A DNA stretch of 64,000 nt from Picochlorum sp. SENEW3. Lineage: Eukaryota. Of this stretch, positions 1 through 64,000 are shown in pieces (position 1 is the first letter of the stretch; the number at the start of each line of letters is the position of its first letter). Below the pieces are notes generated by a model. The model ran no database searches. It saw only the letters and a program-made list of their open reading frames with translations, and was not told where the DNA came from. A program made the translations under genes and the position numbers. The stretch lies in the NCBI GenBank assembly GCA_034226945.1, contig CP120463.1, positions 248,001 to 312,000 on the forward strand, read 5' to 3'.

Positions 1-53
1 GGACTGTGTACGGGCTATTTCGCATTATTTGTGTTTAAATCCACGTATTACGC

Positions 54-1219
54 ATGGATCAACATCAGCCGGGCAGTTCTGCTCGGCGACTCGTCAGGGA
101 TGGTTTTCAAAAACTGACTCTGCAGAGTAGAATTCTGGGACTTGTTTTGCTAACTGGATACGCATTGGTCTTTCTATCTCAAAATGTATTTCATAGTAGT
201 GCGGTTGTAGATAATCTCGGATTGGTCGCTGGTAGAACGATACCCTTCGGGTACAACGTGGTTACATATGCTTTTGTGGAGGACTCTTTCCTCTCGGTGC
301 GTTGTTGTTGTTGCTGTTGTTCTCCTTCTCATGATCTCGGTGCTGATGGTGGTCCTTATGCAGTTGTTATGGACGCTGCCGACAGCAGTCTTTATCGTCC
401 ACGCGCTGGACCCTATTCAAGGGTCCCAGGGAACAGGAAAGATTATTCTCGTGACAGTGGCAGCTTCAGGTATCCTCACATTCATCACCCTATCCATGAC
501 GTATTATATCCTTATTGTAAGCGGGATGGGCGATGGAGATGACGCGAGCATGCTCTACACCCCTCTCTGTGGATTCCAGGGTGCCATTTCTGGGCTGATT
601 GTTGCCCTCAAGCAGGCAATACCCGAGAGCGATGTGACATTGGCAACATCCATCAGATTCAAAATGAAATATGCACCATTAATATATATAGTAGGGGTAT
701 CGCTGGTATCGCTGGTGTCCGGTATGATGCTAAAATATGTGCCGTTTGTTGTCTTTGGATGGTATGCTGCATGGCTCTACCTGAGGCACTTTCACCGAAT
801 GCCTGACAGCGGGTTGTACGGAGACCCGTCTGATCAATTTAGATTCGCATCTTTTTTCCCAGAAAGGATGCAGCCTGCTGTGAACGTGATTGCATCCGCA
901 TGCTATGTGATGTTCAAGGTTGGCTTATGGGGCAGACCAAGACAGTCCGCATCAAACAAACCCATGGAAGAAACATCTTGGGGTTCTGAGAGTGCCGTTG
1001 ATGCTGCAAGGAGAAGGTATGTGATTCATTCAGTTTGTGCATGTATATTTACATAGTTGAATGCGAGGCATGCACCATGTATGCATGTATATAATCCTTG
1101 TATGAGTGTGTGTGTGTAGGGAACGAGGGATGAAGGCGCTCGAGGAACGATTGAATTTGAATTCCTCCGAAGATGCAATGGAGACTGGTGCTAATGCAAG
1201 GAATGATGAAGGCACTTGA
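54..1219 (+). CDS. Rhomboid-like protein 19 / TMEM115 (DUF1751) integral membrane protein; exons 54-296, 364-1016, 1120-1219
   Basis: Two track ORFs join in frame through GT-AG introns 297-363 and 1017-1119. The product has several TM segments, a GFQGAISGLIVALKQ motif, 'WLYLRHF..GDPSDQFRFASFFPE' and a C-terminal 'RRRERGMKALEERL', as in the family. Confidence 0.85.
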
Positions 1220-1423
1220 TGGAGATTCTGTCACATACTCACACATGTGTGTGTGGACAACAACAACAACAACAAGATTTGAATTTGAATTTTGAAATTG
1301 AATCTGACAATGAGACTGGTGCCAATGCAACGTGATGCATACAAAGACATGCGAATACGCATTCATTGTAATTTATAGATGGATATATAGCGATTGATAG
1401 TGACAATCGATGGCCGAGTGGCG

Positions 1424-2200
1424 ATGAATGGTAGTTTGGAACGTCACGAGACCGAGAGGTACTTGGATCCTTGGGACACCTTTGGATTCGTTCCTGATGA
1501 ATCTCGAATAGAAGTAAAATGGTTTATAGGCGCATCAGCAGAAACAGAGGTGGTACGGTGTTTGAATACTGCAAACAATGTCGAGTAGAAGATTCATCAT
1601 TTTTTCAAAGTTCAAAGAAGAATATATATACCTGCCATGGTGATATCTGTCATATATCCTTATTTTATTAATAGTAATATCAATGTATATTGTATGCAGT
1701 GGTGGAAAGCAACGGTGAAAAGGTGTTCAGCAACAGAGTTGGTAGGACCGGTCGTTGAGCTTGTGTATGATGCGTTGCCAGAGCATGGTTTTGAATCCCA
1801 AGAGGTGTGCAGAGCACGGTTTGTGAGTAAATGTGTTCTTGAGCATGTGGAGGATGGGATACAGGGGGAGATGGTGTGGAGATGCGAAGGAGATGATGAT
1901 GATGGTGATGAGCATGCACCTGCCTTGGATGTGATTCGTCACACGCTCTCTCGGGAGATTGAGAATCATCCAAGTCACGTGCAGCGTGTGCTGGCTGATA
2001 AGGTGACGATGGCGATCGATGCGTTTCGGTACGTGTCTGGAATCATGTCTGACTGGTGCATGAATGCACTCATCTTGTTATTGTGTGTGTCCAGGGATGA
2101 GATACTTAGGGAAGTATCAAATGACTCGAACGAAATTGATGATATTGGTGCACAGAATATATTACAGCGAGTGCGCCATCGTTTGGACTCTGACAGTTGA
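1424..2200 (+). CDS. Hypothetical protein (possible Tudor-like beta domain); exons 1424-1552, 1700-2028, 2095-2200
   Basis: GTACGG...TGCAG (1553-1699) and GTACGT...CCAG (2029-2094) introns keep frame. 'IEVKW..VWWKATV..VELVYD' pattern. No family recognised. Confidence 0.55.
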
Positions 2201-2562
2201 TCTTTTCTCATAGCAGTTGTAGTGCAGGCTGTGTTTTTTTTCTTCTTCATTTCTTCTCTCCTGAGAGACAAAGTACAAGGATATCATACTGCTCCTAGTA
2301 GTAGTAGTCATGAACTAATATGTGCCTGTACTTTGACAATTGATATCAATGAATACGACCGGTAGTACATCACAAGTAATACATAAATACAGTACAGCAC
2401 ATGTCTGTCTGGCCAGTGACAGCCTGTCATGAAGATGTTCGCCCTTGAACTTCCATTAGGATTTGAATTGCATAGAATTACTTAATAGTATTGTTACAGT
2501 GATGTTATAGCACTATAGGGGTAGTATGAGGATGCATTGATGAAAGAAGAGGGAGGATTGGC

Positions 2563-3654
2563 ATGGCTGACCTCGAGACCCGGTTGAGGTTGGTGCTGGA
2601 AGAGCTATCTCGGGATACGAGGGAATTTTCTATTGGAAATCATGTGTCTGTTGAGCATGGAGGTGTTGAACCGGTGGCTTTTTTGAGAGATTGTGTGGGA
2701 CTGTCCAAGCCAGTCTTGGTCCGCCAGGATGCCGGTGTGTTGGCATGGCCAGCGCATTCTCTGTGGTCGGATGACGAGTACATGGTATCGTACGTTGGTG
2801 ATGTGGAGGTGACGGTCGCATTGACTCCCGATGGGTTGGCTGACTGCCCTGTGACGGATGGGTTGTTTGCTCTTCCAAAGTACACCAGAATGCCTTTCAG
2901 GGAGTTTTGGCACCTCTTGAATGGTTGTATAGGCAAAGGGATTGTTCCATATTTGCAGCAGCAAAATAGTTCTTTGACAGAAGAGGTACCCGAGCTATTA
3001 CGTGATGTGCCTGGAGGGATTGCATGGGCAGAGAATTCATTTGGAAAAGAGCCTGAGGCTATCAATCTGTGGGTTGGTGGGCGTCCTTCGCGCACATCGT
3101 GGCATCAAGACCATTTTGAGAATATATATGTGGTTCTGCGTGGGAGTAAAACGGTTCGATTGCTTCCTCCTATTGATTCATTCAGAATGAAGTTGAAACG
3201 GTATGAACAGCAGTCATATGACTATGATGATGATGATGATGATGATGATTGGAAGCTCGTCTTGGTGCCTGCGCAAGGAAACACGACGATAAAAAAAGAA
3301 GATAACGATGACACTCGTAGCGAGAGGGTACACGAGGAAGAAGAAAAGCACACAGTGTTGTGGAGTTCTATTCTGCCTTGTTCCTGCCTGGAGGCACCTG
3401 GGACAAGGTCTCTTTGTTCAAGCTGCCTGGAGCTAGACAATACAGGAATGATGCCTCTCGAGGTTCGGGTAGATAAGGGGGATGTTTTATACATCCCAGC
3501 GTGCTGGTGGCATGAGATTCATCACACGTCTGATGATGTGACAATCGCAGTTAATTATTGGTATGATATGACTCATGACGTCAAATTTGCTTCCATGACA
3601 GCAGTAGACACATTATCAGAAATATTCCACATGAATGAGAGTCGACATGTATGA
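2563..3654 (+). CDS. JMJD7: JmjC domain-containing protein 7-like (cupin-8, 2OG/Fe oxygenase)
   Basis: VTVALTPDGLAD, YLQQQNSSL, PEAINLWVG, the HxD ligands in WHQDHFENIY, the distal His in YIPACWWHE, and TIAVNYWYDM. Confidence 0.9.
   Translation: MADLETRLRLVLEELSRDTREFSIGNHVSVEHGGVEPVAFLRDCVGLSKPVLVRQDAGVLAWPAHSLWSDDEYMVSYVGDVEVTVALTPDGLADCPVTDGLFALPKYTRMPFREFWHLLNGCIGKGIVPYLQQQNSSLTEEVPELLRDVPGGIAWAENSFGKEPEAINLWVGGRPSRTSWHQDHFENIYVVLRGSKTVRLLPPIDSFRMKLKRYEQQSYDYDDDDDDDDWKLVLVPAQGNTTIKKEDNDDTRSERVHEEEEKHTVLWSSILPCSCLEAPGTRSLCSSCLELDNTGMMPLEVRVDKGDVLYIPACWWHEIHHTSDDVTIAVNYWYDMTHDVKFASMTAVDTLSEIFHMNESRHV
3219..3249 (+). repeat. (GAT)n coding microsatellite encoding a poly-Asp tract in JMJD7
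   Basis: Direct reading: tatgactatgatgatgatgatgatgatgatgat. Confidence 0.85.
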
Positions 3655-4398
3655 CTATTTTCGCGCCATTTTCAACACTGGCTGCCGCGGGTCCTTTAAT
3701 GCTATAGTGACATGTGTGGGCACTTCCAGCGAGGTCCACAATACTTTATCATTCACGTCTAATTCACTAATATCTACTTCAAAAAACTGTGGAATATCAT
3801 ATCCTCGAACTAGACAGGGGACTGTCCTTCGAATCCAATTCACCCTCCCCCCTGCTCGAATCCCTGGAGACACCTCTTTTCCAAATGTTTTCAGAGGGAC
3901 ATTCACCTTTACAAGCCTATCTTCAGAAAGAGAAATCATCGTGACATTCTCTGGTTGACCTGTGGCAGCAGTTATATGAATCTGCCTCCCCAAGGCCCTG
4001 TAGACTTTTGGCTCATCCCCATGGAGAGCATGCACATCAAATACCTGGCATCCCCATCCATACGACCCAATCTTATTGTATAATGACGCTATTTCTTTCT
4101 TATCAAAGGATAAAAGAATCTTATCCTCAGGCATCGTGTCTCCTCCCAATGAAAATAGAGTTCCTGGTACCCTCCCAGACTCTCTCAACTTGGCTGCTGC
4201 TCTAGACCCTGACTCCTTCCTCACAGCGCCTTGTAACGCCATCACATTCCCTTCTCCCTGTAAGGATGCAGTACTAGTAGTAATTTGCATCGATTGCATA
4301 AAGTTTGTGCATATTTTCGATCCATCGTGCTGAATATCCCGAATCCATGGGCTGAGAAGTCCAGAGGCGTGCCTCCGCAGTAACGATGTGCTACCCAT
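3655..4398 (-). CDS. Organellar (probably mitochondrial) ribosomal protein L25/TL5/CTC family
   Basis: N-terminal transit-like peptide. 'RKESGSRAAAKLRESGRVPG' L25 domain, and TL5 C-domain 'VKVNVPL..G.EVSPGIRAGG..IPQFFEVDISELDVND'. Confidence 0.85.
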   Translation of the reverse strand: MGSTSLLRRHASGLLSPWIRDIQHDGSKICTNFMQSMQITTSTASLQGEGNVMALQGAVRKESGSRAAAKLRESGRVPGTLFSLGGDTMPEDKILLSFDKKEIASLYNKIGSYGWGCQVFDVHALHGDEPKVYRALGRQIHITAATGQPENVTMISLSEDRLVKVNVPLKTFGKEVSPGIRAGGRVNWIRRTVPCLVRGYDIPQFFEVDISELDVNDKVLWTSLEVPTHVTIALKDPRQPVLKMARK

Positions 4399-4600
4399 AT
4401 CTATACCCCTGTGTGTAATGTAATGAGTAAATTAATGTATTTTGGTTGGAATACTGCCACATTGGATAGCACAGCAAGATACGATCGCGCTACGCTCATA
4501 AAGTTCCGTAAATGCACATAATAAGTATACTTCTTGGAGGTATCATCCAAAGTCTCTGATCTCGGCATTGCTGAACATTATTCGTTACTTATAAACGAGT

Positions 4601-7465
4601 ATGAAGTTCGGTTTCATCTGTTCTGTTGTCCTTGTGTGGGGCATCGCTGCAGGGTTTGGACCGAGTGCTTCTTTTGTATTAGCAACTTCGACACAGAGCA
4701 TTCAGGGTTCATCTACTGGTGAAGAATATTCAAAAACATTACAGTCCTCTTGTGGAGCAGCATCATACCCAAAACAAGGGTCTGTGGATGATGCAGTGTC
4801 CTTTGACGGTCGTGTGCAAGATCTGTTCTGGGTTGGTGACTCGGATAATGGATCACGCACCGCCTTTGCTGTGACATACGCATCAAATGGATATCCCGGT
4901 GGTCCTGTATGGCGAGGAGATGCGACGAAGGGCCAGGCTGGGACGTGGGAAGATGTGACTGAAGAATTGAAGCATTCCATTGAGGGTGATTATGAGGATG
5001 ATGATTTGGGGGTGTTTGCAGTGCATCAAAGTCCTGTGAATGCTAATACTGTGTTTCTTCAAGGTAATGGAAGATGGCATTGGACGTCGGAAGATGGGGG
5101 TGAGACATTGAAGGCTGTCAAGTCTCCAGGATTGCTGACAAAGGGGAATAGGGAGGTTGTCAAGTTTCACCCAAACAAAGAATCATGGCTTCTTCTAAGG
5201 ACGACACGTGCCGAGTGCGATAAAGATCTGGAATCATCTGCGTGCTTGTTTGATTTGCTTGTTTCGAAGGATCTTGGACAGTCATGGAAGAACCTGACAG
5301 AACACTCTGGTGGCCATCTGCGTGGTGTGCGTGATTTTGATTGGGGAGCCAAATTATCTCGGTTCAATGGCAGGGTGACGCGGGATGAGGATGTATTTGT
5401 GACAGCATATCCTGGGACGTCCGCGAGGAAAGGAATGAGTCCTGGATGGGATGATGCACTGCAGTTTTTCTTCTCTGATGATTTGTTTCAGTCATCTCCA
5501 AAAGTCATGGTGCAGTGCGGTAATCTGTTCGAAATCATCTCGGATAGATTCTTTCTTGCCATACCATCTCAATGCCCTGTGGATCCTCAGGGAAATCCAA
5601 GAAAAGCTGGTACCTCTGCCATTGAGAATAGATCAGTGACCATGTATGTCTCAGTGCATGGGGGTGATTTTGTAGAAGCGTGCCTTCCGGCGAATATCGA
5701 AGATGATGGATATAATTTGATTCATACACATGAAGAAGAGGGTGTATTTGTCTTGGCAGACCATGCAGAGCCAGGATCCATGGGTCCAAAGTTGGACTCC
5801 CCAACATCAGATGCATATGCACCAGCTTACAATGCATCTCTGCACACACTTTCCCTTGGTATGGTATATCGTCGATCCTATGTTACAGATTTTGCTCGAG
5901 TGGAAGGTATACCGGGGTCCTTTATCGCAAATCAAGCGCAATTAACGGCTGGATCGCGGTCTGGATACGTTTTGAAGACAAAACTGACTGTTAATGGAGG
6001 CGCCCAATGGGACTACATCAAGCCTCCACAATCGTTTCGATTTAGCCAGTGCAATACATGCACCCCGGGATCATCATTAGATTCTTGTTCATTGCATCTC
6101 CATGGTGCAACATCCTGGTTTGCTCCGGAAGGGCCACATCCGAATGTGTATTCACTGCCAGAAGCGCCTGGAATTCTGTTGGCGACAGGCAATGTGGGTG
6201 CCTATCTCGATTTTCACCCAGACGCAGATTGCACCTATATGTCCCGGGACGGCGGAATAACATGGACAGACATCGCTGATTATACGGCAATTTTTGAGAT
6301 GAGCAGTTCAGGGGGAACCATTGTGATGGCATCGCATCGATCTGAGGGTCCAACCAATGAGGTTGCATTTTCATTAGACCACGGGCACTGTTTCCATACC
6401 ATTACGCTACCTCAGTCAGTATTAGTCGAAAATATCCGGGTTGCTCCAGGAGGCTCCTCGAATATCTTCTATGTGATTGGAACTGCTTGTGTCAAATCCT
6501 CAGCGCACCCCGATTGCACATTTGATGGGGGATCATATGCACCAGGACTGATGTTTGTTGTCAATCTACCAGAGTTGGTGGGAGATGATTGGAAAGAATG
6601 TAGCACTGATAAAGACTCGAAAGACTATGAAACATGGCAGATTGGCGATGATTGTGTCCTGGGAGCCAAGAGGCACATGAGAAGGAGAACACAAGACACT
6701 TTTTGTGCAAATCCACCATCATGGAAGCCAACCATACAGCATGACGAGAGCTGCCAATGCACTCTAGGAGATGTAGAGTGCGAGTTTGGATACGAAAGGG
6801 TATCCAATGATACATGTGCGCCGATGAAGGGTGTCACAATCAAAGATTCTTGCCCGGTACGTCTCTTTCCATTGCTGTCTTTCCACGTGTATTTTTTCAA
6901 ACATCCTCGAGGCAGTAGAGCGTGTACTACGATTATTATCTCACATATATTACTGTTGCAGAGATTACTGACGGGATCGTACAAATCCAGCACCTCACAC
7001 ATGCGCCTTGTCCACAACAATATTTGCACAGGAATTAATGCCATCATCCCAGACACAAATGGCAAAGGTGGCCCCAAAGGATCCACGACACCTGGCGATG
7101 ACAGCTCCGGCTCGTCGTCGAAACATACAAGCTTTATTCGATCCTTCTTCATCTTCATCATCATTGTCGGTGGAATTTCAATAGCTGCCGGCATCACATG
7201 GAGCCAATGTCTCACAGTTGATCAACAGCAGGCTCTGCTGGAAAAGCTTGGCCCAGTCATTGCCATACTCGGTGCAGGGTTTGAACTCATTCTAGGAGCT
7301 ATAGTAGAAGCGTACGACTGGATTCGTGCCAAACTGAGAAGATTACCCTTTGTTGGAGACCAAGGAGACAGAGATGATGCGAGAATGTACTATGAATCCC
7401 TCTCTGGATCTGGTGGTCTGGACATGGATCCAGAAGATCAGTCATCACCCCATCCTATTCGATAA
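4601..7465 (+). CDS. VPS10-domain (sortilin-like) sorting receptor; probable in-frame intron 6857-6961
   Basis: Signal peptide; Asp-box repeats (SEDGGET, SKDLGQSW, SRDGGITW, SLDHGHCF); 'CSLHLHG'; 'APGILLATGNVG'; Cys-rich 10CC module (C.C...D.ECEFGY); TM segment; cytosolic YESL motif. Confidence 0.9.
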   Translation: MKFGFICSVVLVWGIAAGFGPSASFVLATSTQSIQGSSTGEEYSKTLQSSCGAASYPKQGSVDDAVSFDGRVQDLFWVGDSDNGSRTAFAVTYASNGYPGGPVWRGDATKGQAGTWEDVTEELKHSIEGDYEDDDLGVFAVHQSPVNANTVFLQGNGRWHWTSEDGGETLKAVKSPGLLTKGNREVVKFHPNKESWLLLRTTRAECDKDLESSACLFDLLVSKDLGQSWKNLTEHSGGHLRGVRDFDWGAKLSRFNGRVTRDEDVFVTAYPGTSARKGMSPGWDDALQFFFSDDLFQSSPKVMVQCGNLFEIISDRFFLAIPSQCPVDPQGNPRKAGTSAIENRSVTMYVSVHGGDFVEACLPANIEDDGYNLIHTHEEEGVFVLADHAEPGSMGPKLDSPTSDAYAPAYNASLHTLSLGMVYRRSYVTDFARVEGIPGSFIANQAQLTAGSRSGYVLKTKLTVNGGAQWDYIKPPQSFRFSQCNTCTPGSSLDSCSLHLHGATSWFAPEGPHPNVYSLPEAPGILLATGNVGAYLDFHPDADCTYMSRDGGITWTDIADYTAIFEMSSSGGTIVMASHRSEGPTNEVAFSLDHGHCFHTITLPQSVLVENIRVAPGGSSNIFYVIGTACVKSSAHPDCTFDGGSYAPGLMFVVNLPELVGDDWKECSTDKDSKDYETWQIGDDCVLGAKRHMRRRTQDTFCANPPSWKPTIQHDESCQCTLGDVECEFGYERVSNDTCAPMKGVTIKDSCPVRLFPLLSFHVYFFKHPRGSRACTTIIISHILLLQRLLTGSYKSSTSHMRLVHNNICTGINAIIPDTNGKGGPKGSTTPGDDSSGSSSKHTSFIRSFFIFIIIVGGISIAAGITWSQCLTVDQQQALLEKLGPVIAILGAGFELILGAIVEAYDWIRAKLRRLPFVGDQGDRDDARMYYESLSGSGGLDMDPEDQSSPHPIR

Positions 7466-7533
7466 TTCACATAGTAGCGGTGTAACCTATTCGAAATCAC
7501 ACTATTTAATTTCATATATAAGCTGAAAGAACA

Positions 7534-8445
7534 ATGCAGGTCTCTCGACTACGAACTCGCTCCAAGATCACATGTCAGTCAATATGTGGTCGTCAGCTGC
7601 CAATCCACCCACGTGGACCTTGGCATTCTCAGTACAGGCGCCCATTAACCCAGCATTCTCATATTCAAAATAAACCCATTAAAGTACGCGCAGCTGCAGA
7701 CGAAGAAGACAGCGTGAAGGCGCTTCCAAGCGCAGACTCGCGCTTTGGTTCCTACAGCCAGGTGCTCGTCACAGGAGCGACAGGCAAGACTGGAGCGCGT
7801 GTAGTTCAGCAACTGAGTGATATGGGTGTCAGTGTTAAAGCATTTTCTCGAGACGGAGTGAAAGCGAGTGGTATGCTGCCAGGAATTCAGCAAGGTGTCA
7901 GCATTCAGGAGGGTGATGTGTTCAACTATGAGCAGGTCTCCAGAGCCATGGAGGGATGTGATGCTGTCATCATCTGTTCCGGTCCAACATCGAGAATGGA
8001 CCCTCTCAGTCCATTTAAAGTGGACTTCCAAGGAGTTGAGAATATAGTCGCCGCCGCGAAGCAGGGCAATGTGAAGAAGATTGTCATGGTCAGCAGCATT
8101 GGAGCTGATGACCCTCTTTTTCCTTTAAACCTCTTTGGTCTGGTTCTTGTCATGAAGAAATTCGGTGAGTTGGCAGTCCAACGCTCCGGGATCGATTATA
8201 CAATCATTCGACCAGGTGGACTCTTGAACAAAGACGAGGATGGTAAAAACCCAGTGGTTGCCCCAGCAGATACCTATGGCCTACCACCCCGGAAGCGCCC
8301 TGGCTCAATTCTCAGATCCAAGGTCGCCGAGGGATGTATCGCTGCCCTTGTAGAACCAGAAGCCACAAATAAGACATTGGAAGTGATTTCTATCAAAGAC
8401 GCACCATCCCGCCCATGGAAGGAGCTCTTTGCCACCATACCTTGA
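7534..8445 (+). CDS. Plastid NAD(P)-binding Rossmann-fold protein (atypical SDR, TIC62/At2g34460-like)
   Basis: Transit peptide, VLVTGATGKTG, VDFQGVENIV, VSSIGA, YTIIRPGGL. Confidence 0.85.
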   Translation: MQVSRLRTRSKITCQSICGRQLPIHPRGPWHSQYRRPLTQHSHIQNKPIKVRAAADEEDSVKALPSADSRFGSYSQVLVTGATGKTGARVVQQLSDMGVSVKAFSRDGVKASGMLPGIQQGVSIQEGDVFNYEQVSRAMEGCDAVIICSGPTSRMDPLSPFKVDFQGVENIVAAAKQGNVKKIVMVSSIGADDPLFPLNLFGLVLVMKKFGELAVQRSGIDYTIIRPGGLLNKDEDGKNPVVAPADTYGLPPRKRPGSILRSKVAEGCIAALVEPEATNKTLEVISIKDAPSRPWKELFATIP

Positions 8446-8594
8446 ATTGACCAATGCTGCAAATACACCTGCCACGTCATCTTTTTTGACAGGGTCGATT
8501 TTTCCAAAACAACTTTGATTCGATATGCTGATTTCATGTTATTATTATTATTGATACATGTATTCGTGATATAAATTAATGAAAAAATTATGCC

Positions 8595-9677
8595 ATGCGG
8601 TCTGTTGTCGTGCATACATGTAGAAGGTTTAGAGCACACACGCTCTTTTGCACTCGTGCAGCTTGGTATGCAACCCACCAGGATGGCATTGTGTACCCAA
8701 ATGAGCGTATTTCTCACCATCATCATGACGATACAAAACATCATGCTGCATTAAAGGCAAAATCGACCCATGAGAAAGGGTCTGAAACGACTCTTTCAAT
8801 GTTGGTTCATTTCCGTTCACAATTTCCGCATTCCATGTGGAAAACCATTGCAGGTCTCGTTCAGAACAATCATAATGGTGATGTGAACAATTCATATAAC
8901 AGTCAGGTTCATTGCGTGGATATTGTGGTAGGGTCAGAAGGAAGGGCTGGTGTCGAACTGGCCAAGGTGGCGAATTTTAGAGTCACGTCAATCGAGGCAG
9001 ACGTCAGTTCTATGAACAGAACCTTTTCATACGCAGCCAAGAGGGATGCACAGATCGAGCTGGTGCCAGCATCTGTGGAAGAATCTGTGATCGATAGTGA
9101 TTCTACTGATGTCGTGACCATCTTTCATGGGTTGCATCTGTTGAATATTCCTGAAGCACTGAAAGAGATGCATCGCATTCTCAAGCCAAACAAGTACCTT
9201 GTGGTGGCTTGGAATGACCGGGATTTGTCATCTCCTCTCGTGCAGGATCTGGAGGAACGTTTGGAGAAGAATATTTTGAATTATAATAGGTATCAGAAGC
9301 AGCATGCTGTGGATGAATGGAGTTATATATTAGAAGAGGGAGGGCTGTTCAAGATGGTTGGGTATTTTGTCAAACCAAACCCAATGATGCTTCCTTCCAC
9401 GAATGCATTCTTAGATTTGATAGATTCAATGTCTTTTGTTCGTTCACAGGTGCATGGTGGTGCTCGTAAGCGTCTTCATGAGGATCTGTTGGCCTGTTTA
9501 TACCGACATGGGATTGGCGAGGATGGCGGTCTTGAAGAGAAGAAGAGGAAGAGGAATAAGAAGAAGGCAATGTCGTTTGAGGTTCCAATCGAATCCAAGT
9601 GTTTTATTCTTCGGAAGAATGATCATCACGAGTCGGATGAGCATGACCATCGTCATAAAACTATATTTTCAATTTGA
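8595..9677 (+). CDS. Class I SAM-dependent methyltransferase-like protein (type 11)
   Basis: Degenerate motif I (VDIVVGSEG), 'DSTDVVTIFHGLHL', 'ALKEMHRILKPNKYLVVAWNDRD'. Confidence 0.7.
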   Translation: MRSVVVHTCRRFRAHTLFCTRAAWYATHQDGIVYPNERISHHHHDDTKHHAALKAKSTHEKGSETTLSMLVHFRSQFPHSMWKTIAGLVQNNHNGDVNNSYNSQVHCVDIVVGSEGRAGVELAKVANFRVTSIEADVSSMNRTFSYAAKRDAQIELVPASVEESVIDSDSTDVVTIFHGLHLLNIPEALKEMHRILKPNKYLVVAWNDRDLSSPLVQDLEERLEKNILNYNRYQKQHAVDEWSYILEEGGLFKMVGYFVKPNPMMLPSTNAFLDLIDSMSFVRSQVHGGARKRLHEDLLACLYRHGIGEDGGLEEKKRKRNKKKAMSFEVPIESKCFILRKNDHHESDEHDHRHKTIFSI

Positions 9678-9875
9678 TCAATCAAGTAGAAAATCTTTAT
9701 AGTAAGTGGTGTACACTAGCCCATACATACTAGTATATGAGCTACCTCCGCTCGGTATAAATATATGAGATTCGCACCCATGTGTTACTCTCTAGAGAGA
9801 TCTAGATCTGTCAACACGGCAGCAAATATAAACAACTGAGGTTGTCGAATGTAATAAATTTTGAATACGTACGAC

Positions 9876-10805
9876 ATGTGCGGAAGAGTGCGCTGTGCCT
9901 TGCAACCTGAACGAATTAGAAACTATGTTGAACAACATTGCATTAATAATAGCAACAACCAGTCTGTGCGACTGGAGGAGGAGGCATTTCGCATGACATT
10001 TACCCCTTCGTATAATATTGGACCTGGTGGGACATATCGACTCCCTGTTGCCATGACATCTGCTTCTCCCAAACATGATTCTGCTGATGAGGGCGATTCG
10101 ATCGATCAAGGGCAAGAGGTGGTGGTTGCGCCACTGGTATGGGGTCTGGTGCCTTCGTTTCAGAAAGGCAAGCCAGATTTCTTCAAAATGTTCAACTGTA
10201 GAAGCGAAACAATGTGTGAGAAGCCATCGTTTCGGAGATTGGTTTCCAGGAATCGATGCATTGTGTTTACAGAAGGGTTTTATGAGTGGAAACATACTAC
10301 CTCGCTTGGCAAGGAGACCAAGCAGCCCTATTTCATACATTTCAAGGATGCCTCTGGGGATGTATCCATCATGCCCATGGCTGGGCTGTATGATTGTTGG
10401 AAGGATGCAGATGGGAATGTTTTGAGGACGTGTACAATTGTGACTACTCCAAGCAATAAGGAGTTGACCTGGTTGCATGATAGAATGCCTTTGATTCTGT
10501 CTTCAGACGCGGCACAGCGTGATTGGTTAAATCCAAATAAACATGGTATAACAAAAGGTGATATTGAGCCATACCATGGAGAGATGCGATTGGAATGGTA
10601 TCCTGTGACGCCCAAGATGGGGCGGGTGACATGCCAGGGGCCAGTTTGTAGTGAAAAGCTCAAGAACACGCAAACGACGCTGTTTTCATCTCTATTTTCT
10701 GCAAAGAATACGAAACAGAAAGCAGTGAAAAAGGAAAATAGTAATGGAGAGGAAGCTGAACCATCCTTGAAGCGAATCAAAAAGGAGGAGGAGGAGCATG
10801 ATTAG
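9876..10805 (+). CDS. HMCES: SRAP-domain abasic-site processing protein (HMCES/YedK family)
   Basis: True start is MCGR (ATG at 9876), giving the catalytic Cys2. Also PSYNIGP, WGLVP, FNCRSET, GFYEWK, KQPYFI, WLHDRMP. Confidence 0.95.
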   Translation: MCGRVRCALQPERIRNYVEQHCINNSNNQSVRLEEEAFRMTFTPSYNIGPGGTYRLPVAMTSASPKHDSADEGDSIDQGQEVVVAPLVWGLVPSFQKGKPDFFKMFNCRSETMCEKPSFRRLVSRNRCIVFTEGFYEWKHTTSLGKETKQPYFIHFKDASGDVSIMPMAGLYDCWKDADGNVLRTCTIVTTPSNKELTWLHDRMPLILSSDAAQRDWLNPNKHGITKGDIEPYHGEMRLEWYPVTPKMGRVTCQGPVCSEKLKNTQTTLFSSLFSAKNTKQKAVKKENSNGEEAEPSLKRIKKEEEEHD

Positions 10806-11127
10806 GAGGAAGAAGAAAAGAATGATTGAAAACTAAAGTCATCTGACTTGATCCCCCAAGTATCTGTAGCATGTATCAGTCACAATATCATACGCATGAT
10901 CTTGTAGGATACCAATGGACTCTCTGTCTGGATACATGATGGAATACCGTGGTGAGTATCAGGAATCCCCACAGCCCCTTTCTGATGACCCAATTGGGCC
11001 CCATTGCACGAGTGCAAGATCGAAAATTCAAAAAGATTCCTGAACCTGGTGTATCCGATTTCACAGATGAATATTTTTTAAATAAAAATAAATAATTACA
11101 GTAAAGACGTATCAAATAATTGATGCC

Positions 11128-12038
11128 ATGAATGTAAAGCAAGCGTATCTGTTTTCTTACAATGCGGCACTTTGCTCTGGTTGGTAGGTGCTACGATGGT
11201 CACTATACTGGTCGATTTGATACCATGACTATTCATATAATACTCTGCAGGGCATATGTGTTTATTCGCATGGTCATGACATGCGTGACAGCTGTGCACA
11301 GTGGCTTGTCTTTGACAAGCCCCACGACACTCTCTCTGGTCTGGGAGTCTGTCCAGGTTCCTTTGAAAGTGTCTCAATCCGTTGCCATCATGGAGGTGTT
11401 GCATGCCGCTTTTGGGATTGTTCGATCTCCTGTGATGATCACGGCGACGCAGGTGGCATCAAGGCTGTGGATTCTGTGGGGCATTGTCTGCTTGGTTCCA
11501 GAGGCAACAACCACATCTGTTGTGTCCCTGACATCAAACACAGTCTTTTCATTCGAGTTGAGTCTGATTACACTGCTGACAGCATGGTGTCTCAGCGAAA
11601 TGATTCGATACGGGTTTTTTGCCTGTAAAGAAGCCAATATGCAGCCGTACATCATGGTGTGGTTGAGATATTCTGGGTTTTTGGTGTTGTATCCCTTGGG
11701 GGTGTCCAGTGAGCTTGCCATGGTGTGGCTGGCTCTTCCTGTTATTCGGATGAAAAAGCCCTTGTCAATCGAGCTTCCTAATCCAGTGAATTTCTCGATA
11801 TCATACGATGTGGTGTGTATTCTTGCTGTTGCTGCCTATCTGCCAGGGTTCCCTCAATTATATGGTATGTTTGAATGCATGAGTGATTCTGATAATTTGC
11901 TCTAGTATTGAATCTCGAGCCATCATCGTGATATATTCAATTGTATCATGTCTTGCAGGATATATGTTGAAGCAAAGGAAGAAAACCTTGTCCTCGACAG
12001 CAACAGCAGCTGATGTGACAAAGAAGAAGAATGCCTAA
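11128..12038 (+). CDS. PAS2: Very-long-chain 3-hydroxyacyl-CoA dehydratase (PASTICCINO2/PTPLA); exons 11128-11183, 11251-11864, 11959-12038
   Basis: Spliced product starts MNVKQAYLFSYN and contains EVLHAAFGIVRSP, QVASR, WCLSEMIRY, WLRYSGFLVLYPLGVSSE and YMLKQRKK. C-terminal KKKNA ER-retrieval-like motif. Confidence 0.92.
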
Positions 12039-12095
12039 CTCGATTACAAGACCACATAGATAGATCATATATGAATATACAGTACTGTAAACTTG

Positions 12096-13138
12096 CTACT
12101 GAGGTTGCTCGGAATCTTGTAGAGTAAAGGAATGCAAGAGAAGATCATCATCTGCATCATCATCATCATTGCCATTGTTGTGGTCCTGATGGAGAGAAGG
12201 ATTGCAATAGTCAGCCAAGGAATTGTAATCCAAGTAATCAGACACACCCATATGTGACTGCTGCTCGGTATCATTCTCAAAGAAATCCTGGTGGCGATAT
12301 CGCCTGATGACGTGCCACGTACCGAGGAGAGGGCTCGGTTGCTCGAGTGGCCTGGGCATGTCAGCACTGTGGTGCCTCACCATGACTGGTGTCCCAGAAC
12401 ACACAACCGGCAATCCAACGCCCGTATATGAAGGCCTTGCTTGAACATTTATCTGCACCTGTCTCTGCTCTTTTTGATCTTTTGAAGACGATAACGAAAC
12501 CGAGTCCACGCTCTTGGTCCTTCGCCTTCTCGCGTGCCCGCTTTTCTTCATGGGTGACGTTTTCTTCACAGGTGATGCAGACAAGGCATTCCTGCCACGC
12601 CGAGGTCGGGTAACCACATGCGGCATGGTATTCCTTCCTCGCAATGCATTCATTGTGTCATGGAACGTATTTTCATTGGTCTTCTCTGGCGAGCATTCCT
12701 CACCATCCGAGACCGAGGCCCTCTTGGGAACAAGATGGTCAAGACCATGGTCCACCAGGTACTTGCCCAGCGTCTTACCCTTGTGGCCATTCGGCATCAA
12801 TATCCTCAGACTCAGCCTCCATTTCCTATTCCCTTCCTTTCCTCCTAACGTTTCAAACCCTATAGATAAACAACACAAATATATCAGTATTCATCATTTG
12901 TGATTGCAGACAGATCCATCCTACCAGTTGGTGATAGTATCCTTCCCCCACTGAAGACCTTGTGCATTTGCACGCAGTAATACCCGGTCACATCATGCAC
13001 GCAAACAGGAATAAAAACTAAATCATGTGATTTATATGGTGCAACATCTCCATGGGAGACAGTGACCCAGTCTCCTGGTCGCCCAGCATAGTGTACTAGT
13101 TCTGGCAGCGGTGGTAGATTCGACAGCTCCACCAGCAT
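12096..13138 (-). CDS. SAND-domain (VARL/RegA-like) putative transcription regulator; intron 12860-12924
   Basis: Splicing gives 'ILSPTGFETLGGKEGNRKWRLSLRI', matching the SAND SP..FE..GG...K.WK.SI pattern, followed by a low-complexity basic/acidic tail. Confidence 0.75.
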
Positions 13139-13581
13139 ATTCGTTGGTTTTATTTCTTTCCTATTATTTATATTAAATATTATATTACATATATCTATGC
13201 ATCAGCGTCGTCATGAACGTCAATGATGGATGACACGGCGCTGCATTGCATGCTTTGATTGTTTTCTGCATGAAACTGTTCATTCCTCTCATGCACGCCA
13301 CATGTGGCCAGGTATCAGATCTGGACTCTCCACATTTCATATATGCTGTGTTGACTTTGATCCAAGATACCAGGCTGCATGCAGTCGTTTATTGAGGGCA
13401 TGTGTGTGTTGAGGAATTCTTCTGTGCATTCAAAGAATGACGTTTATATGCATCAATCGTAGAGACTTTGTCCGAGGCAATTCGATCAATTTCATTGCAC
13501 CATGTACTATGAAATGTATATTACAGTAATATGAGTATTGAATAGTCAACAGTGGTGCTGCCTCTGCGACAACGAAGAAGG

Positions 13582-14181
13582 ATGAACGACGAGGACGAGT
13601 TTGGAAAATCTCCTCTCGGCGTGTCATCGAAGCAGAGAACACAAGTAACACAGCATAAAAATATAGATGAAAATGAAGAAGGAAGAGGGAGAAGGGCGTT
13701 GAACTTCTCAGAGGCGACTGAAACTCAACAGGGAAAGGACGAGTCAACGTTTGGAGAGCAAGACTTGTATGGGGACTTGTACGGTGCAGGGGAGGGAGGG
13801 GAGCAGAAAGAAGGTGTTGGAATATTGCGGTTGAAGGTGTCGAGGGTATGTGTTTTTTGAGCGTGGAATAGTAGAAGCAGGGAATGCTTCTGATGGGTTT
13901 GTTTGGTTGCAGTTGATGAGTGATATTGGGGTGAAGGATTCTATGATTTCACGCTTGGAGAAGACTGTGCAAGAGCTTCAAGACGAGGTAGGTTTCTATG
14001 TATTTGCCGTATGCTGGGGCTGAATGATGGATGAATGCTGGGTTTTGTGTAGGTTGGTCGGTTAGAGGAATCCAACAAGGTGTTGGAGTATAATATATCA
14101 TCTCTGTTCAACACGGCCAAATTGGAGATTGAGAGGAAAGACGCTGAGATCAAATCTCTGAGAGAAATACAACGACGTTGA
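13582..14181 (+). CDS. Small coiled-coil protein similar to the N-terminal domain of FLASH/CASP8AP2; exons 13582-13845, 13913-13987, 14053-14181 (155 aa)
   Basis: Two canonical introns keep frame. The product has a QDLYGDLY motif followed by a coiled coil ending NKVLEYNISSLFNTAKLEIERKDAEIKSLRE. Confidence 0.75.
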
Positions 14182-14251
14182 GGTGCTGTTCTTCTCACGC
14201 TTATCAAGGCAGGATAGGTATACACTTGGATGTATGTGAGAGATGGATGGA

Positions 14252-15868
14252 TTACAATTGCCTTTCGGCGGAAGCAAATAATTGCCACACGAGGGTGCCG
14301 ATGCAGTTCAAAACAGCTGTGGTCAGGAATATCGTTTCGAATGAGCCAGTCTTTTCCACAAGGAATCCTGCAATACTCACCCCTGCAATGCCAGAGAAAC
14401 ACCCAAACGTGTTGGATAAACCAAACAGTCTTCCCGCATCATTGGGTGCAACTTCGCTGATATTTGCCGTGAATTGTCCAACGGATGTCAAACCTAGAGC
14501 AAGCGTCATCGCAACAAGGGCCTGTCCAGGAGAGAGGCTTCCAGTTGCCAATGCAAGCAGTGCTGGCACTGGCCCAAGGAAGGCGACAGTCTGTATCATC
14601 TTTCGTACTCGTGTTCTATTCCATCTCGCAGAGTTCACAAGATAATCGCACAAATACCCAGCAGAGACACTACCGAATGCCATCACTAGCCAAGGAACGA
14701 ATGACATGAAACTAGATGCTCTCAAATTCATGCCCAACACTTTGTAAAAATATGTTGGCATCCAATTCAAATACATAAAGTATCCCCAATGATTCACTAT
14801 ATTCGCTGTTATAATGGCCCACACTGCTTTTGTTTGGAGCATGGTTGCAAACGATGCAGGTTCCCGAGTCTCTTCTGCTGCTGAGACGGCATTTCCTCTA
14901 CTCTGCTGCTCATTGTGCTTGTCTGGTACAACTGCATTCCATAGCAAGAACAGCGGGAGACCTAGCAATCCGAACACATAAAAGACACTTCTCCATCCAT
15001 ACATTTCCAAGAGAATCGGTGATGCAAGGAGACCGACAAGGTTGCCAGAGTGGAAGCCAGTAAACATGCCACCAAACGCAGAGGCCCGCTTTGCCAAACT
15101 GATATTCCTTGCCATCAGGTTATTTGCACTAGGCAGCGCCACACCCTCACCCAATCCAACTAAAAATCGGCTCAGTAGCACAGCTGGAAATACAATGCCC
15201 AAGCTCTGTGTCAATGGAGTGATGGCAAACAGTGGCAACAGCATGGATGAAGCAGAGAAGAAGAGCATGCCCCATCCCATGACAGTTTTACCGCCAAAGC
15301 GATCCGCAAGCGTTCCCCCAACCAACTGAGTAGACACATATCCCCATAGAAAAGCTGATTGAACAATTCCCTGAACCCCCTCTGCCCAACCCAAGTCTGC
15401 AGCCAAGGGCAGAATAGCAACACTGAGGCAAATTCTGTCCACATTACAGAGCATCATGGCCAGCGCAGAAGGAATCACAGTTTTCCAATACGACGCAGAG
15501 TCATCATCACTAAGATCCATGGATATGGCACCAGATGCAGCATATATCTGTGTCCTAGATCCTCCTTTGCCGCGAGATGCTCTACGGAGCATCAGGTTGT
15601 TTTCTTGCATTGCCACATGGCACAAGCAGCCTGAGTTGCAACCACCATGATGACTCTTCCTCGTCAAAGACTCCCCTGATCGCACGCATCGAATCGTAGA
15701 TCCTCCTCTTTTTCTGGTTCTATTACTATGATTTCCATATATCGTTCTATTGCTCCCAAGAGGACGATCGCCCACGCGTCCAGTCTCGTGGCAGCTCTGT
15801 GTACGTTTCTTCCTGGGCAAAGGCACACGACTCTGGAGGAGCTGTGTCTTCCCAGCGATACTCGTCAT
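14252..15868 (-). CDS. PHT4/ANTR-family anion (phosphate) transporter, MFS/SLC17, probably plastid
   Basis: Long transit-like N-terminus (likely start MTSIAG), LCNVDRICLSVAI, SAFLWGY, GGTLADRFGGK, RFLVGLGEGVA, NHWGYF..LNWMPTYF. Confidence 0.9.
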   Translation of the reverse strand: MTSIAGKTQLLQSRVPLPRKKRTQSCHETGRVGDRPLGSNRTIYGNHSNRTRKRGGSTIRCVRSGESLTRKSHHGGCNSGCLCHVAMQENNLMLRRASRGKGGSRTQIYAASGAISMDLSDDDSASYWKTVIPSALAMMLCNVDRICLSVAILPLAADLGWAEGVQGIVQSAFLWGYVSTQLVGGTLADRFGGKTVMGWGMLFFSASSMLLPLFAITPLTQSLGIVFPAVLLSRFLVGLGEGVALPSANNLMARNISLAKRASAFGGMFTGFHSGNLVGLLASPILLEMYGWRSVFYVFGLLGLPLFLLWNAVVPDKHNEQQSRGNAVSAAEETREPASFATMLQTKAVWAIITANIVNHWGYFMYLNWMPTYFYKVLGMNLRASSFMSFVPWLVMAFGSVSAGYLCDYLVNSARWNRTRVRKMIQTVAFLGPVPALLALATGSLSPGQALVAMTLALGLTSVGQFTANISEVAPNDAGRLFGLSNTFGCFSGIAGVSIAGFLVEKTGSFETIFLTTAVLNCIGTLVWQLFASAERQL

Positions 15869-16077
15869 GACTGTAGCTACCAGGACATATACAAATAAGA
15901 GAATAAAAGAATTGTTCCACACGTGTTGGCAATCGATACGGTTTCCCTTGTCTGGTGAAATCAATCCATGCTGCAAGATCGCCACTCATCTGCAATGGAC
16001 GGATCTGATACCATGACACAGTACAAGTCAATGTTGCTACTTTATAACCATCTAGTTATTATTGAAATAGAAAATTA

Positions 16078-16706
16078 ATGACAATGCAACGAGTATTTCA
16101 CGCTCAACGTGTGACAACAGTAGCAGGAGGAACTCTCACATGTCGTGCGAATCCACATGTGCTGAGACATACGACGCACATTGCCAGAGCAGGTATGTTC
16201 TCTTACATGTCTATGCATAAGTAATAGCAGAAATCTCATGTTCTGTGATTGCAGAGAGCTTTGATGAAGGTGCAGCCCAGGTGAGGCGTTTGTTGGATAG
16301 GGATCGCAAGGAAATCGATTTTGACGAGTTAGAAAAGACATTTGAGAGCAAGGAGGGAGATTCTAAGGCCGATAATGAATCTTCACGGGGAGTTATGGAG
16401 GCTACGCCGAGTAACAGTGGTGCTATGTTTGCTGCCGATAAAACAAAGGTGAGTCCCTTTGGGCCACGTCCTGGATCCCTTGGTGCTGTGCCATTCGAGC
16501 AGACATCGAGTAGAAAGCCCTCTATAGAGCCAAAGAATTTGTCTCCAACGACGCAGCCTGCTCCAATGGAGGAATCGACTCCATGGTGGACAAAGATCAC
16601 TCTGACACAGATTGTCATTGTCTTGTCCTTCACCACAATCATCAGTCTCATGATTGCTACGTTCTTCTTTGTTCTCAATGTTGGCGCAATTCGTTTGAAC
16701 GAATGA
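16078..16706 (+). CDS. Hypothetical plastid membrane protein with a single C-terminal TM helix; intron 16193-16254
   Basis: Exon 1 is transit-peptide-like and the intron keeps frame. C-terminal hydrophobic helix followed by 'GAIRLNE'. Confidence 0.65.
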
Positions 16707-16745
16707 TTAATATTTACACACGTATATAACACTATATATCGAAAA

Positions 16746-18068
16746 CTAAAAGTTTCTTGCCAATTCCATTTCCTCATCTGTATCAAGGCTAAAGTATGGA
16801 TTCATACCACCTTCCACTGGCCTGAATTGCAGTCCGCATGCAACAAAGAAGGCAATCGTTGCCAGTTCATTAGCCAATGCTGACAGCCAGATGTATTGGT
16901 ATGGCAAGGTGGCATCCAAGAGGTAGACAATGATTCTTGTGAAGTAAATGTATGAGACAACCATGACATAAAACTGTCTGAACAAGACCAATTTGCTCAA
17001 CACTCGTGCAGCCTTATCATCATGCTCTGCTGTTTCTCTCATATGGCGAATTGACCAGACAATTGGGAAGAGAATAGCGCAGCAGCAGAGAATGTCAACC
17101 ACATGCCAGACGTCTCTCCATGAGAACCAATTCTTTGATGCTGGCGTGGTCTCATCCATCACGACAATTGCGACATTTGCAAACACTTGAAGAGGCACCA
17201 CCAAGAGAAGAATCTGCTTCTCTCTTTCCGATAAGAACGGTTTCATATAACTCCATCCAGCTGCAATGAGGATGACAACACTGAAGAAGAGAATACTTCT
17301 CATGGCAGTGAAGAAGTAGTAGGCAATGTTCCATCCCTCTGGATGTCCATACCACGCAATCATATGGTACATTCCAGACTGGGAGAGAACAGTCAACGCC
17401 CTCAACAGCACGAGTGCACCCATGAGATAATGAATCATGTGTGCTCCCTGCTTTGCCTTGAGCACTGTCAGGGTCCACCATGCCAAGAGCCCAGAGAAGG
17501 CCAAAAACGCCATAAAGTACAAAAATGGCAACGCATCCATCCCAACAGGCAAGTAATCTGCTTTATCACCCTTTTGGTTGAACAAAGACAGAACAATATC
17601 AAAGTCAACAGCAGTATTTGCCTCACAATTAGCAAAGTACAGAATAAACTCCCCTCCCTCATAGTCTTCAAGCATATCGTCCAGGACGAAATCGCGCTCC
17701 AGGGATTTTCCAGCCAAATCAATTTCATTGAATCGCACAAGAGTAATCTGTTCCTGAGAATCCAACGGACACGTCCCTTTGGACTCAACCTCCTCCTCCA
17801 ACAACAACCCTCCATATGGCGTCGTAATCAAAATACCCATACGCCTCAAGTCTGGATTTGTAACAGACTTTTGTTTTGGGTCATATAACGGACGAAGCTC
17901 GAATCCGCTGAGGGTGATGTTGATTTTCCCACCTGGACCAAACCCGTAGGGCTCATCCAACGGCACCAACAGCCTATCTTCTTTCACAACATTAGCTTCT
18001 GTGATTTTTGCATCACTATGCCCCAAGAACAGCGCAAAAAGAAGCGCAAACAGAATCAACGACCGCAT
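16746..18068 (-). CDS. GPR107/GPR108 (lung seven-TM receptor, CAND6/7-like)
   Basis: Signal peptide, LYFANC, GWSYMKPFLSEREK, DILCCCAILFPIVWSIRH, KLVLFRQFYVMVVSYIYFTRI. Confidence 0.95.
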   Translation of the reverse strand: MRSLILFALLFALFLGHSDAKITEANVVKEDRLLVPLDEPYGFGPGGKINITLSGFELRPLYDPKQKSVTNPDLRRMGILITTPYGGLLLEEEVESKGTCPLDSQEQITLVRFNEIDLAGKSLERDFVLDDMLEDYEGGEFILYFANCEANTAVDFDIVLSLFNQKGDKADYLPVGMDALPFLYFMAFLAFSGLLAWWTLTVLKAKQGAHMIHYLMGALVLLRALTVLSQSGMYHMIAWYGHPEGWNIAYYFFTAMRSILFFSVVILIAAGWSYMKPFLSEREKQILLLVVPLQVFANVAIVVMDETTPASKNWFSWRDVWHVVDILCCCAILFPIVWSIRHMRETAEHDDKAARVLSKLVLFRQFYVMVVSYIYFTRIIVYLLDATLPYQYIWLSALANELATIAFFVACGLQFRPVEGGMNPYFSLDTDEEMELARNF

Positions 18069-18295
18069 CGTACCGCTGGTGACGTGAGTTGGATGAACGT
18101 GTCGTTCTGTACTCTAGTACCAGTATTCAGTACGGAAATTTAATTACAAATTTAAAAATTTAATTAGTACGTTAGAATACCCTTCTACCATCTAGAAATG
18201 GACCATCTTGAGAGTTCATGGGAATTCTTCTCCATCCATCATTCTCAAAGAATTTGATTCCATCTGTAGATGAATCGTGTTCCCAAGTCGAAAAG

Positions 18296-19069
18296 CTAGA
18301 TAGATCTGCCACCCTTCTCATCCGCAGGATGTTTCAGCATTGTTCTTCTTCGGACCTTTCCATCAGCGTACTCAATGTCATGCAGCATGCTATAGGAAGC
18401 ATCTGGGACACAGCAGAATGATGGAGGTCTCTGGTATCCAATCTCTGCCACCATGATGCACAGGGCAGCAGTCAATCCCCAAATCACAAATGTGTTACTC
18501 TCTGAAGCGACACCACAGTGGAGAAGGGCGTCACAGGCGCTATACTCCCACACATGCATCCTATACTTGATGTCATCCCATACTCCATCTTTGAAAGAAT
18601 ACCGAGCGTCTGGCCACACGTGGTTAAGAAACATTTCCAAGGGAGCAGAGAATACGTGATCGACTTCATCTACATTTGGCTCTAATACGACGTCGTGAAT
18701 AGGACTCGTTACTTTAGCAACCACCGGTGTAACAGAATACAAATGCTTGCTTAGAACTGGAGGTAGCACAGCAACCACGTGTATCTGATCCTCTTGAATC
18801 CCAAGCTCCTCTCGTGCTTCTCGAAGAGCAGTGCAGACATCGTCAGTGTCCTCTTCATCCCTCTTTCCCCCAGGAAAACACGTCTCACCTGGATGAGACC
18901 TGAGATTCTGAGATCTCTGTGTCAATAACACTCTCACATGACCACCAGGGCTTGCTTCATAAATCGGTATCAGAACCGCAGCATGCTTGTAGCTCACAGG
19001 TCTTTTTCTATCAGGTATTGCATGCGCTTGTACGTGGACTATAATCTGGTCCAACGTAGGAGTAGCCAT
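18296..19069 (-). CDS. Nudix hydrolase, CoA pyrophosphatase type (NUDT7/PCD1-like)
   Basis: AAVLIP, LLTQRS..LRSHPGETCFPGGK, Nudix box TALREAREELG, IWGLTA. Confidence 0.9.
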   Translation of the reverse strand: MATPTLDQIIVHVQAHAIPDRKRPVSYKHAAVLIPIYEASPGGHVRVLLTQRSQNLRSHPGETCFPGGKRDEEDTDDVCTALREAREELGIQEDQIHVVAVLPPVLSKHLYSVTPVVAKVTSPIHDVVLEPNVDEVDHVFSAPLEMFLNHVWPDARYSFKDGVWDDIKYRMHVWEYSACDALLHCGVASESNTFVIWGLTAALCIMVAEIGYQRPPSFCCVPDASYSMLHDIEYADGKVRRRTMLKHPADEKGGRSI

Positions 19070-19393
19070 GCCATGTCTCTCTTGGAACAAAGGCGTGTCT
19101 TCAGTCTCTGAGAAGTATAGCTGATCGATCCATCATAAACAGATATATATATGTATTTCATTATCTGATTTTTCTTCCCATAGCGCGAGCTTCCTCGGCG
19201 TGAAACGCTCTTTTTGTTCAAGGATTTGAAATTGGGAAAGTTTCGTAGATTGAACATTAAAAACGCATCCAGCTCTCTTTCTTCTTGTGTTTTGTGCACG
19301 GCTGTCTCTTCTCTGCAATGAAAATGAATAGCAAACAAATGTCGGATATATATATATTTAGATCAATGAGGAGTAGGTTTTCATGAATACCTG

Positions 19394-20432
19394 ATGAATG
19401 AAAAGACGTATCAGAGTATATTGGAGACGTTGGCGTCAGTTCCTGTAACTGCCATGCCTTGTGTCAAACTGCTTGGAGATAGATTTGGGGTTGGCGCAGA
19501 GACTGTTCACAGCATATACTCTCAGGAGGTTCAGTATAGGGTAAAGAAGACCCACACGGCTCTCTGTGAAGCATCGGTGGGTCTGATGAAGGAATATGTG
19601 CTAGGTATGGTTGTCTTTGTTTTTCTATTGCTGTGTGTGTGGTCAATTACCAACGCCATGATTGTGTAGGAGACAAGAGTATCATCGATTTGTGCCTACA
19701 ATGGCATATGCCTCCATCTATCATGGTGAGGCGGATGTTGGAATCGTGCCCGTCGCTGGGATGCAAGAATGGCAAGGTGGTTGGGTCTGTGCTGAAGAAT
19801 GCAGACATGTTGAGGACATGCGTCACTCCTGGGTTTCTAGATGCGCTCATCGAAACCGATTTGAACGCACACGGCATAGCATATCATCAAACAGAAGATC
19901 AATTCTTAGATCGCTTGGTAGCAGATATAGAAACGTGCGCGATCATGGATAGTATATGTGGGCCAGCGGCAGATGCTGCAAGGCATGGAGCTGGAGAGGA
20001 TTATGAGACCAGGCTGTATGACCATCTCCAGGAGCACAAGATTTGTTTCTGGACGGAAAATGACTTACGGGATCAGCATTTTCATAAAACCCCGGACGCA
20101 TTGCTGAAAGTTCCGATTGCGGTGTGTGGCAAGGTGGTCTGTTGGATTGATAGCAAGGCAACTTTTTGCGATGCAAAAACCCACAGGTATGTGTGCACTG
20201 ATTCGTGGTAATGCTCGAGTCGTATTCATCTTCTTTCTTCTTTACTCTCAGGAAGCTTCTTCAAGAACAATATGATAGCTATGTGAACAGATTCGGCCCA
20301 GGACTTGTGATTTATTGGCATGGGTATTTGGAATCCGTTCAGCTCATGGACTTTGTGACTGTTATGGATCACTTTCCCTGCGGAAAGGATGAGATTATTC
20401 GACTGCCGATGCTTGATGCTGATAGTATTTAA
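19394..20432 (+). CDS. CDIN1: CDAN1-interacting nuclease 1 (C15orf41, TPD domain); introns 19605-19669 and 20187-20251
   Basis: Spliced product has G.DYE..L...L, KTPD, WIDSKA.F and QY.SYVNRFGPGLVIYWHG. Confidence 0.9.
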
Positions 20433-20476
20433 TTTATTTGTACTACTTTCGGATGGAATAGGCCTGGTATGCGGAG

Positions 20477-21454
20477 ATGAAGGTGCTGTTCTGCGGAAAT
20501 GACATGTACTTTGGGTTCGCGTATACCAAGGAGGAAGTGGAACGACGGCGCCTAGGCACCGTTGTTCAGTGTGATCGAGATAAGTTGTCGCAGGAGATTG
20601 TGGATGCGGATGTCATTGTGCCTCTGATGTGTCGGATCACGAAAGACTTGATAGACAAGGCAAGTAGAGCAAAACTGATTATTCAGTATGGGGCTGGAGT
20701 GGAGGGCATTGATATAGAGTATGCGTCGGCAAAGGGGATTTATGTATCGAATATAGCATCTGGGGATACAGGTAATGCGGAATCATGTGCAGAGATGGTG
20801 GTATTTTTACTGCTTGGGTGCCTGAGACGGGTGAACCAGATGCAGCGTGCATTTCGAGAGAAGAGGCTAGGTGTTCCGATCGGAGACATGCTCAAGGGCA
20901 AGTCTGTATGTATAATTGGGTTTGGGAATATAGCAAAGGCTTTAGTTCCACGGTTGGCGCCCTTTGGTGTGGACATGTTTGCATTGAGAAGGCATGTTGG
21001 AAAGTTTGATGAGAATGACATGGATATCTTGAAGGATGTCGGGGAGGTTGGTCGGGAGGAGGATATGCGGCGCATTTTGGGCAAATCTGATATCGTTGTT
21101 TTTACGTGTTCGTTGAACCCGAGTAATCAAGGGATGATGAATAGAGAATTTTTGTCCATGTGTGCAACACCAGTGATCATAGTCAACGTGGCACGTGGAG
21201 GGTTACTGGACTATGATGCGGTGGTTGAAGGTCTAGCATCGGAAAAGATACGAGCTCTTGGGATCGATGTGCACTTTGAGGAGCCTTTTGATCCAGATGA
21301 TCCGGTTGCAACGCATGAAGCAGTGTACTGTACACCTCATGTTGCTGGAGTGACTCAGACATCGTATAGAAACATGGCAAGAATTGTTGCTGACGAAGCC
21401 GAGAAAGTGGTATTGAAAGGACAGGAGCCTAGTGTGATAGTTTTACATCAATAA
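20477..21454 (+). CDS. D-isomer-specific 2-hydroxyacid dehydrogenase
   Basis: GAGVEGID, GNAESCAE, IIGFGNIA, VNVARGGL, EPFDP, TPHVAGVT. Confidence 0.92.
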   Translation: MKVLFCGNDMYFGFAYTKEEVERRRLGTVVQCDRDKLSQEIVDADVIVPLMCRITKDLIDKASRAKLIIQYGAGVEGIDIEYASAKGIYVSNIASGDTGNAESCAEMVVFLLLGCLRRVNQMQRAFREKRLGVPIGDMLKGKSVCIIGFGNIAKALVPRLAPFGVDMFALRRHVGKFDENDMDILKDVGEVGREEDMRRILGKSDIVVFTCSLNPSNQGMMNREFLSMCATPVIIVNVARGGLLDYDAVVEGLASEKIRALGIDVHFEEPFDPDDPVATHEAVYCTPHVAGVTQTSYRNMARIVADEAEKVVLKGQEPSVIVLHQ

Positions 21455-21477
21455 ATAGTGTTTGTTGTGGGGCATTG

Positions 21478-23550
21478 TCATGAGGCATCCCACCTGCTCT
21501 TTTTCTTCATACTCCCTTCATGCTGTCGAGTCAATGATTCAGCAATAGCTTTTGCCCTGTCAATAGCCGATTGGACTTTCGTGTCTATTGCCGGTTGTAT
21601 TTGGGGTTTTGGGCCTGCTTTGGGGGGCACAATGGTGACAGTGCTGGATTTTTGTGATCTAGTATCATCACCATGAGCATCTCCTGCAGAGACAAATGAT
21701 GACATGAAATTGCATGTACTGTGATTCGTTGTATTCTTTTTCGCTTGGTCAAAACCGCCTTCTTTTTGTGTACGTGAATTAGACCCGATTGCTGTATGAG
21801 TCGGATTTGGTTTCCTTTTCCTATGTCTTTTGGCAAGGTTTGCAATGTATGGAGGAGGTTCTTGTCCAACAGACTCCATGTACTCTACAATATGGGCAGC
21901 TTGTTTGCCTTCGTGTGGAAGCAATAGTGTGTGCGCTTCTCCATCAGTCTTTCCTGCCCTACTGGTTCTACCAATCCTGTGGACATATGTGTTGGAATCC
22001 TTGGGTGCATCATAGTTGATCACAACCTTGATTGTATCGATATCAAGCCCTCTCGCAGCTATATCCGTCGCAACTAAAACATGAAGGTTCTGGTTTTTGA
22101 ATTGTGAAAGGGTATCTCTACGCTCTCCTTGGTCCAGAACCCCGCCATGGAACATGCCAACCTTGAATTGGCCAAGATTGTGCAGATAATGGTACACGTC
22201 CTCCACTGTGGCCTTTTGATTTGCAAAGATGAGCACGTCACCCTTATCTATAAACTGCTCAATTCTTTTAGTAACCCATAACTTCTTCTCAGCTTCGTTA
22301 TTCGTAACATACACATGTTGGCTGATATTTGCATTCACCCCACCAACAGAGCCGACAAGGACTCTCACAGGCGTGTCCAGAAATGTGGCTGCTAAATTCT
22401 CTACTTTTCTTGGCATGGTCGCAGAAAATAGAACAAACTGCGTATTAGGTCGTATTTGTCCGATCAACTCTCGAATTTGCGGTTCGAAACCAAGGTCAAA
22501 CATGCGATCAGCTTCATCCAAGACAACATATGTGACCCTGTGCAATGTGCAAGCCTTGCTTTTGATTAAATCAATCATTCGGCCAGGGGTGCACACAGCT
22601 ATCTCTGCCCCAGCTCGCAACTCTTTTATTTGATTATATTTATGGAGTCCTCCAAAGGCAGCACACGATCTCAACCCATGGAATTTGCCAAATTTCCTGG
22701 TATGCAGATGAATCTGTTCAGCCAATTCCCTTGTGGGAGCTATGATCAGGGCAATCGGCCCTTCTCCTTTCTCCAACCTCCTCTGAGCCATAATATGAGA
22801 AATCATCGGAAGAGTATATGCAGCAGTCTTTCCACTTCCAGTTTCCGCAATCCCCACAACATCCCGCCCAGCAAGTATTGCTGGAATAGCCTGTGCCTGT
22901 ATTGGCGTAGGTGACGCATATCCTGCAGTCTCAACCGCCCTCAATATCTTTCTATCACGATAAAAAGCTTGATGAAAGGTGTCGATGGGACATGGAATAT
23001 CACCACCTCCAAGAACTCTAATCTTCAATCTTTGCCGTTTTGCAGTCATCTCACGTGCATCTAATGCTGCCAATTCGACTGGATGAACGTATAGATTCTT
23101 TTCGAAATCCTCATACTGTACCGAGCCATGATCAATTGGCTTCAAAAGCATGGAACTGCCGTACTTGTCCCCATCCCCACCATCTGCCGGCAGAGCAGCA
23201 GCACTCGTATCAGGATGCAAAGCAACCTGCTCCAAAAAGTCCACACCAGGCTCATCGGTCTCCAGCAGCTCACGTTTCAGCCTTCCAGTCTTTGTTGTTG
23301 ATTTATGCATCGAATCTTCTTCTTGCTGGATCGCAACATCCACACTCTTCATGTACGCATCAAGAGCATCCTCGTCTTCCACCTCCTTGACCGTATTCCC
23401 TTTTGTCGCAGGCTCGCCTGTATTCTCCTCACACTCCCCTGCTCGCTGTATCAAGTCATCAAGGGTTTGACAATCATCATAATCCTCCCCTTTCCTATCC
23501 AAATATTCGAGTATCTCGTCTCGACTCCACTCTTCTCGAAAGTTGGTCAT
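21478..23550 (-). CDS. DDX42: DEAD-box RNA helicase RH24/DDX42-like
   Basis: Q motif, AETGSGKT, PTRELA, DEADRMFDLGFEPQ, SAT, HRIGRT. N-terminal 'DALDAYM' and 'IDHGSVQYEDFEKNLY'; ends SRWD. Confidence 0.9.
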   Translation of the reverse strand: MTNFREEWSRDEILEYLDRKGEDYDDCQTLDDLIQRAGECEENTGEPATKGNTVKEVEDEDALDAYMKSVDVAIQQEEDSMHKSTTKTGRLKRELLETDEPGVDFLEQVALHPDTSAAALPADGGDGDKYGSSMLLKPIDHGSVQYEDFEKNLYVHPVELAALDAREMTAKRQRLKIRVLGGGDIPCPIDTFHQAFYRDRKILRAVETAGYASPTPIQAQAIPAILAGRDVVGIAETGSGKTAAYTLPMISHIMAQRRLEKGEGPIALIIAPTRELAEQIHLHTRKFGKFHGLRSCAAFGGLHKYNQIKELRAGAEIAVCTPGRMIDLIKSKACTLHRVTYVVLDEADRMFDLGFEPQIRELIGQIRPNTQFVLFSATMPRKVENLAATFLDTPVRVLVGSVGGVNANISQHVYVTNNEAEKKLWVTKRIEQFIDKGDVLIFANQKATVEDVYHYLHNLGQFKVGMFHGGVLDQGERRDTLSQFKNQNLHVLVATDIAARGLDIDTIKVVINYDAPKDSNTYVHRIGRTSRAGKTDGEAHTLLLPHEGKQAAHIVEYMESVGQEPPPYIANLAKRHRKRKPNPTHTAIGSNSRTQKEGGFDQAKKNTTNHSTCNFMSSFVSAGDAHGDDTRSQKSSTVTIVPPKAGPKPQIQPAIDTKVQSAIDRAKAIAESLTRQHEGSMKKKSRWDAS

Positions 23551-23808
23551 GTTGAACTATAAAATCAATACCCTGCGCTATATCACATCATACTCAACGA
23601 CCCATATCATAAAATTCATTTTGTGTAGCGTATACGGCGACTTAATGGCCCAATTGTCTTTATCAGGATCTGATCTGCAACCGATTTGAGAGCAGATGCC
23701 ATCAGCTGTTGATTTGAATTCTTCAATCTGCTTGCTTTCTTAAGGATTTCACATCATTTTTAATCTTGAAATATTATTTTTATAGTTTATATTGAATTTA
23801 TTGGCACA

Positions 23809-24819
23809 ATGCAAGCCTGTTCGGTCGCTTCCAAGCCACGTGCATTGCCCCAAGGATTGGTACGTTTTCTTCAGATTCATTCGAGATATTGCTATATCTG
23901 GGTGATGAGTATACAATTTATGACTTTTATATAGAAAAATACTCGTCGATCATTTTTAGAGAGCGGTAGGGCAGCTTGTCACGTTCGAAACGTGGTGGGT
24001 TTCTTTCAGAGTCAAGGTATGGCTTGTTGTGATCAATCCCATGTTCAAAAGAATTGATCGCGACGACGCAGACATGATGGTACAATGCATGATGCAGGGC
24101 GTTCGTTATTGTGTGCATCGAGTATGTCTGTTGATGTGCCAAGGGAGCCATCGGAGCAGGTATTGGACATTTTGAAAAAGGCTGATGGGGTCTGCTTTGA
24201 TGTTGATAGTACATTTTGCAAAGACGAGTCTATTGATGAGCTGGCTGAATATCTCGGCGTGGGAGAGGAAGTGAAAAATCTTACTGCAAAAGCCATGGGT
24301 GGGACGGTGTTGTTCCAGGATGCGTTGGCAGAGAGGTTGGGTGTGATGAGTCCTTCTCAAGCAGATGTGGATAGCTTCCTGAGAGATCACCCTCATATGC
24401 TATCCGATGGAATTCAAGATCTCTTGGATACGTTAGAGAATAAAGGTGTGAACGTCTTCTTAGTCTCCGGGGGATTTAGACAGATTATACACCCACTGGC
24501 AGAATCTCTGGGTATTCCAGTGAGTCATGTGTTTGCAAACAACTTGTTGTTTGATGCGTCTGGCAAATACGCTGGCTTTGATGCTGATGAATTTACTAGT
24601 CGAAGTGGAGGTAAGAAAGAAGCAGTGGTGCATATTAAAGAGCACTGGGGCCTGGAGACTGTTGTCATGGTTGGAGATGGTGCAACCGATGCAGAGGCGA
24701 AAGCACCATCAGGGGCGGATATATTTATTGGATATGGGGGTACTGTTTTCCGTGAAGGGGTTGCAAAGAGATCTGATTGGTATGTGATGGATATTAAAGA
24801 AATAACTGAAATGTTATAA
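23809..24819 (+). CDS. PSP: Phosphoserine phosphatase, plastid (HAD); introns 23860-23934 and 24017-24097
   Basis: CFDVDST, IDELA, AMGG, LVSGGF, SRSGGK, MVGDGATD. Two 5' exons encode a transit peptide. Confidence 0.93.
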
Positions 24820-24822
24820 GGT

Positions 24823-27387
24823 TTAGAATGTAAGAAGAAGGGTTGTCACCATGTCTTTGATGTGATTGCTCAAGGTCATGTTCTCACTGCGTACATCAAT
24901 TGATGCTACTTGATTCTGCACGACAATATTTAATAGGACACGATCATCCGAGTTTTTTCGCTTTCCATGAAAGAAGAAGCGATACGGCTGCCCTGATCCA
25001 TTCGCCGGCTTGCCTACACAGATGAGATTTGCTTGCCTGATGTGGTTTTCAAAATTTGAAAACCTGTCACTACAGATTGCATTGACGATGTTTGAAGACT
25101 CAAAGGTGTACTCGGAGGTCACCGAAAAGATGGATAGATCATCCCATAGTTGTTTGAATTGACCCTGATCCATCTGTATGGATTCTTCTGGAGACTGCAA
25201 TGATATTTCTTCTGTGCCCTCTGCAGGAGCTCCATTGCCTATGGCTGTTTCAGGAGTGTCACGAGTTTGGGCTGGTTCATTTGGCACCATTCCCATGAGC
25301 ATATCTAAATCGCTAATGGCTGCTTCATTATCCATAGTACTCTGTGCATTCTCTGATGATTGAGGCGCGTCGAACGAAAAATTGTCCAGCTGTGCCTGGA
25401 GGTCTGGCTGGCTGTCTCCTCCCAACAAGTCATGCTGTACTTCCAACGACTCCATTTCTACTTTTGATCCTTGATCCTCCTCAGTCGTCATATCCAAAAG
25501 CTCTGTGGCTGCATTGGAAGACTCCATCAATATATGGTCTCCACCTTGCTCCACAATGTCACCTCCAAGTGACCCAGATTCAAACCTGGTCAGACTTTCT
25601 CCATCATCCTCTATGAACGTCATGGCTGGTTGACCATATATCACGGACAACGTATTCCATTCATCAAACAATTTATCTTTAATATCCTCAGTCACTCCAG
25701 AAACAATACCAGACCCTGCATAGTCGGCAGCAGGCAACTCTAAAATCGATGCTGTCTGATCCTTTCCCAAGGTATCCAGCAGTGCCGAGTACATGGCAGC
25801 TCTCTCACTCAATGTATAATCTGGTCCAGAGATACATGCACTCAAGACACGTTTTGTAAGTTGTAAGCATTCGGGAGGTCTTTTGCAAAATAATTTGACG
25901 ACTGCGGTCAACATGGCTGTCTTCACAGTACAATCCTCATTTTCAAAGCCACTGCAGACATCCTCCAAAATATACGGAGCTTCCTGGATGTTTCCTCCAA
26001 ACTGCCCTAAGATCCAGACAAATGCAGCTCTAGCTTCTGGATCTACCAGTGTACTAAACCGAACCTCTGCAATGGAGGGAGCACAGATAGCTGCCGCATC
26101 AGGAAATTTGTTTAATGCTGATGCAAATGCTATAACAGTCTCACTGACAACACCAAGCCGACGATGTCCCAAAAACAAAAGCAATCTATCTAATATCCCG
26201 TCCACATTTTCTACTTTCACAGCAATACGCGCGATTGCTCGAATCCCATGTCGAGCCACATCATCGTCATGATCCTTGGCATACTGCAATGATTCTTCTG
26301 CAGTATCAAATGCATTGTTCCCACAAGACAATGTCACAAGCATATCCAACTTCAAGAGTTTCAAATACGAAGGATCCTCAGGTCTATAGAAAAAGTCATT
26401 CGACATCATATAAAATTGCTCTGGGTGCCTCTCCGCCAGCACTTTGATGTTGGCCAATGCAGCATACGCAATCTCTGGCTCCCTCCCCACCAGCAGCGTC
26501 CTGAGAGGACCCTTGATTAGACGAAGGACTTTATCATATTGCTCTTTATAATTCGCTGTATAATGAAGAAAAAGCTTGGCTGATGCCATGATCACGGCAG
26601 AATTTGTATGGTTCAGCCCAAAATCCAACACCTCGAGCACATCAAATCGTTCTTCCTCAGTCTCTGGTCTATAATGCTGCAACAAAATCCCCATGAGCAG
26701 GCACTGTCCCCACTCACTAAAACTCCTCACATTGTTCATCAATGATATCATGAGAGGCTTTGGGAGGGTCCCTGAGTTCAGAGCACCCAACTGTTGCAAT
26801 ACGTATAAACAGCTTGTAATCACCTGGGTATCCGTGTCAGTCTGAAGCATCACCTTGACCTTCTCAATCAACCCAAGCTCATTTGATTTATCTGCATCCT
26901 GCTGATAACATTTCAACACGCCTATCACAGAAACTTCTCGAACATACGCATGCCTATCCCCTAGACCCTCTACTACCACTGGCAGCACATTTTCCAAAAG
27001 CTCTGGCACCCGAAGCGAGCACATGGAACGCACCGCCAACCCACGGATCCTGGGATCAATATCCTTGGTATCATTAAGGAGGGTTTGGACAACAAGCAAA
27101 GATACAGAAGAGTTCTGTCGAGCTGCTGATCGAAGATACAAGTACAGCATTTTCTTCAGAGGTAAATCACTCTTTGACAATGCTACACATTTCGTCGCTG
27201 GTACAAACACACTGGACATATCGATCCCAGTTGTCATGTATTTGATCAATTTCTGAAAACATTCTCGCTTCAGATAGATCACATCCGTCTTCCTTCCATC
27301 TAAAGCACATAATTGTTCCAAGGCTCGAGTAATTTCATTAACTTCCCCTTTTCCCTTGACACTTCTCGCTCTCCTTGGGGGAGCCAT
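24823..27387 (-). CDS. AP4B1: AP-4 complex subunit beta (beta-adaptin-like protein A)
   Basis: MTTGIDMSSVF, LKKMLYLY, DPRIRGLAVRSMCSL, APYILE, LFDEWNTLSVIYGQP and a C-terminal appendage. Confidence 0.88.
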   Translation of the reverse strand: MAPPRRARSVKGKGEVNEITRALEQLCALDGRKTDVIYLKRECFQKLIKYMTTGIDMSSVFVPATKCVALSKSDLPLKKMLYLYLRSAARQNSSVSLLVVQTLLNDTKDIDPRIRGLAVRSMCSLRVPELLENVLPVVVEGLGDRHAYVREVSVIGVLKCYQQDADKSNELGLIEKVKVMLQTDTDTQVITSCLYVLQQLGALNSGTLPKPLMISLMNNVRSFSEWGQCLLMGILLQHYRPETEEERFDVLEVLDFGLNHTNSAVIMASAKLFLHYTANYKEQYDKVLRLIKGPLRTLLVGREPEIAYAALANIKVLAERHPEQFYMMSNDFFYRPEDPSYLKLLKLDMLVTLSCGNNAFDTAEESLQYAKDHDDDVARHGIRAIARIAVKVENVDGILDRLLLFLGHRRLGVVSETVIAFASALNKFPDAAAICAPSIAEVRFSTLVDPEARAAFVWILGQFGGNIQEAPYILEDVCSGFENEDCTVKTAMLTAVVKLFCKRPPECLQLTKRVLSACISGPDYTLSERAAMYSALLDTLGKDQTASILELPAADYAGSGIVSGVTEDIKDKLFDEWNTLSVIYGQPAMTFIEDDGESLTRFESGSLGGDIVEQGGDHILMESSNAATELLDMTTEEDQGSKVEMESLEVQHDLLGGDSQPDLQAQLDNFSFDAPQSSENAQSTMDNEAAISDLDMLMGMVPNEPAQTRDTPETAIGNGAPAEGTEEISLQSPEESIQMDQGQFKQLWDDLSIFSVTSEYTFESSNIVNAICSDRFSNFENHIRQANLICVGKPANGSGQPYRFFFHGKRKNSDDRVLLNIVVQNQVASIDVRSENMTLSNHIKDMVTTLLLTF

Positions 27388-27643
27388 GATTAAATAGTTA
27401 ATTACCTTTCAGACTTCGAGGTTAAATCACTGGAATGGCAGGATATGTACATTGATGAAACGCTCTCTTTTCTGACTTTTATTTACGGAAGACGGTGGTA
27501 TTTCAACGCATGCTGGTTGTGAATGCCCAAGGGATCATGGTGATACTATCCATGGAAGTGGGTCCCTCCCCATCTTTTGATCGACTTTGAAGGATACAAG
27601 TACTTGGATGTTACTTTTATTTCAAACTGAGTATGGTGTGATC

Positions 27644-28804
27644 ATGTCTGCAAAAGAGAAGAATGTGCCCGGAGGAATGAAGTCAACCAGTGGCAAAGGA
27701 GGAGGGGTTGACTGTCCAGAAAGCGACAGTGATATAGCTGCGGTACACGGTGAGAAGGAGTATTCAATGCCTTTGAATGAGCGTGTGGTGGCATTGGAGC
27801 GAGAAATCGAAAGAATGAACAAGGTTCGCTTGGATGAGCTGAGGGAGGCTCATGAGTTGTACAGACTGGCACAGCAGGATGGATTGCGTCTCGAAAAGGA
27901 CATGGAGGCGATGAGACGAGAGATGGAAACCAAGTGTGCAGTCATAGAAGAAGAAAAGGAGTGCATCAGACAGCGATATGCAGGGAACATTGACGCAATG
28001 ACGCAACGCGTTCAAGAAGTACAAGCTGCATGCCAGCAGCACATGGTGGATCCAGAGACTCAACGAATGCTGCGCAAGTATATGAGCTTATCGAGCCCAG
28101 TGAAGGGGTTTGTGTTTGCAAATTATTCTTGCTTGAAAAGGTGTCAGAAAAAGAGGTTGGCAAGGCGATGCAGTCGAGTGAAGCAGGTCAATTTTGTCAA
28201 CATGGTTCGTTTGGAGAGTTGTGCAAAGCTCATGCAGCTCAGGGCGAAGAGATATAAAAAGGAATGTACATCTCAAAATGCAGAAATTATAAATTTAAAG
28301 AAACGTCTTGAGCGCAAATATCAGGAAGAAATTGAACAGTGTATGAAAATTCTAAAGAGGTGGAAGGCACAGATGCAGCATGTTGTTGCACAGGAGGAGA
28401 GACATGTGCAAGAGCAAGCTGGTATGGAGCAACAGTTGGCAGTGGCGAAACGCAATGCCGCTCACCATCGTGAAGAAAATGCCAATTTGCACATGTCACT
28501 TCGTAAGATGGAAGCCAAGATTCGGAAAGCAGAGAGTGATATGGCTAGGCAGCAGAACGAGGATGTACAGTTGAAATTATTCCTACAGTCCTGTATGTAC
28601 GCCATGAATACGCACATCACCGCGCATCAGTCATCTCTGGATCTACATCAGTTGTCTAGTATGAGTAAAAAACATCGAAAGGAACTGCAGAAATTATATG
28701 ATAGAGTGGAGGAGTCACAACATGGTGGTGTAGAGATCACAGCCATGAGTCCAGAGGATGTTCGAGCTTTCATATCATTACTCGTACAGCGAATGAATAC
28801 ATAA
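27644..28804 (+). CDS. Long coiled-coil protein; C-terminus resembles BBOF1/CCDC176
   Basis: Uninterrupted heptad-rich ORF ending 'VEITAMSPEDVRAFISLLVQRMN'. The family call is tentative. Confidence 0.6.
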   Translation: MSAKEKNVPGGMKSTSGKGGGVDCPESDSDIAAVHGEKEYSMPLNERVVALEREIERMNKVRLDELREAHELYRLAQQDGLRLEKDMEAMRREMETKCAVIEEEKECIRQRYAGNIDAMTQRVQEVQAACQQHMVDPETQRMLRKYMSLSSPVKGFVFANYSCLKRCQKKRLARRCSRVKQVNFVNMVRLESCAKLMQLRAKRYKKECTSQNAEIINLKKRLERKYQEEIEQCMKILKRWKAQMQHVVAQEERHVQEQAGMEQQLAVAKRNAAHHREENANLHMSLRKMEAKIRKAESDMARQQNEDVQLKLFLQSCMYAMNTHITAHQSSLDLHQLSSMSKKHRKELQKLYDRVEESQHGGVEITAMSPEDVRAFISLLVQRMNT

Positions 28805-28834
28805 GATGTTACAATAATATGTAGCAGACGAGTG

Positions 28835-30073
28835 CTACGACGTTTTGGATTTCAACTTTTTATTGCGAGCTCGCAATTTATGAATCTCTTGTTGTCGTTC
28901 CTCTGCATTATCAGCCCTCTTGCCATGAATAACCGTCTTCCTCTTTTTACCGCTTTTGTTAACGCGCACTCTTGGTTCAATAATTCCTCTTCTTTGGAGG
29001 CTCTTATATCGCTCTTTGATCAGCACAGGAGTTGGCTTGATTTTACGAAGACTGCCTCCTGACTCTTTGATCTCATCAGTTGTCAAAACTTGGATTGGGA
29101 AAGGATTGAATCTATGTTTTCCGAGTCGAGGGGGTGCTGAGTCTATAAGTTCTTGAAGATCAGCATGTCTCCTCCTCAGCTTCTCTTCTTGCTCTTTTGT
29201 CAAACTTTCAACATCCTTTAGGAGTTCACCAAGCCTTTCCAATTCCCGACGCTGCTTCTTCTCCTTCTTGCGAAGCTCAATTTCCTTTTGCATTAACTTA
29301 TTCCTCATTTCTCTATTTCTATCCTGAATAGTCTTTTTCCTTTTCGTGACTGATGATCGTTTAACCACCTGATCATCCTCACTACTCGACGGAGAATCCT
29401 CTTCTTCCTCCTCCCCATCAGATTCCACCAGCAACCTCTCCAATTCATCCTTGTGCTCATAATCTTCCCATTCTACAACTTTCGGAGGAGCGACTGGAAG
29501 AAGTTCTGCATCATACTGTTTCTTCATCTCAGCCGCAACTGCTTGGCCAACAGCCTCCTGATGAGACTCATAATCAGGGTTCACAGAGCACCCTGATGCA
29601 TCAATTTCTACAGCCGGAGCATCTCTGAGAGACTTTTTCCACTCCTTTACAGCTTTAACAGCCTTATTACGTAATCTGAATTCCCCTGTATCCTTTGAGA
29701 AGATATCATATCTCCCTTCCTTTGGCGGGACAATGATCTCCTTTCCAGTATCCTCATGGACAACCAACTCTCCAGTATCCCCTTTCTTCTTCTGCTTCTG
29801 TTTCTTCAACCGCTTTGCTAGATCATGGTTTTTGGCCTTTTTCGCAAACGTCTGTGGAATCACAGGCTCGGCTACATGAGCACCCTGGATGATTGCTTGA
29901 GCCCTGGTCAGTTTGTTCCTAAACTTTTCCTTCTTGCCCATTCGAACCGGCTTCTTCGACACATCATCAGGCTTGGTATCAACAAAAAATAAATCATCAT
30001 CAGGAACACTATCCAAACTCGGCCCTAGCCGTTCCTCTCTCGTCTTTTGCTCCAAAAACTCCTCCACCTGCAT
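28835..30073 (-). CDS. NOP53: Ribosome biogenesis protein NOP53 (GLTSCR2)
   Basis: DDDLFFVD exosome-adaptor motif, GCSVNPDYESHQE, PRLGKHRF, GSLRKIKP, ERYKSLQRRGIIEPR. Confidence 0.93.
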   Translation of the reverse strand: MQVEEFLEQKTREERLGPSLDSVPDDDLFFVDTKPDDVSKKPVRMGKKEKFRNKLTRAQAIIQGAHVAEPVIPQTFAKKAKNHDLAKRLKKQKQKKKGDTGELVVHEDTGKEIIVPPKEGRYDIFSKDTGEFRLRNKAVKAVKEWKKSLRDAPAVEIDASGCSVNPDYESHQEAVGQAVAAEMKKQYDAELLPVAPPKVVEWEDYEHKDELERLLVESDGEEEEEDSPSSSEDDQVVKRSSVTKRKKTIQDRNREMRNKLMQKEIELRKKEKKQRRELERLGELLKDVESLTKEQEEKLRRRHADLQELIDSAPPRLGKHRFNPFPIQVLTTDEIKESGGSLRKIKPTPVLIKERYKSLQRRGIIEPRVRVNKSGKKRKTVIHGKRADNAEERQQEIHKLRARNKKLKSKTS

Positions 30074-30315
30074 GACATGCCGGAAACATTATCCTTCAGT
30101 TCATCCAAGCCTCTCATACCCCTAACGCAGCATTTCTAAGCTCCAAAATGCACTTTACATGTAAATATATCTTTATTCCAATCAAACGTACCTCCTGTCC
30201 GTCGATAGCCCGCCATTCCTTCCGCTGCCTCTTTGCTCTGCCCATGGCGTTTGCCTCGTCTTACACAACTACTGATATATTCTACCGATTCGTATAATTT
30301 ATATACGTATTTCTA

Positions 30316-31956
30316 TCATGATGATGATGCTGGCATCAGCTTGGGCTTAAAGCCAGGCGTTGGCCTCACCATGGTGCTCAATTCTTTGACAATGTCAAAC
30401 AAGGAATCTGGCTTGGCCAACGCTTTGGCTCTCTTTGACAACACTTTGAGCTCCTTTCCATTATTATCCAACCAACTCTTGATAATAGAGGCCACCTTTT
30501 TCGGTTTCGTCTCAAACACACCCACCTTATTCTCAGTCACATATGGAATATTGCCTTCCTCTTGGCATGGCACAAATGCATTCAATACCAACGGGAGGCC
30601 ACAGATGAGAGCTTCACTAATAGTTCCTGGTCCCGCTTTTGTAATAATGACGTCACACGCCCCCATATACTCTGGCATATTTGTCACAAACCCTTGAATA
30701 TGAACATTCATGCCTGAAGGATACGCCCTGCAATGAGACACATATTCATCAGATCATATAGATGATATATCTATATAACAGTATACCTACTTTGACTGTA
30801 ATTTATTCACCAGCGTTGCATTCCTTCCACACACAACCACAAGCTGTGCATCCGCACCAATCTGCTCTGCCACCGCATCTACAGTCTTCTCTACTGGGCC
30901 CATCCCTTCGCCTCCTCCCATCAATAGTATACATGGTTTTGAAAGATCTAGACCAAGCTTTTTCCTCAACGCCTTTGCACGGGGCAACCCCTGACTAAAT
31001 GCTGGGCGAATAGGCAATCCATACACTCTGAGTTTATCCTCAGGCATCCCCAGCTTCAACGCCTGCTTTTTCGACTCTTCCGTCGCAACAAAACATCTAT
31101 CCACATCATGATAAAACCATGTGTTATGACACGTTGTCAAATCAGTCACAACAGTTGCAAATGCTGTGTTTGGATCCTGCAATCCACTCTCAATCCTCCT
31201 TCTCAAAACCTTGACAGGCACATGCTGCATCAGCGGATGCACAGAAATAATCAAATTTGGCCGATACTCATCAAACGCTGCAGAAATCCTCGAGCCAGTC
31301 ACCACATGCATGGCAGTAGACAGAGGAACATGAACAAACTTGGGCTGTGTAAATGTAAAATTCCCCCTCCAAATGAATGGATACTTGACCATGAATGAAT
31401 AACTCTTTGGAAATTCATTATACGGCCACGGGGTGTGATGCGTCCAAAGATCCACGATATCAATCCTATATTTGGACCCATACAGGTGCTCAAACCCACC
31501 CCGCAGAGCCTCTGCCGATGCCCTGTGACCCCCACCAGTATCCGACATTAAAATCATAATGCGTGGCTTGGCATCAGATCGATCACCCCAGCCACCTCGT
31601 ATCCGATCCGATCGACCCAATTTCCACAACGGCACAGCCCGAGCCTGCCCACCCCCACCATATCCAGCCAACAACCAAGGAACCGCAGAGGTCGCCAGCA
31701 CAGCAGACATGCCTTTTCCTTTCACCCAGATACCATCTGTATTCTTTGTACTACAGAAACGCCGCCCCGTCATCTGCTGTTGGTCAGTCTTTCCATCGAA
31801 GATGTGATGCTGTCTCGACACACCATCCTTCTTCATTCCCATGGATGGGTCCACATTCTGAATAATACTACTAGATATAGATGCCAATATTGTAGCAGAA
31901 TCCCCTGACGAAGACATACCATGCAGACATGTCCCAGGCACCATGTTTGTTGCCAT
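30316..31956 (-). CDS. MGD1: Monogalactosyldiacylglycerol synthase; intron 30728-30790
   Basis: ILMSDTGGGHRASAEAL, ISVHPLMQHVP, TVVTDL, GLPIRP, LMGGGEGMG, ITKAGPGTISEA, QEEGN. Confidence 0.96.
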
Positions 31957-32219
31957 CTATCGCTCTCTGTCTCTCTTCTCTTTTTCAGATGGATACAATG
32001 GGATTATTTACTTTTTTACATATATATAGATAGTATATCGAGAGATGGGTCCTGCACTGGATCTCTTCTCATGCATGAAGAAGACGATGAATTCATGATC
32101 TGATTTTAATGCATCAATTTACGGACGATCCCAGAGATTGCTGCTGCTGCTGCTGTTAGACCAGATCTATCTATCCAGTGATTGATGTGATGGATATAAA
32201 TACATATAGTTAATCTATA

Positions 32220-33527
32220 ATGGAGATCAGAGATCGGGTTATCGTTGGGAATGAGATTGGAGAGGTTGTAGGTGCGACAACATGCATGGCCTACATACAT
32301 ACATGGCATACACGTGGAATCATTACTTGACTGACATCCATATACTGCAATGGCGTATGGTCTATCTGGATCCCAGAAGAATCTTCTTTTGTTGATTGGT
32401 TGAATGGTTGGTATTCTCATACCGTATGATTGACACCTGTGTTTATGTGTGTTGCAGTTTTGGGTCGTCAGGACAAGCAGCTCGGTATAGCTACAAAGAA
32501 GAAGCAAAAGACCATAGATGGCCATGAACAGTCTCATCAAAAAGATAGGGGAGGGGCTTCTGAATTCGGTATAGTTGCGTGCTGGGGGGATGCTGATAGA
32601 GAGAGAGGCGTGACACATGTGGAAGCATGCTGCACAGATCCATCCAGAGTATTGGTGAGCAGGAAGAATGGGACTACAGAGGTGTTGAATATTGATACTG
32701 GGAGCATAGCATGGTGTCATGAGAACGATGGTCTGAGCTGTGCATCAGCGCATTGGATACCGGGGTATGGAGAGGAGGAACGGGTGGTGCGGGTGATGGA
32801 GCATGGTACTGTGCAGGTCTTCTCTCTTGATGGGACGGCAGAGGATCCTATAGTCGAATGGACATGTCCTTTAAAGGCGATATGCTCTGCATATAATGCA
32901 TCATCTCGAAAACTTGCCGTTGGATGTGAGGGTGCAGAGCTCAAGGTGTACGCTGTGTCTGAGACATGTGAGGGTGGTGGTGCCCCATGCTTTGCAGGCA
33001 AGGGTGGGAAACCAAACAGTGTTGGAGTATGCGACAGACCCTGTACGAGTGCGGTCGCCTTTGATCCTTCAGTGGAAGATGGAAACAGACTCATTGTGGG
33101 TACTGGGTCCTCCAAAGTACGCTTCTATGATGCCAAAGCTGGCAAGCGCCCTCAGCGTGACATACCATTCAAAGGATTCAAGATTACATGCCTTGCTCCC
33201 GAGCAGGATGGTCAGAGATGTTGGGTGGGAGACGGAGGAGGCAATCTGCAGGTATATGATGTCCGTGCAGGCAAATTCAGTGGTGCTATTTCAGGCATTG
33301 GTGGATCAGTGAGGAGTATGGATATTCACCATGGGGCCATTGTATCTGGAGGATTGGATCGGTTCCTCAGGATCAATAGCCTCCGATCACGGGCATCCAT
33401 AGAAAAGGTGTATATGAAATCGCAGATGACGAGTGTCTGTTGGTCTCGTACGGATGACCCGATAGTCATGGCATCAAAACAGGCCACTAGGAAAAAGAGT
33501 CAAAAGAAAAGAATCCAAAATTCATGA
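32220..33527 (+). CDS. WDR74: WD-repeat ribosome biogenesis factor WDR74/NSA1; short exon 1 32220-32271, intron 32272-32457
   Basis: WD repeats, 'VRFYDAKAGKRP', 'GSVRSM..H..IVSGGLDRFLRI', 'KVYMKSQMT'. Putative exon 1 'VIVGNEIGEV' splices in frame. Confidence 0.82.
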
Positions 33528-33587
33528 AGAATAACAATCCGTTGGATTCTCAGATATATTTAGATTCTTGTTGTTGTTGTTGTTGTT

Positions 33588-34305
33588 ATGAAACGAATAT
33601 TCGGAACGAAGAAGGACAAGGTTCCTCAAAAGAGTCTTGACGATGTGTCGCAGGGAATGGAATCCCGTATTTCCGAGTACGTTGACTATGGGCATGCATG
33701 CTACCATGGAATACTATTTTATATATCACATGTGCAGGTTGGATAGGAAAATTGCTCGGATTGATGGGGATTTGCGCAAGTGTAGGGATGCTATGAAGGC
33801 TATGAGGCCAGGGCCCTCTTTAGAGCAGGCGAAGAAACGGGCCGTGAACGTGATGAAACAGAAGAGACAGCTGGAGGCGCAGCGTGAGAAGATGACGGAG
33901 AATGTGATGCGGTTGGATGAGGCGAGGTATACGACGAGTGCCATGCAGGACCAGGCAGAGATGGTCAAGGCATTGAAGGTGGCATCCAAGGAGATGAAGA
34001 TACAGATGAAGAAGACAAAGGAGCTGGATGTTGATCATGTGTATGATATTATGGATGAGTTGACTGAGCAAAGGGATCAGTTTGAAGAGTTGCAGACGGC
34101 CATGTCGTCGTATGATGTGCCAGTCGAGATTGATGATTCAGAGTTGATGGCTGAAATGGATATGTTGGGTGAGGAGGTGGCGGAGGAGGTGGAGGCGGAG
34201 GGTACTCCTGCGTATATGATGGATATACCTGATGCTCCTCAGGGGCGGGTTCGAGAGGAGGAGGAGGGGTTGGAGGAGGCCCCAGCGCAGAGAATGCTGC
34301 TGTGA
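33588..34305 (+). CDS. VPS60: ESCRT-III VPS60/CHMP5 (Snf7 family); intron 33677-33737
   Basis: Spliced N-terminus MKRIFGTKKDK..SLDD, then MRPGP..KKRAVNVMKQKR, DVDHVYDIMDE, SYDVP.EIDDSELMAEMD. Confidence 0.92.
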
Positions 34306-34374
34306 TCTGGATGGTCATGTGTAAAAAATTGAGTGTTTGATATTCATTAAATAATGTGTGAAAACTGATAGGTA

Positions 34375-36200
34375 TTAGGTGTATGTAAAGACATTTATGA
34401 TTTCAGCCTCTCCCTGGTATTCTTCATATGTCTGAACAATGCAGAGTACTGTGGGTTCTGTTGGGTGAAAGAGGTGAAGTGCGTCAATTCTCCTGCGTAT
34501 TCGACCTTGGTTCTCTCGAGGGTCGCTCGAAGACATGTGCAGGCATTTGTCAACGTCAAGTGCAAATTTAAGATGGTTTGGCCAGGCATGTGCCATAAAC
34601 TTTGCAGTTTTGATTCTTGCAGAGGATACTGGGATTCTGTCTCGGCTGATGGATCGCTCATCGTAGAAGAATAGTTCCTTGTCTAGATATGGAGATGTTT
34701 GCCGATGTTGGCACGGTGTTAGGGGAACTTGACCTGCTGGTTGTACAATATTTCGCCATGCTGCATGGCCATGGAGGCCGTGAAGAGAGAACTGTTCCCA
34801 CGTGCTGCTCGGCAGACTCTTATTCATCGCATTAGCATCTCCCTGGATCCTGCATGAATTGTAATGAGATGGATGAATATCTATTGATATTGAATGAAGA
34901 AAATCGCTATGCGTACCATGTGCTGAACTCTGTCTGGTCAAACATTGTAAACACCTTTTCAAAGAATGTCGTTTGGATGTTGTATATGGTTTTCAGACCA
35001 TCCGACATCATATCTGACCTGCTTGTCGTCGAACTTGTCTTCCAAAATAATAATAGTCGATTGTCGTCGAGGAAGTGCAGATGTCCGAGTTCCAATGTTT
35101 CAATGACTTTGAAAAAGTAGTACAGGACGCCCATGCCATTTCCCCGAGCTGCTGACTTGCAGATACATCCTGGGCGTTCTTTTTCCTGGCAGCAGATATC
35201 ACCGTTATTTTGCGATGCTTCTAAATACATATATGCGAGCAGCCTCTGTTTTAACACATCCAGAATTGGACTCTGCTGCTGTCCATCAACAGCCCCTGAT
35301 GGCTCCTGGTCAATGTCAGGGTGATGCGCACGGATGAATTCCTCATCATCAGGTCGACAGTACTTGCCTATTTCCATGACATCAGAAAAAACTCCATTCT
35401 CTTCTACATGCACGAGGACGATGGAGCGTTTATTCACAATGGCAATCTTTTTCTCATACGTGGCAACAGCATGTGACAGTGGTGTATCAAGGCGCTCTGT
35501 CACAAATGCTATGCGATCCATGATTTCTCCAGTTTCTAGATGAATAATATGAAGTACAACTTCTTCTTCTATTCCAAGCCACTGCCCTTCTGGTTCGAGG
35601 TATTGTGCATCCTGCCTAGAACTGCTCACAACCATGTAGGATCCGTGGAAAAAGAGGACCATTCTATCTAATAGACCAAAAGTGCCCTCACGCTCCTCAT
35701 GATGCACTTCGTGTACAAGTGAAAACATGTCATCAAATGTGATGCGCTCTTCTAAATTGGGAATACCCTTGTACTCGAATATCAGCACTGATGTAAGCTC
35801 CCTTCCAAACCCAATCAAATATTGTCCACATGGACTGAATCCATCGAGATAGCATGGGCTGTTTGGCTGGATGGATGCTATATGGGTATTCGGAACTATG
35901 TTTTGATACAGCTGTCGAATGCCATGAAGCTACACGCATAGGGAAGCAAATGTGTCTGGTGAGAATAATCTGAACAAAAAAACTAGTCAACAACGGCTGA
36001 TCGCCGTCGTCCACTTCACATGCCTCGTGGCATCGATTACAGAAGCTTCACAAGGATGTAAAAGATCCAAACAGACGGCGACATCGACATGGTCAATCAA
36101 TAATGGTACGCACCGCTGTTCCTGGTGGTCCTGGGCAAGTCTCTCGCTGCCATAAACGGTCAAGGAAAGCTCCTTTAACCCTTCTTCCTTCCACATTCAT
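34375..36200 (-). CDS. DET1: De-etiolated 1 (CUL4-DDB1-associated light-signalling regulator); exons 36200-36114, 35929-34917, 34849-34375
   Basis: Reconstructed N-terminus 'FLDRLWQRETCPGPPGTA|LHGIRQLYQNIVPN..FSPCGQYLIGF'. Also 'LHFLDDNRLLL', 'SPYLDKELFFYDER' and 'LFHPTEPTVLCIVQT'. Confidence 0.85.
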
Positions 36201-36610
36201 ACCATATCAGGCTGTAATCGGGTGCATTCTAAAATCTTCTTCGGTATATGGGCAGGACAAGGACTCTAAAGCACTGCTCTAGTCTACCGTACGAATGGCA
36301 GTATTCGTGTTTGGCTGAGTTGAATGCCAAGTAGATAGTCTGAAAAATAAATAGTATTTATATGAGACGTACTTAATGGGTAGATTGGTTGAAAGGAGAG
36401 CATATTGATGCCTGTGGATCTACAATGTGAGGCTGTGGCTGTCAACAGACAGGCCCATGCCTAACGAGTCCATGCCGGGCTACATCGAGAAGTTGTGGTT
36501 CTTTCATTTTAGCAAATGCACCTGTGTGAGCGTGGATGGATTCCAAATCTGTAGTATATCGCAATACATGGAGTATCGAGTTGGGTTTCGCTTTAATTAC
36601 ACAAGTACCA

Positions 36611-39600
36611 TCACAGAGTATTCATATTTGAACTGAGAACACGTTGTTGCAGGGATAATGAGTTCTCAAATTCCTTCACATGTTTTGGCTTTTTCTGTCG
36701 AAGAATCTGCCAAAAATGTTCTCTATATTTTACAGGTTGAGCAGCGAGTCTCTCAGCTCGCTCTCTAGCCTTTTCTTCTGTTTCTTTGAACAACCACATT
36801 GATACGAGTCTGGTCAACAGGGATGTGATCATGGACCCACACCCAATAGCGATTGATACCCCCCACTCTAATCCAGATAGTGGTTCTACCTTGAAAATGT
36901 TTCCAACGGGGGCAATGACCATAATAATGACCTGGAAGACGACGGTCAAAATCCAGACAGACATAAAGATGTAGTTTGTGAGGATTCCAGAAAAGACATT
37001 CAACTCATCATTGATTCGGCGTGCGTTGATTTCATTGAATAGCTGCATCCAGATGAACGTGTTGAAAACCATCGAGTTTGTCTTTTTCTGTTCGTCCTCT
37101 TGTCTGTCAATGCATTCCTCTTCTGTTTCATCAGGTTGGCATGGGTATACCTTGAAGTATTCAAACTGGGCTGGCAAGCCATAGAAAATCAAAAACAGCC
37201 AAAAGCTTTGGTACATCCCTTGGACAAATATATGCTTTGCCATCTTGCCATTGATAAGCGGCTCGTTTCTTCCATGTGGGAGATGGTTGAGCAACTCCTC
37301 TGTTGGAGCCTCAGTGGCAAGAGCTAAGGCTGCAAGACTGTCCATAATCAGGTTGACCCACAACAGCTGGAGAACATTCAGAGGTGTCTCTCCAGTCGTC
37401 ACTGCAGCAACAACCGCGATGAGCAAAGCAACGAGATTGATTGTGAGTTGAAACTGCAGAAATTTTCTAATATTTGTAAACACAGTCCTTCCCCACATGA
37501 CAGACTTGACAATGGATGAAAAGTTGTCATCCAAAATGACAATGTCAGCAGCTTCTTTGGCCACTTCTGTGCCAGCAATACCCATCGCCAGACCTACATC
37601 AGCCTCTTTCATTGCAGGAGCATCATTTGTTCCATCTCCGGTGACAGCTACAACCTGCCCAAGAGCTTTCAGAGTTTTGACTAGGATGAACTTGTCTTCT
37701 GGAGAGGATCTGGCCAACACATCAAGTTTTGGTATGGTTTGCATCAATTCATCATTAGATAGGGTCCGAAATTCTGGCCCTTCCATAGCCAATCCATTTT
37801 CTGACAATATTCCACACTCTCGAGCAATATGTTTGGCTGTATGAATGTTGTCACCCGTCACCATTCGCACTTTGATACCAGCATTCTGGCACCGCAAAAC
37901 AGCATCAGGAACCTCTTTTCTCACTGGATCTTTAATACCCACGATTGCCACGAGATCTAAATCATACTCTGGTGCTTCTTTGAATGGATTACTGCTCCCG
38001 TCTTCCACGCCGCGTGCTGATATATCTGCACCAGTCAACTTGTACACATCAGAATAATCAATCGTCACCACAGGACACAAGGAACAGACCTTTCTGAGTC
38101 AAACACAATGTGCGAAGCCCTTGTGAAGCCATAGAATTGATCATTGTTTCGAAGGAGCTCCTGGACGTATTATCCATGGGAACCAATACTCCAGATTCAT
38201 TGTAATAGGAGCTGCATCTCTTTAAAACCCAGTCAGCAGCACCCTTGTTGTACAACCTATATCCAGACTTCGTCTTCAACAAAACAGATGCCATTTTTCG
38301 ATCTGAAGTAAACCCAAACACCTTAACAATATCACCATGGTATTCATCGCGAATATCTGTGTACTGTATCCCCCATGACCTGATCATCATCAAGAGAGCA
38401 CATTCTGTTCTATTTCCTACGAAATCAATAGATCCATCTTCAGCTTCTGTAATGAACGCTTTCGAGTTGACAGAAGAATTTACTATGATTGAATCAGAGA
38501 GTTCCTTCGAGACCGATTCATACTCTGGTACATCATCGTGCCTCACTCCGGAGATGACAGTCTTTACTACTGTCATTCTATTCTCTGTGAGTGTGCCAGT
38601 CTTATCAGAGCATATTGCTGTTGCTCCTCCCATAGTTTCGCATGCAGCGAGGATCCGAACAAAATTGTTGTCTTTGATCATTTTGCTCATGGAATACGCA
38701 AGAGAAATTGTCACGGCCAAAGGCAGCCCTTCAGGCACAGCGACAACAACAATGGTGACTGCAAAAATGAAAAAGTTCAAGGGGCCAGATGCAAACTCAC
38801 TCATCGGAAATCCCTTGTTCTCGACAATCCATCTGATCAGAAGGACAATGAAACATATGATTGCAACAACAAGCCCAATCTTTCCTATAGCAACTGCCAA
38901 AACTCCTAGCTTCTCCTGCAGAGGAGTTCTTCCAGACTCTCTTGCAACCAATGCCATTGTCTTTCCCCACTCAGAGTATGGCCCCACAGCAATCACAATC
39001 GCCTTGCCACTTCCTTCACTAATTTGAGATCCAGATCGTATCCAACAGTCACCCTCACTTTGTCCCTTGCGGACTGGATCAGTCTCCCCAGTTAGACTGG
39101 ATTCATCTGCTGTCAAACCAAAGCTCTCCACCATGTACATATCTGCTGCGACCTTATCTCCAGTATCTAATAATACTACATCGCCTACTACAATATCAGT
39201 ACTGATAACAAGGGTCTCTACTCCATCTCGCACGACTTTGATATCAAGCACATCCTTTCGAGCATTAAAGCTGTGAAACTGCTTATCCTTGTGCCAATCA
39301 TTCCAAGCCCCCACCAACGATACAACCAGAACAGCAACCCAGATTGCAACTCCTTCAGTCCAAGAATTCTGTTCTCGCTCCTCCGGCACAGCTGCTCCCA
39401 ATACGGTCGACACAAATGCAGCAAACATCAACATCAAAATGATAGGATCCTTCAAGTTTGAATACCACAAATAGAAAAACCCTTTGCTTGGAATGGTCGG
39501 CAGTATATTACTCCCAAATACATTCCTCCTATCATCAAGAGAATATGGTGGCGCAGTACTCGTATCCAACCCATCATGGCATGATGTATGCAGCACAGTT

Positions 39601-39875
39601 GCCAACCCCTCCACCCCACCTAGACCAACAACAGCCTCTTCATCCTTTGCCTGCACATACAACGCAAAAACAACGTGAAATGGTGTCATAATCATCTCAA
39701 AACAGTATGCATGCCCATCCAGTCTCTCCTCATCAATACACGTGTGCAGGAGACTCACCTCGTTCAAAAGGGCCAGCCCCTCAGCAGAAACAGCAAAAGA
39801 GGAGCTCTCCTCCTCCGCAGCTCTTTCCTGATATTGAGCCTCTTTATCTGTAAAACTAGAAGATCTTTCTGCCAT
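36611..39875 (-). CDS. P2B-type (PMCA/ACA) calcium-transporting ATPase; introns 39651-39758 and 38026-38089
   Basis: DESSLTGE, VVAVPEGLPLAVT, CSDKTGTLT, GLRTL, MVTGDN, VAVTGDGTNDAPA, QLLWVNLIMDS, QLFNEINAR. Confidence 0.96.
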
Positions 39876-40152
39876 TGTATACCCAATATAGAGAACGAGG
39901 CCTCAATTCCACGAATAAAAGTCCACGTGACCAAACCTGGTCAATCTTCTCGGAAATTCCGCGTTTGGAGCCTCCTCTGCGGAGATCAATTTTAGAGGGG
40001 CTACTATCAATTTAAATCTATAGTCAGTTGTAAATATGTCCTTGGGAATGCGTATATGTCAGTATATCGATTGGAATTGACTCAGATCCAGAACCCTATG
40101 CGATGGTCTCGATACGATCACCCTGCAGGTGGGGGTACGACAATCCTTGTTC

Positions 40153-42363
40153 TTACCGTTCTCCTATGATTACCATGTAATGCTGCGCAAGGTAGGGCAC
40201 TCGTGTTATATCCTGAGATTCTTGAATGACTCTGAAGAGACTAGCGCAGCATTCACGATGGCATTCTGACTGCTGTATTGTACACAGAAAGGTCTGCAGC
40301 TGTCTGCAGGCATTGGGAATGTTCTCTATAGACATGTGCTGAAGGAAATGCGCCGCCGATTCGAATGCAGCGGGAACTGCGTGCGAGAGATCTCTTTGTA
40401 GTAACCATGAGCACTTTTCTAGTGTTTCCTCCAGATACACGCACTGAGAATCTGTGTCAGGCGTGTTGGCAGCAAGGATTGAAATGCCTTGGGTAAATCT
40501 GTTCTTCCATGCTTGTATGTGTTCCTCCTCGGAGTGCGCCACTACAGCCTCAAAGGACTTTTCTATAAACGATATAGATAGTATCCTTCTTTGACGCGGA
40601 TCCAACCGCGTTTGAGAGAGCATACTGCAGAGAAGATCATTTGAAGCCTCTGCAAGAGGAGCGTGATCCACGCTGAGAAGCGAGAGGCATGTGTCTGCCA
40701 ACTGATGGATGAGCAACGGCTCGGGCAAGACATCTAAACATGGCTGAAGCATGAATAGTATGAATTGCAATCTAGCCAACACGACCGGGTTCTTCAGGTA
40801 TTCGTCGTTTCCCTGAAAGCCATCTGGGAACAGGGATGCTGCAACTTCTTCTGCCACCTTTGGCTGTGTTGGGAGAGCTTGCAGCGTGTTTCGGAGAATG
40901 GTTCGATATGCCCTGCTATTCGACATTCTCCATAATTGTAAATATCCAATACACTGCACAATACTTCCTAGCGATGTGGGTTTCAACACGGATGCCTGCT
41001 TTGTGACAATTTCAATGATTCCTATGGCAAAATGAAACAGGTCATGTCCGACCTGAAGATTCATTCGTTTCGTACGAGCGAAGGCATCAACCTGTGACAT
41101 GTAAAACTCATTCGATATACTCTGCAATGCTCCTAGAATTGGCGGTTGCAGCATGTGCAAACCTTGTATTGAGACACAATGCTGTATGGCATGGAAACAT
41201 GCATCACGCAATGCTCGATCATGTGGCTGGGTGTCTACCGCTGTGCGTACATGAGTCCTTGAATCATTCATATAAATTATCGTCTGCGCATATGACTCGA
41301 GCAAGCATAATGCGGTTGCCAGGTCCCACGGCACAAGAGATTTGGTGTGCACCCGGCTTAGTGCAAGGGAAGAGGAAAAGACTGCATCAAAATTGCCATC
41401 ATGCAATCTTCCCCAATGGCATATACCCATGATGTCTTTCACTATACAATGAAGCATATCCCGAAACTCTGCTTTTGGGGCTATGGCGTCCAGCATCGCT
41501 GTGTAGCATGCCAAAAGGACTACTGGCGAGCAGAGGCGTTGGCTGGCATTCTCCTCCATACCCAATCTCGACGATCGCAAAATCCCATACCATTTATGTA
41601 CTGTATTTGAACCATTGTTTGCTACCACTTGGTGACAAGGCTCAAGAAATACAGCAGATGTACTGGTGAAAATAGAGATCAGGGTGCAGGTATCATAGGG
41701 TTGGTTCAACTCAATCACAGAGCTGCAGCACAACATCATCGTCAGCAACCACGCCGCTGGTTCTCTACAATTTTCTGAACATCTCAGAGAATAGCCTACA
41801 CAATAGACGACTCCGGAGCACACATTGGGCCACCATTCATCTGGATGGCTGGTGGGATGGCATGGGACTAGCAATAGGTGCCCCAAATTCATCCACACGC
41901 GTTCTTTGTCCTCTAGAGTCCTTAATACGACAGATAATTCTGCAAGGCATCGGAAAAGCAATGAATTTCTACGCGAACGTATGTCCCTTCCGTCCTGGAG
42001 CAATATTGCTGTACACTGGTCTGCCAACTGCTGAGTAAGGTTACTCTCATCCCTTGAACAGCCATGCATCATCCCCAATCGTCTGGTCCATCTCGATACA
42101 AGCACAAGAGTGTTCTGTACATGGTGCTCCTGTTTGGGATCGTGCCCAAGAGTGCACAGAATAGTCAGCAATCGTTCAACATCCTTTCCTTGGGTTGGGG
42201 TTTCAGACTTGGCTACGAGTGTTGCGATGATATCGAAGAATGCCTGCATCGTCAAAATGATATCTAAATTTTGTATATGAAGCACGGTGTTTGTTATAAA
42301 AGCACGCACAGCATCGCCAGTGAGAGCCTGTCGAAACGCTTCCCAAGGCGACCTTGTGCCCAT
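40153..42363 (-). CDS. Uncharacterised alpha-helical (ARM/HEAT-like) protein
   Basis: 736-aa uninterrupted Leu-rich helical ORF with no catalytic motif recognised. Confidence 0.6.
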   Translation of the reverse strand: MGTRSPWEAFRQALTGDAVRAFITNTVLHIQNLDIILTMQAFFDIIATLVAKSETPTQGKDVERLLTILCTLGHDPKQEHHVQNTLVLVSRWTRRLGMMHGCSRDESNLTQQLADQCTAILLQDGRDIRSRRNSLLFRCLAELSVVLRTLEDKERVWMNLGHLLLVPCHPTSHPDEWWPNVCSGVVYCVGYSLRCSENCREPAAWLLTMMLCCSSVIELNQPYDTCTLISIFTSTSAVFLEPCHQVVANNGSNTVHKWYGILRSSRLGMEENASQRLCSPVVLLACYTAMLDAIAPKAEFRDMLHCIVKDIMGICHWGRLHDGNFDAVFSSSLALSRVHTKSLVPWDLATALCLLESYAQTIIYMNDSRTHVRTAVDTQPHDRALRDACFHAIQHCVSIQGLHMLQPPILGALQSISNEFYMSQVDAFARTKRMNLQVGHDLFHFAIGIIEIVTKQASVLKPTSLGSIVQCIGYLQLWRMSNSRAYRTILRNTLQALPTQPKVAEEVAASLFPDGFQGNDEYLKNPVVLARLQFILFMLQPCLDVLPEPLLIHQLADTCLSLLSVDHAPLAEASNDLLCSMLSQTRLDPRQRRILSISFIEKSFEAVVAHSEEEHIQAWKNRFTQGISILAANTPDTDSQCVYLEETLEKCSWLLQRDLSHAVPAAFESAAHFLQHMSIENIPNACRQLQTFLCTIQQSECHRECCASLFRVIQESQDITRVPYLAQHYMVIIGER

Positions 42364-42448
42364 TCGCAGGCCTTGATGAATGAATAAAGGAATTTACATG
42401 TACGCGACAGTAAAAAAAGAATCAAAAGTTTCTATAAACATTGAACCC

Positions 42449-45280
42449 TTATGGTTCGTTAAGGAATGCCTCATAATCAAGAGGCTCCCAAGCAGCCAGC
42501 ATCATCTGCCTCAAGTCCTCAATCAGAGGGTATCGTGGGTTTGTTCCCGTGCACTGATCATCGAATGCGTCCTCGGCAAGCTTCACGAGAGCTTCTTCAT
42601 ACTCTTCAAATGACACTCTGTCGCCGATGGCATCCTTCATGCATGTAGGAATTCCAATGGAAGCCTTGATCTTCTCCACTTCTTTGACCAGGCACACCAC
42701 CTGCTCAATCTTTGAATTTGTTGCCTTGGCTCCTTGGCAGTCGAGGAGTGTTGCCAATTGAGCATAGTCATCGCGAGCATGCGATTCTTTGTACTGAGCA
42801 AAAGCCACAACCTTGTATGGGGCATCAGTGGCATTGTACAAAATCACATGGGAGATCATCAAGGCATTGGCCAGACCGTGGGCAATGTCAAACCTTGCAC
42901 CGAGCTTGTGAGCCATTGAGTGGCAAATACCCAAGAATGCATTTGCAAATGCCATACCAGCAATAGTAGCCGCATTATGGGTCTTTTCTCTTGCCTCTGG
43001 ATCCTCAGGGCCCAACTTGTAGGCACGTGGAAGGTACTGGAAGAGGAGGTGGAGGGCCTGGAGGGACAATCCCCTGGTGTAGTCTGTTGCATAGGCAGAG
43101 ACATAACTTTCCAATGCATGTGTGACAGCATCAATACCTCCGTTTGCTGTAAGGGATTTTGGCATATGCTTCACCAGCTGTGGATCGATAATGGCCATGT
43201 TTGGTGTGAGGGAATAGTCTGCAAGAGGATATTTAGAACCTGTTGCACCATCCGTCACCACACTGAATGGGGTCACCTCACTTCCAGTTCCAGATGTCGT
43301 TGGAATACAGATGAGAGGAGCTTTTGCACCCAAATCCGGGAAATCATACACTCTCTTTCTGATATCCATGAACCTCGTGGCCAGTCCCTCAAACTTTGTG
43401 TCTGGATACTCGTACAAGAGCCACATAATCTTGGCAGCATCCATAGGGGAACCTCCACCCAGCGCAATAATTGCATCTGCCTGATAGTCACTCAGCTCTT
43501 TGGCACCAGTCTGGATTGTTTCGATGTCTGGATCAGGCTTGACGTGGTAGAAGATCTGGGCATGCACATGGATGCTCTCCAAAACACTCACCACTTTGTC
43601 GACATATCCAAGGTCATAAAGAGGCTTGTCAGTAACAATAAATGCTCTCTTCTTTCCTTGAAGCTCTCGCAGGGCAACTTCCAAGCATCCTTCCTTAAAG
43701 TATACCTTTGGTGGCACCCTGAACCACAGCATATTTTCTCTGCGCTGTGCAACAGTCTTGAAATTGAGGAGATGCTTTGGCCCAACGTTGGTAGACACGG
43801 ATGTATTTCCGTACGATCCACATCCAAGAGTCAATGATGGGTCCAGGTTGTTGTACAAGTCTCCAATCGCTCCCTGAGATGATGGCATATTCACCAGCAT
43901 ACGGACAGTCTGAATGGTATTCTCCCATGCCTCAATATGCTCTCTGTTATTACTGTAAATAACAGACGTGTGCCCCTTGCCTCCATTTTCGACCAAATTG
44001 TTTGCAATCTCGAGTGCATCATCAAACGTCTTGGCACAAAAGAGTCCCAATATAGGGCACAATTTTTCAGAGGAGAGCACCTCATCGCTACCAACATGAT
44101 CAATTGGAGCAATCAAAAGGCGAGTATGATCCGTGATATCCCCATCCAATCCAAAAAGCTGAGCCAATTCATATGCACTCTTACCAACGGCATCTGCATT
44201 CATCCTTCCATCAGGGAAGAGTCCTTGTCTCACCTTTTCTGTGTCAGACTCTGACAGAATGTGTGCTCCTCTCCTCTCCATCTCAAACCTGAAAGCATCA
44301 TAGACATTCTCCAGCACCACGGCTGCCTGTTCGGATGCACAAATAACTCCATTATCAAACGTCTTTGACAAAAGAATATAATTCACTGCCATATGAATAT
44401 CAGCACAGCTGTCCACAATAGCTGGCGTGTTTCCAGCACCCACACCAATAGCTGGTGTTCCACTGGAATAGGACGAATGCACCATTGCTGGACCACCTGT
44501 CGCAATAATCATGCTCACTTTAGGAGACTTCATGAGCTGGAATGTCTCATCCTTGGAAGGATGCTCAATCCACCCGATAATTCCAGGAGGAGCCCCTGCC
44601 TTGACAGCAGCGTCATGCACAATCTTGGCAGCCGCAATGGTACAATCAGATGCCCTTGGATGAGGAGCAAGAACAATCGCATTCCTCGTCTTCAGTGCCA
44701 ACAAGCACTTGAAAATGGCCGTCGATGTTGGATTTGTTGTTGGAACAATACCACACAACACCCCCATTGGCTCTGCCACCTTTTGAATCCCATACACAGC
44801 ATCCTCCTCCACCACCCCAACAGTCTTCTCATCCTTGTACTTGTTATAAATCTCCTCCGACGCAAAATGATTCTTAATCACCTTATCCTCCACCAATCCA
44901 ATACCAGTCTCCTGCACCGCCATCTTTGCCAACGGAATCCTGCTCATATTTGCCTCCAACGCAGCATTCTTGAACACTGCATCCACCTGCTTCTGCGTAA
45001 AATGAGAATACGAGCGCTGAGCTGCCGCAGCCCTCGCAATCGCCATCTCCACTCTGTCTTCAAAAAGACTTGAATCCTCCCCAGCATCATCCCACGAACT
45101 CTTCTCCTGCGCACTCTCCTCCTCTCCCTTTCTATCCACATCAACCCCATTCACCCTCCATGAACCCCTTCTCCCCACACGGGGAGCAACATGTGCCGTC
45201 TGCGTCATCGCACCCGGAGAACACACCAATCTTCTCGTAGTCGTACTCTGCTTTGTTGTTCCAAGCACAGACAGTCTCAT
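42449..45280 (-). CDS. adhE: Bifunctional acetaldehyde-CoA/alcohol dehydrogenase (AdhE) with organellar transit peptide
   Basis: ALDH half: EDKVIKNHFASE, PTTNPTST, ATGGPAMV, FDNGVICASEQ. Linker PSLTLGCG. Fe-ADH half: GGGSPMDAAK, GICHSMAHK, HGLANA, DDQCTGTNPRYP. Likely start MRLSVLG. Confidence 0.97.
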   Translation of the reverse strand: MRLSVLGTTKQSTTTRRLVCSPGAMTQTAHVAPRVGRRGSWRVNGVDVDRKGEEESAQEKSSWDDAGEDSSLFEDRVEMAIARAAAAQRSYSHFTQKQVDAVFKNAALEANMSRIPLAKMAVQETGIGLVEDKVIKNHFASEEIYNKYKDEKTVGVVEEDAVYGIQKVAEPMGVLCGIVPTTNPTSTAIFKCLLALKTRNAIVLAPHPRASDCTIAAAKIVHDAAVKAGAPPGIIGWIEHPSKDETFQLMKSPKVSMIIATGGPAMVHSSYSSGTPAIGVGAGNTPAIVDSCADIHMAVNYILLSKTFDNGVICASEQAAVVLENVYDAFRFEMERRGAHILSESDTEKVRQGLFPDGRMNADAVGKSAYELAQLFGLDGDITDHTRLLIAPIDHVGSDEVLSSEKLCPILGLFCAKTFDDALEIANNLVENGGKGHTSVIYSNNREHIEAWENTIQTVRMLVNMPSSQGAIGDLYNNLDPSLTLGCGSYGNTSVSTNVGPKHLLNFKTVAQRRENMLWFRVPPKVYFKEGCLEVALRELQGKKRAFIVTDKPLYDLGYVDKVVSVLESIHVHAQIFYHVKPDPDIETIQTGAKELSDYQADAIIALGGGSPMDAAKIMWLLYEYPDTKFEGLATRFMDIRKRVYDFPDLGAKAPLICIPTTSGTGSEVTPFSVVTDGATGSKYPLADYSLTPNMAIIDPQLVKHMPKSLTANGGIDAVTHALESYVSAYATDYTRGLSLQALHLLFQYLPRAYKLGPEDPEAREKTHNAATIAGMAFANAFLGICHSMAHKLGARFDIAHGLANALMISHVILYNATDAPYKVVAFAQYKESHARDDYAQLATLLDCQGAKATNSKIEQVVCLVKEVEKIKASIGIPTCMKDAIGDRVSFEEYEEALVKLAEDAFDDQCTGTNPRYPLIEDLRQMMLAAWEPLDYEAFLNEP

Positions 45281-46100
45281 ATCCACAACACCCTGCATGC
45301 AATCACATGACAGATTGCCGTCAATCCCCCTCTCTCCACTCGATACCCATCCACACACCCAAACCCAAACACAAATACCATAAAACTATATATAGGTATA
45401 AAATCAACCACCAAAACCCGTCCATCAACACGTGCCCTAGTCGCGCATGCCCCCGCTGCCCTAGATCATCATCATCATCAACAACAACAACAACAGCAAC
45501 AGGCTGTTTGTTCAACAACCCCATCCACATACCTTGATGTGTATGACTCTGTATCGTATTAAGGAGTGAAATGAAATCCTCTCGGTTTTTTCACTCTGAA
45601 CAGATCAACGCGTGATCTCTCTCTCTCTGTGACTCGTATACTTCTGTGTAGAAGAAACACCTCTTCTATCTGTATATAGATACAGATACAACAAATATAC
45701 TTGTATAAATCGATATAACAGTAATTAATTATGCGAAAATGAGATGGGTTGTTGTACATCAAAAATGATTCCATGCAGCATATTCCATTCCATGCGAGAA
45801 GGCGCGGAGGCCACGTGTACTGTTTTGATGTGACAGGCAAAATCTCCTTGCTAGTAAAGTAGGAGATGGGCCCCTATCCCAGACCACTCTCGACCGTGCG
45901 CGGTTGATTGATCAAGACACAAAGAAAGGTTGAGAGGGTCCATTCGACCAAATCCTCTTTTTGTAATACCTCAGGTACTCATCTTTTTTATCAGCATAGG
46001 AATTTCTCTAATAAAAAGATAACAAATAGCAACTGAGCATTGCAGTACTACTCCATAGTGAGAGTGAAAAAGACAGCGACGGAAAATAAAGAGCGCGAAC

Positions 46101-46490
46101 ATGGCACTGCCTCGGAGTGAGACTTCTCGTTCTTCTGCAGATAAAGAGGAAGAAGAAGAAGAAAAAATAGAAGAGTCTTCGACTGGATTGGAACGGGCAA
46201 TGGCGCATGCGAAGGAATTTATAGAAGCGACTCCAGAGCAGCATAAAAAGTGACTGAAGAATACATGGAACAAGTTTCTCTCATCTGTGACGAACTCTTC
46301 TTCTTCCTCTTCTCAAAAGACTCCTTCTCACAAGACCACTCCTGGCGGTGGTGTAAGTACTAGTACTAATAGTGGGGCGAGCACGGCTGTAGGGGGTACA
46401 GAGGAGAGAGGAGCCAAGGTTGCCGTGTACAGAGTGAAGGCTGTTGTGGGGTGCACAGGCGACGACGATGATGATACGCGAGAGAAATAA
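46101..46490 (+). CDS. Small hypothetical protein with an in-frame TGA at 46251-46253 (candidate selenoprotein or readthrough; 50 aa if TGA is the stop, 129 aa if recoded)
   Basis: ATG at 46101 reads ...EFIEATPEQHKK-TGA-LKNTWNKFLSS..., and the same frame stays open to TAA at 46488-46490. Confidence 0.6.
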
Positions 46491-46615
46491 TAATACATAC
46501 TATACACGAGAGGAGTATACCAATTTAAAGTAATTTCCAAAATAACGATCAGAAGAAGAGATGAAAGAGAGAGAGAAGCATGTGTTCCTTGCTTAGCTAA
46601 GCAATGCTCATGTGC

Positions 46616-46662
46616 GAGTCTGAATATGATGGACTGGTTCAAGTCCTGACGAGGTCAGATTC
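46616..46662 (+). promoter_or_regulatory. SECIS-core-like / kink-turn RNA hairpin
   Basis: GAGTCTGA/TCAGATTC 8-bp lower stem, A-TGAT/TGAC quartet, GGACT/AGTCC upper stem, 6-nt loop. Confidence 0.45.
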
Positions 46663-46697
46663 AAGTATAATACCAATAGTATCATGTAATAATAATA

Positions 46698-49600
46698 ATG
46701 AATATAGAAGACGAAGAGGGACGAGGGCGTGTTGGTTTGGGAGAGGTTTTGGAAGAAGAAGAAGAAGAAGAAGAAGGTTGTTCGCGACTGTGGGAGGGGA
46801 ATGCTTCTTCTTCTTCTTCTGAAAAGAACACTGGTGTTCTTTTTGAAAAAATACAGTCGTATAGGTATAATAATGAAGAAGAAGCTTCTGGGGGTGGTGG
46901 TTTGAATGACGTGGATGTTGCTGATGCTGCCTTGTGTTTTTGTTTGGGGTTGAATGAGGATCGTGGGCTGGTGGATTCGCTTGGTATCATTTCAGATGTA
47001 TTTGAAGATCGGATGAAGGATGTTTTGGGTGGTCTTGTATCAGAGAGGCCTTCCTCTTTGGACAATGTTGACTTGGTAGACGACTGTGAATTGATTCTCG
47101 AGAAGGGATCCGTCGATGTGATTTCGACTGGACCTGGAATGTACTCTGTGGTGGGAACGAGTAACTTTTCTTCTGTGCGAGGTGGCATTGATGTGCCTTG
47201 TGAGGGGCGTTGGATGTTTGAGGTGCAGTTGAATACACCTGGGATTATGCAGTTGGGTTGGGTGACGCCTCTGACGGTGTATACATCCGAGGATGGGGTC
47301 GGTGATAGTCGAGATAGTTATGCGTATGATGGCAAGAGGGTGCGGAAGTGGAATGTGGAGTCCATGTCGTATGGGGAGAAGTGGACTGCTGGGGATGTGA
47401 TATCATGTGGGATTGATCTTGAGAATGGGAGGATAGAGTACTGGAGGAATGGGGTGCCAATGGGTGTGGCGTATACGCCGAAAGTGTTGAATGATATATC
47501 GTATTCTCCTGGAGTATCGGTGAGTTATGCTGAGGCGTGTGAGATTAATTTTGGGCATGTGCCTTTCCGGTACCCAGTGGATGGATTCTTGCCGCTTTTG
47601 CCAGAGGTGGAGCTTGCGTCGACGGCTTTATCCTGTGCTGCGTATTTGACGGATTGTTTGGAAAAGTTGACGGTTCTTGGGCAGATGAGGGGGGCAATGT
47701 CTCCAGGAGAGGCAGCTGCTGTGGCTGCATCTCATGCAGCAGAGATGTTGGGGTTGGAAGCATGCACAGCTCGGATGAAGGATGCATATAGGGTGAACAG
47801 CAGGAATACTCTTTTGAGTACTATTCGGGATCAGGCAGCGAGATTTTTAATGAAGGAGTTGGCATGGGTGATGCGTAGTCATTTTGTGGTTGATGCTGTG
47901 TTTCTAGAGTCATTCCAGCGGATGCTCTTCTATGATCAGCGTGGCAGTCCTATGAAGACGTTCTTAGAATTACTTGCTGATAATCTTGATGATAGATCGT
48001 GCAAAGATTTTGTGCATGCTGTGTGTGCGAGTTGTGGGCGAAGGGTGAAAGGAAATGTGTGGGAGAGAAGCATGGTTGTTGGACGTTGTGATGCCGTGGT
48101 TTATACGCGGATTTGGTTGCATTTCATGACAAATCGTAGATTTGTGTATTCATGGCTTGATGGGAAGGATTGGATGGAAGAGTTTGAAGATTTCTTTGCT
48201 GTGAGACAGCCAACAAATGAGGACTTGGCTCAACTTGTTCCAGCCTCTGCGGAGGATGATGTTGAATGCATGTTGGACAAAATGATTGGGTTTGGACAGT
48301 CTGATTCTCATGAGGATATGAGTGATGCTGTCACGGATGTAGTTACGTTGTTAAAGTATGTTGAGGATTGGCAAGGTCAGTTGCTTGGTACATTGTTAGA
48401 GTTGAAAAAGATTGAGGAGGGAGGAGATGAGAAGGCACTTGTAGTGAATGAAATTGAAGAGGTATTGGATGATGCTACCGTGCAAGATTATCTCGATAGA
48501 TTTGCTGAAGACCAGGCTACTACGATATCTAGGGATGGGTGGCTGGACATGGTGAAAGCTGTCATGGTGTTTGATGGACACGTGGAATCAACCATGGTTC
48601 CACCGTATTTTGCGCAGTTTATCAAGTATATCACGCGCAAAAATCTGGGGGTGAATAGAGAAATGGCGCCCCCTGGGCTCTCAAATCCTACTGTTGTGTG
48701 TTCGTTGCATTCATTTGTTGTACGGGCTTGCAGAAAGTTCTTGAGAAAGGTACATTTGGAAGGCTCTTCATTTGAATTTCCACCTCAGGTGTTTTTACGT
48801 GGAATCCGATCTACTGTCGTGGGAGTTTTGGATGATTTCGATGACGATAGCCTGGATCCAGATGCTCGTTTGGGTGGTGGACTGTCCTATCTGTGTAAAC
48901 AGTCCATTGTGGATGTATGCAGTCAGACTTGCAGGCCGCTTCATGTTCCTGCTTTAGACGAGGATGTTAGAGCTCGTGACTGGTTACTTGGACCAATGTC
49001 TCGGCCTATGGCAGTTTTTGAGGAGGGTGCGTTGTGGAAAGATTGAATGACGACTATTTTATCGGTAAACTTGAAGCATCAATTGTTTATGCAGCACCTG
49101 AATGGTCTTGGTGGCTTGTAAATGCCTCCTTTGTGCTGTTTCATCTCGGAGCCAGTCAAATGACAAAGCTAATTTATACGTACATGCAAACATTTGAAGC
49201 GGCAATGACCTCATACAAGGGAATGCTGGAAAAGTATAATGCCGAATCAGAGGGGGCCGGGGCAGAAATTATTGAATTCACAATGAAAGAATGCAAAAAA
49301 ACAATGATTGAAAGCCTCAGATTGCTCATGTGGTATATGAATTGGCTCATGCCAAAATGGAAGCAGGAGACATTTGGTGCATTGGCAGCAGTCATGGCTA
49401 GGATAGTTCTCCACATTCAACAAGATAACAGAGGCCCTCTACTGTCCTACGTTGCAGATTTGTATGTGGAGGGAGCCCTTGATATGGTGCGTACTCATTG
49501 ATTATTATTCGTATATACTCAAAAAAAAGCTGGATGCTCATGTGCTTGTGTTCTTTGTAGGTCTTGGCCTGTAGGAGATCGGATCAGGTGTCCTGGAAGT

Positions 49601-50934
49601 CATTAGAAGATCAGAATTCCTTTTATTTGGAGCAAATCGTCCAGTTATGCATCGGTCTAATTCGAGATACAAGGGTTGTCGATCCAAGAGCGCAAAATTC
49701 GATTTTGTATTCGTTGTGGATGATGATTCGGGATGAAGATACGTGTTCCTTTCTGTGCCAAAGCTCCTATGCAAGACAGGCCCTGCTGCCTAGTTTGATA
49801 GAATCTTTCGACCACCCACGAAATTGGATTCATGCTTCCAATGCGTTTGGCCTTTTAGTTTCTTCTAGTGGACTCTCTCCTCGCATAGGAACCGGTGAAG
49901 AATCAGCAGGAGTAAGGGGGTATAGAGAGGAGATGAGGGCATGGCTTGCTGCTATTCTCCAGCAGGACAAGAAACTCAGGAATACATTGTTCACCTCACT
50001 TATTGATAGGCTAAATTGGATCTCTCCAGAGGTGATACTAATTGTGGAAGAATTGCATCAGCAGCTCAGGGATTCTGGAGGCATTGAGGATCAAGCTCTC
50101 AGTTATAGACGGGTATTAGCAGCATGTGACTTGTGTTATCATCTCGTCAGGTTGTTGGAGATTGCCTGTACGTTTGATCCGGAAGCCATATTGAGTGCAG
50201 AACCTGACGCCGAGTTGCTGAGCGCTCGTTTGGCAGAGCTCATTGGGTGGGGGCTGCAAAATTTTTGTGAGCAGTCTCATCTCAACAAGCTCCTATCCAA
50301 GATCCACCAGCAGCATGAGCAGGGCTTGTTGCGACTTGGCAGGGATGTCAGAACAACCATGGTTATAGAGGTTTTGGGCCCATATCTGGGCATACTCTCT
50401 TCCCTAGAACAATATGCATCTCGAGCAAAGTCTGGAGTACCAGCTCTCTATTCTCGAGGAAAAATGCCTGATGAATCTGTCGTGGATGGCTGGCATGCGT
50501 TCATCCTCTGTTTGAAGGAGAACTCGGTATCAGGGGATTTAATCAAGGATTGCCTCCGTTTGGTAGAAACCCCGACGCAATCTGGCCTGCAAACACCATC
50601 TGAAGCAGACATCAATAGCATTCACAATGTCATCAAGGCATTTGACTGCATTGAATCCCCTGAAGGAAGTGCGCTAGGAGATGAGCGAAGAACATCTATA
50701 ACAGTCCCCGAAGAGTTCTTAGACCCCATTCTGAACGTTCTAATGAAGGATCCCGTCATCCTTCCGGATTCAAAAGTCACATTGGACAGGAAAACCATTC
50801 AACGACATCTCACCATCAGTGCAACAGATCCATTCAGTCGCTGCCACCTGTCAGAAGAAGATTTGATACCAAATCAAGCTCTGAAGAAAAAACTGGAAGA
50901 ATGGATGAAACTTCATGTCGATGCCTGCGAGTAA
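46698..50934 (+). CDS. SPRY-domain E3 ubiquitin ligase (RKP/RNF123-like) ending in a U-box; introns 49027-49094 and 49487-49560
   Basis: SPRY: FSSVRG..GRWMFEVQL.TPGIMQLGW..GVGDSRDSYAYDGKRVRKWN..NFG..PFRYPVDGF. RKP-like 'PPGLSNPTVVCS'. U-box: VPEEFLDPIL..LMKDPVILP..LDRKTIQRHL..DPFSR..LIPN. Confidence 0.88.
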
Positions 50935-51128
50935 TCTAACTTTATATCATATATTTACATAAACAAATACTGAAGAAGATGCGTCATAAATCCGAGACGC
51001 AACCCTAGTATGCACGTATGTTGCGACACTACCTGACAATGGAAAACAATCCCAGTTTGACGAGAAAGGCAACCAGTAGCGCAACTTGACCCGTTGCCGG
51101 TGTTCAATACTCAATAATACCTTTCAAA

Positions 51129-51550
51129 ATGATTTTGAGCCGTGTCAAGGATGCTTTGAGGTCAGAAACGGCGTACTGGGTTGCTCAAAACAGTTTTGGA
51201 GTTGTGGTGCCACTCTTGTTTGGTCTTGTTGCACAACTACGGTTTCCCTTGGCATGCATTGCCGTTGTCTTCTATGGCATCACATCACAAGCTTTAAGCA
51301 ATGATAACACTATAGGAGGGCGGATTATAGCAGGATCGATGTTTATGGGGGCGACCCTCTCTGGCGGAAATGCCTGGTATTCTTCCAATACCTCTATGCC
51401 TCACTCCATGAGGTTCACCAATTGGGCCTCATGCTGTGCCAAAATGAACGCATGAAACTTCGGGATAGCTACAGCAGTTTCATCATCGGTATTGCTCGGA
51501 AAGATACTCGGATAACCTTGGAGGGATTGCTCCAACGGTGGGAACAGCAG
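51129..51550 (+). pseudogene. Probable truncated fragment of a multi-pass membrane protein gene
   Basis: About 80 aa of well-formed TM helices, then loss of coding character with stops and scattered hydrophobic patches in different frames. No rescuing intron found. Confidence 0.35.
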
Positions 51551-51735
51551 TAAACAAGCAAACTTCTAGACAAGGTAGATCTGTGGCATCCACACGGCAG
51601 TATGGATGCTCTGTCCTCCGACACGTGCACATCGGATGCGACTTTTCTCCCACCGAACCCAAGAAAGAATTCATCTTTATTATTCAAAATAAATCACAAA
51701 TCACAGAATATATATCAAAATCGGCAATCATCATC

Positions 51736-52387
51736 ATGAAGAGCCAAGTCACCACGACAGCCGTCTTGTTGTTACCCATCCTGTCCCTTGTATCGGGCAA
51801 GGACTGCTTCAATCAGTTGTCCACGTTCACACCCATCAAGGGTTTAAAATATGTGCTTGATTCAGATCAGCTCCTGGAGGTGTCGGTACGTGCCTTCATC
51901 CACACCTCTTTGCCTCCTGGAGAAGTTGACGTCACGGTCGAAACAAGCTCACTCTGTTCACCGTTTAACGAGGCGTATTGCATCGCAGGCTAACAAGGAG
52001 AAATACTCGTGTTATGATTTGGCAGATTACGAAGGAGAGGGCGGCACCGAAACCGCTTGGATGAATCTCGACTTGGCCATACGGACCGCCATGGTGAGGG
52101 AATACTTCCCAGCCCTGATGAAGGACAACAACGACCTTGCCGAGGCATTTTCCTGCCCTGATGGGGTCAAAAATTACAAGATACTCGACGTGAAGTCTTG
52201 TGACCTCAACGATGGTGAGCGAGTCAAGGCCGGTCCCTTCAAAATCACGGCAAGTACCAATCCAGATGGCTCGGGCAAAGGCTATTCCAAGGTTGCTGTG
52301 GTTGTGAACTATGTCTGCAACGAACAGGCCCGCCGAAGAACAGTATCCCTCAGGTTCAATGGAAAGAGCAATGGAAAGTGCAAATAA
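51736..52387 (+). CDS. Orphan secreted Cys-containing protein; intron 51886-51988
   Basis: Signal peptide MKSQVTTTAVLLLPILSLVSG. The GTACGT...CGCAG intron joins two track ORFs in frame. TGTAA at about 52521. Confidence 0.75.
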
Positions 52388-52738
52388 ATACACAGCTGGG
52401 AGCACTGTGAATGGCTTGTATTGCTGCTGCTGCACCATCATACTCTCTGCAAGCATCAAAGGATGAAGAATGCACATGCATGTGCATCCAACCGATACAA
52501 TGATTCATATCCGATGCCTCTGTAAGCAATCCTACAGTCTTCGCTTTCTTGCTCCTACCAGTTCCATCCTGTCCCATTGGATAATGCCCGGGACGGCGGG
52601 TGGTATGGCTAGCCTCCCGAATCCTAGTCGTCATCATCATCTCCTGACATTGAAAAATGGATCCATCCCATGTACAGCAGCGTCCATCCCTCCGTTCTAC
52701 AATAAAAAAAGATAAAAAAAGAAGAAGGTTGCTCAAGA

Positions 52739-53488
52739 ATGGATGTATTCATCCATCGAATAGCATCCTCCCAGGCAGGAACGTCGAGGACTAGAAACAG
52801 GGAGGTGGTTGTTACTGGCGCCAATCCACAACCAAACAAACATGCAGAGCCACGGTCTCATATAAACCCAGCAACAAGGTTTTCAAAATATAAAACAAGA
52901 ACGATCGATATGATGGACCCTGATGACTGGTGGGGGACAACGACGACAACACAGCCTCGGGGCAGCGATAGCGCCAGTACCAGTGATACCAACCACCACC
53001 ACGAGGAGGAGGTGTTTGAGACTGTCTCGGGGGGTGCGCGGCGATATTACTATCACGAATACCACTATATACACTATACGTCACAGAGAATGGGATCTTC
53101 TAGTAGAGGCGGTGGTAGAAGCAGTAGAATGCATGGCACTGGAAATGGACAAGTAGGGGGTTTAGAAGCAGCACGCTTGGCGTTTGCAAAGGCGAAAGAG
53201 TCGACGGACTCCTCGACGATTGCGCATCAAATTCAACAGGTTGCAATGTATTGTAATTCTGATGTGGTGACATTTGCACTGGCGGTTGGGGCAATTTCCA
53301 GTCAAGATTGCAGCATGATGATGGAGACTGTGTCTAGGAAACGAATTGAAAAGAGGGCGAGGCGATGCATCGCAATGGCATTTCATCCTGATCTTGTTGT
53401 ACATCATCGTCATGGTGACGTGAGGGGCGTGGCGACATTGGGTCATTGTATACTACAGGAGATGAACAGCATGGGGGTTGTAAATTGA
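52739..53488 (+). CDS. Hypothetical protein with a C-terminal degenerate J-domain-like HPD motif
   Basis: Low-complexity N-terminus; 'IEKRARRCIAMAFHPDL...LQEMN' at the C-terminus. Confidence 0.5.
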   Translation: MDVFIHRIASSQAGTSRTRNREVVVTGANPQPNKHAEPRSHINPATRFSKYKTRTIDMMDPDDWWGTTTTTQPRGSDSASTSDTNHHHEEEVFETVSGGARRYYYHEYHYIHYTSQRMGSSSRGGGRSSRMHGTGNGQVGGLEAARLAFAKAKESTDSSTIAHQIQQVAMYCNSDVVTFALAVGAISSQDCSMMMETVSRKRIEKRARRCIAMAFHPDLVVHHRHGDVRGVATLGHCILQEMNSMGVVN

Positions 53489-53758
53489 AACATTAAAAAC
53501 TCTCCGTTGCGTTTCTTTGTCAAAGAAACGTGAGATGCGTCGATGTGTACTGTGTGTAAAAAGAACTGTAAGAAAGACGTACAATGATCCGACACGCAGA
53601 ATTTCGTCGTGATTGTAGGGTGTGACGCCCGTGCGTCTGGGATTGTGCCTCCCTCTGGAAACGTACCTGCTGCTTGTACGCAGGGAGATACACGCCGGTC
53701 CACTGTCGACACAGTATAGTTTTAAAATATAGTAAAATTAGTTGGGTTTTATGTCGAG

Positions 53759-54673
53759 ATGGATAGAACAAAAGGAAATGGTTCTGTAGCAGTAGGAGAT
53801 TCATCCGCTTCGGATGTTTCTGTGGGTAGAAAGGTGACAGTGGTGAAAGCAGCGGATGATGCAGAGCCAAATGATGAAATGATTGCGAGTGTGGTGACTC
53901 AAGTGTCAAAGGATGATGGGTCTTCTCCGCAGGAGACCAAGGAGACGGAGGATGGGACAGGCTCGCTGTCGTGGTCTGCGAGGATGAAGAATATGATTTG
54001 TTGTTTTGGATCTGATAGTATAGAACGGTATGAAGGGTCTGATGACGGGAGAGATGGAAGGAGTGCGTTGGAGGTGTGTCGATGGCCTGAGCCAGTCTTG
54101 GGTCCGCAGCATGAGGAGGATGTGGGGAAGAAGACCTTGATTTTGGATTTGGACGAGACATTGGTGCATTCGTCATTTCGGCCGGTAGCGTCTGCGGATT
54201 TTGTTATTCCTGTGGAGATTGAAGGTCGTGTTATTGACGTATACGTGTTGAAGAGGCCATATGTGGATGAATTTTTAAAGGCAGTTGGTGAGCGGTTTGA
54301 AGTGGTTGTTTTTACAGCGTCGTTGGGTAAATATGCGAATCCGTTGTTAGATCTTTTAGATACGAATAAGATTATACGGTGGAGGTTGTTTAGAGAGGCA
54401 TGTTATCCTTTCGAAGGATCGTATGTGAAGGATTTGCAGTGTATGGGGCGTGATCCTGGGTCCATGATATTAGTGGATAATTCTCCTCATTCGTACGTGT
54501 TTCAGCCTGAGAATGCCGTGCCTATAGGGACGTTTATAGACGATATGGAAGATGAAGAGCTGCTTGATTGTTTAGATACGCTGTTAGCATTGGAGCATGC
54601 GCCTGATGTTCGGCCGACATTGGCAGCAGTGTTGCAGAGGAAAGACATAGTTGTGTTTGGAGGGTATACTTGA
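53759..54673 (+). CDS. CTD small phosphatase (SCP1/PSR1-like, NIF domain)
   Basis: KKTLILDLDETLVHSSF, YVLKRP, VFTAS..YA, RLFREAC, YVKDL, VDNSP; CCF palmitoylation-like motif. Confidence 0.95.
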   Translation: MDRTKGNGSVAVGDSSASDVSVGRKVTVVKAADDAEPNDEMIASVVTQVSKDDGSSPQETKETEDGTGSLSWSARMKNMICCFGSDSIERYEGSDDGRDGRSALEVCRWPEPVLGPQHEEDVGKKTLILDLDETLVHSSFRPVASADFVIPVEIEGRVIDVYVLKRPYVDEFLKAVGERFEVVVFTASLGKYANPLLDLLDTNKIIRWRLFREACYPFEGSYVKDLQCMGRDPGSMILVDNSPHSYVFQPENAVPIGTFIDDMEDEELLDCLDTLLALEHAPDVRPTLAAVLQRKDIVVFGGYT

Positions 54674-54690
54674 ACGTCGTATATAATGGT

Positions 54691-57326
54691 TTACTTGGAG
54701 CTAATTAAATATCGTAAGCTGTAAATGTTTGACTCACAGAGACCTCCGACGTCGTCTCGTACTTGATTCAATGCTTTGTGTATTCCACGGAGTGCTGGGC
54801 CAACCTGATGGGACATGTCTTGGAGGACAAGCGCATGTCTTGTACATACCTGCTGTAGCCATGCGATGACGTGTTCTATATGAGGTGTTCCTGAATTCAT
54901 AATGTCTCCGAGAGATTGGATGATTGGCACAATGGCGGATGAGGGCAATGTGGCAACAACTGATGGCAGCATGGTGGGTGGGGTGCACAAAAGTACCTGT
55001 TGAATGAGGTCTCCATCTCCTAGTCGTACTGCTATAAGTAGGGCTCTCAAATACGCGCCTACGTTCATTGATTGCAATACAGCTGCGGGGGTGATGTCTT
55101 CTGCAAGATCCGTAGGGTCGAATGTCATTGTTGAATCCAAACCGTACAGCAAGACCCCTCCTGGTGTAGCAGCAGCCCATGTTCTTCCTGTTGGAGATAA
55201 TGATACGCATCGGGTGGTCGCAGATCCTTGACTTTGATATGATACATCTCCTGGAAGGCGTCTGGCTGTCTCATCATCTTCATCATCGTCGCTGTTGACA
55301 TCGCGTATATCTGTGAGAGGCCCAGCATCCGTCATGTATTTGGAATTCAGTTGATCCAAAACACCATCCAGTGCCTTATTGTGTGATATTTGGAACCTCC
55401 GAAGCATGACCTGTTCACGTACATCGTATACACATACATACTTTGAGCTTCCTCCCGCGAGAAGAAAACTTCCATCTGCTGAGAAGGCCAAAGAGGTGAA
55501 GGCTCTTCCTGATGACGAGTTGCCTGCTGCTCTGCGGTCATACTTGGATCGTCCGCCAGCGATATCACGCCTGCCATGAATCACAAATTCAATATCAGCA
55601 TCAACTGCATTCCAGTAATAAATCTGCCCATCAAGAGTTGACGACGCAAGATGTTTACCATCGGGATGCCATGCAACCGCCAAGACATCATGGTTGTGCT
55701 GGAGCACATCCACATTTCCTTTACTATTGAACACATCCCATGTTCTCACGGTAGCATCCCAAGATGCTGACGCTAATATTGATGATCCTGGAGCAAATTT
55801 GGTCATCACGACTGGTCCTTCATGTGCTGCCAGAATATCAAGCAGTTTGCCAGTCTTCAAACTCCATACAAAAATCTCAAATGTATCCTTACTCCCTGCA
55901 ACAATGATGTCCCCGGAAGGATCTACGCCTACTGATGTAAACTGCACTGGCTTGGGGCTTGTGAGCGTTCTAAAATTCCGGTACCGTATCAAATCAAATG
56001 CTCGCACGGTTCCATCTAATGATGCACTGACAACAGCATGTCCACTAGGGACAAAGCTTGTCGCTGTGACTGGTGCAGTATGATCTGAAAATGTAACGAA
56101 GCAAAACCCGTTTGCAACTGTCCATAATTTTACCTTGGCATCTGTAGATCCCGTCACAATCATCGACCCATCCTGAGAAAAGTCCAATGATGTAATATCA
56201 TAAGCATGCCCCTGCTGCTTGAGCACATATGTTTCACTCCTCCATTCCCACACAAGCATTTGGCCCAAGTTTGCGCTACCCACAACAACCCACTCTCCAG
56301 AATCATTAAAGCACATGGAATCGATAGCATCATGACCAATGCTCAGTGTATGAACCGTGGTCAGATCAGGAAGTTGCAGCAATTCAAAAAGCCCTCTTGA
56401 AAAGCCCACGGCCAAAATCCCAACACCCTTGTGTACTGTGCACGATGTCATTTTGGACCCTCTCTGATTAAAATAATATTTATCAACCAAACTCCAGTGC
56501 CCACCAAAATACGTCCGACTCTGCTCTGCATCATCTTTGTCTGCAACCTTGTCTTTTGCATAATGCCATGCAAACAATGCACCATCCTTTGACAGCGTGT
56601 ACAAATGCGGCACATTCTTTCCCAACAGCTCTGCCGATTCTCTAATATTCTTTGTGGTAAAGTACACACCAATGGGAGATTCTTTATGACCCGTCAATGT
56701 CGGAGGAAGATATGTGTCAATGGAATGCAACGACCACACCCTCACAGTCAAATCCTTGGAACCGGCCACCAACCAGCATGAATCGTCACTCCAATCCAAT
56801 GACACGATATCTGCATGACAATGACCATACGTTCGATGCAATTCCAACGGATTCGTAGACTTTGCGAGCCCAGGTCGGTGCCATACTTGAACCAGACGAC
56901 CAACCCCAACAGCAATATATTTGCCGTCAGGACTAAACCTCGCTGTTCTGACCACATTTTTGAATGAAAAATGATGCAAAAGAGCATTATGTTTCCTATT
57001 AATGACCAAGGCTCTACCAGTTTCATCCACAGCGAACAAAAAGACTCCATCTGGAGACACGCACAGGGTCCTGACGTGTGACCCAAGCTCATAGGGCAAC
57101 GTTGAACTCGTAGATTTCACCAAATCAATCTATAGAACAATATAAATGGTTAAAAAGCCGCTGATACAGCATCAGTGTCCTTGCCATCCTTGCCATTCGG
57201 TGCATGGCATGCCAAACATACCTGTGACACTCTATTGCCGACGGGAGACAACAGCGTGTCTCCCGTCATTGCAACAGAACCTCCTTTATATGGAGCTCCT
57301 AATAAATTCCTAAATTTATAGTCCAT
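54691..57326 (-). CDS. PWP2: Periodic tryptophan protein 2 (UTP1, SSU processome); intron 57130-57221
   Basis: MDYKFRNLLGAPYKGG, LLSPVGNRV, GQMLVWEWRSETYVLKQQGH, RAFDLIRYRNFRT, Utp12-type C-terminus. Confidence 0.96.
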
Positions 57327-57946
57327 TTTCAAAAATACACAATCTTGGAGGTGGGTGAACTTGTACCTGTACTACTAGATCTGTTGCATAGGAGTACTCC
57401 TCCAGGTCAGGAGGCCTACCGTTGCAGTGTTTCTGATACAATCCTCACGCCAGGAATGACATATATGTTGCCATGGGGTTGGTTGGTTACAGCGTTTTTG
57501 GTGGCATCGTTGTGATTTTTACTGATCAGCCACGTTGATCACATGGGAGAGAGTCCACTACTATAGTAGCTCGATAGCTATCGAAGCCCCGCTTTGATGG
57601 GGAGAGTATGGTATAGACATGGGTTTCACTGCTATTGTCTGCACATGCTGATATTCAAATGGGTTCTGGCATATTCTATCGCAAATGCAATACATCGGAG
57701 GAATAATCGACACACGTGGGATACTGGGTATACAGAATAGGAGATCTAACTTTTGACAATTGACGTTGGCGTGACGTTATAATTACGTTCAACGTACGTT
57801 ACCGTAACGTAGCGTCGCGTAATTATTCGAAGAGCGGGCAAATCCCGACAGAGAATACGGCACGGTTGTAGCATTTTATGCCTTGATATGGCGAAAAAAC
57901 TCTGACTGATGTGTCCTGAGCAGTATGGCGACATGTCTTCTATTGT

Positions 57947-59177
57947 ATGCCCACAAGCGTGATACGACAGAAAATATCGCCCAGGGAAAGGGCCTTTCTG
58001 GCTCCCTTTCTCCTGGCCATGTGCGCATGCTTCGTTAAAACAGAGGCGAACGAACTAATGACAAAAGTGGCAGGTGGAGCACGAGAGTCCACGCTTGGAG
58101 GAATGTGCTTTGACAGCACAGTCTCCAGTGAAGCAGCTCTTAGGTCTCTTCGAAGGCAAGTTGTCAAATTCAACCAGAAAAAGAGGTCCGTAGAGAATAC
58201 ATGATGGTGTTATCGTAGATTGAGTGGATATATCATACATACTATGCGTGTGATTTGTCAAGAACCTTGGTATCTTTTTGTGCAGCATGTATAGAGATGG
58301 TGACATTATTGCCATGTACACATTGGACAGGCCTGGACAGGGAAGCCTAGCTGGGTGTGCGAACGCCTGTCTGTTGAATTGGAGGTTGACAAGTGATGAG
58401 AGCCAATCTTTAGACACAGACTGCTCTTTAGATGAAAACAGCCACTGCCCTATGGCATCTGGAATACTTGTGGCAGACAGAAAGTGTGAAGCATTCATGT
58501 TCAATCGAATCACGAGTGTGTGTACGTTACTGTCAGCTGAGCAGTCTCTACAGCTTACTCGCAGCAGCAACTTTTGGTCTGGAAAACTGGTGTGCGAGGA
58601 TATGAGCAGCGTTGATGACTGGGCAGAAGGTGTTGTCAGCAGACGCAGTCCACCCCCACCCCCACCGCCAACTGTGCAATTGAGTAGCCCCCAGGTCCTA
58701 GGTGGGGAAGTATTCAGTGCTAGTACAGTGTACGGCACTTTACCTGCAAGTAATGCTTTTGATGGGCTCTATACCACCTATTGGCATTCGGCATGTCCAA
58801 ATGCATACAGTGCTCTTGGTACGTACTTGGGCTCTGTAGACACATTGGTGGATGGTCAACAAATTCCTGGAGACTGGCTTCAAATTCAGTTCCCACGGAC
58901 AATCCGGGTGACAAAATTTAGCATAAGCCCAAGACAAACTTGGGGCACTAGAATGCCTTACGATGGACGAGTAGTCGCTTCCACAGATGGATCAACATGG
59001 ACGACCATCAAGTCATGGTTAGGACAGTCTGGTTACAGTTATGAAGTTGACACGTATTTTGATCTGTCAGCAAACACCGATTCCTTCTCACATTATCGTC
59101 TCATTACAGAAAAAACAGGCGGCGGTGACTGCATTCAAATAACCCAATGGAAGATATTTGGTTTTATTCTTCCTTGA
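57947..59177 (+). CDS. Probable secreted protein: PAN/apple-like Cys domain, poly-Pro linker and F5/8 type C (discoidin-like) domain; intron 58186-58285
   Basis: Hydrophobic leader, 'KCEAFMFNRITSVCTLLS', SPPPPPPP, 'ASNAFDG..TYWHS', 'GDWLQIQFP', 'ASTDGSTWT', 'FSHYRL', 'IQITQWKIFG'. Confidence 0.75.
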
Positions 59178-59721
59178 CGAATCAGACACAAATATGTTCT
59201 CAGTGTCTTTCTGGGGACGTGTTCTACAACAGGTTTGAGATATTGCTGGAAAGTTAGAGGACCCGCGCGCAAATTCTTTGGCCTCATCATCCTGAATGAA
59301 TATTCACCTTTTCTTCAGGGCATTCACCCTGGTTGTCTTCAGGAATAAACTCGACAAACGTTGGGAGAGGCACTGGCTGCTCCTCAAGCAGCCTTTGCTG
59401 CATTCTTCTTCTTCCGCTTAATGCGCTCAATGACTTCCTTCCTTATGGCATGTAACTTCAGCCAAATATTGTGTACCATCGCATCGATATTTATAAATGA
59501 GGCCTCTCTTGCGCAGCTCTTCTCCACAATTGCAGAGACCAAACCTTTTTTTTCGCTTGCGAATTGGCAGTCCCTGATTCACATTCATCTACAAATAATT
59601 GATTAAAAATACTCTTTATTAATATGTATGTTGATAGAGATTAATGAAGTAGGTCAGTTACACTCCATGTCCGAGATTCCGAATTCAAAAAAGAAATCGT
59701 TGTTGACAACGGTACCGGACT

Positions 59722-59743
59722 AGTCCCGGAGTACTCCGGGACT
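59722..59743. repeat. Perfect 22-bp palindrome AGTCCCGGAGTACTCCGGGACT
   Basis: Self-reverse-complementary by direct reading. Confidence 0.9.
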
Positions 59744-59852
59744 TCAGAAGAACATTCTTATTCATCCAATCCAATCTACATAGCACGCCAATACGCATCT
59801 CACGGTCTTGCTTGCGTTACACACAAAGTAATAATAATTATGACTACTAGAT

Positions 59853-60626
59853 TTACTTTGAGATCTTGGACAAGAGCTGTGTCTTGTCAAGGACATATCC
59901 CGTGGCTGCCAACCATCCTGCGCAGGACAACACACGTGGCAACAAGAGAGAAAGCACAGGAGCATGAGCAGCTGCTTCGAGAATAACTCCTCCAACTCCT
60001 AGAACAATGAGAACAGAGTTGATTGGCAATTTTGGCTTTCCATCCTTTCCAATACTCCATCCAGCTCCAGATGAAGAATCATTCTCATAATCAATCACCT
60101 CCAATGCAGTTGGAACAATCTGTGTGAATGGCACGCGAACAAAACCACGAGAGTCCTCGGCCTTCTTGGCATCCAACACAGTTCCTTCTGGAGCCAATGT
60201 AGATGGGTCCACACTTGGTGCAGACAACACCAAGGAGAACATGTACGCAACACCTGCGGCAGCTCCAGCTGGCTCTGACACAAGATTGAACAAAATATTC
60301 AGCCCTGGAATGGAGTGAGCGATAGCATCGATAACGAATGCGGCAATCAATGGAGCAGCCCCCTCCACCGTCTGAAGCTTTTCGATAGACTTGTCAATAT
60401 CTCCCTCTCCAGTCGCAGTTACAACAGCAGTCACTGCAGCTCCTGCCGTCAAACTACTCAACAAGTTGATGAAAATATTTGTATCAGACAATGCATACGT
60501 TTTCACAGACAGGCTCCTCGAGCTCTGTCGGCTTCTCAGCCCAGCAGCAGGAAGAGCACGGCCCCTCAACGCAGACGTGCAAGACAGCGATCCTGCCTTA
60601 TGGCATGCAGCATTCATAACCACCAT
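59853..60626 (-). CDS. Hypothetical plastid membrane protein
   Basis: Ser/Arg/Ala-rich transit peptide ending VKTYA, several hydrophobic helices, TGTAA downstream on the minus strand (~59817). Confidence 0.7.
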   Translation of the reverse strand: MVVMNAACHKAGSLSCTSALRGRALPAAGLRSRQSSRSLSVKTYALSDTNIFINLLSSLTAGAAVTAVVTATGEGDIDKSIEKLQTVEGAAPLIAAFVIDAIAHSIPGLNILFNLVSEPAGAAAGVAYMFSLVLSAPSVDPSTLAPEGTVLDAKKAEDSRGFVRVPFTQIVPTALEVIDYENDSSSGAGWSIGKDGKPKLPINSVLIVLGVGGVILEAAAHAPVLSLLLPRVLSCAGWLAATGYVLDKTQLLSKISK

Positions 60627-61120
60627 GATTTCTATGTATCGATAGTCACTCGTGTATATTCAGAGTAGGAAGGAAGAGGAGAAGGAAAAAAGACTGACCA
60701 CACTCAATCACGTGAAGAAATGTTTGATTTCAAGAAACCAGGCCCGCAATAGACAGGATGGATCCAAATATCTCACGTTTAGACGTAGATATGTAATAGT
60801 TTTCAAATATATATGGCATCCAAGTCCTGGGTCGTATGGGTTTGGTGCCACCGTTCCTCAGGATAAGGCACGATATCCTGGCCCAATCAATCTGTTCCGG
60901 CGAGTCGTCTAGATTTTGACCATGCACCTCGCGAACTTGGCCCATGAACGGGCTCCTTTGATGGGAATGGTGAATAGAGTCCCATCCAATGGGGTCGTTG
61001 ATAGTATACACGTGTCGATCAACATACAATCGAGCCATATGCATCCAAGAGCAACGTAAAATAATCTACCGACCACTTTAATGAAAACTAATTAATGTAT
61101 ATGGAGCAGGGAAAGGGTAT

Positions 61121-61571
61121 ATGAGTGGTGTGGAGAAGAATACCAAGGTGCATGTTCTTTTGAAACACGTGGGTGACGCTCCTCCTCTTCAACGCAAAGA
61201 GGTAGCGATTCATAGGGAAGAGAAATTGCTCAAAGTAGTTGCATTTATTAAAAAAGAGCTGAATAGCAAGGGAGGACTGGTATGTGGACACGTGATTCTC
61301 ACCCTTCCATCTTCTACATGACAATTTGAAGATGATGAATGATTGTAGCTCAACCCAAGTAATAGTATTATCGATGATTATATTCTTCTCTTCACCATGT
61401 CCTATATAAATATACGAATATATATGATGCATGCAGTTTGTCTACCTAAAGTCTAGTTTTTCACCGAATTTGAACGAACAGATTGGTGTCTTGTTAGACT
61501 CTTTCGGAACAGACGTTGGGGATACACGGAAACTTGTCCTTCACTACGCCCTTTCTCCTGCCTGGGGATAG
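61121..61571 (+). CDS. ATG12: Ubiquitin-like autophagy protein ATG12; intron 61280-61436
   Basis: KVHVLLKHVGDAPPL, FIKKEL, spliced LFVYLKSSFSP, and C-terminal LVLHYALSPAWG. Confidence 0.95.
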
Positions 61572-61573
61572 CA

Positions 61574-61777
61574 ATGAACCCGAATCAGCAGCAGTATATG
61601 GGCATGCCAGGAGGAGGAGGTGCTCCTGGTGGGTGGTCAAGGCCTCCTCCTCCACCACCACAGAGGCAAGGACAGGATGCAGCAGCAGCTGCTGTGGATG
61701 GGCGACCAGATATACGGGATATGTCGTATGATGAGTACTGTGACAGTTTTCATGCGATAAAGAAGACCAGTTCATGA
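61574..61777 (+). CDS. Small Pro/Gly/Gln-rich hypothetical protein immediately downstream of ATG12
   Basis: ATG 2 nt after the ATG12 TAG. GC-richer, coding-like composition; C-terminal 'PDIRDMSYDEY'. Confidence 0.55.
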   Translation: MNPNQQQYMGMPGGGGAPGGWSRPPPPPPQRQGQDAAAAAVDGRPDIRDMSYDEYCDSFHAIKKTSS

Positions 61778-62104
61778 TTACAAAATGCGTTGCAGTTTTC
61801 TTTCTTTTTTTTTTCCTCATAATTATCATTCATTCTAGTGTCATCCATCTATCTGCATATGATGTACATGTAATGATGATGGTACACTCTTGAAAAAAAA
61901 ATACACACATTGATCAAAGATTTGAAACTAGGAATCAAGCCATGGTCTCAGCGATCTTGGTGGAAAAAATTCGTCATGGCAGTATTGCTCAAGAGTAGCA
62001 AATATATAACATAAGATTACATCACCGACCACAGCACCAGATATGCCTCAGAGAGAAGATTATGTATGATCAGTAGGGTGATGCTGGAAACCAGCAGCAC
62101 ACCT

Positions 62105-62892
62105 TCATCTGACACGCATGAATGAGAAGAAGTTCTCATCATTGGCACACTGGTTGTACAGGAAGAAAGACTGGGCAGGAAACATACCTATCTTCGTCAG
62201 TAATAGTCAGTGTATCGTCAAAAGATCCCATGACCGCACTCTCCATATCGAAAAACATGTGACCCTGTTCCTCCTCAGCATCACTGTCTGGATTCCTCAA
62301 AGCCCCATCACACATGGCTTTGAACATGGCCTCCAACTCTTCTGCACTCGATGAAAACATGTGCACTTCTCTCAATTCTTCTTCTTCTTCTTCTGATGCG
62401 TAATCATCATGATCATTGTCGCCAGTGTCAATTTGAAGATACAAGCATTGGGAGAGAGGAGATTCGTACTTGTGTGGGCAGTCAGCAAGAGCAGACAGAC
62501 TCACATGTTTGAAAGGAATCACCAACTCATCACCACCTCTCCATACAATATCCCTACACAAATATGTACATTCACAGATGAAGATGTTTGTATATATATA
62601 CTACTAGGATGAGACAGACAGACAGACAGACAATATCCTGGGGATGATAATACTAATGAGAGCAGCAATCACACATGCACCAATGATTGTTCACCCACCT
62701 TTCTCGTATACATAACCTTCCAACACCTTTATCCTCATCATTATTACCTATAAATCTAATAGTATCAAATTCATGCTCCTCAAATGGCAGTTCTCCCGAT
62801 GCGTCGGCATCCATCCCATGATGATGCAATGCATCCGGCGCTGGCCCTTCTTCTTTTTCTTTTGCTTCTTCTCGAATATCGTTGACCATCAT
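62105..62892 (-). CDS. CLNS1A: Methylosome subunit pICln (CLNS1A/Lot5-like); introns 62554-62698 and probably 62109-62187
   Basis: 'GVGRLCIRERDIVW', 'IPFKHVSLSA', 'CLYLQID', acidic tract, 'LEAMFKAMCDGALRNPD'. The last exon is uncertain. Confidence 0.85.
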
Positions 62893-63125
62893 TCACTCTA
62901 TATAAATTATAAGTAGTGTGAATTCCGCATGGATGTGCTCATTGATTGAAGATCCTTCAAGGAAGGCTTCTCTGTGTTTTATTGTTTTAATTAACAGACA
63001 AACGAAGACTCCAGACAATTAAAGCATCCCTGAGAATCACACAACCCAGGAGTGCTTCGATCCATGTAAAGTACAAATACAACACATATATTGTATCATT
63101 CAGAGTGGCTGTATCGTATGCAGAG

Positions 63126-64000
63126 ATGAGGTCTCTGCAATCAACCCTCTCCCAACTTCGGTGCGTTCTTTCTTTACCCTTACTGTTCCCATCGCATGCC
63201 ACCATTCGATATACACGAGAATACATGTGATACCGAATACAGCAGCATCGATGATGGGTGGTTGGGTCATCGGGTGGACCAACATGTCACATGACTGGAT
63301 TTGGAATATGTATGCAGAGGGTGTCTTCGGAGCGCATCATCATCATCATCGCCCCTTGTCCATACCGATTCAGTAGTAGCTGTTATCAATGGCATGACAC
63401 AGCACGAGTCGATGGGAGCGCCTGGCATGAAATGGTTCTCTTCTCAAGGACAAGAGTCAACCCCAGCAGTCTTTGTGGATAAGAATACCCGCGTGATTTG
63501 CCAAGGGTTCACCGGTAAGAATGGAACATTTCATTCTGAGCAAGCTATAGAGTATGGAACAAAGATGGTTGGCGGCGTGACGCCGAAAAAGGGGGGTACA
63601 ACCCACCTGGGGCTTCCTGTGTTTAATACAGTGAGAGAGGCAAAGGAGGCCACGGGGGCAAACGCGACTGCCATATACGTGCCACCTCCTTTTGCAGCAG
63701 CTGCGATTCTTGAAGCTGTGGAAGCAGAGTTAGACCTTGTTGTATGCATTACGGAAGGTATTCCACAGCATGATATGGTCAAGGTGAAGAGGATTATGCA
63801 GGAGCAGAGCAAGACCAGGTTGATTGGGCCTAATTGTCCGGGTATTATCAAGCCAGGGGAGTGTAAAATTGGAATTATGCCTGGATATATTCATACACCG
63901 GGTAAAATCGGTATTGTATCCAGATCTGGAACGTTGACATATGAAGCTGTGTTTCAGACCACACAGGAAGGACTTGGGCAGAGCACTGTCGTAGGTATCG
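63126..64000 (+). CDS. SUCLG1: Succinyl-CoA ligase alpha subunit, mitochondrial (runs off the window end); intron 63161-63317
   Basis: Not in the ORF track because there is no stop in the window. Translates to [64 protein letters not shown]. Exon 1 is [12 protein letters not shown]. Confidence 0.96.

Follow-up and report, generated by a model that had tools for sequence, protein, structure and literature searches.

Does an in-frame TGA in a small algal gene end its protein, or is it translated, and if it is translated, as which amino acid? The question is raised by a frame in the window, the whole stretch of 64,000 nucleotides analysed here, which runs from an ATG through 50 sense codons to a TGA and then continues for 78 open codons to a TAA at 46488–46490 (Table 1). 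An earlier note on this DNA, made from the sequence alone, had placed the start, the TGA at codon 51 and the open codons beyond it in the same way, and the translation obtained here is identical to the one given there. That note had also put the product forward as a candidate selenoprotein.

The small gene and its genomic setting

The frame lies in a 1.4-kb spacer. On one side of it the minus strand carries a gene for a bifunctional aldehyde/alcohol dehydrogenase, and on the other the plus strand carries one of the SPRY/RNF123-like, U-box kind. The former gene is of the AdhE type and intronless, and encodes 949 aa with Aldedh and Fe-ADH domains and an N-terminal extension. The latter comprises ORFs at 46698–49046 and 49720–50934 with a 113-aa ORF between them, which suggests introns or frame breaks, and its first codons contain a long GAA/TTC inverted repeat (a run of E, then a run of S) that gives spurious miRNA and psbA-3′UTR matches in the E-value mode of Rfam. 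The gene content of the window, with MGDG synthase, Det1 and adaptin among others, is that of a compact green-algal nuclear genome, and its DEAD-box helicase falls into a 90%-identity cluster with proteins of Picochlorum sp. BPE23 and P. renovo. The window also contains a SNORD24-like C/D box snoRNA (Rfam RF00069, 48.3 bits against a gathering score of 41).

Within the window TGA serves as a regular stop codon: it terminates 11 of the 29 Pfam-supported ORFs and lies inside none of them. Because 128 of the 2778 TGAs in the window (4.6%) precede 78 stop-free codons, an open frame past a TGA is no rarity and by itself weak evidence, and the argument has to be built on the relatives. In an oligo-dT RNA library, two 151-nt contigs (46088–46250 and 46226–46376) run unspliced across the TGA, at a depth of 2 and with DNA carry-over possible. 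Judged from its sequence and that of its relatives, the small ORF is a genuine gene rather than a chance frame, belonging to a green alga of the Picochlorum type. The description of the gene as overlooked holds only in part, as relatives are already annotated as truncated "hypothetical protein" calls ending at the TGA.

Table 1. Features of the small gene and of its surroundings in the window. L001 and L002 are two related metagenome loci described in the text.
Feature	Position	Strand	Basis or remark
Small gene, 129 codons including one in-frame TGA, then TAA	46101..46490	+	reading frame, orthologues
In-frame TGA, codon 51, putatively recoded	46251..46253	+	same alignment column in window, L001 and L002
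Conserved core, residues 28–64, two predicted helices joined at T-P	46182..46292	+	alignments, AlphaFold2
Second conserved motif, VAVYRVKAVV, 55 codons past the TGA	46419..46448	+	kept in L001 and L002
Hairpin, SECIS-core-like kink-turn (AUGA on 5′ side, GA on 3′ side, adjoining U.U)	46612..46668	+	fold, conservation
TGTAA, likely poly(A) signal of the small gene	46685..46689	+	8 nt before next ATG (46698)
AdhE-type aldehyde/alcohol dehydrogenase gene	42449..45298	−	
SPRY/RNF123-like, U-box gene	46698..50934	+	
GAA/TTC long inverted repeat	46747..46827		
SNORD24-like C/D box snoRNA	61944..62030	−	Rfam

Conservation on both sides of the TGA

Two loci were recovered when metagenomes were scanned with the ORF core. 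The first, L001 (1072 nt, 46% GC, ORF 67–429, TGA 259–261), is syntenic with the window, the SPRY gene coming next, and the second, L002 (61% GC, ORF 2914–3339, TGA 3046–3048), is non-syntenic and has an SRP14 gene and a cGMP-type kinase as neighbours. When the SPRY protein encoded next to the small gene was used as the query, the metagenome scan found no relatives. In the window, L001 and L002 the TGA is embedded in the same sequence, ...HAKEF(I/M)EATPEQHKK-TGA-LKNT(W/F)xKF..., and the codon alignment of the three loci contains synonymous differences both upstream of the TGA (GCG/GCC, ACT/ACG, CAT/CAC and AAA/AAG) and downstream of it (ACA/ACG and TTT/TTC). Past the TGA, 78, 55 and 96 codons remain open in the three DNA sequences, and all of these frames reach a VAVYR-type motif, which reads VAVYRVKAVV in the window, IAVYRVKAVV in L001 and VAVYRASVV in L002 and which itself carries synonymous changes (GCC/GCA, TAC/TAT and AGA/CGA). 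The linker between the core and this motif differs among the three in both length and composition.

Between the window and L001, dN/dS is 0.454/0.906 upstream of the TGA and 0.355/0.895 downstream of it. In a closer relative (X14), the indels past the TGA, among those listed, are −3, −6, (−2, −2, −5), +3, +3 and +12, and thus net multiples of three. Among the differences listed for the same relative, 7 substitutions in 298 nt fall within the ORF, and outside it the adjacent coding sequence has 20 in 570 nt and the 3′UTR has 18 in about 193 nt. Stretches left uncovered in the sequencing runs (for example 45897–46552 in X17) were not counted as evidence.

As judged from these alignments, the UGA is conserved and both of its flanks are under coding constraint. 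The comparison that the earlier note had regarded as decisive was whether relatives carry TGA or Cys at codon 51 between conserved flanks; relatives keep the TGA, and one lineage has Cys. Nor does homology end at the TGA, an outcome that the same note had named as fatal to its proposal, since conservation continues to the VAVYR motif.

The protein family and its residue at codon 51

A full HMMER scan and two profile searches recovered a family of 72 database proteins that carry the core motif HAKEFxEAxPE(Q/E)Hxx-U-LKNT(F/W)xKF, in which U marks codon 51 and in which His36, Ala37, Glu39, Phe40, Glu42, Ala43, Pro45, Glu46 and His48 are invariant in the family alignments. At the protein level, 61 of these 72 proteins end exactly at the column of codon 51, two residues past the invariant His. 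The ending forms include Tetraselmis transcriptome ORFs and genes on contigs of up to 2.2 Mb, and four close relatives (P0003, P0018, P0033 and P0034) likewise stop at this position. The column is occupied in the other 11 proteins, by Trp in five, by Cys in five and by Arg in one.

The Trp forms continue as (L/V)K(N/S)TF(N/S)K, and these conserved residues confirm the downstream frame. None of the five comes from a contig longer than 1460 nt; where contig sizes are available (58 representatives), contigs of up to 1500 nt account for four of the four Trp forms and for 14 of the 54 truncated forms (Fisher p 0.007). Since they are confined to short contigs, the Trp forms are probably products of table-4 gene calling, in which TGA is read as Trp. 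The Cys forms belong to a single, Auxenochlorella-type lineage (the NCBI-annotated P0006, the transcript-like P0030, and P0012, P0050 and P0051) and read ...PEQHRQ-C-LRNTFNK...; Cys is the only true sense replacement that could be confirmed (P0006 and P0030). The single Arg form runs into unrelated sequence, where there is probably an intron.

Two further features of the family concern regions outside the codon-51 column. The gene calls of P0007, P0013, P0052 and P0012 enter non-homologous sequence just past ...NTF(N/S)K-V, and the annotated Auxenochlorella product is spliced at that very point, which suggests an intron (GT...) in several lineages that is absent from the Picochlorum gene. In addition, most members have an N-terminal Cys (MSC.., MGC.. 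or ..GC..) in one alignment column, from which the Picochlorum forms depart; this residue may be an acylation/lipidation site or a partner of the recoded residue.

A word-index protein search with the low-complexity read-through protein returned nothing, as did the family profile when run against prokaryote genome contigs and viral contigs, and no land-plant member was seen in these searches. P0004 (7917 aa, 23 repeats) and P0008 were set aside as motif-level or compositional matches. Residues 34–71 of the query match P0004 23 times through a KKNTFSKLRSF-like motif, a likeness that is probably one of motif rather than of homology. P0048, which came from a cluster listing, is an unrelated bacterial-type protein.

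Predicted structure

AlphaFold2, with a six-sequence alignment as input, predicts two helices, comprising residues 28–42 and 45–64, and disorder elsewhere; mean pLDDT is 57, with values of about 70–80 in residues 31–60, and confidence outside the two helices was too low to justify a fold search. From its N- to its C-terminal end, the predicted product consists of a disordered acidic N-terminus, the helix-turn-helix core, a Ser/Thr/Gly low-complexity linker, the VAVYRVKAVV motif and an acidic tail. In this model the residue of codon 51 is the seventh of helix 2, three residues past the invariant His48. The helical pattern that the earlier note saw running straight across the TGA thus reappears in the prediction, in which a single helix, 45–64, spans codon 51. 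The read-through protein has no CxxU-type motif. Pfam assigned no family to P0001 or P0003 and gave sub-threshold noise alone for P0005–7, and the look-alikes of the Cys form in the ESM Atlas were unnamed clusters alone, with values (0.89–0.90) at chance level.

The hairpin in the 3′ untranslated region

The 3′UTR of the small gene contains a hairpin, 136 nt past the stop codon and present in one copy within the window. Its lower helix pairs 46612–46623 with 46655–46668 over 8–12 bp and leads into internal loops of AUAUGAU and UGACGAGG, in which AUGA occupies 46626–46629 and GA occupies 46648–46649, with a U.U past the AUGA/GA pairs. Above these, an upper helix of 5 bp (GGACU/AGUCC, 46631–46635 with 46642–46646) is closed by the 6-nt loop GGUUCA. 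The minimum free energy is −19 kcal/mol (z −2.70), and two of 200 shuffled sequences folded equally well. In the alignment of the window and L001 3′UTRs the hairpin is the sole conserved block, and the only change in its upper part is an A/G difference in the loop; the AA of the hairpin is unconserved, being GA in L001. A hairpin of like build (AUGA-N9-AA-N13-GA) lies 38 nt past the stop of L002, where the upper helix has up to nine layers with bulges.

A loose K-turn-hairpin descriptor matched once in each of the three 3′UTRs, at chance rates of 17/500, 43/500 and 24/500 that are optimistic, the descriptor having been written after the hairpins had been seen. Across the two strands of the window (128 kb) the same descriptor finds 19 sites, and the hairpin pattern was found nowhere in the viral contigs.

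No Rfam SECIS reaches its gathering score in the 64-kb window, and none appears at E ≤ 10 in 45300–47300 or in L001 and L002. According to passages of PMC2375036, SECISearch expects 10–13 nt from the quartet to the AA and 15–39 nt from the AA to the GA, and the corresponding spacings in the window are 11 and 5. The limits given for SECISearch3 in sections of PMC3753652 are 7–15 for stem 2 and 8–30 for the apical loop; stem 2 in the window is 5 (6 with the U.U) and the apical loop is 6, both below these limits. The 3′ core of the hairpin is UGAC, against a consensus of KGAW, and no other AUGA/GA combination in the three 3′UTRs pairs properly as a canonical SECIS. The SECIS-like hairpin announced in the earlier note therefore does exist, with an AUGA/GA core, but it is not a canonical SECIS, as it lacks an Rfam match and fails the size limits. 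It is better described as a candidate miniature SECIS or as a candidate site for another K-turn protein.

Only about 35 nt separate the hairpin from the next gene's ATG, and it could be a part of that gene instead; the sole argument to the contrary, a soft one, is provided by L002. In chlorophytes TGTAA serves as a poly(A) signal, and in L001, as in the window, a TGTAA is found downstream of the hairpin.

Two other identities of the hairpin were considered and rejected. A T-arm-like reading of GGUUCRAGUCC has two stem mismatches, and ARAGORN finds no tRNA there. In a C/D box snoRNA a distance of some 60 nt or more, with guide regions, separates the C box from the D box; here AUGAUGG and CUGA are both present at a distance of 16 nt, and Rfam at E ≤ 10 is empty over 46612–46668. 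In the X17 run, depth rises to 643 at 46553–46637, compared with about 65 over both flanking genes, and a back-joint connects 46682 to 46608 with two letters between. This pattern could reflect a tandem duplication of the hairpin segment in the X17 relative or high expression of the 3′UTR, the type of the run (RNA or DNA) being a guess.

Probable translation of the UGA as selenocysteine

These comparisons make it very probable that ribosomes translate the UGA instead of terminating at it. As to the residue inserted, selenocysteine (Sec) is the identity towards which the balance inclines. It is favoured because the stop stands in the heart of a conserved domain and is kept in nearly all lineages, and because the sole fixed replacement is Cys, the lineage uses Sec and a conserved AUGA/GA hairpin follows downstream. 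As in selenoproteins, the UGA is located inside a conserved domain and a predicted helix, and it is unlikely to mark the end of a complete short isoform. Passages of PMC11092101 report a tRNA-Sec(TCA) and 5–11 selenoproteins in Picochlorum SENEW3, and the selenoproteins named in those passages all belong to known families; on the strength of this literature, a loss of the Sec machinery is unlikely. Sec machinery is also reported, in the portions of the literature consulted, for the TUC clade (Trebouxiophyceae, Ulvophyceae and Chlorophyceae). The window itself contains no tRNA genes, and no known selenoprotein gene that might serve as a SECIS control was found among the 39 ORFs scanned. The weak point of the Sec reading is that no canonical SECIS is present, and the UGA-C context and the A-rich codons before it would also suit leaky termination.

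In the mechanism that we favour, a real and expressed small green-algal gene would have its UGA codon 51 translated, most likely as Sec, and would be the first member of a hitherto undescribed selenoprotein family distributed among the green algae. The range of this putative family would take in Picochlorum, Tetraselmis, a GC-rich picoeukaryote and many metagenome lineages, with a Cys form in Auxenochlorella. Sec would be carried by the second helix of the helix-turn-helix core, one turn past the invariant His (H-x-x-U), and the kink-turn hairpin (AUGA...GA) would direct recoding as an unusually short SECIS bound by SBP2. The proximity of His and Sec in the model suggests a redox or metal-binding site, with the N-terminal Cys as a possible partner. 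The identity of the residue as Sec, the role of the hairpin as a recoding signal and this chemistry are all three what we infer from the data above. The broader proposal of a widespread green-algal selenoprotein family decoded via a miniature SECIS, with a 5-bp upper stem and a 6-nt loop, is a tentative one.

Other readings of the UGA

The rival that survives best is programmed near-cognate readthrough, in which a leaky UGA would be read by ordinary tRNAs (Trp, Arg or Cys) to yield a 50-residue short product and a longer functional isoform, and in which the hairpin would have nothing to do with the decoding of the UGA, being, for instance, a site for a K-turn protein or a piece of the next gene's leader. 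We regard it as the less probable explanation, though still a live one. The earlier note had pointed out that the UGA-C context allows plain readthrough, and this stands: the codon is followed by CUG and a conserved downstream frame in all three DNA sequences, the nine bases past it (CTG AAG AAT) are identical even in L002 with its 61% GC, and A-rich Lys codons precede it, while a canonical SECIS was not found. The occurrence of Trp in five database forms and of Cys in five would also fit, the codons for Cys and Trp being single-base neighbours of TGA and the residues expected from near-cognate decoding. The Trp forms, however, are limited to short contigs, as gene-caller artefacts would be, and one of them (P0031) has Val, and hence G at +4, past the site, so that a C at +4 is not universal.

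The position of the UGA also argues against readthrough. Known readthrough extensions are usually C-terminal add-ons, whereas here the stop falls midway in the sole conserved domain and in a predicted helix, and the short product would be half of a helix hairpin. The stop is nevertheless kept in 61 of the 72 forms, across very divergent lineages, and the one lineage that has fixed a sense codon has fixed Cys. Readthrough thus poorly explains why a half-domain short product should have been retained for so long. A recoding stem directly past the UGA (GAAGAAU/GUUCUUC) was considered and rejected, as its seven pairs include no compensatory change; folding z-scores of 1.10, 1.00 and −0.39 give no energy excess.

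Readings other than Sec and near-cognate readthrough are, taken together, improbable. In the first of these, still more improbable when taken singly, the short peptide of 38–64 residues would be all that is made from the upstream part, and the downstream frame would owe its conservation to a separate product, started by reinitiation at the CUG immediately past the UGA, or to constraint at the RNA level. CUG is the best non-AUG start codon and UGA-CUG is invariant in the three DNA sequences, and the short form is what gene prediction and transcriptome ORF calling give for 61 proteins. In Auxenochlorella, however, the two halves form one polypeptide joined by Cys (P0006 and P0030), and the predicted helix is continuous across the site; the downstream frame is without an AUG, and both its changes, biased towards third positions, and its indels, whose net lengths are multiples of three, suggest that it is translated in frame with the upstream half.

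That the frame is a chance ORF, that the TGA is a sequencing error or that an intron at 46250–46319 removes it is hardly credible, even though open frames of this length follow a TGA by chance at the rate given above, the spacer separates two divergently oriented genes as their promoter region and GTGACT...AAAG can be read as intron ends. Chance and sequencing error, the latter raised in the earlier note, are ruled out by the recurrence of the TGA with both of its flanks in the independent assemblies L001 and L002, and P0003, P0018, P0033 and P0034 stop at the same place. The 70-nt intron that the same note had raised is rejected, since the stretch in question is the best conserved coding sequence of the gene (LKNTW/FxKF), is unspliced in the RNA-library contig 46226–46376 (weakly, at depth 2) and is retained in the spliced Auxenochlorella product.

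Implications for selenoprotein inventories

Passages of Jiang et al. (2020; PMC7539508) credit trebouxiophytes with 0–5 selenoproteins. Selenoprotein counts of this kind depend on similarity to families already known and on canonical SECIS models, so that a family with neither known homology nor a canonical SECIS would be invisible to both approaches. If selenocysteine is indeed the residue at codon 51, the family would be a new one with a helix-borne H-x-x-U site and a new chemistry to explain, and the hairpin would offer a natural minimal SECIS for studying the needs of SBP2 and eEFSec. If the miniature SECIS also proves real, the accepted size rules for eukaryotic SECIS elements would fail in trebouxiophytes, and SECIS-based genome scans would have systematically missed trebouxiophyte selenoproteins. 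Should the UGA instead be read through independently of Sec, it would represent a deeply conserved green-algal recoding event inside a protein domain, which would also be unusual. At least 61 database gene models truncated at codon 51, and five more that read Trp there, need correction.

Comparison with known systems

The described families compared were SELENOK/S/W/T/H/M/U/O, GPX, TXNRD, MSP and the Ostreococcus hypothetical selenoproteins 1–3, none of which matches the present family. The strings HAKEF, QHKKU, EHKKU and LKNTF are absent from the supplementary files of Lobanov et al. (2007; PMC2375036). PEQHKK, LKNTF and PEEHKK were not found in the full-text literature searched, and HAKEF occurred there, among the matches listed, in unrelated subjects throughout. 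The gene is a strong candidate for an undescribed selenoprotein family, although the family may already figure among the 42 that Jiang et al. (2020) catalogue, for example under "Hypo".

Among the nearest counterparts in kind are the Ostreococcus hypothetical selenoproteins 1–3 and MSP, which, according to passages of PMC2375036, came out of Sec/Cys and SECIS searches and have no assigned function. The present protein is, like them, a candidate green-algal selenoprotein of unknown function; in sequence they are unrelated to it, with a C-terminal CUG or PCUGR, or with GLUNIAQAG, in the parts of Lobanov et al. (2007) concerned. SELENOK, SELENOS and MSP, which according to passages of Jiang et al. 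(2020; PMC7539508) occur in algae almost solely in the Sec form and are without CxxU, resemble it in several respects: the UGA is retained within the conserved region of a small protein, a lineage with a small selenoproteome has Cys in its place, an AUGA/GA kink-turn hairpin lies in the 3′UTR, and in these searches the family was not seen in land plants. The present family has no sequence similarity to any of these three (no Pfam family), its candidate Sec lies in mid-helix past an invariant His rather than near the C-terminus, and its hairpin, with roughly half the dimensions of a SECIS, has no Rfam score.

The hairpin shares with a canonical SECIS its helix 1 (8–12 bp), its internal loop, the AUGA on the 5′ side, the GA on the 3′ side and its location in the 3′UTR, and a U.U mismatch past the core is a feature of the Dictyostelium SECIS described in passages of PMC2375036. 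It differs from the canonical element in having a stem 2 of 5 bp, a loop of 6 nt, an AA-to-GA distance of 5 nt, a UGAC core and an unconserved AA.

A last comparison is with the readthrough genes of other kingdoms. Animals and fungi possess conserved genes with programmed UGA readthrough, in UGA-C or UGA-CUA contexts. The present gene resembles them in that C follows the UGA, the downstream frame is conserved and the stop has long been kept, and it departs from them in that the stop interrupts a conserved domain and the sole fixed sense replacement is Cys.

Follow-up and report, generated by a model that had tools for sequence, protein, structure and literature searches.

A miniature SECIS-like hairpin 3' of a conserved Picochlorum small gene with an in-frame UGA: a tentative recoding element

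Eukaryotic selenoproteins have been found almost entirely through searches for the canonical SECIS element. The archaeal SECIS is a hairpin of ~40–50 nt in the 3' UTR, interrupted by an internal loop and topped by a short helix. Among stop contexts, UGA with a C directly after it is the leakiest, Trp, Cys and Arg being the residues inserted at UGA, and the hymenopteran SPS1-UGA gene is said to be a conserved case of UGA readthrough that has no SECIS and carries a hairpin immediately after the UGA.

The rules for RNA binding by SBP2 come from SELEX and mutagenesis (PMC1874613). In the portions of the literature on which we draw, these comprise a triplet of G.A, A.G and U.U, a purine-pyrimidine pair above it and at least two Watson-Crick pairs, together with a loop that has A at position 2 and U at position 3; SBP2 is favoured over Snu13p when the loop is an internal one and not a 3-nt bulge, an internal loop added to SELEX ligands raises their affinity for SBP2, and natural SECIS elements are all stated to have a long helix II (PMC1874613). 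The SECIS core consensus is given as UGAN/KGAW and its 3'-UTR placement as more than ~51–111 nt past the UGA (PMC3753652), with an unpaired AA (or CC) expected 10–13 nt past the quartet and 15–39 nt before the 3' GA (PMC2375036). Lineage-specific SECIS features are on record in green algae (PMC2375036; PMC3753652), and Picochlorum has been credited with a tRNA-Sec and 5–11 selenoproteins (PMC11092101).

Here we describe a 47-nt hairpin in Picochlorum sp. SENEW3 which may be a shortened form of this element. Within the window (the whole 64,000-nt stretch of DNA that was analysed), the following features make up the locus:

46101–46490, plus strand: small-protein gene of 129 codons, previously unrecognised, defined by homologue conservation
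46578–46615, plus strand: second hairpin, abutting the first, with a perfect 16-nt palindrome as its top
46608–46687, plus strand: unit between direct repeats TCATGT (46608–13 and 46682–87), containing the 47-nt hairpin
46616–46662, plus strand: two-tier RNA hairpin of 47 nt, from base-by-base reading and RNAfold
46685–46689, plus strand: first TGTAA (chlorophyte-type poly(A) signal) 3' of the small ORF, overlapping a one-codon ATG-TAA
46698–50934, plus strand: RKP/KPC1 (RNF123)-like E3 ligase gene, with Pfam SPRY, RNF123-type TPR and C-terminal U-box domains

The small gene and its in-frame UGA

A preliminary description of the locus had placed the hairpin downstream of a TGA-containing ORF. 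That ORF stood up to homology searches, with its context corrected: the in-frame TGA is codon 51 (46251–46253), followed by CTG, and the frame closes at a TAA stop (46488–46490). A phmmer search against 1.84 billion representatives returned 6 matches to the small protein, 4 of which are true relatives (P0055 and P0059 look compositional and were dropped), and a profile search collected 36 proteins. Twenty-nine of these terminate exactly at the TGA position, after ...PE[EQD]H[KV][KQ] (their stop codon, read from the proteins alone, is assumed to be TGA), while five carry W at this position, followed by LK[NS]TF[NS]K, and two, one of them an annotated Auxenochlorella protein, carry C followed by LRNTFNK. 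P0061 differs from its cluster mate P0098 by a frameshift, and the P0098 reading forces two of the P0061 W codons to be YGA, meaning that P0061 was translated with TGA as W. The W forms are probably TGA codons read under code 4, as demonstrated for one of the five. Cys is the only certain sense residue at the TGA position, three residues past an invariant His.

Conservation is in frame on both flanks of the TGA. The conserved core of the protein reads AHAKEFIEATPEQHKK-[TGA]-LKNTWNKF, and the 77 residues past the TGA match the post-W/post-C parts of P0056 and P0057 (BLASTP E 0.001 and 8e-4). AlphaFold predicts one unbroken helix for residues 45–65 (pLDDT 83–88), running through residue 51. Selenoprotein genes are recognised by an in-frame TGA at a position where homologues have Cys, flanked by conserved sequence, and 46101–46490 shows this pattern. 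Judged from these alignments, 46101–46490 is a real conserved gene, whose UGA ribosomes must pass. A 49-nt intron in this gene (GTAAGT at 46353 to AG at 46401) was judged unlikely, as it would shift the frame and lose the conserved C-terminal segment.

An independent DNA run (X9) has the in-frame TGA as well, in a contig spanning 46206–46422 with 0 differences. In an oligo-dT RNA library (X19), two read-length contigs cover 46088–46376, the only part covered in the region. Pfam gave nothing above noise on the small proteins; a word-based search with the single small ORF found no match, nor did the family alignment when run against genome contigs and viral contigs. The ESM Atlas neighbours of P0056 are unnamed plant clusters with scores of ≤0.90, and serve as leads only.

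The hairpin, its position and its chance expectation

The bases and pairings attributed to the hairpin in the preliminary description are all present at 46616–46662. Helix I is formed by GAGTCTGA (46616–23) with TCAGATTC (46655–62), giving seven Watson-Crick pairs and one G-U, and is followed by an internal loop with ATAT (46624–27) on its 5' side and CGAGG (46650–54) on its 3' side. Above this loop lie a tandem G.A/A.G (GA 46628–29 against GA 46648–49), a U.U (T46630 against T46647), a helix II of GGACT (46631–35) with AGTCC (46642–46), i.e., G-C, G-C, A-U, C-G and U-A, and an apical GGUUCA loop (46636–41), with an 11-nt T-loop-like word at 46636. The top is thus shortened as had been claimed, with a helix II of 5 bp and no unpaired AAR, and the 16-nt palindrome reported just upstream (TTGCTTAGCTAAGCAA, 46589–46604) is perfect. 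RNAfold recovers the two-tier fold exactly, with an MFE of -16.7 kcal/mol for 47 nt (z -2.89; 1 of 200 shuffles equally good), and maintains it within 91-nt, 181-nt and 613-nt contexts; the minus strand of the region does not fold above chance (z -0.84).

Every sequence determinant of SBP2 binding given in PMC1874613 can be read in the hairpin (A,U in the loop, G.A/A.G/U.U, G-C, G-C and a large internal loop), so the SBP2-type core proposed for it is retained as a predicted one. The tandem sheared G.A/A.G with a 5' (A/G)UGA that marks such a core is likewise present as AUGA (46626–29) facing GA (46648–49), its geometry being predicted from the letters. Set against the SECIS consensus UGAN/KGAW, the hairpin has UGAU/UGAC, in which U fits the K and C occupies the W position. 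Its sole AA (46641–42) lies 11 nt past the quartet, 5 nt before the GA, and is half paired. An alternative register with the 3' GA at 46658–59 was rejected as energetically poor (+1.5 kcal/mol overall, with the upper part at -3.3).

A search of the Infernal type had been proposed as a check, and no Rfam SECIS model matches the hairpin, even at E≤10 over 241 nt. No Rfam SECIS family reaches its gathering score anywhere in the window, and none appears at E≤10 in 45300–46800, 46480–46720 or 46700–47900. A SECISearch-like pattern and energy scan, passed by 33 UGA sites across the whole window, yielded 0 candidates in 46257–47400 on the plus strand. The hairpin therefore fails as a canonical SECIS: every test specific to the functional upper half of the element failed.

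The position of the hairpin would suit a SECIS. It starts 365 nt past the UGA and 125 nt past the small-ORF stop, in a candidate 3' UTR; from its end it is 23 nt to the first TGTAA and 35 nt to the ATG of the E3 ligase. Of 20 long ORFs in the window, 7 have TGTAA 10–51 nt past the stop (background 0.8 per kb per strand), and for the small ORF the first one is found ~195 nt past the stop.

How often such a structure would arise by chance depends on where it is looked for. At ≤-16.7 kcal/mol there are 371 of 42,636 sampled 47-nt windows, forming 116 loci in the whole window. The pattern of the preliminary description (helix I of at least 8 bp, UGAN/NGAN, helix II of at least 5 bp) was observed 4 times in the whole window against 1.02 per shuffle, with at least one occurrence in 129 of 200 shuffles; when AUGA is required, 2 are observed against 0.29 per shuffle, and 50 of 200 shuffles contain one or more. 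Over the whole window, then, the hairpin shape is not beyond chance. In the ~205-nt, one-strand stretch 3' of the UGA-containing ORF, ~0.0005–0.002 occurrences of the strict pattern and 0.0056 of a looser SBP2-type pattern are expected, and since these patterns were written after the hairpin was seen, the true chance figure is somewhat above 0.0005–0.006. No second copy of the hairpin, as expected of a repeat or mobile element, was found within the window. A degenerate hairpin pattern run on metagenome contigs gave 5 loci, all unrelated, GC-rich and without the flanks, and a search of the same kind of contigs with the E3 protein gave no relative locus.

Related read sets offer a further view of the hairpin. 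A46652G, in the 3' loop, is the only change listed within it across three related read sets. In X17, the stretch 46608–46682 has 3 differences in 75 nt, compared with 87–91% identity for other alignable intergenic pieces, and the palindrome varies at its centre through small indels. After 46608–46682 and 2 extra letters, X17 has 46608–46637 again, which we take as a tandem duplication of the hairpin unit there. Depth in X17 is 643 at a contig over 46553–46637, ending at 46637, versus 82 and 65 further on, and could reflect an abundant RNA stopping inside the hairpin. As to the nature of X17, RNA is suggested by the shortness of its contigs (longest 6476) and DNA by the depth of ~65 that the two flanking genes share; it has no contig on 45957–46478, and none of its contigs joins the hairpin to the E3 coding region.

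Readings of the UGA and the hairpin

We suggest, as a tentative preference, that the hairpin is a miniature SECIS, the recoding element for the UGA at 46251–53. It would be a candidate K-turn-type binding stem-loop of the SBP2 class, placed in the 3' UTR or inter-ORF spacer of 46101–46490, and a truncated SECIS in that it would retain helix I, the large internal loop, the AUGA/GA core, the U.U and the G-C above, with nothing over the core but a helix II of 5 bp and a loop of 6 nt, which would replace the 10–13-nt arm with its unpaired AAR. By this mechanism the UGA would encode Sec, the hairpin would reside in the mRNA of the small gene, SBP2 would bind it, and the hairpin would suffice for Sec insertion. 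Of the shortened SECIS put forward in the preliminary description, the UGA gene, the SECIS-like position and the SBP2 core have stood, while the upper half of a SECIS, an Rfam match and KGAW have not. Counting against a miniature SECIS, the known Picochlorum selenoproteins were found by SECIS-based tools, so the same machinery would have to accept two very different elements; an X17 RNA that stopped inside the hairpin would count against it as well. A wider proposition is that a trebouxiophyte-type green alga inserts Sec via a 47-nt mini-SECIS (5-bp helix II, T-loop-like cap) serving small His/Sec helical-hairpin proteins of a family not yet catalogued, and that SECIS-based pipelines systematically miss such elements and genes; this we regard as doubtful.

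It is also possible, if rather unlikely, that the UGA is passed by near-cognate readthrough, or that it mostly terminates translation to leave a 50-residue peptide, with the hairpin incidental and its K-turn look coincidental. The stop context, AAG-UGA-C, speaks for this, as do the absence of a canonical SECIS, the commonness of similarly stable hairpins (the 116 loci of the window) and the appearance of the generic pattern somewhere in most shuffles. Were all five W forms genuine TGG codons, W and C would be residues of the kind inserted at UGA; at least one W form, however, is a code-4 translation artefact. Further to that, a stop retained at a single codon by 29 (or 34) of the 36 proteins, with Cys as the sole certain substitute, is the classic Sec pattern, whereas readthrough finds no stimulatory structure past the UGA (none over the next 87 nt; z +0.53), and a chance SBP2-type core in the 205-nt stretch carries an expectation of ≤0.006.

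An improbable alternative is that the hairpin serves the E3 gene, as part of its 5' leader, its core promoter or a dicistronic small-ORF/E3 spacer, where a stem of -17 kcal/mol would damp or gate E3 translation. The E3 start codon, 35 nt past the hairpin, is indeed conserved in relatives, the M-N-I-E-E start being retained at 96, 94 and 86% identity. In two other organisms, a relative of the small ORF and one of the E3 gene share a contig, as judged by its length: 6067 nt for P0096 (small ORF) and P0002 (E3), and 6142 nt for P0085 and P0011 (E3, 46% identical). Conserved pairs of a small and a large ORF, colinear on a single mRNA, are described as widespread in green algae (PMC7896298), which also fits this alternative. 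On the other hand, seven ATGs fall in 46491–46697, between the small-ORF stop and the E3 ATG, two of them within the hairpin, making a long E3 leader across the region awkward; a TGTAA stands between the hairpin and the E3 ATG, and the SBP2-type core is left unexplained. A role for E3 would in any case be compatible with a miniature SECIS if the mRNA is dicistronic.

That Sec is inserted at the UGA by another, unrecognised element, making the hairpin irrelevant, seems very unlikely. The Sec/Cys-type pattern of the family would suit it, and green algae are known for lineage-specific SECIS features (PMC2375036; PMC3753652, as far as cited here). A perfect 16-nt inverted repeat (46144–59 and 46296–311) brackets the UGA, but consists of GAA/TTC low complexity; the Rfam and pattern-energy scans found nothing downstream, where only ~205 nt remain before the next gene.

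We give least credence, and very little, to a box C/D-type K-turn for Snu13/L7Ae-family proteins, in a small RNA or at a site unrelated to recoding. Compared with the C-box and D-box consensus, AUGAUGG in the hairpin agrees at 6 of 7 positions and CUGA at 4 of 4, the best Rfam match of the hairpin is SNORD57 (14.3 bits, E 3), and the high-depth X17 contig covers 46553–46637. The SNORD57 score is, however, far under the gathering score of 47, the 47-nt hairpin has the boxes without a guide region or C'/D' boxes and with a 4 x 5 nt loop, and it has no other copy within the window; 5 nt part the D-box GA from helix I, and such a loop weakens Snu13p binding (PMC1874613, in the part cited). The box C/D-like alternative raised at the outset is accordingly weak. 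Two other identities were rejected: a tRNA or tRNA-derived element, as ARAGORN found 0 tRNA genes within the window, and a hammerhead or other ribozyme core, dismissed by eye against what we take to be the core motifs and having no Rfam match. In the whole window, Rfam at gathering score returned only a SNORD24-like gene (61944–62030), and nothing meaningful on the hairpin at E≤10.

Should the half-size element work, the selenoproteomes of compact genomes would be undercounted, and the long helix II and AAR motif need not be universal. The gene matters aside from the hairpin: its mini-protein is widely conserved in algae, with the stop retained at one position and Cys in one lineage. The conserved stop, the Cys lineage and the lack of a recognisable SECIS leave two readings of the small gene, a new family of selenoproteins or a green-algal gene with deeply conserved UGA readthrough, and both are directly testable.

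Comparison with known K-turn and recoding elements

The hairpin shares with the K-turns of box C/D RNAs and the U4 5' stem-loop the same G.A, A.G, U.U, G-C stack built from UGAUG and CUGA, while in those K-turns a 3-nt bulge takes the place of the 4 x 5 nt loop and helix I adjoins the GA. Like SPS1-UGA-type genes, the small gene has an in-frame UGA that is conserved, a conserved stretch beyond it and no canonical SECIS; unlike them, it has no hairpin just past the UGA in 46101–46490, and its only sense homologue has Cys. The archaeal SECIS resembles the hairpin in overall size, two-tier shape and (candidate) 3'-UTR location, and differs in its loop motif and binding factor, the host here being a eukaryote.

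The hairpin also resembles the minimal SBP2 ligands from SELEX (Se1-type), which have a short helix II, G.A/A.G/U.U, a purine-pyrimidine pair above and at least two Watson-Crick pairs (PMC1874613); these are described in that paper as in vitro binders, with support of Sec insertion not shown for them. Where the type I SECIS usually has a 10–13-nt arm, the hairpin has a helix II of 5 bp, with no unpaired AAR or CC. At the same time, its total energy lies below the -12.6 kcal/mol cut-off for SECIS elements and that of its upper hairpin (-6.1) below -3.7 (thresholds as given in PMC2375036), and, as in a type I SECIS, a hairpin with helix I, a large internal loop, 5' AUGA, G.A/A.G, U.U, G-C and G-C lies 3' of a conserved ORF's in-frame UGA.

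A conserved small gene with an in-frame UGA

The hairpin, a two-tier RNA stem-loop at 46616–46662 (+), lies in a ~1.3 kb gap between two genes, which is long compared with the usual intergenic spacing of 100–300 nt in this window of a compact eukaryotic genome (GC ~45%).

Features of the window referred to in the text
42449–45358, − strand: bifunctional AdhE gene, left border of the gap
46101–46490, + strand: small ORF, with TGA at 46251–53 followed by CTG, and stop codon TAA at 46488–90
46698–50934, + strand: RKP/KPC1 (RNF123)-like E3 ligase gene (ATG at 46698; SPRY, RNF123-type TPR, U-box), right border of the gap
61944–62030, − strand: box C/D snoRNA gene matching SNORD24 (Rfam 48.3 bits, gathering score 41, E 2.6e-05), the only above-threshold Rfam family in the window

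The preliminary description had noted a TGA-containing ORF upstream of the hairpin, and this ORF proves to be a real conserved gene, with 36 relatives and conservation past the TGA. A phmmer search with its read-through translation against 1.84 billion representatives returned six proteins, four of them true relatives (P0055 and P0059 were set aside as low-complexity matches). A profile built from the four gave 36 proteins, some of which represent one locus with differing 5' extensions, so that independent lineages number fewer than 36. Twenty-nine of them terminate exactly at the window's TGA codon, after ...AHAKEF[ILMY]EA[ST]PE[EQD]H[KV][KQ]; five have W there, followed by LK[NS]TF[NS]K, and two have Cys, followed by LRNTFNK. 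One Cys form is an annotated 88-residue protein from an Auxenochlorella hybrid, and the cluster mate of the other carries a retained in-frame intron after ...NTFNK and then a conserved second exon. The window itself reads LKNTWNKF past the TGA, a segment that on its own matches the relatives P0056 (E 0.001) and P0057 (E 8e-4). The collection searched includes proteins translated with TGA as W, the relative P0061 among them; because P0098, from the same cluster, is a reading of this DNA in a different frame that forces two P0061 W codons to be YGA, the W forms at the UGA position are probably TGA too, which is proven for P0061's ORF only. The TGA recurs in an independent set of DNA reads (X9; 46206–46422, 0 differences), and two read-length contigs from an oligo-dT RNA library (X19) fall on 46088–46376.

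We conclude that ribosomes must pass this UGA. A stop retained at one codon family-wide, where Cys is the sole sense residue that is certain, is the pattern that usually marks selenocysteine (Sec), the main alternative being conserved near-cognate readthrough. AlphaFold predicts the small protein as a helical hairpin (helices 27–42 and 45–65; pLDDT 83–88 over residues 31–60), the second helix passing through residue 51. Two His and three or four Glu are invariant in the family, and the recoded position falls three residues past the second invariant His. No Pfam family matches the small protein, and the family's motif strings were absent from a text search of some 8.4 million papers, which sequences printed only in figures would escape. 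Many relatives start with MGC or MSC, or have one Cys in the first 15 residues, which the window's protein does not; such a Cys might serve for acylation, or as the resolving partner of Sec or Cys at position 51. A perfect 16-nt inverted repeat (46144–46159/46296–46311, +) flanks the UGA at ~100 and ~45 nt; one arm is GAA-rich (coding for poly-Glu) and the other TCT/TTC-rich (poly-Ser), and the two pair in a 613-nt fold, but because of its low complexity the repeat may be a product of chance. Whatever the role of the hairpin, the small gene is a lead worth pursuing.

Fold, position and chance expectation of the hairpin

Every base listed for the hairpin in the preliminary description was found in the window, and the 16-nt palindrome noted upstream is indeed perfect. 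Helix I pairs 46616–23 with 46655–62 (seven Watson–Crick pairs and one G-U) and is followed by an internal loop (5' side AUAU, 3' side CGAGG), a core in which GA 46628–29 faces GA 46648–49 and U46630 faces U46647, helix II (GGACU/AGUCC) and the apical loop GGUUCA. RNAfold reproduces this structure (−16.7 kcal/mol, z −2.89, 1 of 200 shuffles equally good) and retains it in 91-, 181- and 613-nt contexts; folding of the opposite strand is unremarkable. The palindrome tops a second hairpin (46578–46615) directly adjoining the first. At the top of the hairpin, 46636–46646 (+) is an 11-nt word fitting the tRNA T-arm/T-loop consensus GGTTCRANYCC, found nowhere else on either strand of the window; ARAGORN found no tRNA in the window.

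The hairpin starts 365 nt past the UGA and 125 nt past the small-ORF stop, and 35 nt separate its end from the E3 ATG. Of 20 long ORFs examined, 7 have a TGTAA 10–51 nt past their stop codon (background 0.8 per kb per strand), so 3' UTRs in the window are very short. By its placement TGTAA behaves as a poly(A) signal here, and chlorophytes are reported to use UGUAA in this way (PMC1868727, PMC4025486). The first TGTAA past the small-ORF stop is at 46685, ~195 nt after the stop and 23 nt beyond the hairpin; the 3' UTR of the small ORF therefore seems to be unusually long and to include the hairpin. This TGTAA overlaps a one-codon ORF, ATG-TAA (46684–46689).

The hairpin is kept in three close-relative read sets, the only listed change inside it being A46652G in the 3' loop, common to all three, which are too close for covariation; contig searches found no DNA of more distant relatives. 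In one of them (X17, ~4% diverged in the flanking genes), 46608–46682 has 3 differences in 75 nt, and other alignable intergenic pieces are 87–91% identical. This unit is delimited in the window by two direct copies of TCATGT and occurs as a tandem duplication in X17, where small indels also alter the palindrome centre, leaving, as read from the indel table, a shorter perfect palindrome. A 132-nt X17 contig over 46553–46637 has a depth of 643 (next contig 82, both flanking genes ~65), for which an abundant RNA that stops within the hairpin, a paralogous copy or an effect of the assembly may be the cause.

Equal or better stability was reached in 371 of 42,636 sampled 47-nt windows (116 loci), and stability on its own says little.

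Matches to hairpin patterns in the window and in shuffles
Helix I at least 8, UGAN/NGAN, helix II at least 5: 4 in window; 1.02 per shuffle; at least one in 129/200 shuffles
The same, AUGA required: 2 in window; 0.29 per shuffle; at least one in 50/200 shuffles
Relaxed pattern: 17 in window; 8.35 per shuffle; 17 reached in 0/100 shuffles

By these counts, the pattern would be ordinary as a window-wide observation. The one-strand 205-nt stretch after the small ORF is a narrower target, with 0.0056 matches expected under a loose grammar (3.5 per shuffled window in 500 shuffles; 8 matches at 7 distinct sites in the real window) and ~0.0005–0.002 under a strict one. Because both grammars were drawn up post hoc, with the hairpin already known, we treat the chance of an SBP2-type core in this stretch as below about 1–2%.

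Readings of the hairpin

We suggest, tentatively, that the hairpin could be a non-canonical, miniature SECIS serving the small ORF's UGA; this is the likeliest single reading, though at less than even odds. The stop/Cys pattern of the family and an improbable SBP2-type core where a SECIS would be expected raise the standing of the Sec reading, and the lack of a canonical SECIS lowers it. To our knowledge, every SECIS element described so far has a long helix II; since nearly all were discovered by tools requiring one, the prior against a short helix II counts for less than it seems. The small gene either has no SECIS, or the hairpin is its non-canonical one. The AdhE gene, the use of TGTAA, Auxenochlorella as the source of the sole named relative, and partial matches in salt-lake metagenome runs (shares 0.33–0.40, X9 among them) would suit a trebouxiophyte-type green alga, perhaps one like Picochlorum, though this assignment is a guess. 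Reports give Picochlorum tRNA-Sec and 5–11 selenoproteins (PMC11092101), and Trebouxiophyceae 0–5 selenoproteins (PMC7539508).

Readthrough or termination at the UGA, with an incidental hairpin, would fit the failure to find a canonical SECIS for the small gene, but leaves an SBP2-type core improbably placed just where a SECIS would be expected, and we consider it somewhat unlikely. An element of the E3 leader or of a dicistronic spacer is improbable, though a dicistronic mRNA would allow it and the SECIS reading to hold together. In two other organisms, relatives of the small protein and of the E3 ligase are found on equally long contigs, of 6067 nt (P0096/P0002, close relative) and of 6142 nt (P0085/P0011, the E3 only 46% identical), which points to conserved adjacency and perhaps to a dicistronic locus; conserved polycistronic small-ORF loci are described in green algae (PMC7896298). 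Against a long E3 leader stand the seven ATGs that lie between the end of the small ORF and the E3 start codon. The E3 ligase shares its SPRY and RNF123-type TPR domain layout with RKP/KPC1/RNF123 and ends in a U-box, common to its closest algal relatives (P0005–P0009), where the named plant and animal proteins have a RING finger.

Sec insertion through another element is very unlikely, as both Rfam and a pattern-plus-energy scan gave no SECIS candidate downstream. No SECIS model reached its gathering score in the window, and three local searches gave no Rfam SECIS model at E≤10. The scan gave 0 candidates in 46257–47400 (+); it passes 33 UGA sites window-wide and is thus not blind, a statement made with no known SECIS as positive control.

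Comparison with SECIS elements and SBP2-binding sites

As a canonical SECIS, the reading offered by the preliminary description fails; as something that may work like one it survives, strengthened by the finding of a conserved gene with a recoded UGA upstream. The primary SECISearch rule (NTGA, 10–13 nt, unpaired AA or CC, 15–39 nt, GA; PMC2375036), agrees with the hairpin in the first distance (11 nt) but not in the second (5 nt), and one of the two A is paired. An alternative register with GA 46658–59 has suitable distances, but its +1.5 kcal/mol (upper part −3.3) compares with published cut-offs of −12.6 and −3.7 (PMC2375036), and it was rejected. In its 3' core the hairpin has UGAC where the consensus calls for KGAW (PMC3753652).

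A C/D-type K-turn is hardly to be expected, with SNORD57 as the sole Rfam match on the hairpin at E≤10 (14.3 bits, gathering score 47) and an internal loop in place of the 3-nt bulge, a replacement that raises SBP2 binding and lowers Snu13p binding (PMC1874613). Set against the SBP2-binding rules that the same source derives from SELEX, mutagenesis and footprinting, the hairpin has the G.A/A.G/U.U triplet topped by a purine-pyrimidine pair (G-C in this case, which is the commonest, with a further G-C above it), at least two Watson–Crick pairs, and A and U in the second and third loop positions. Its core thus matches these rules as a predicted SBP2-binding site.
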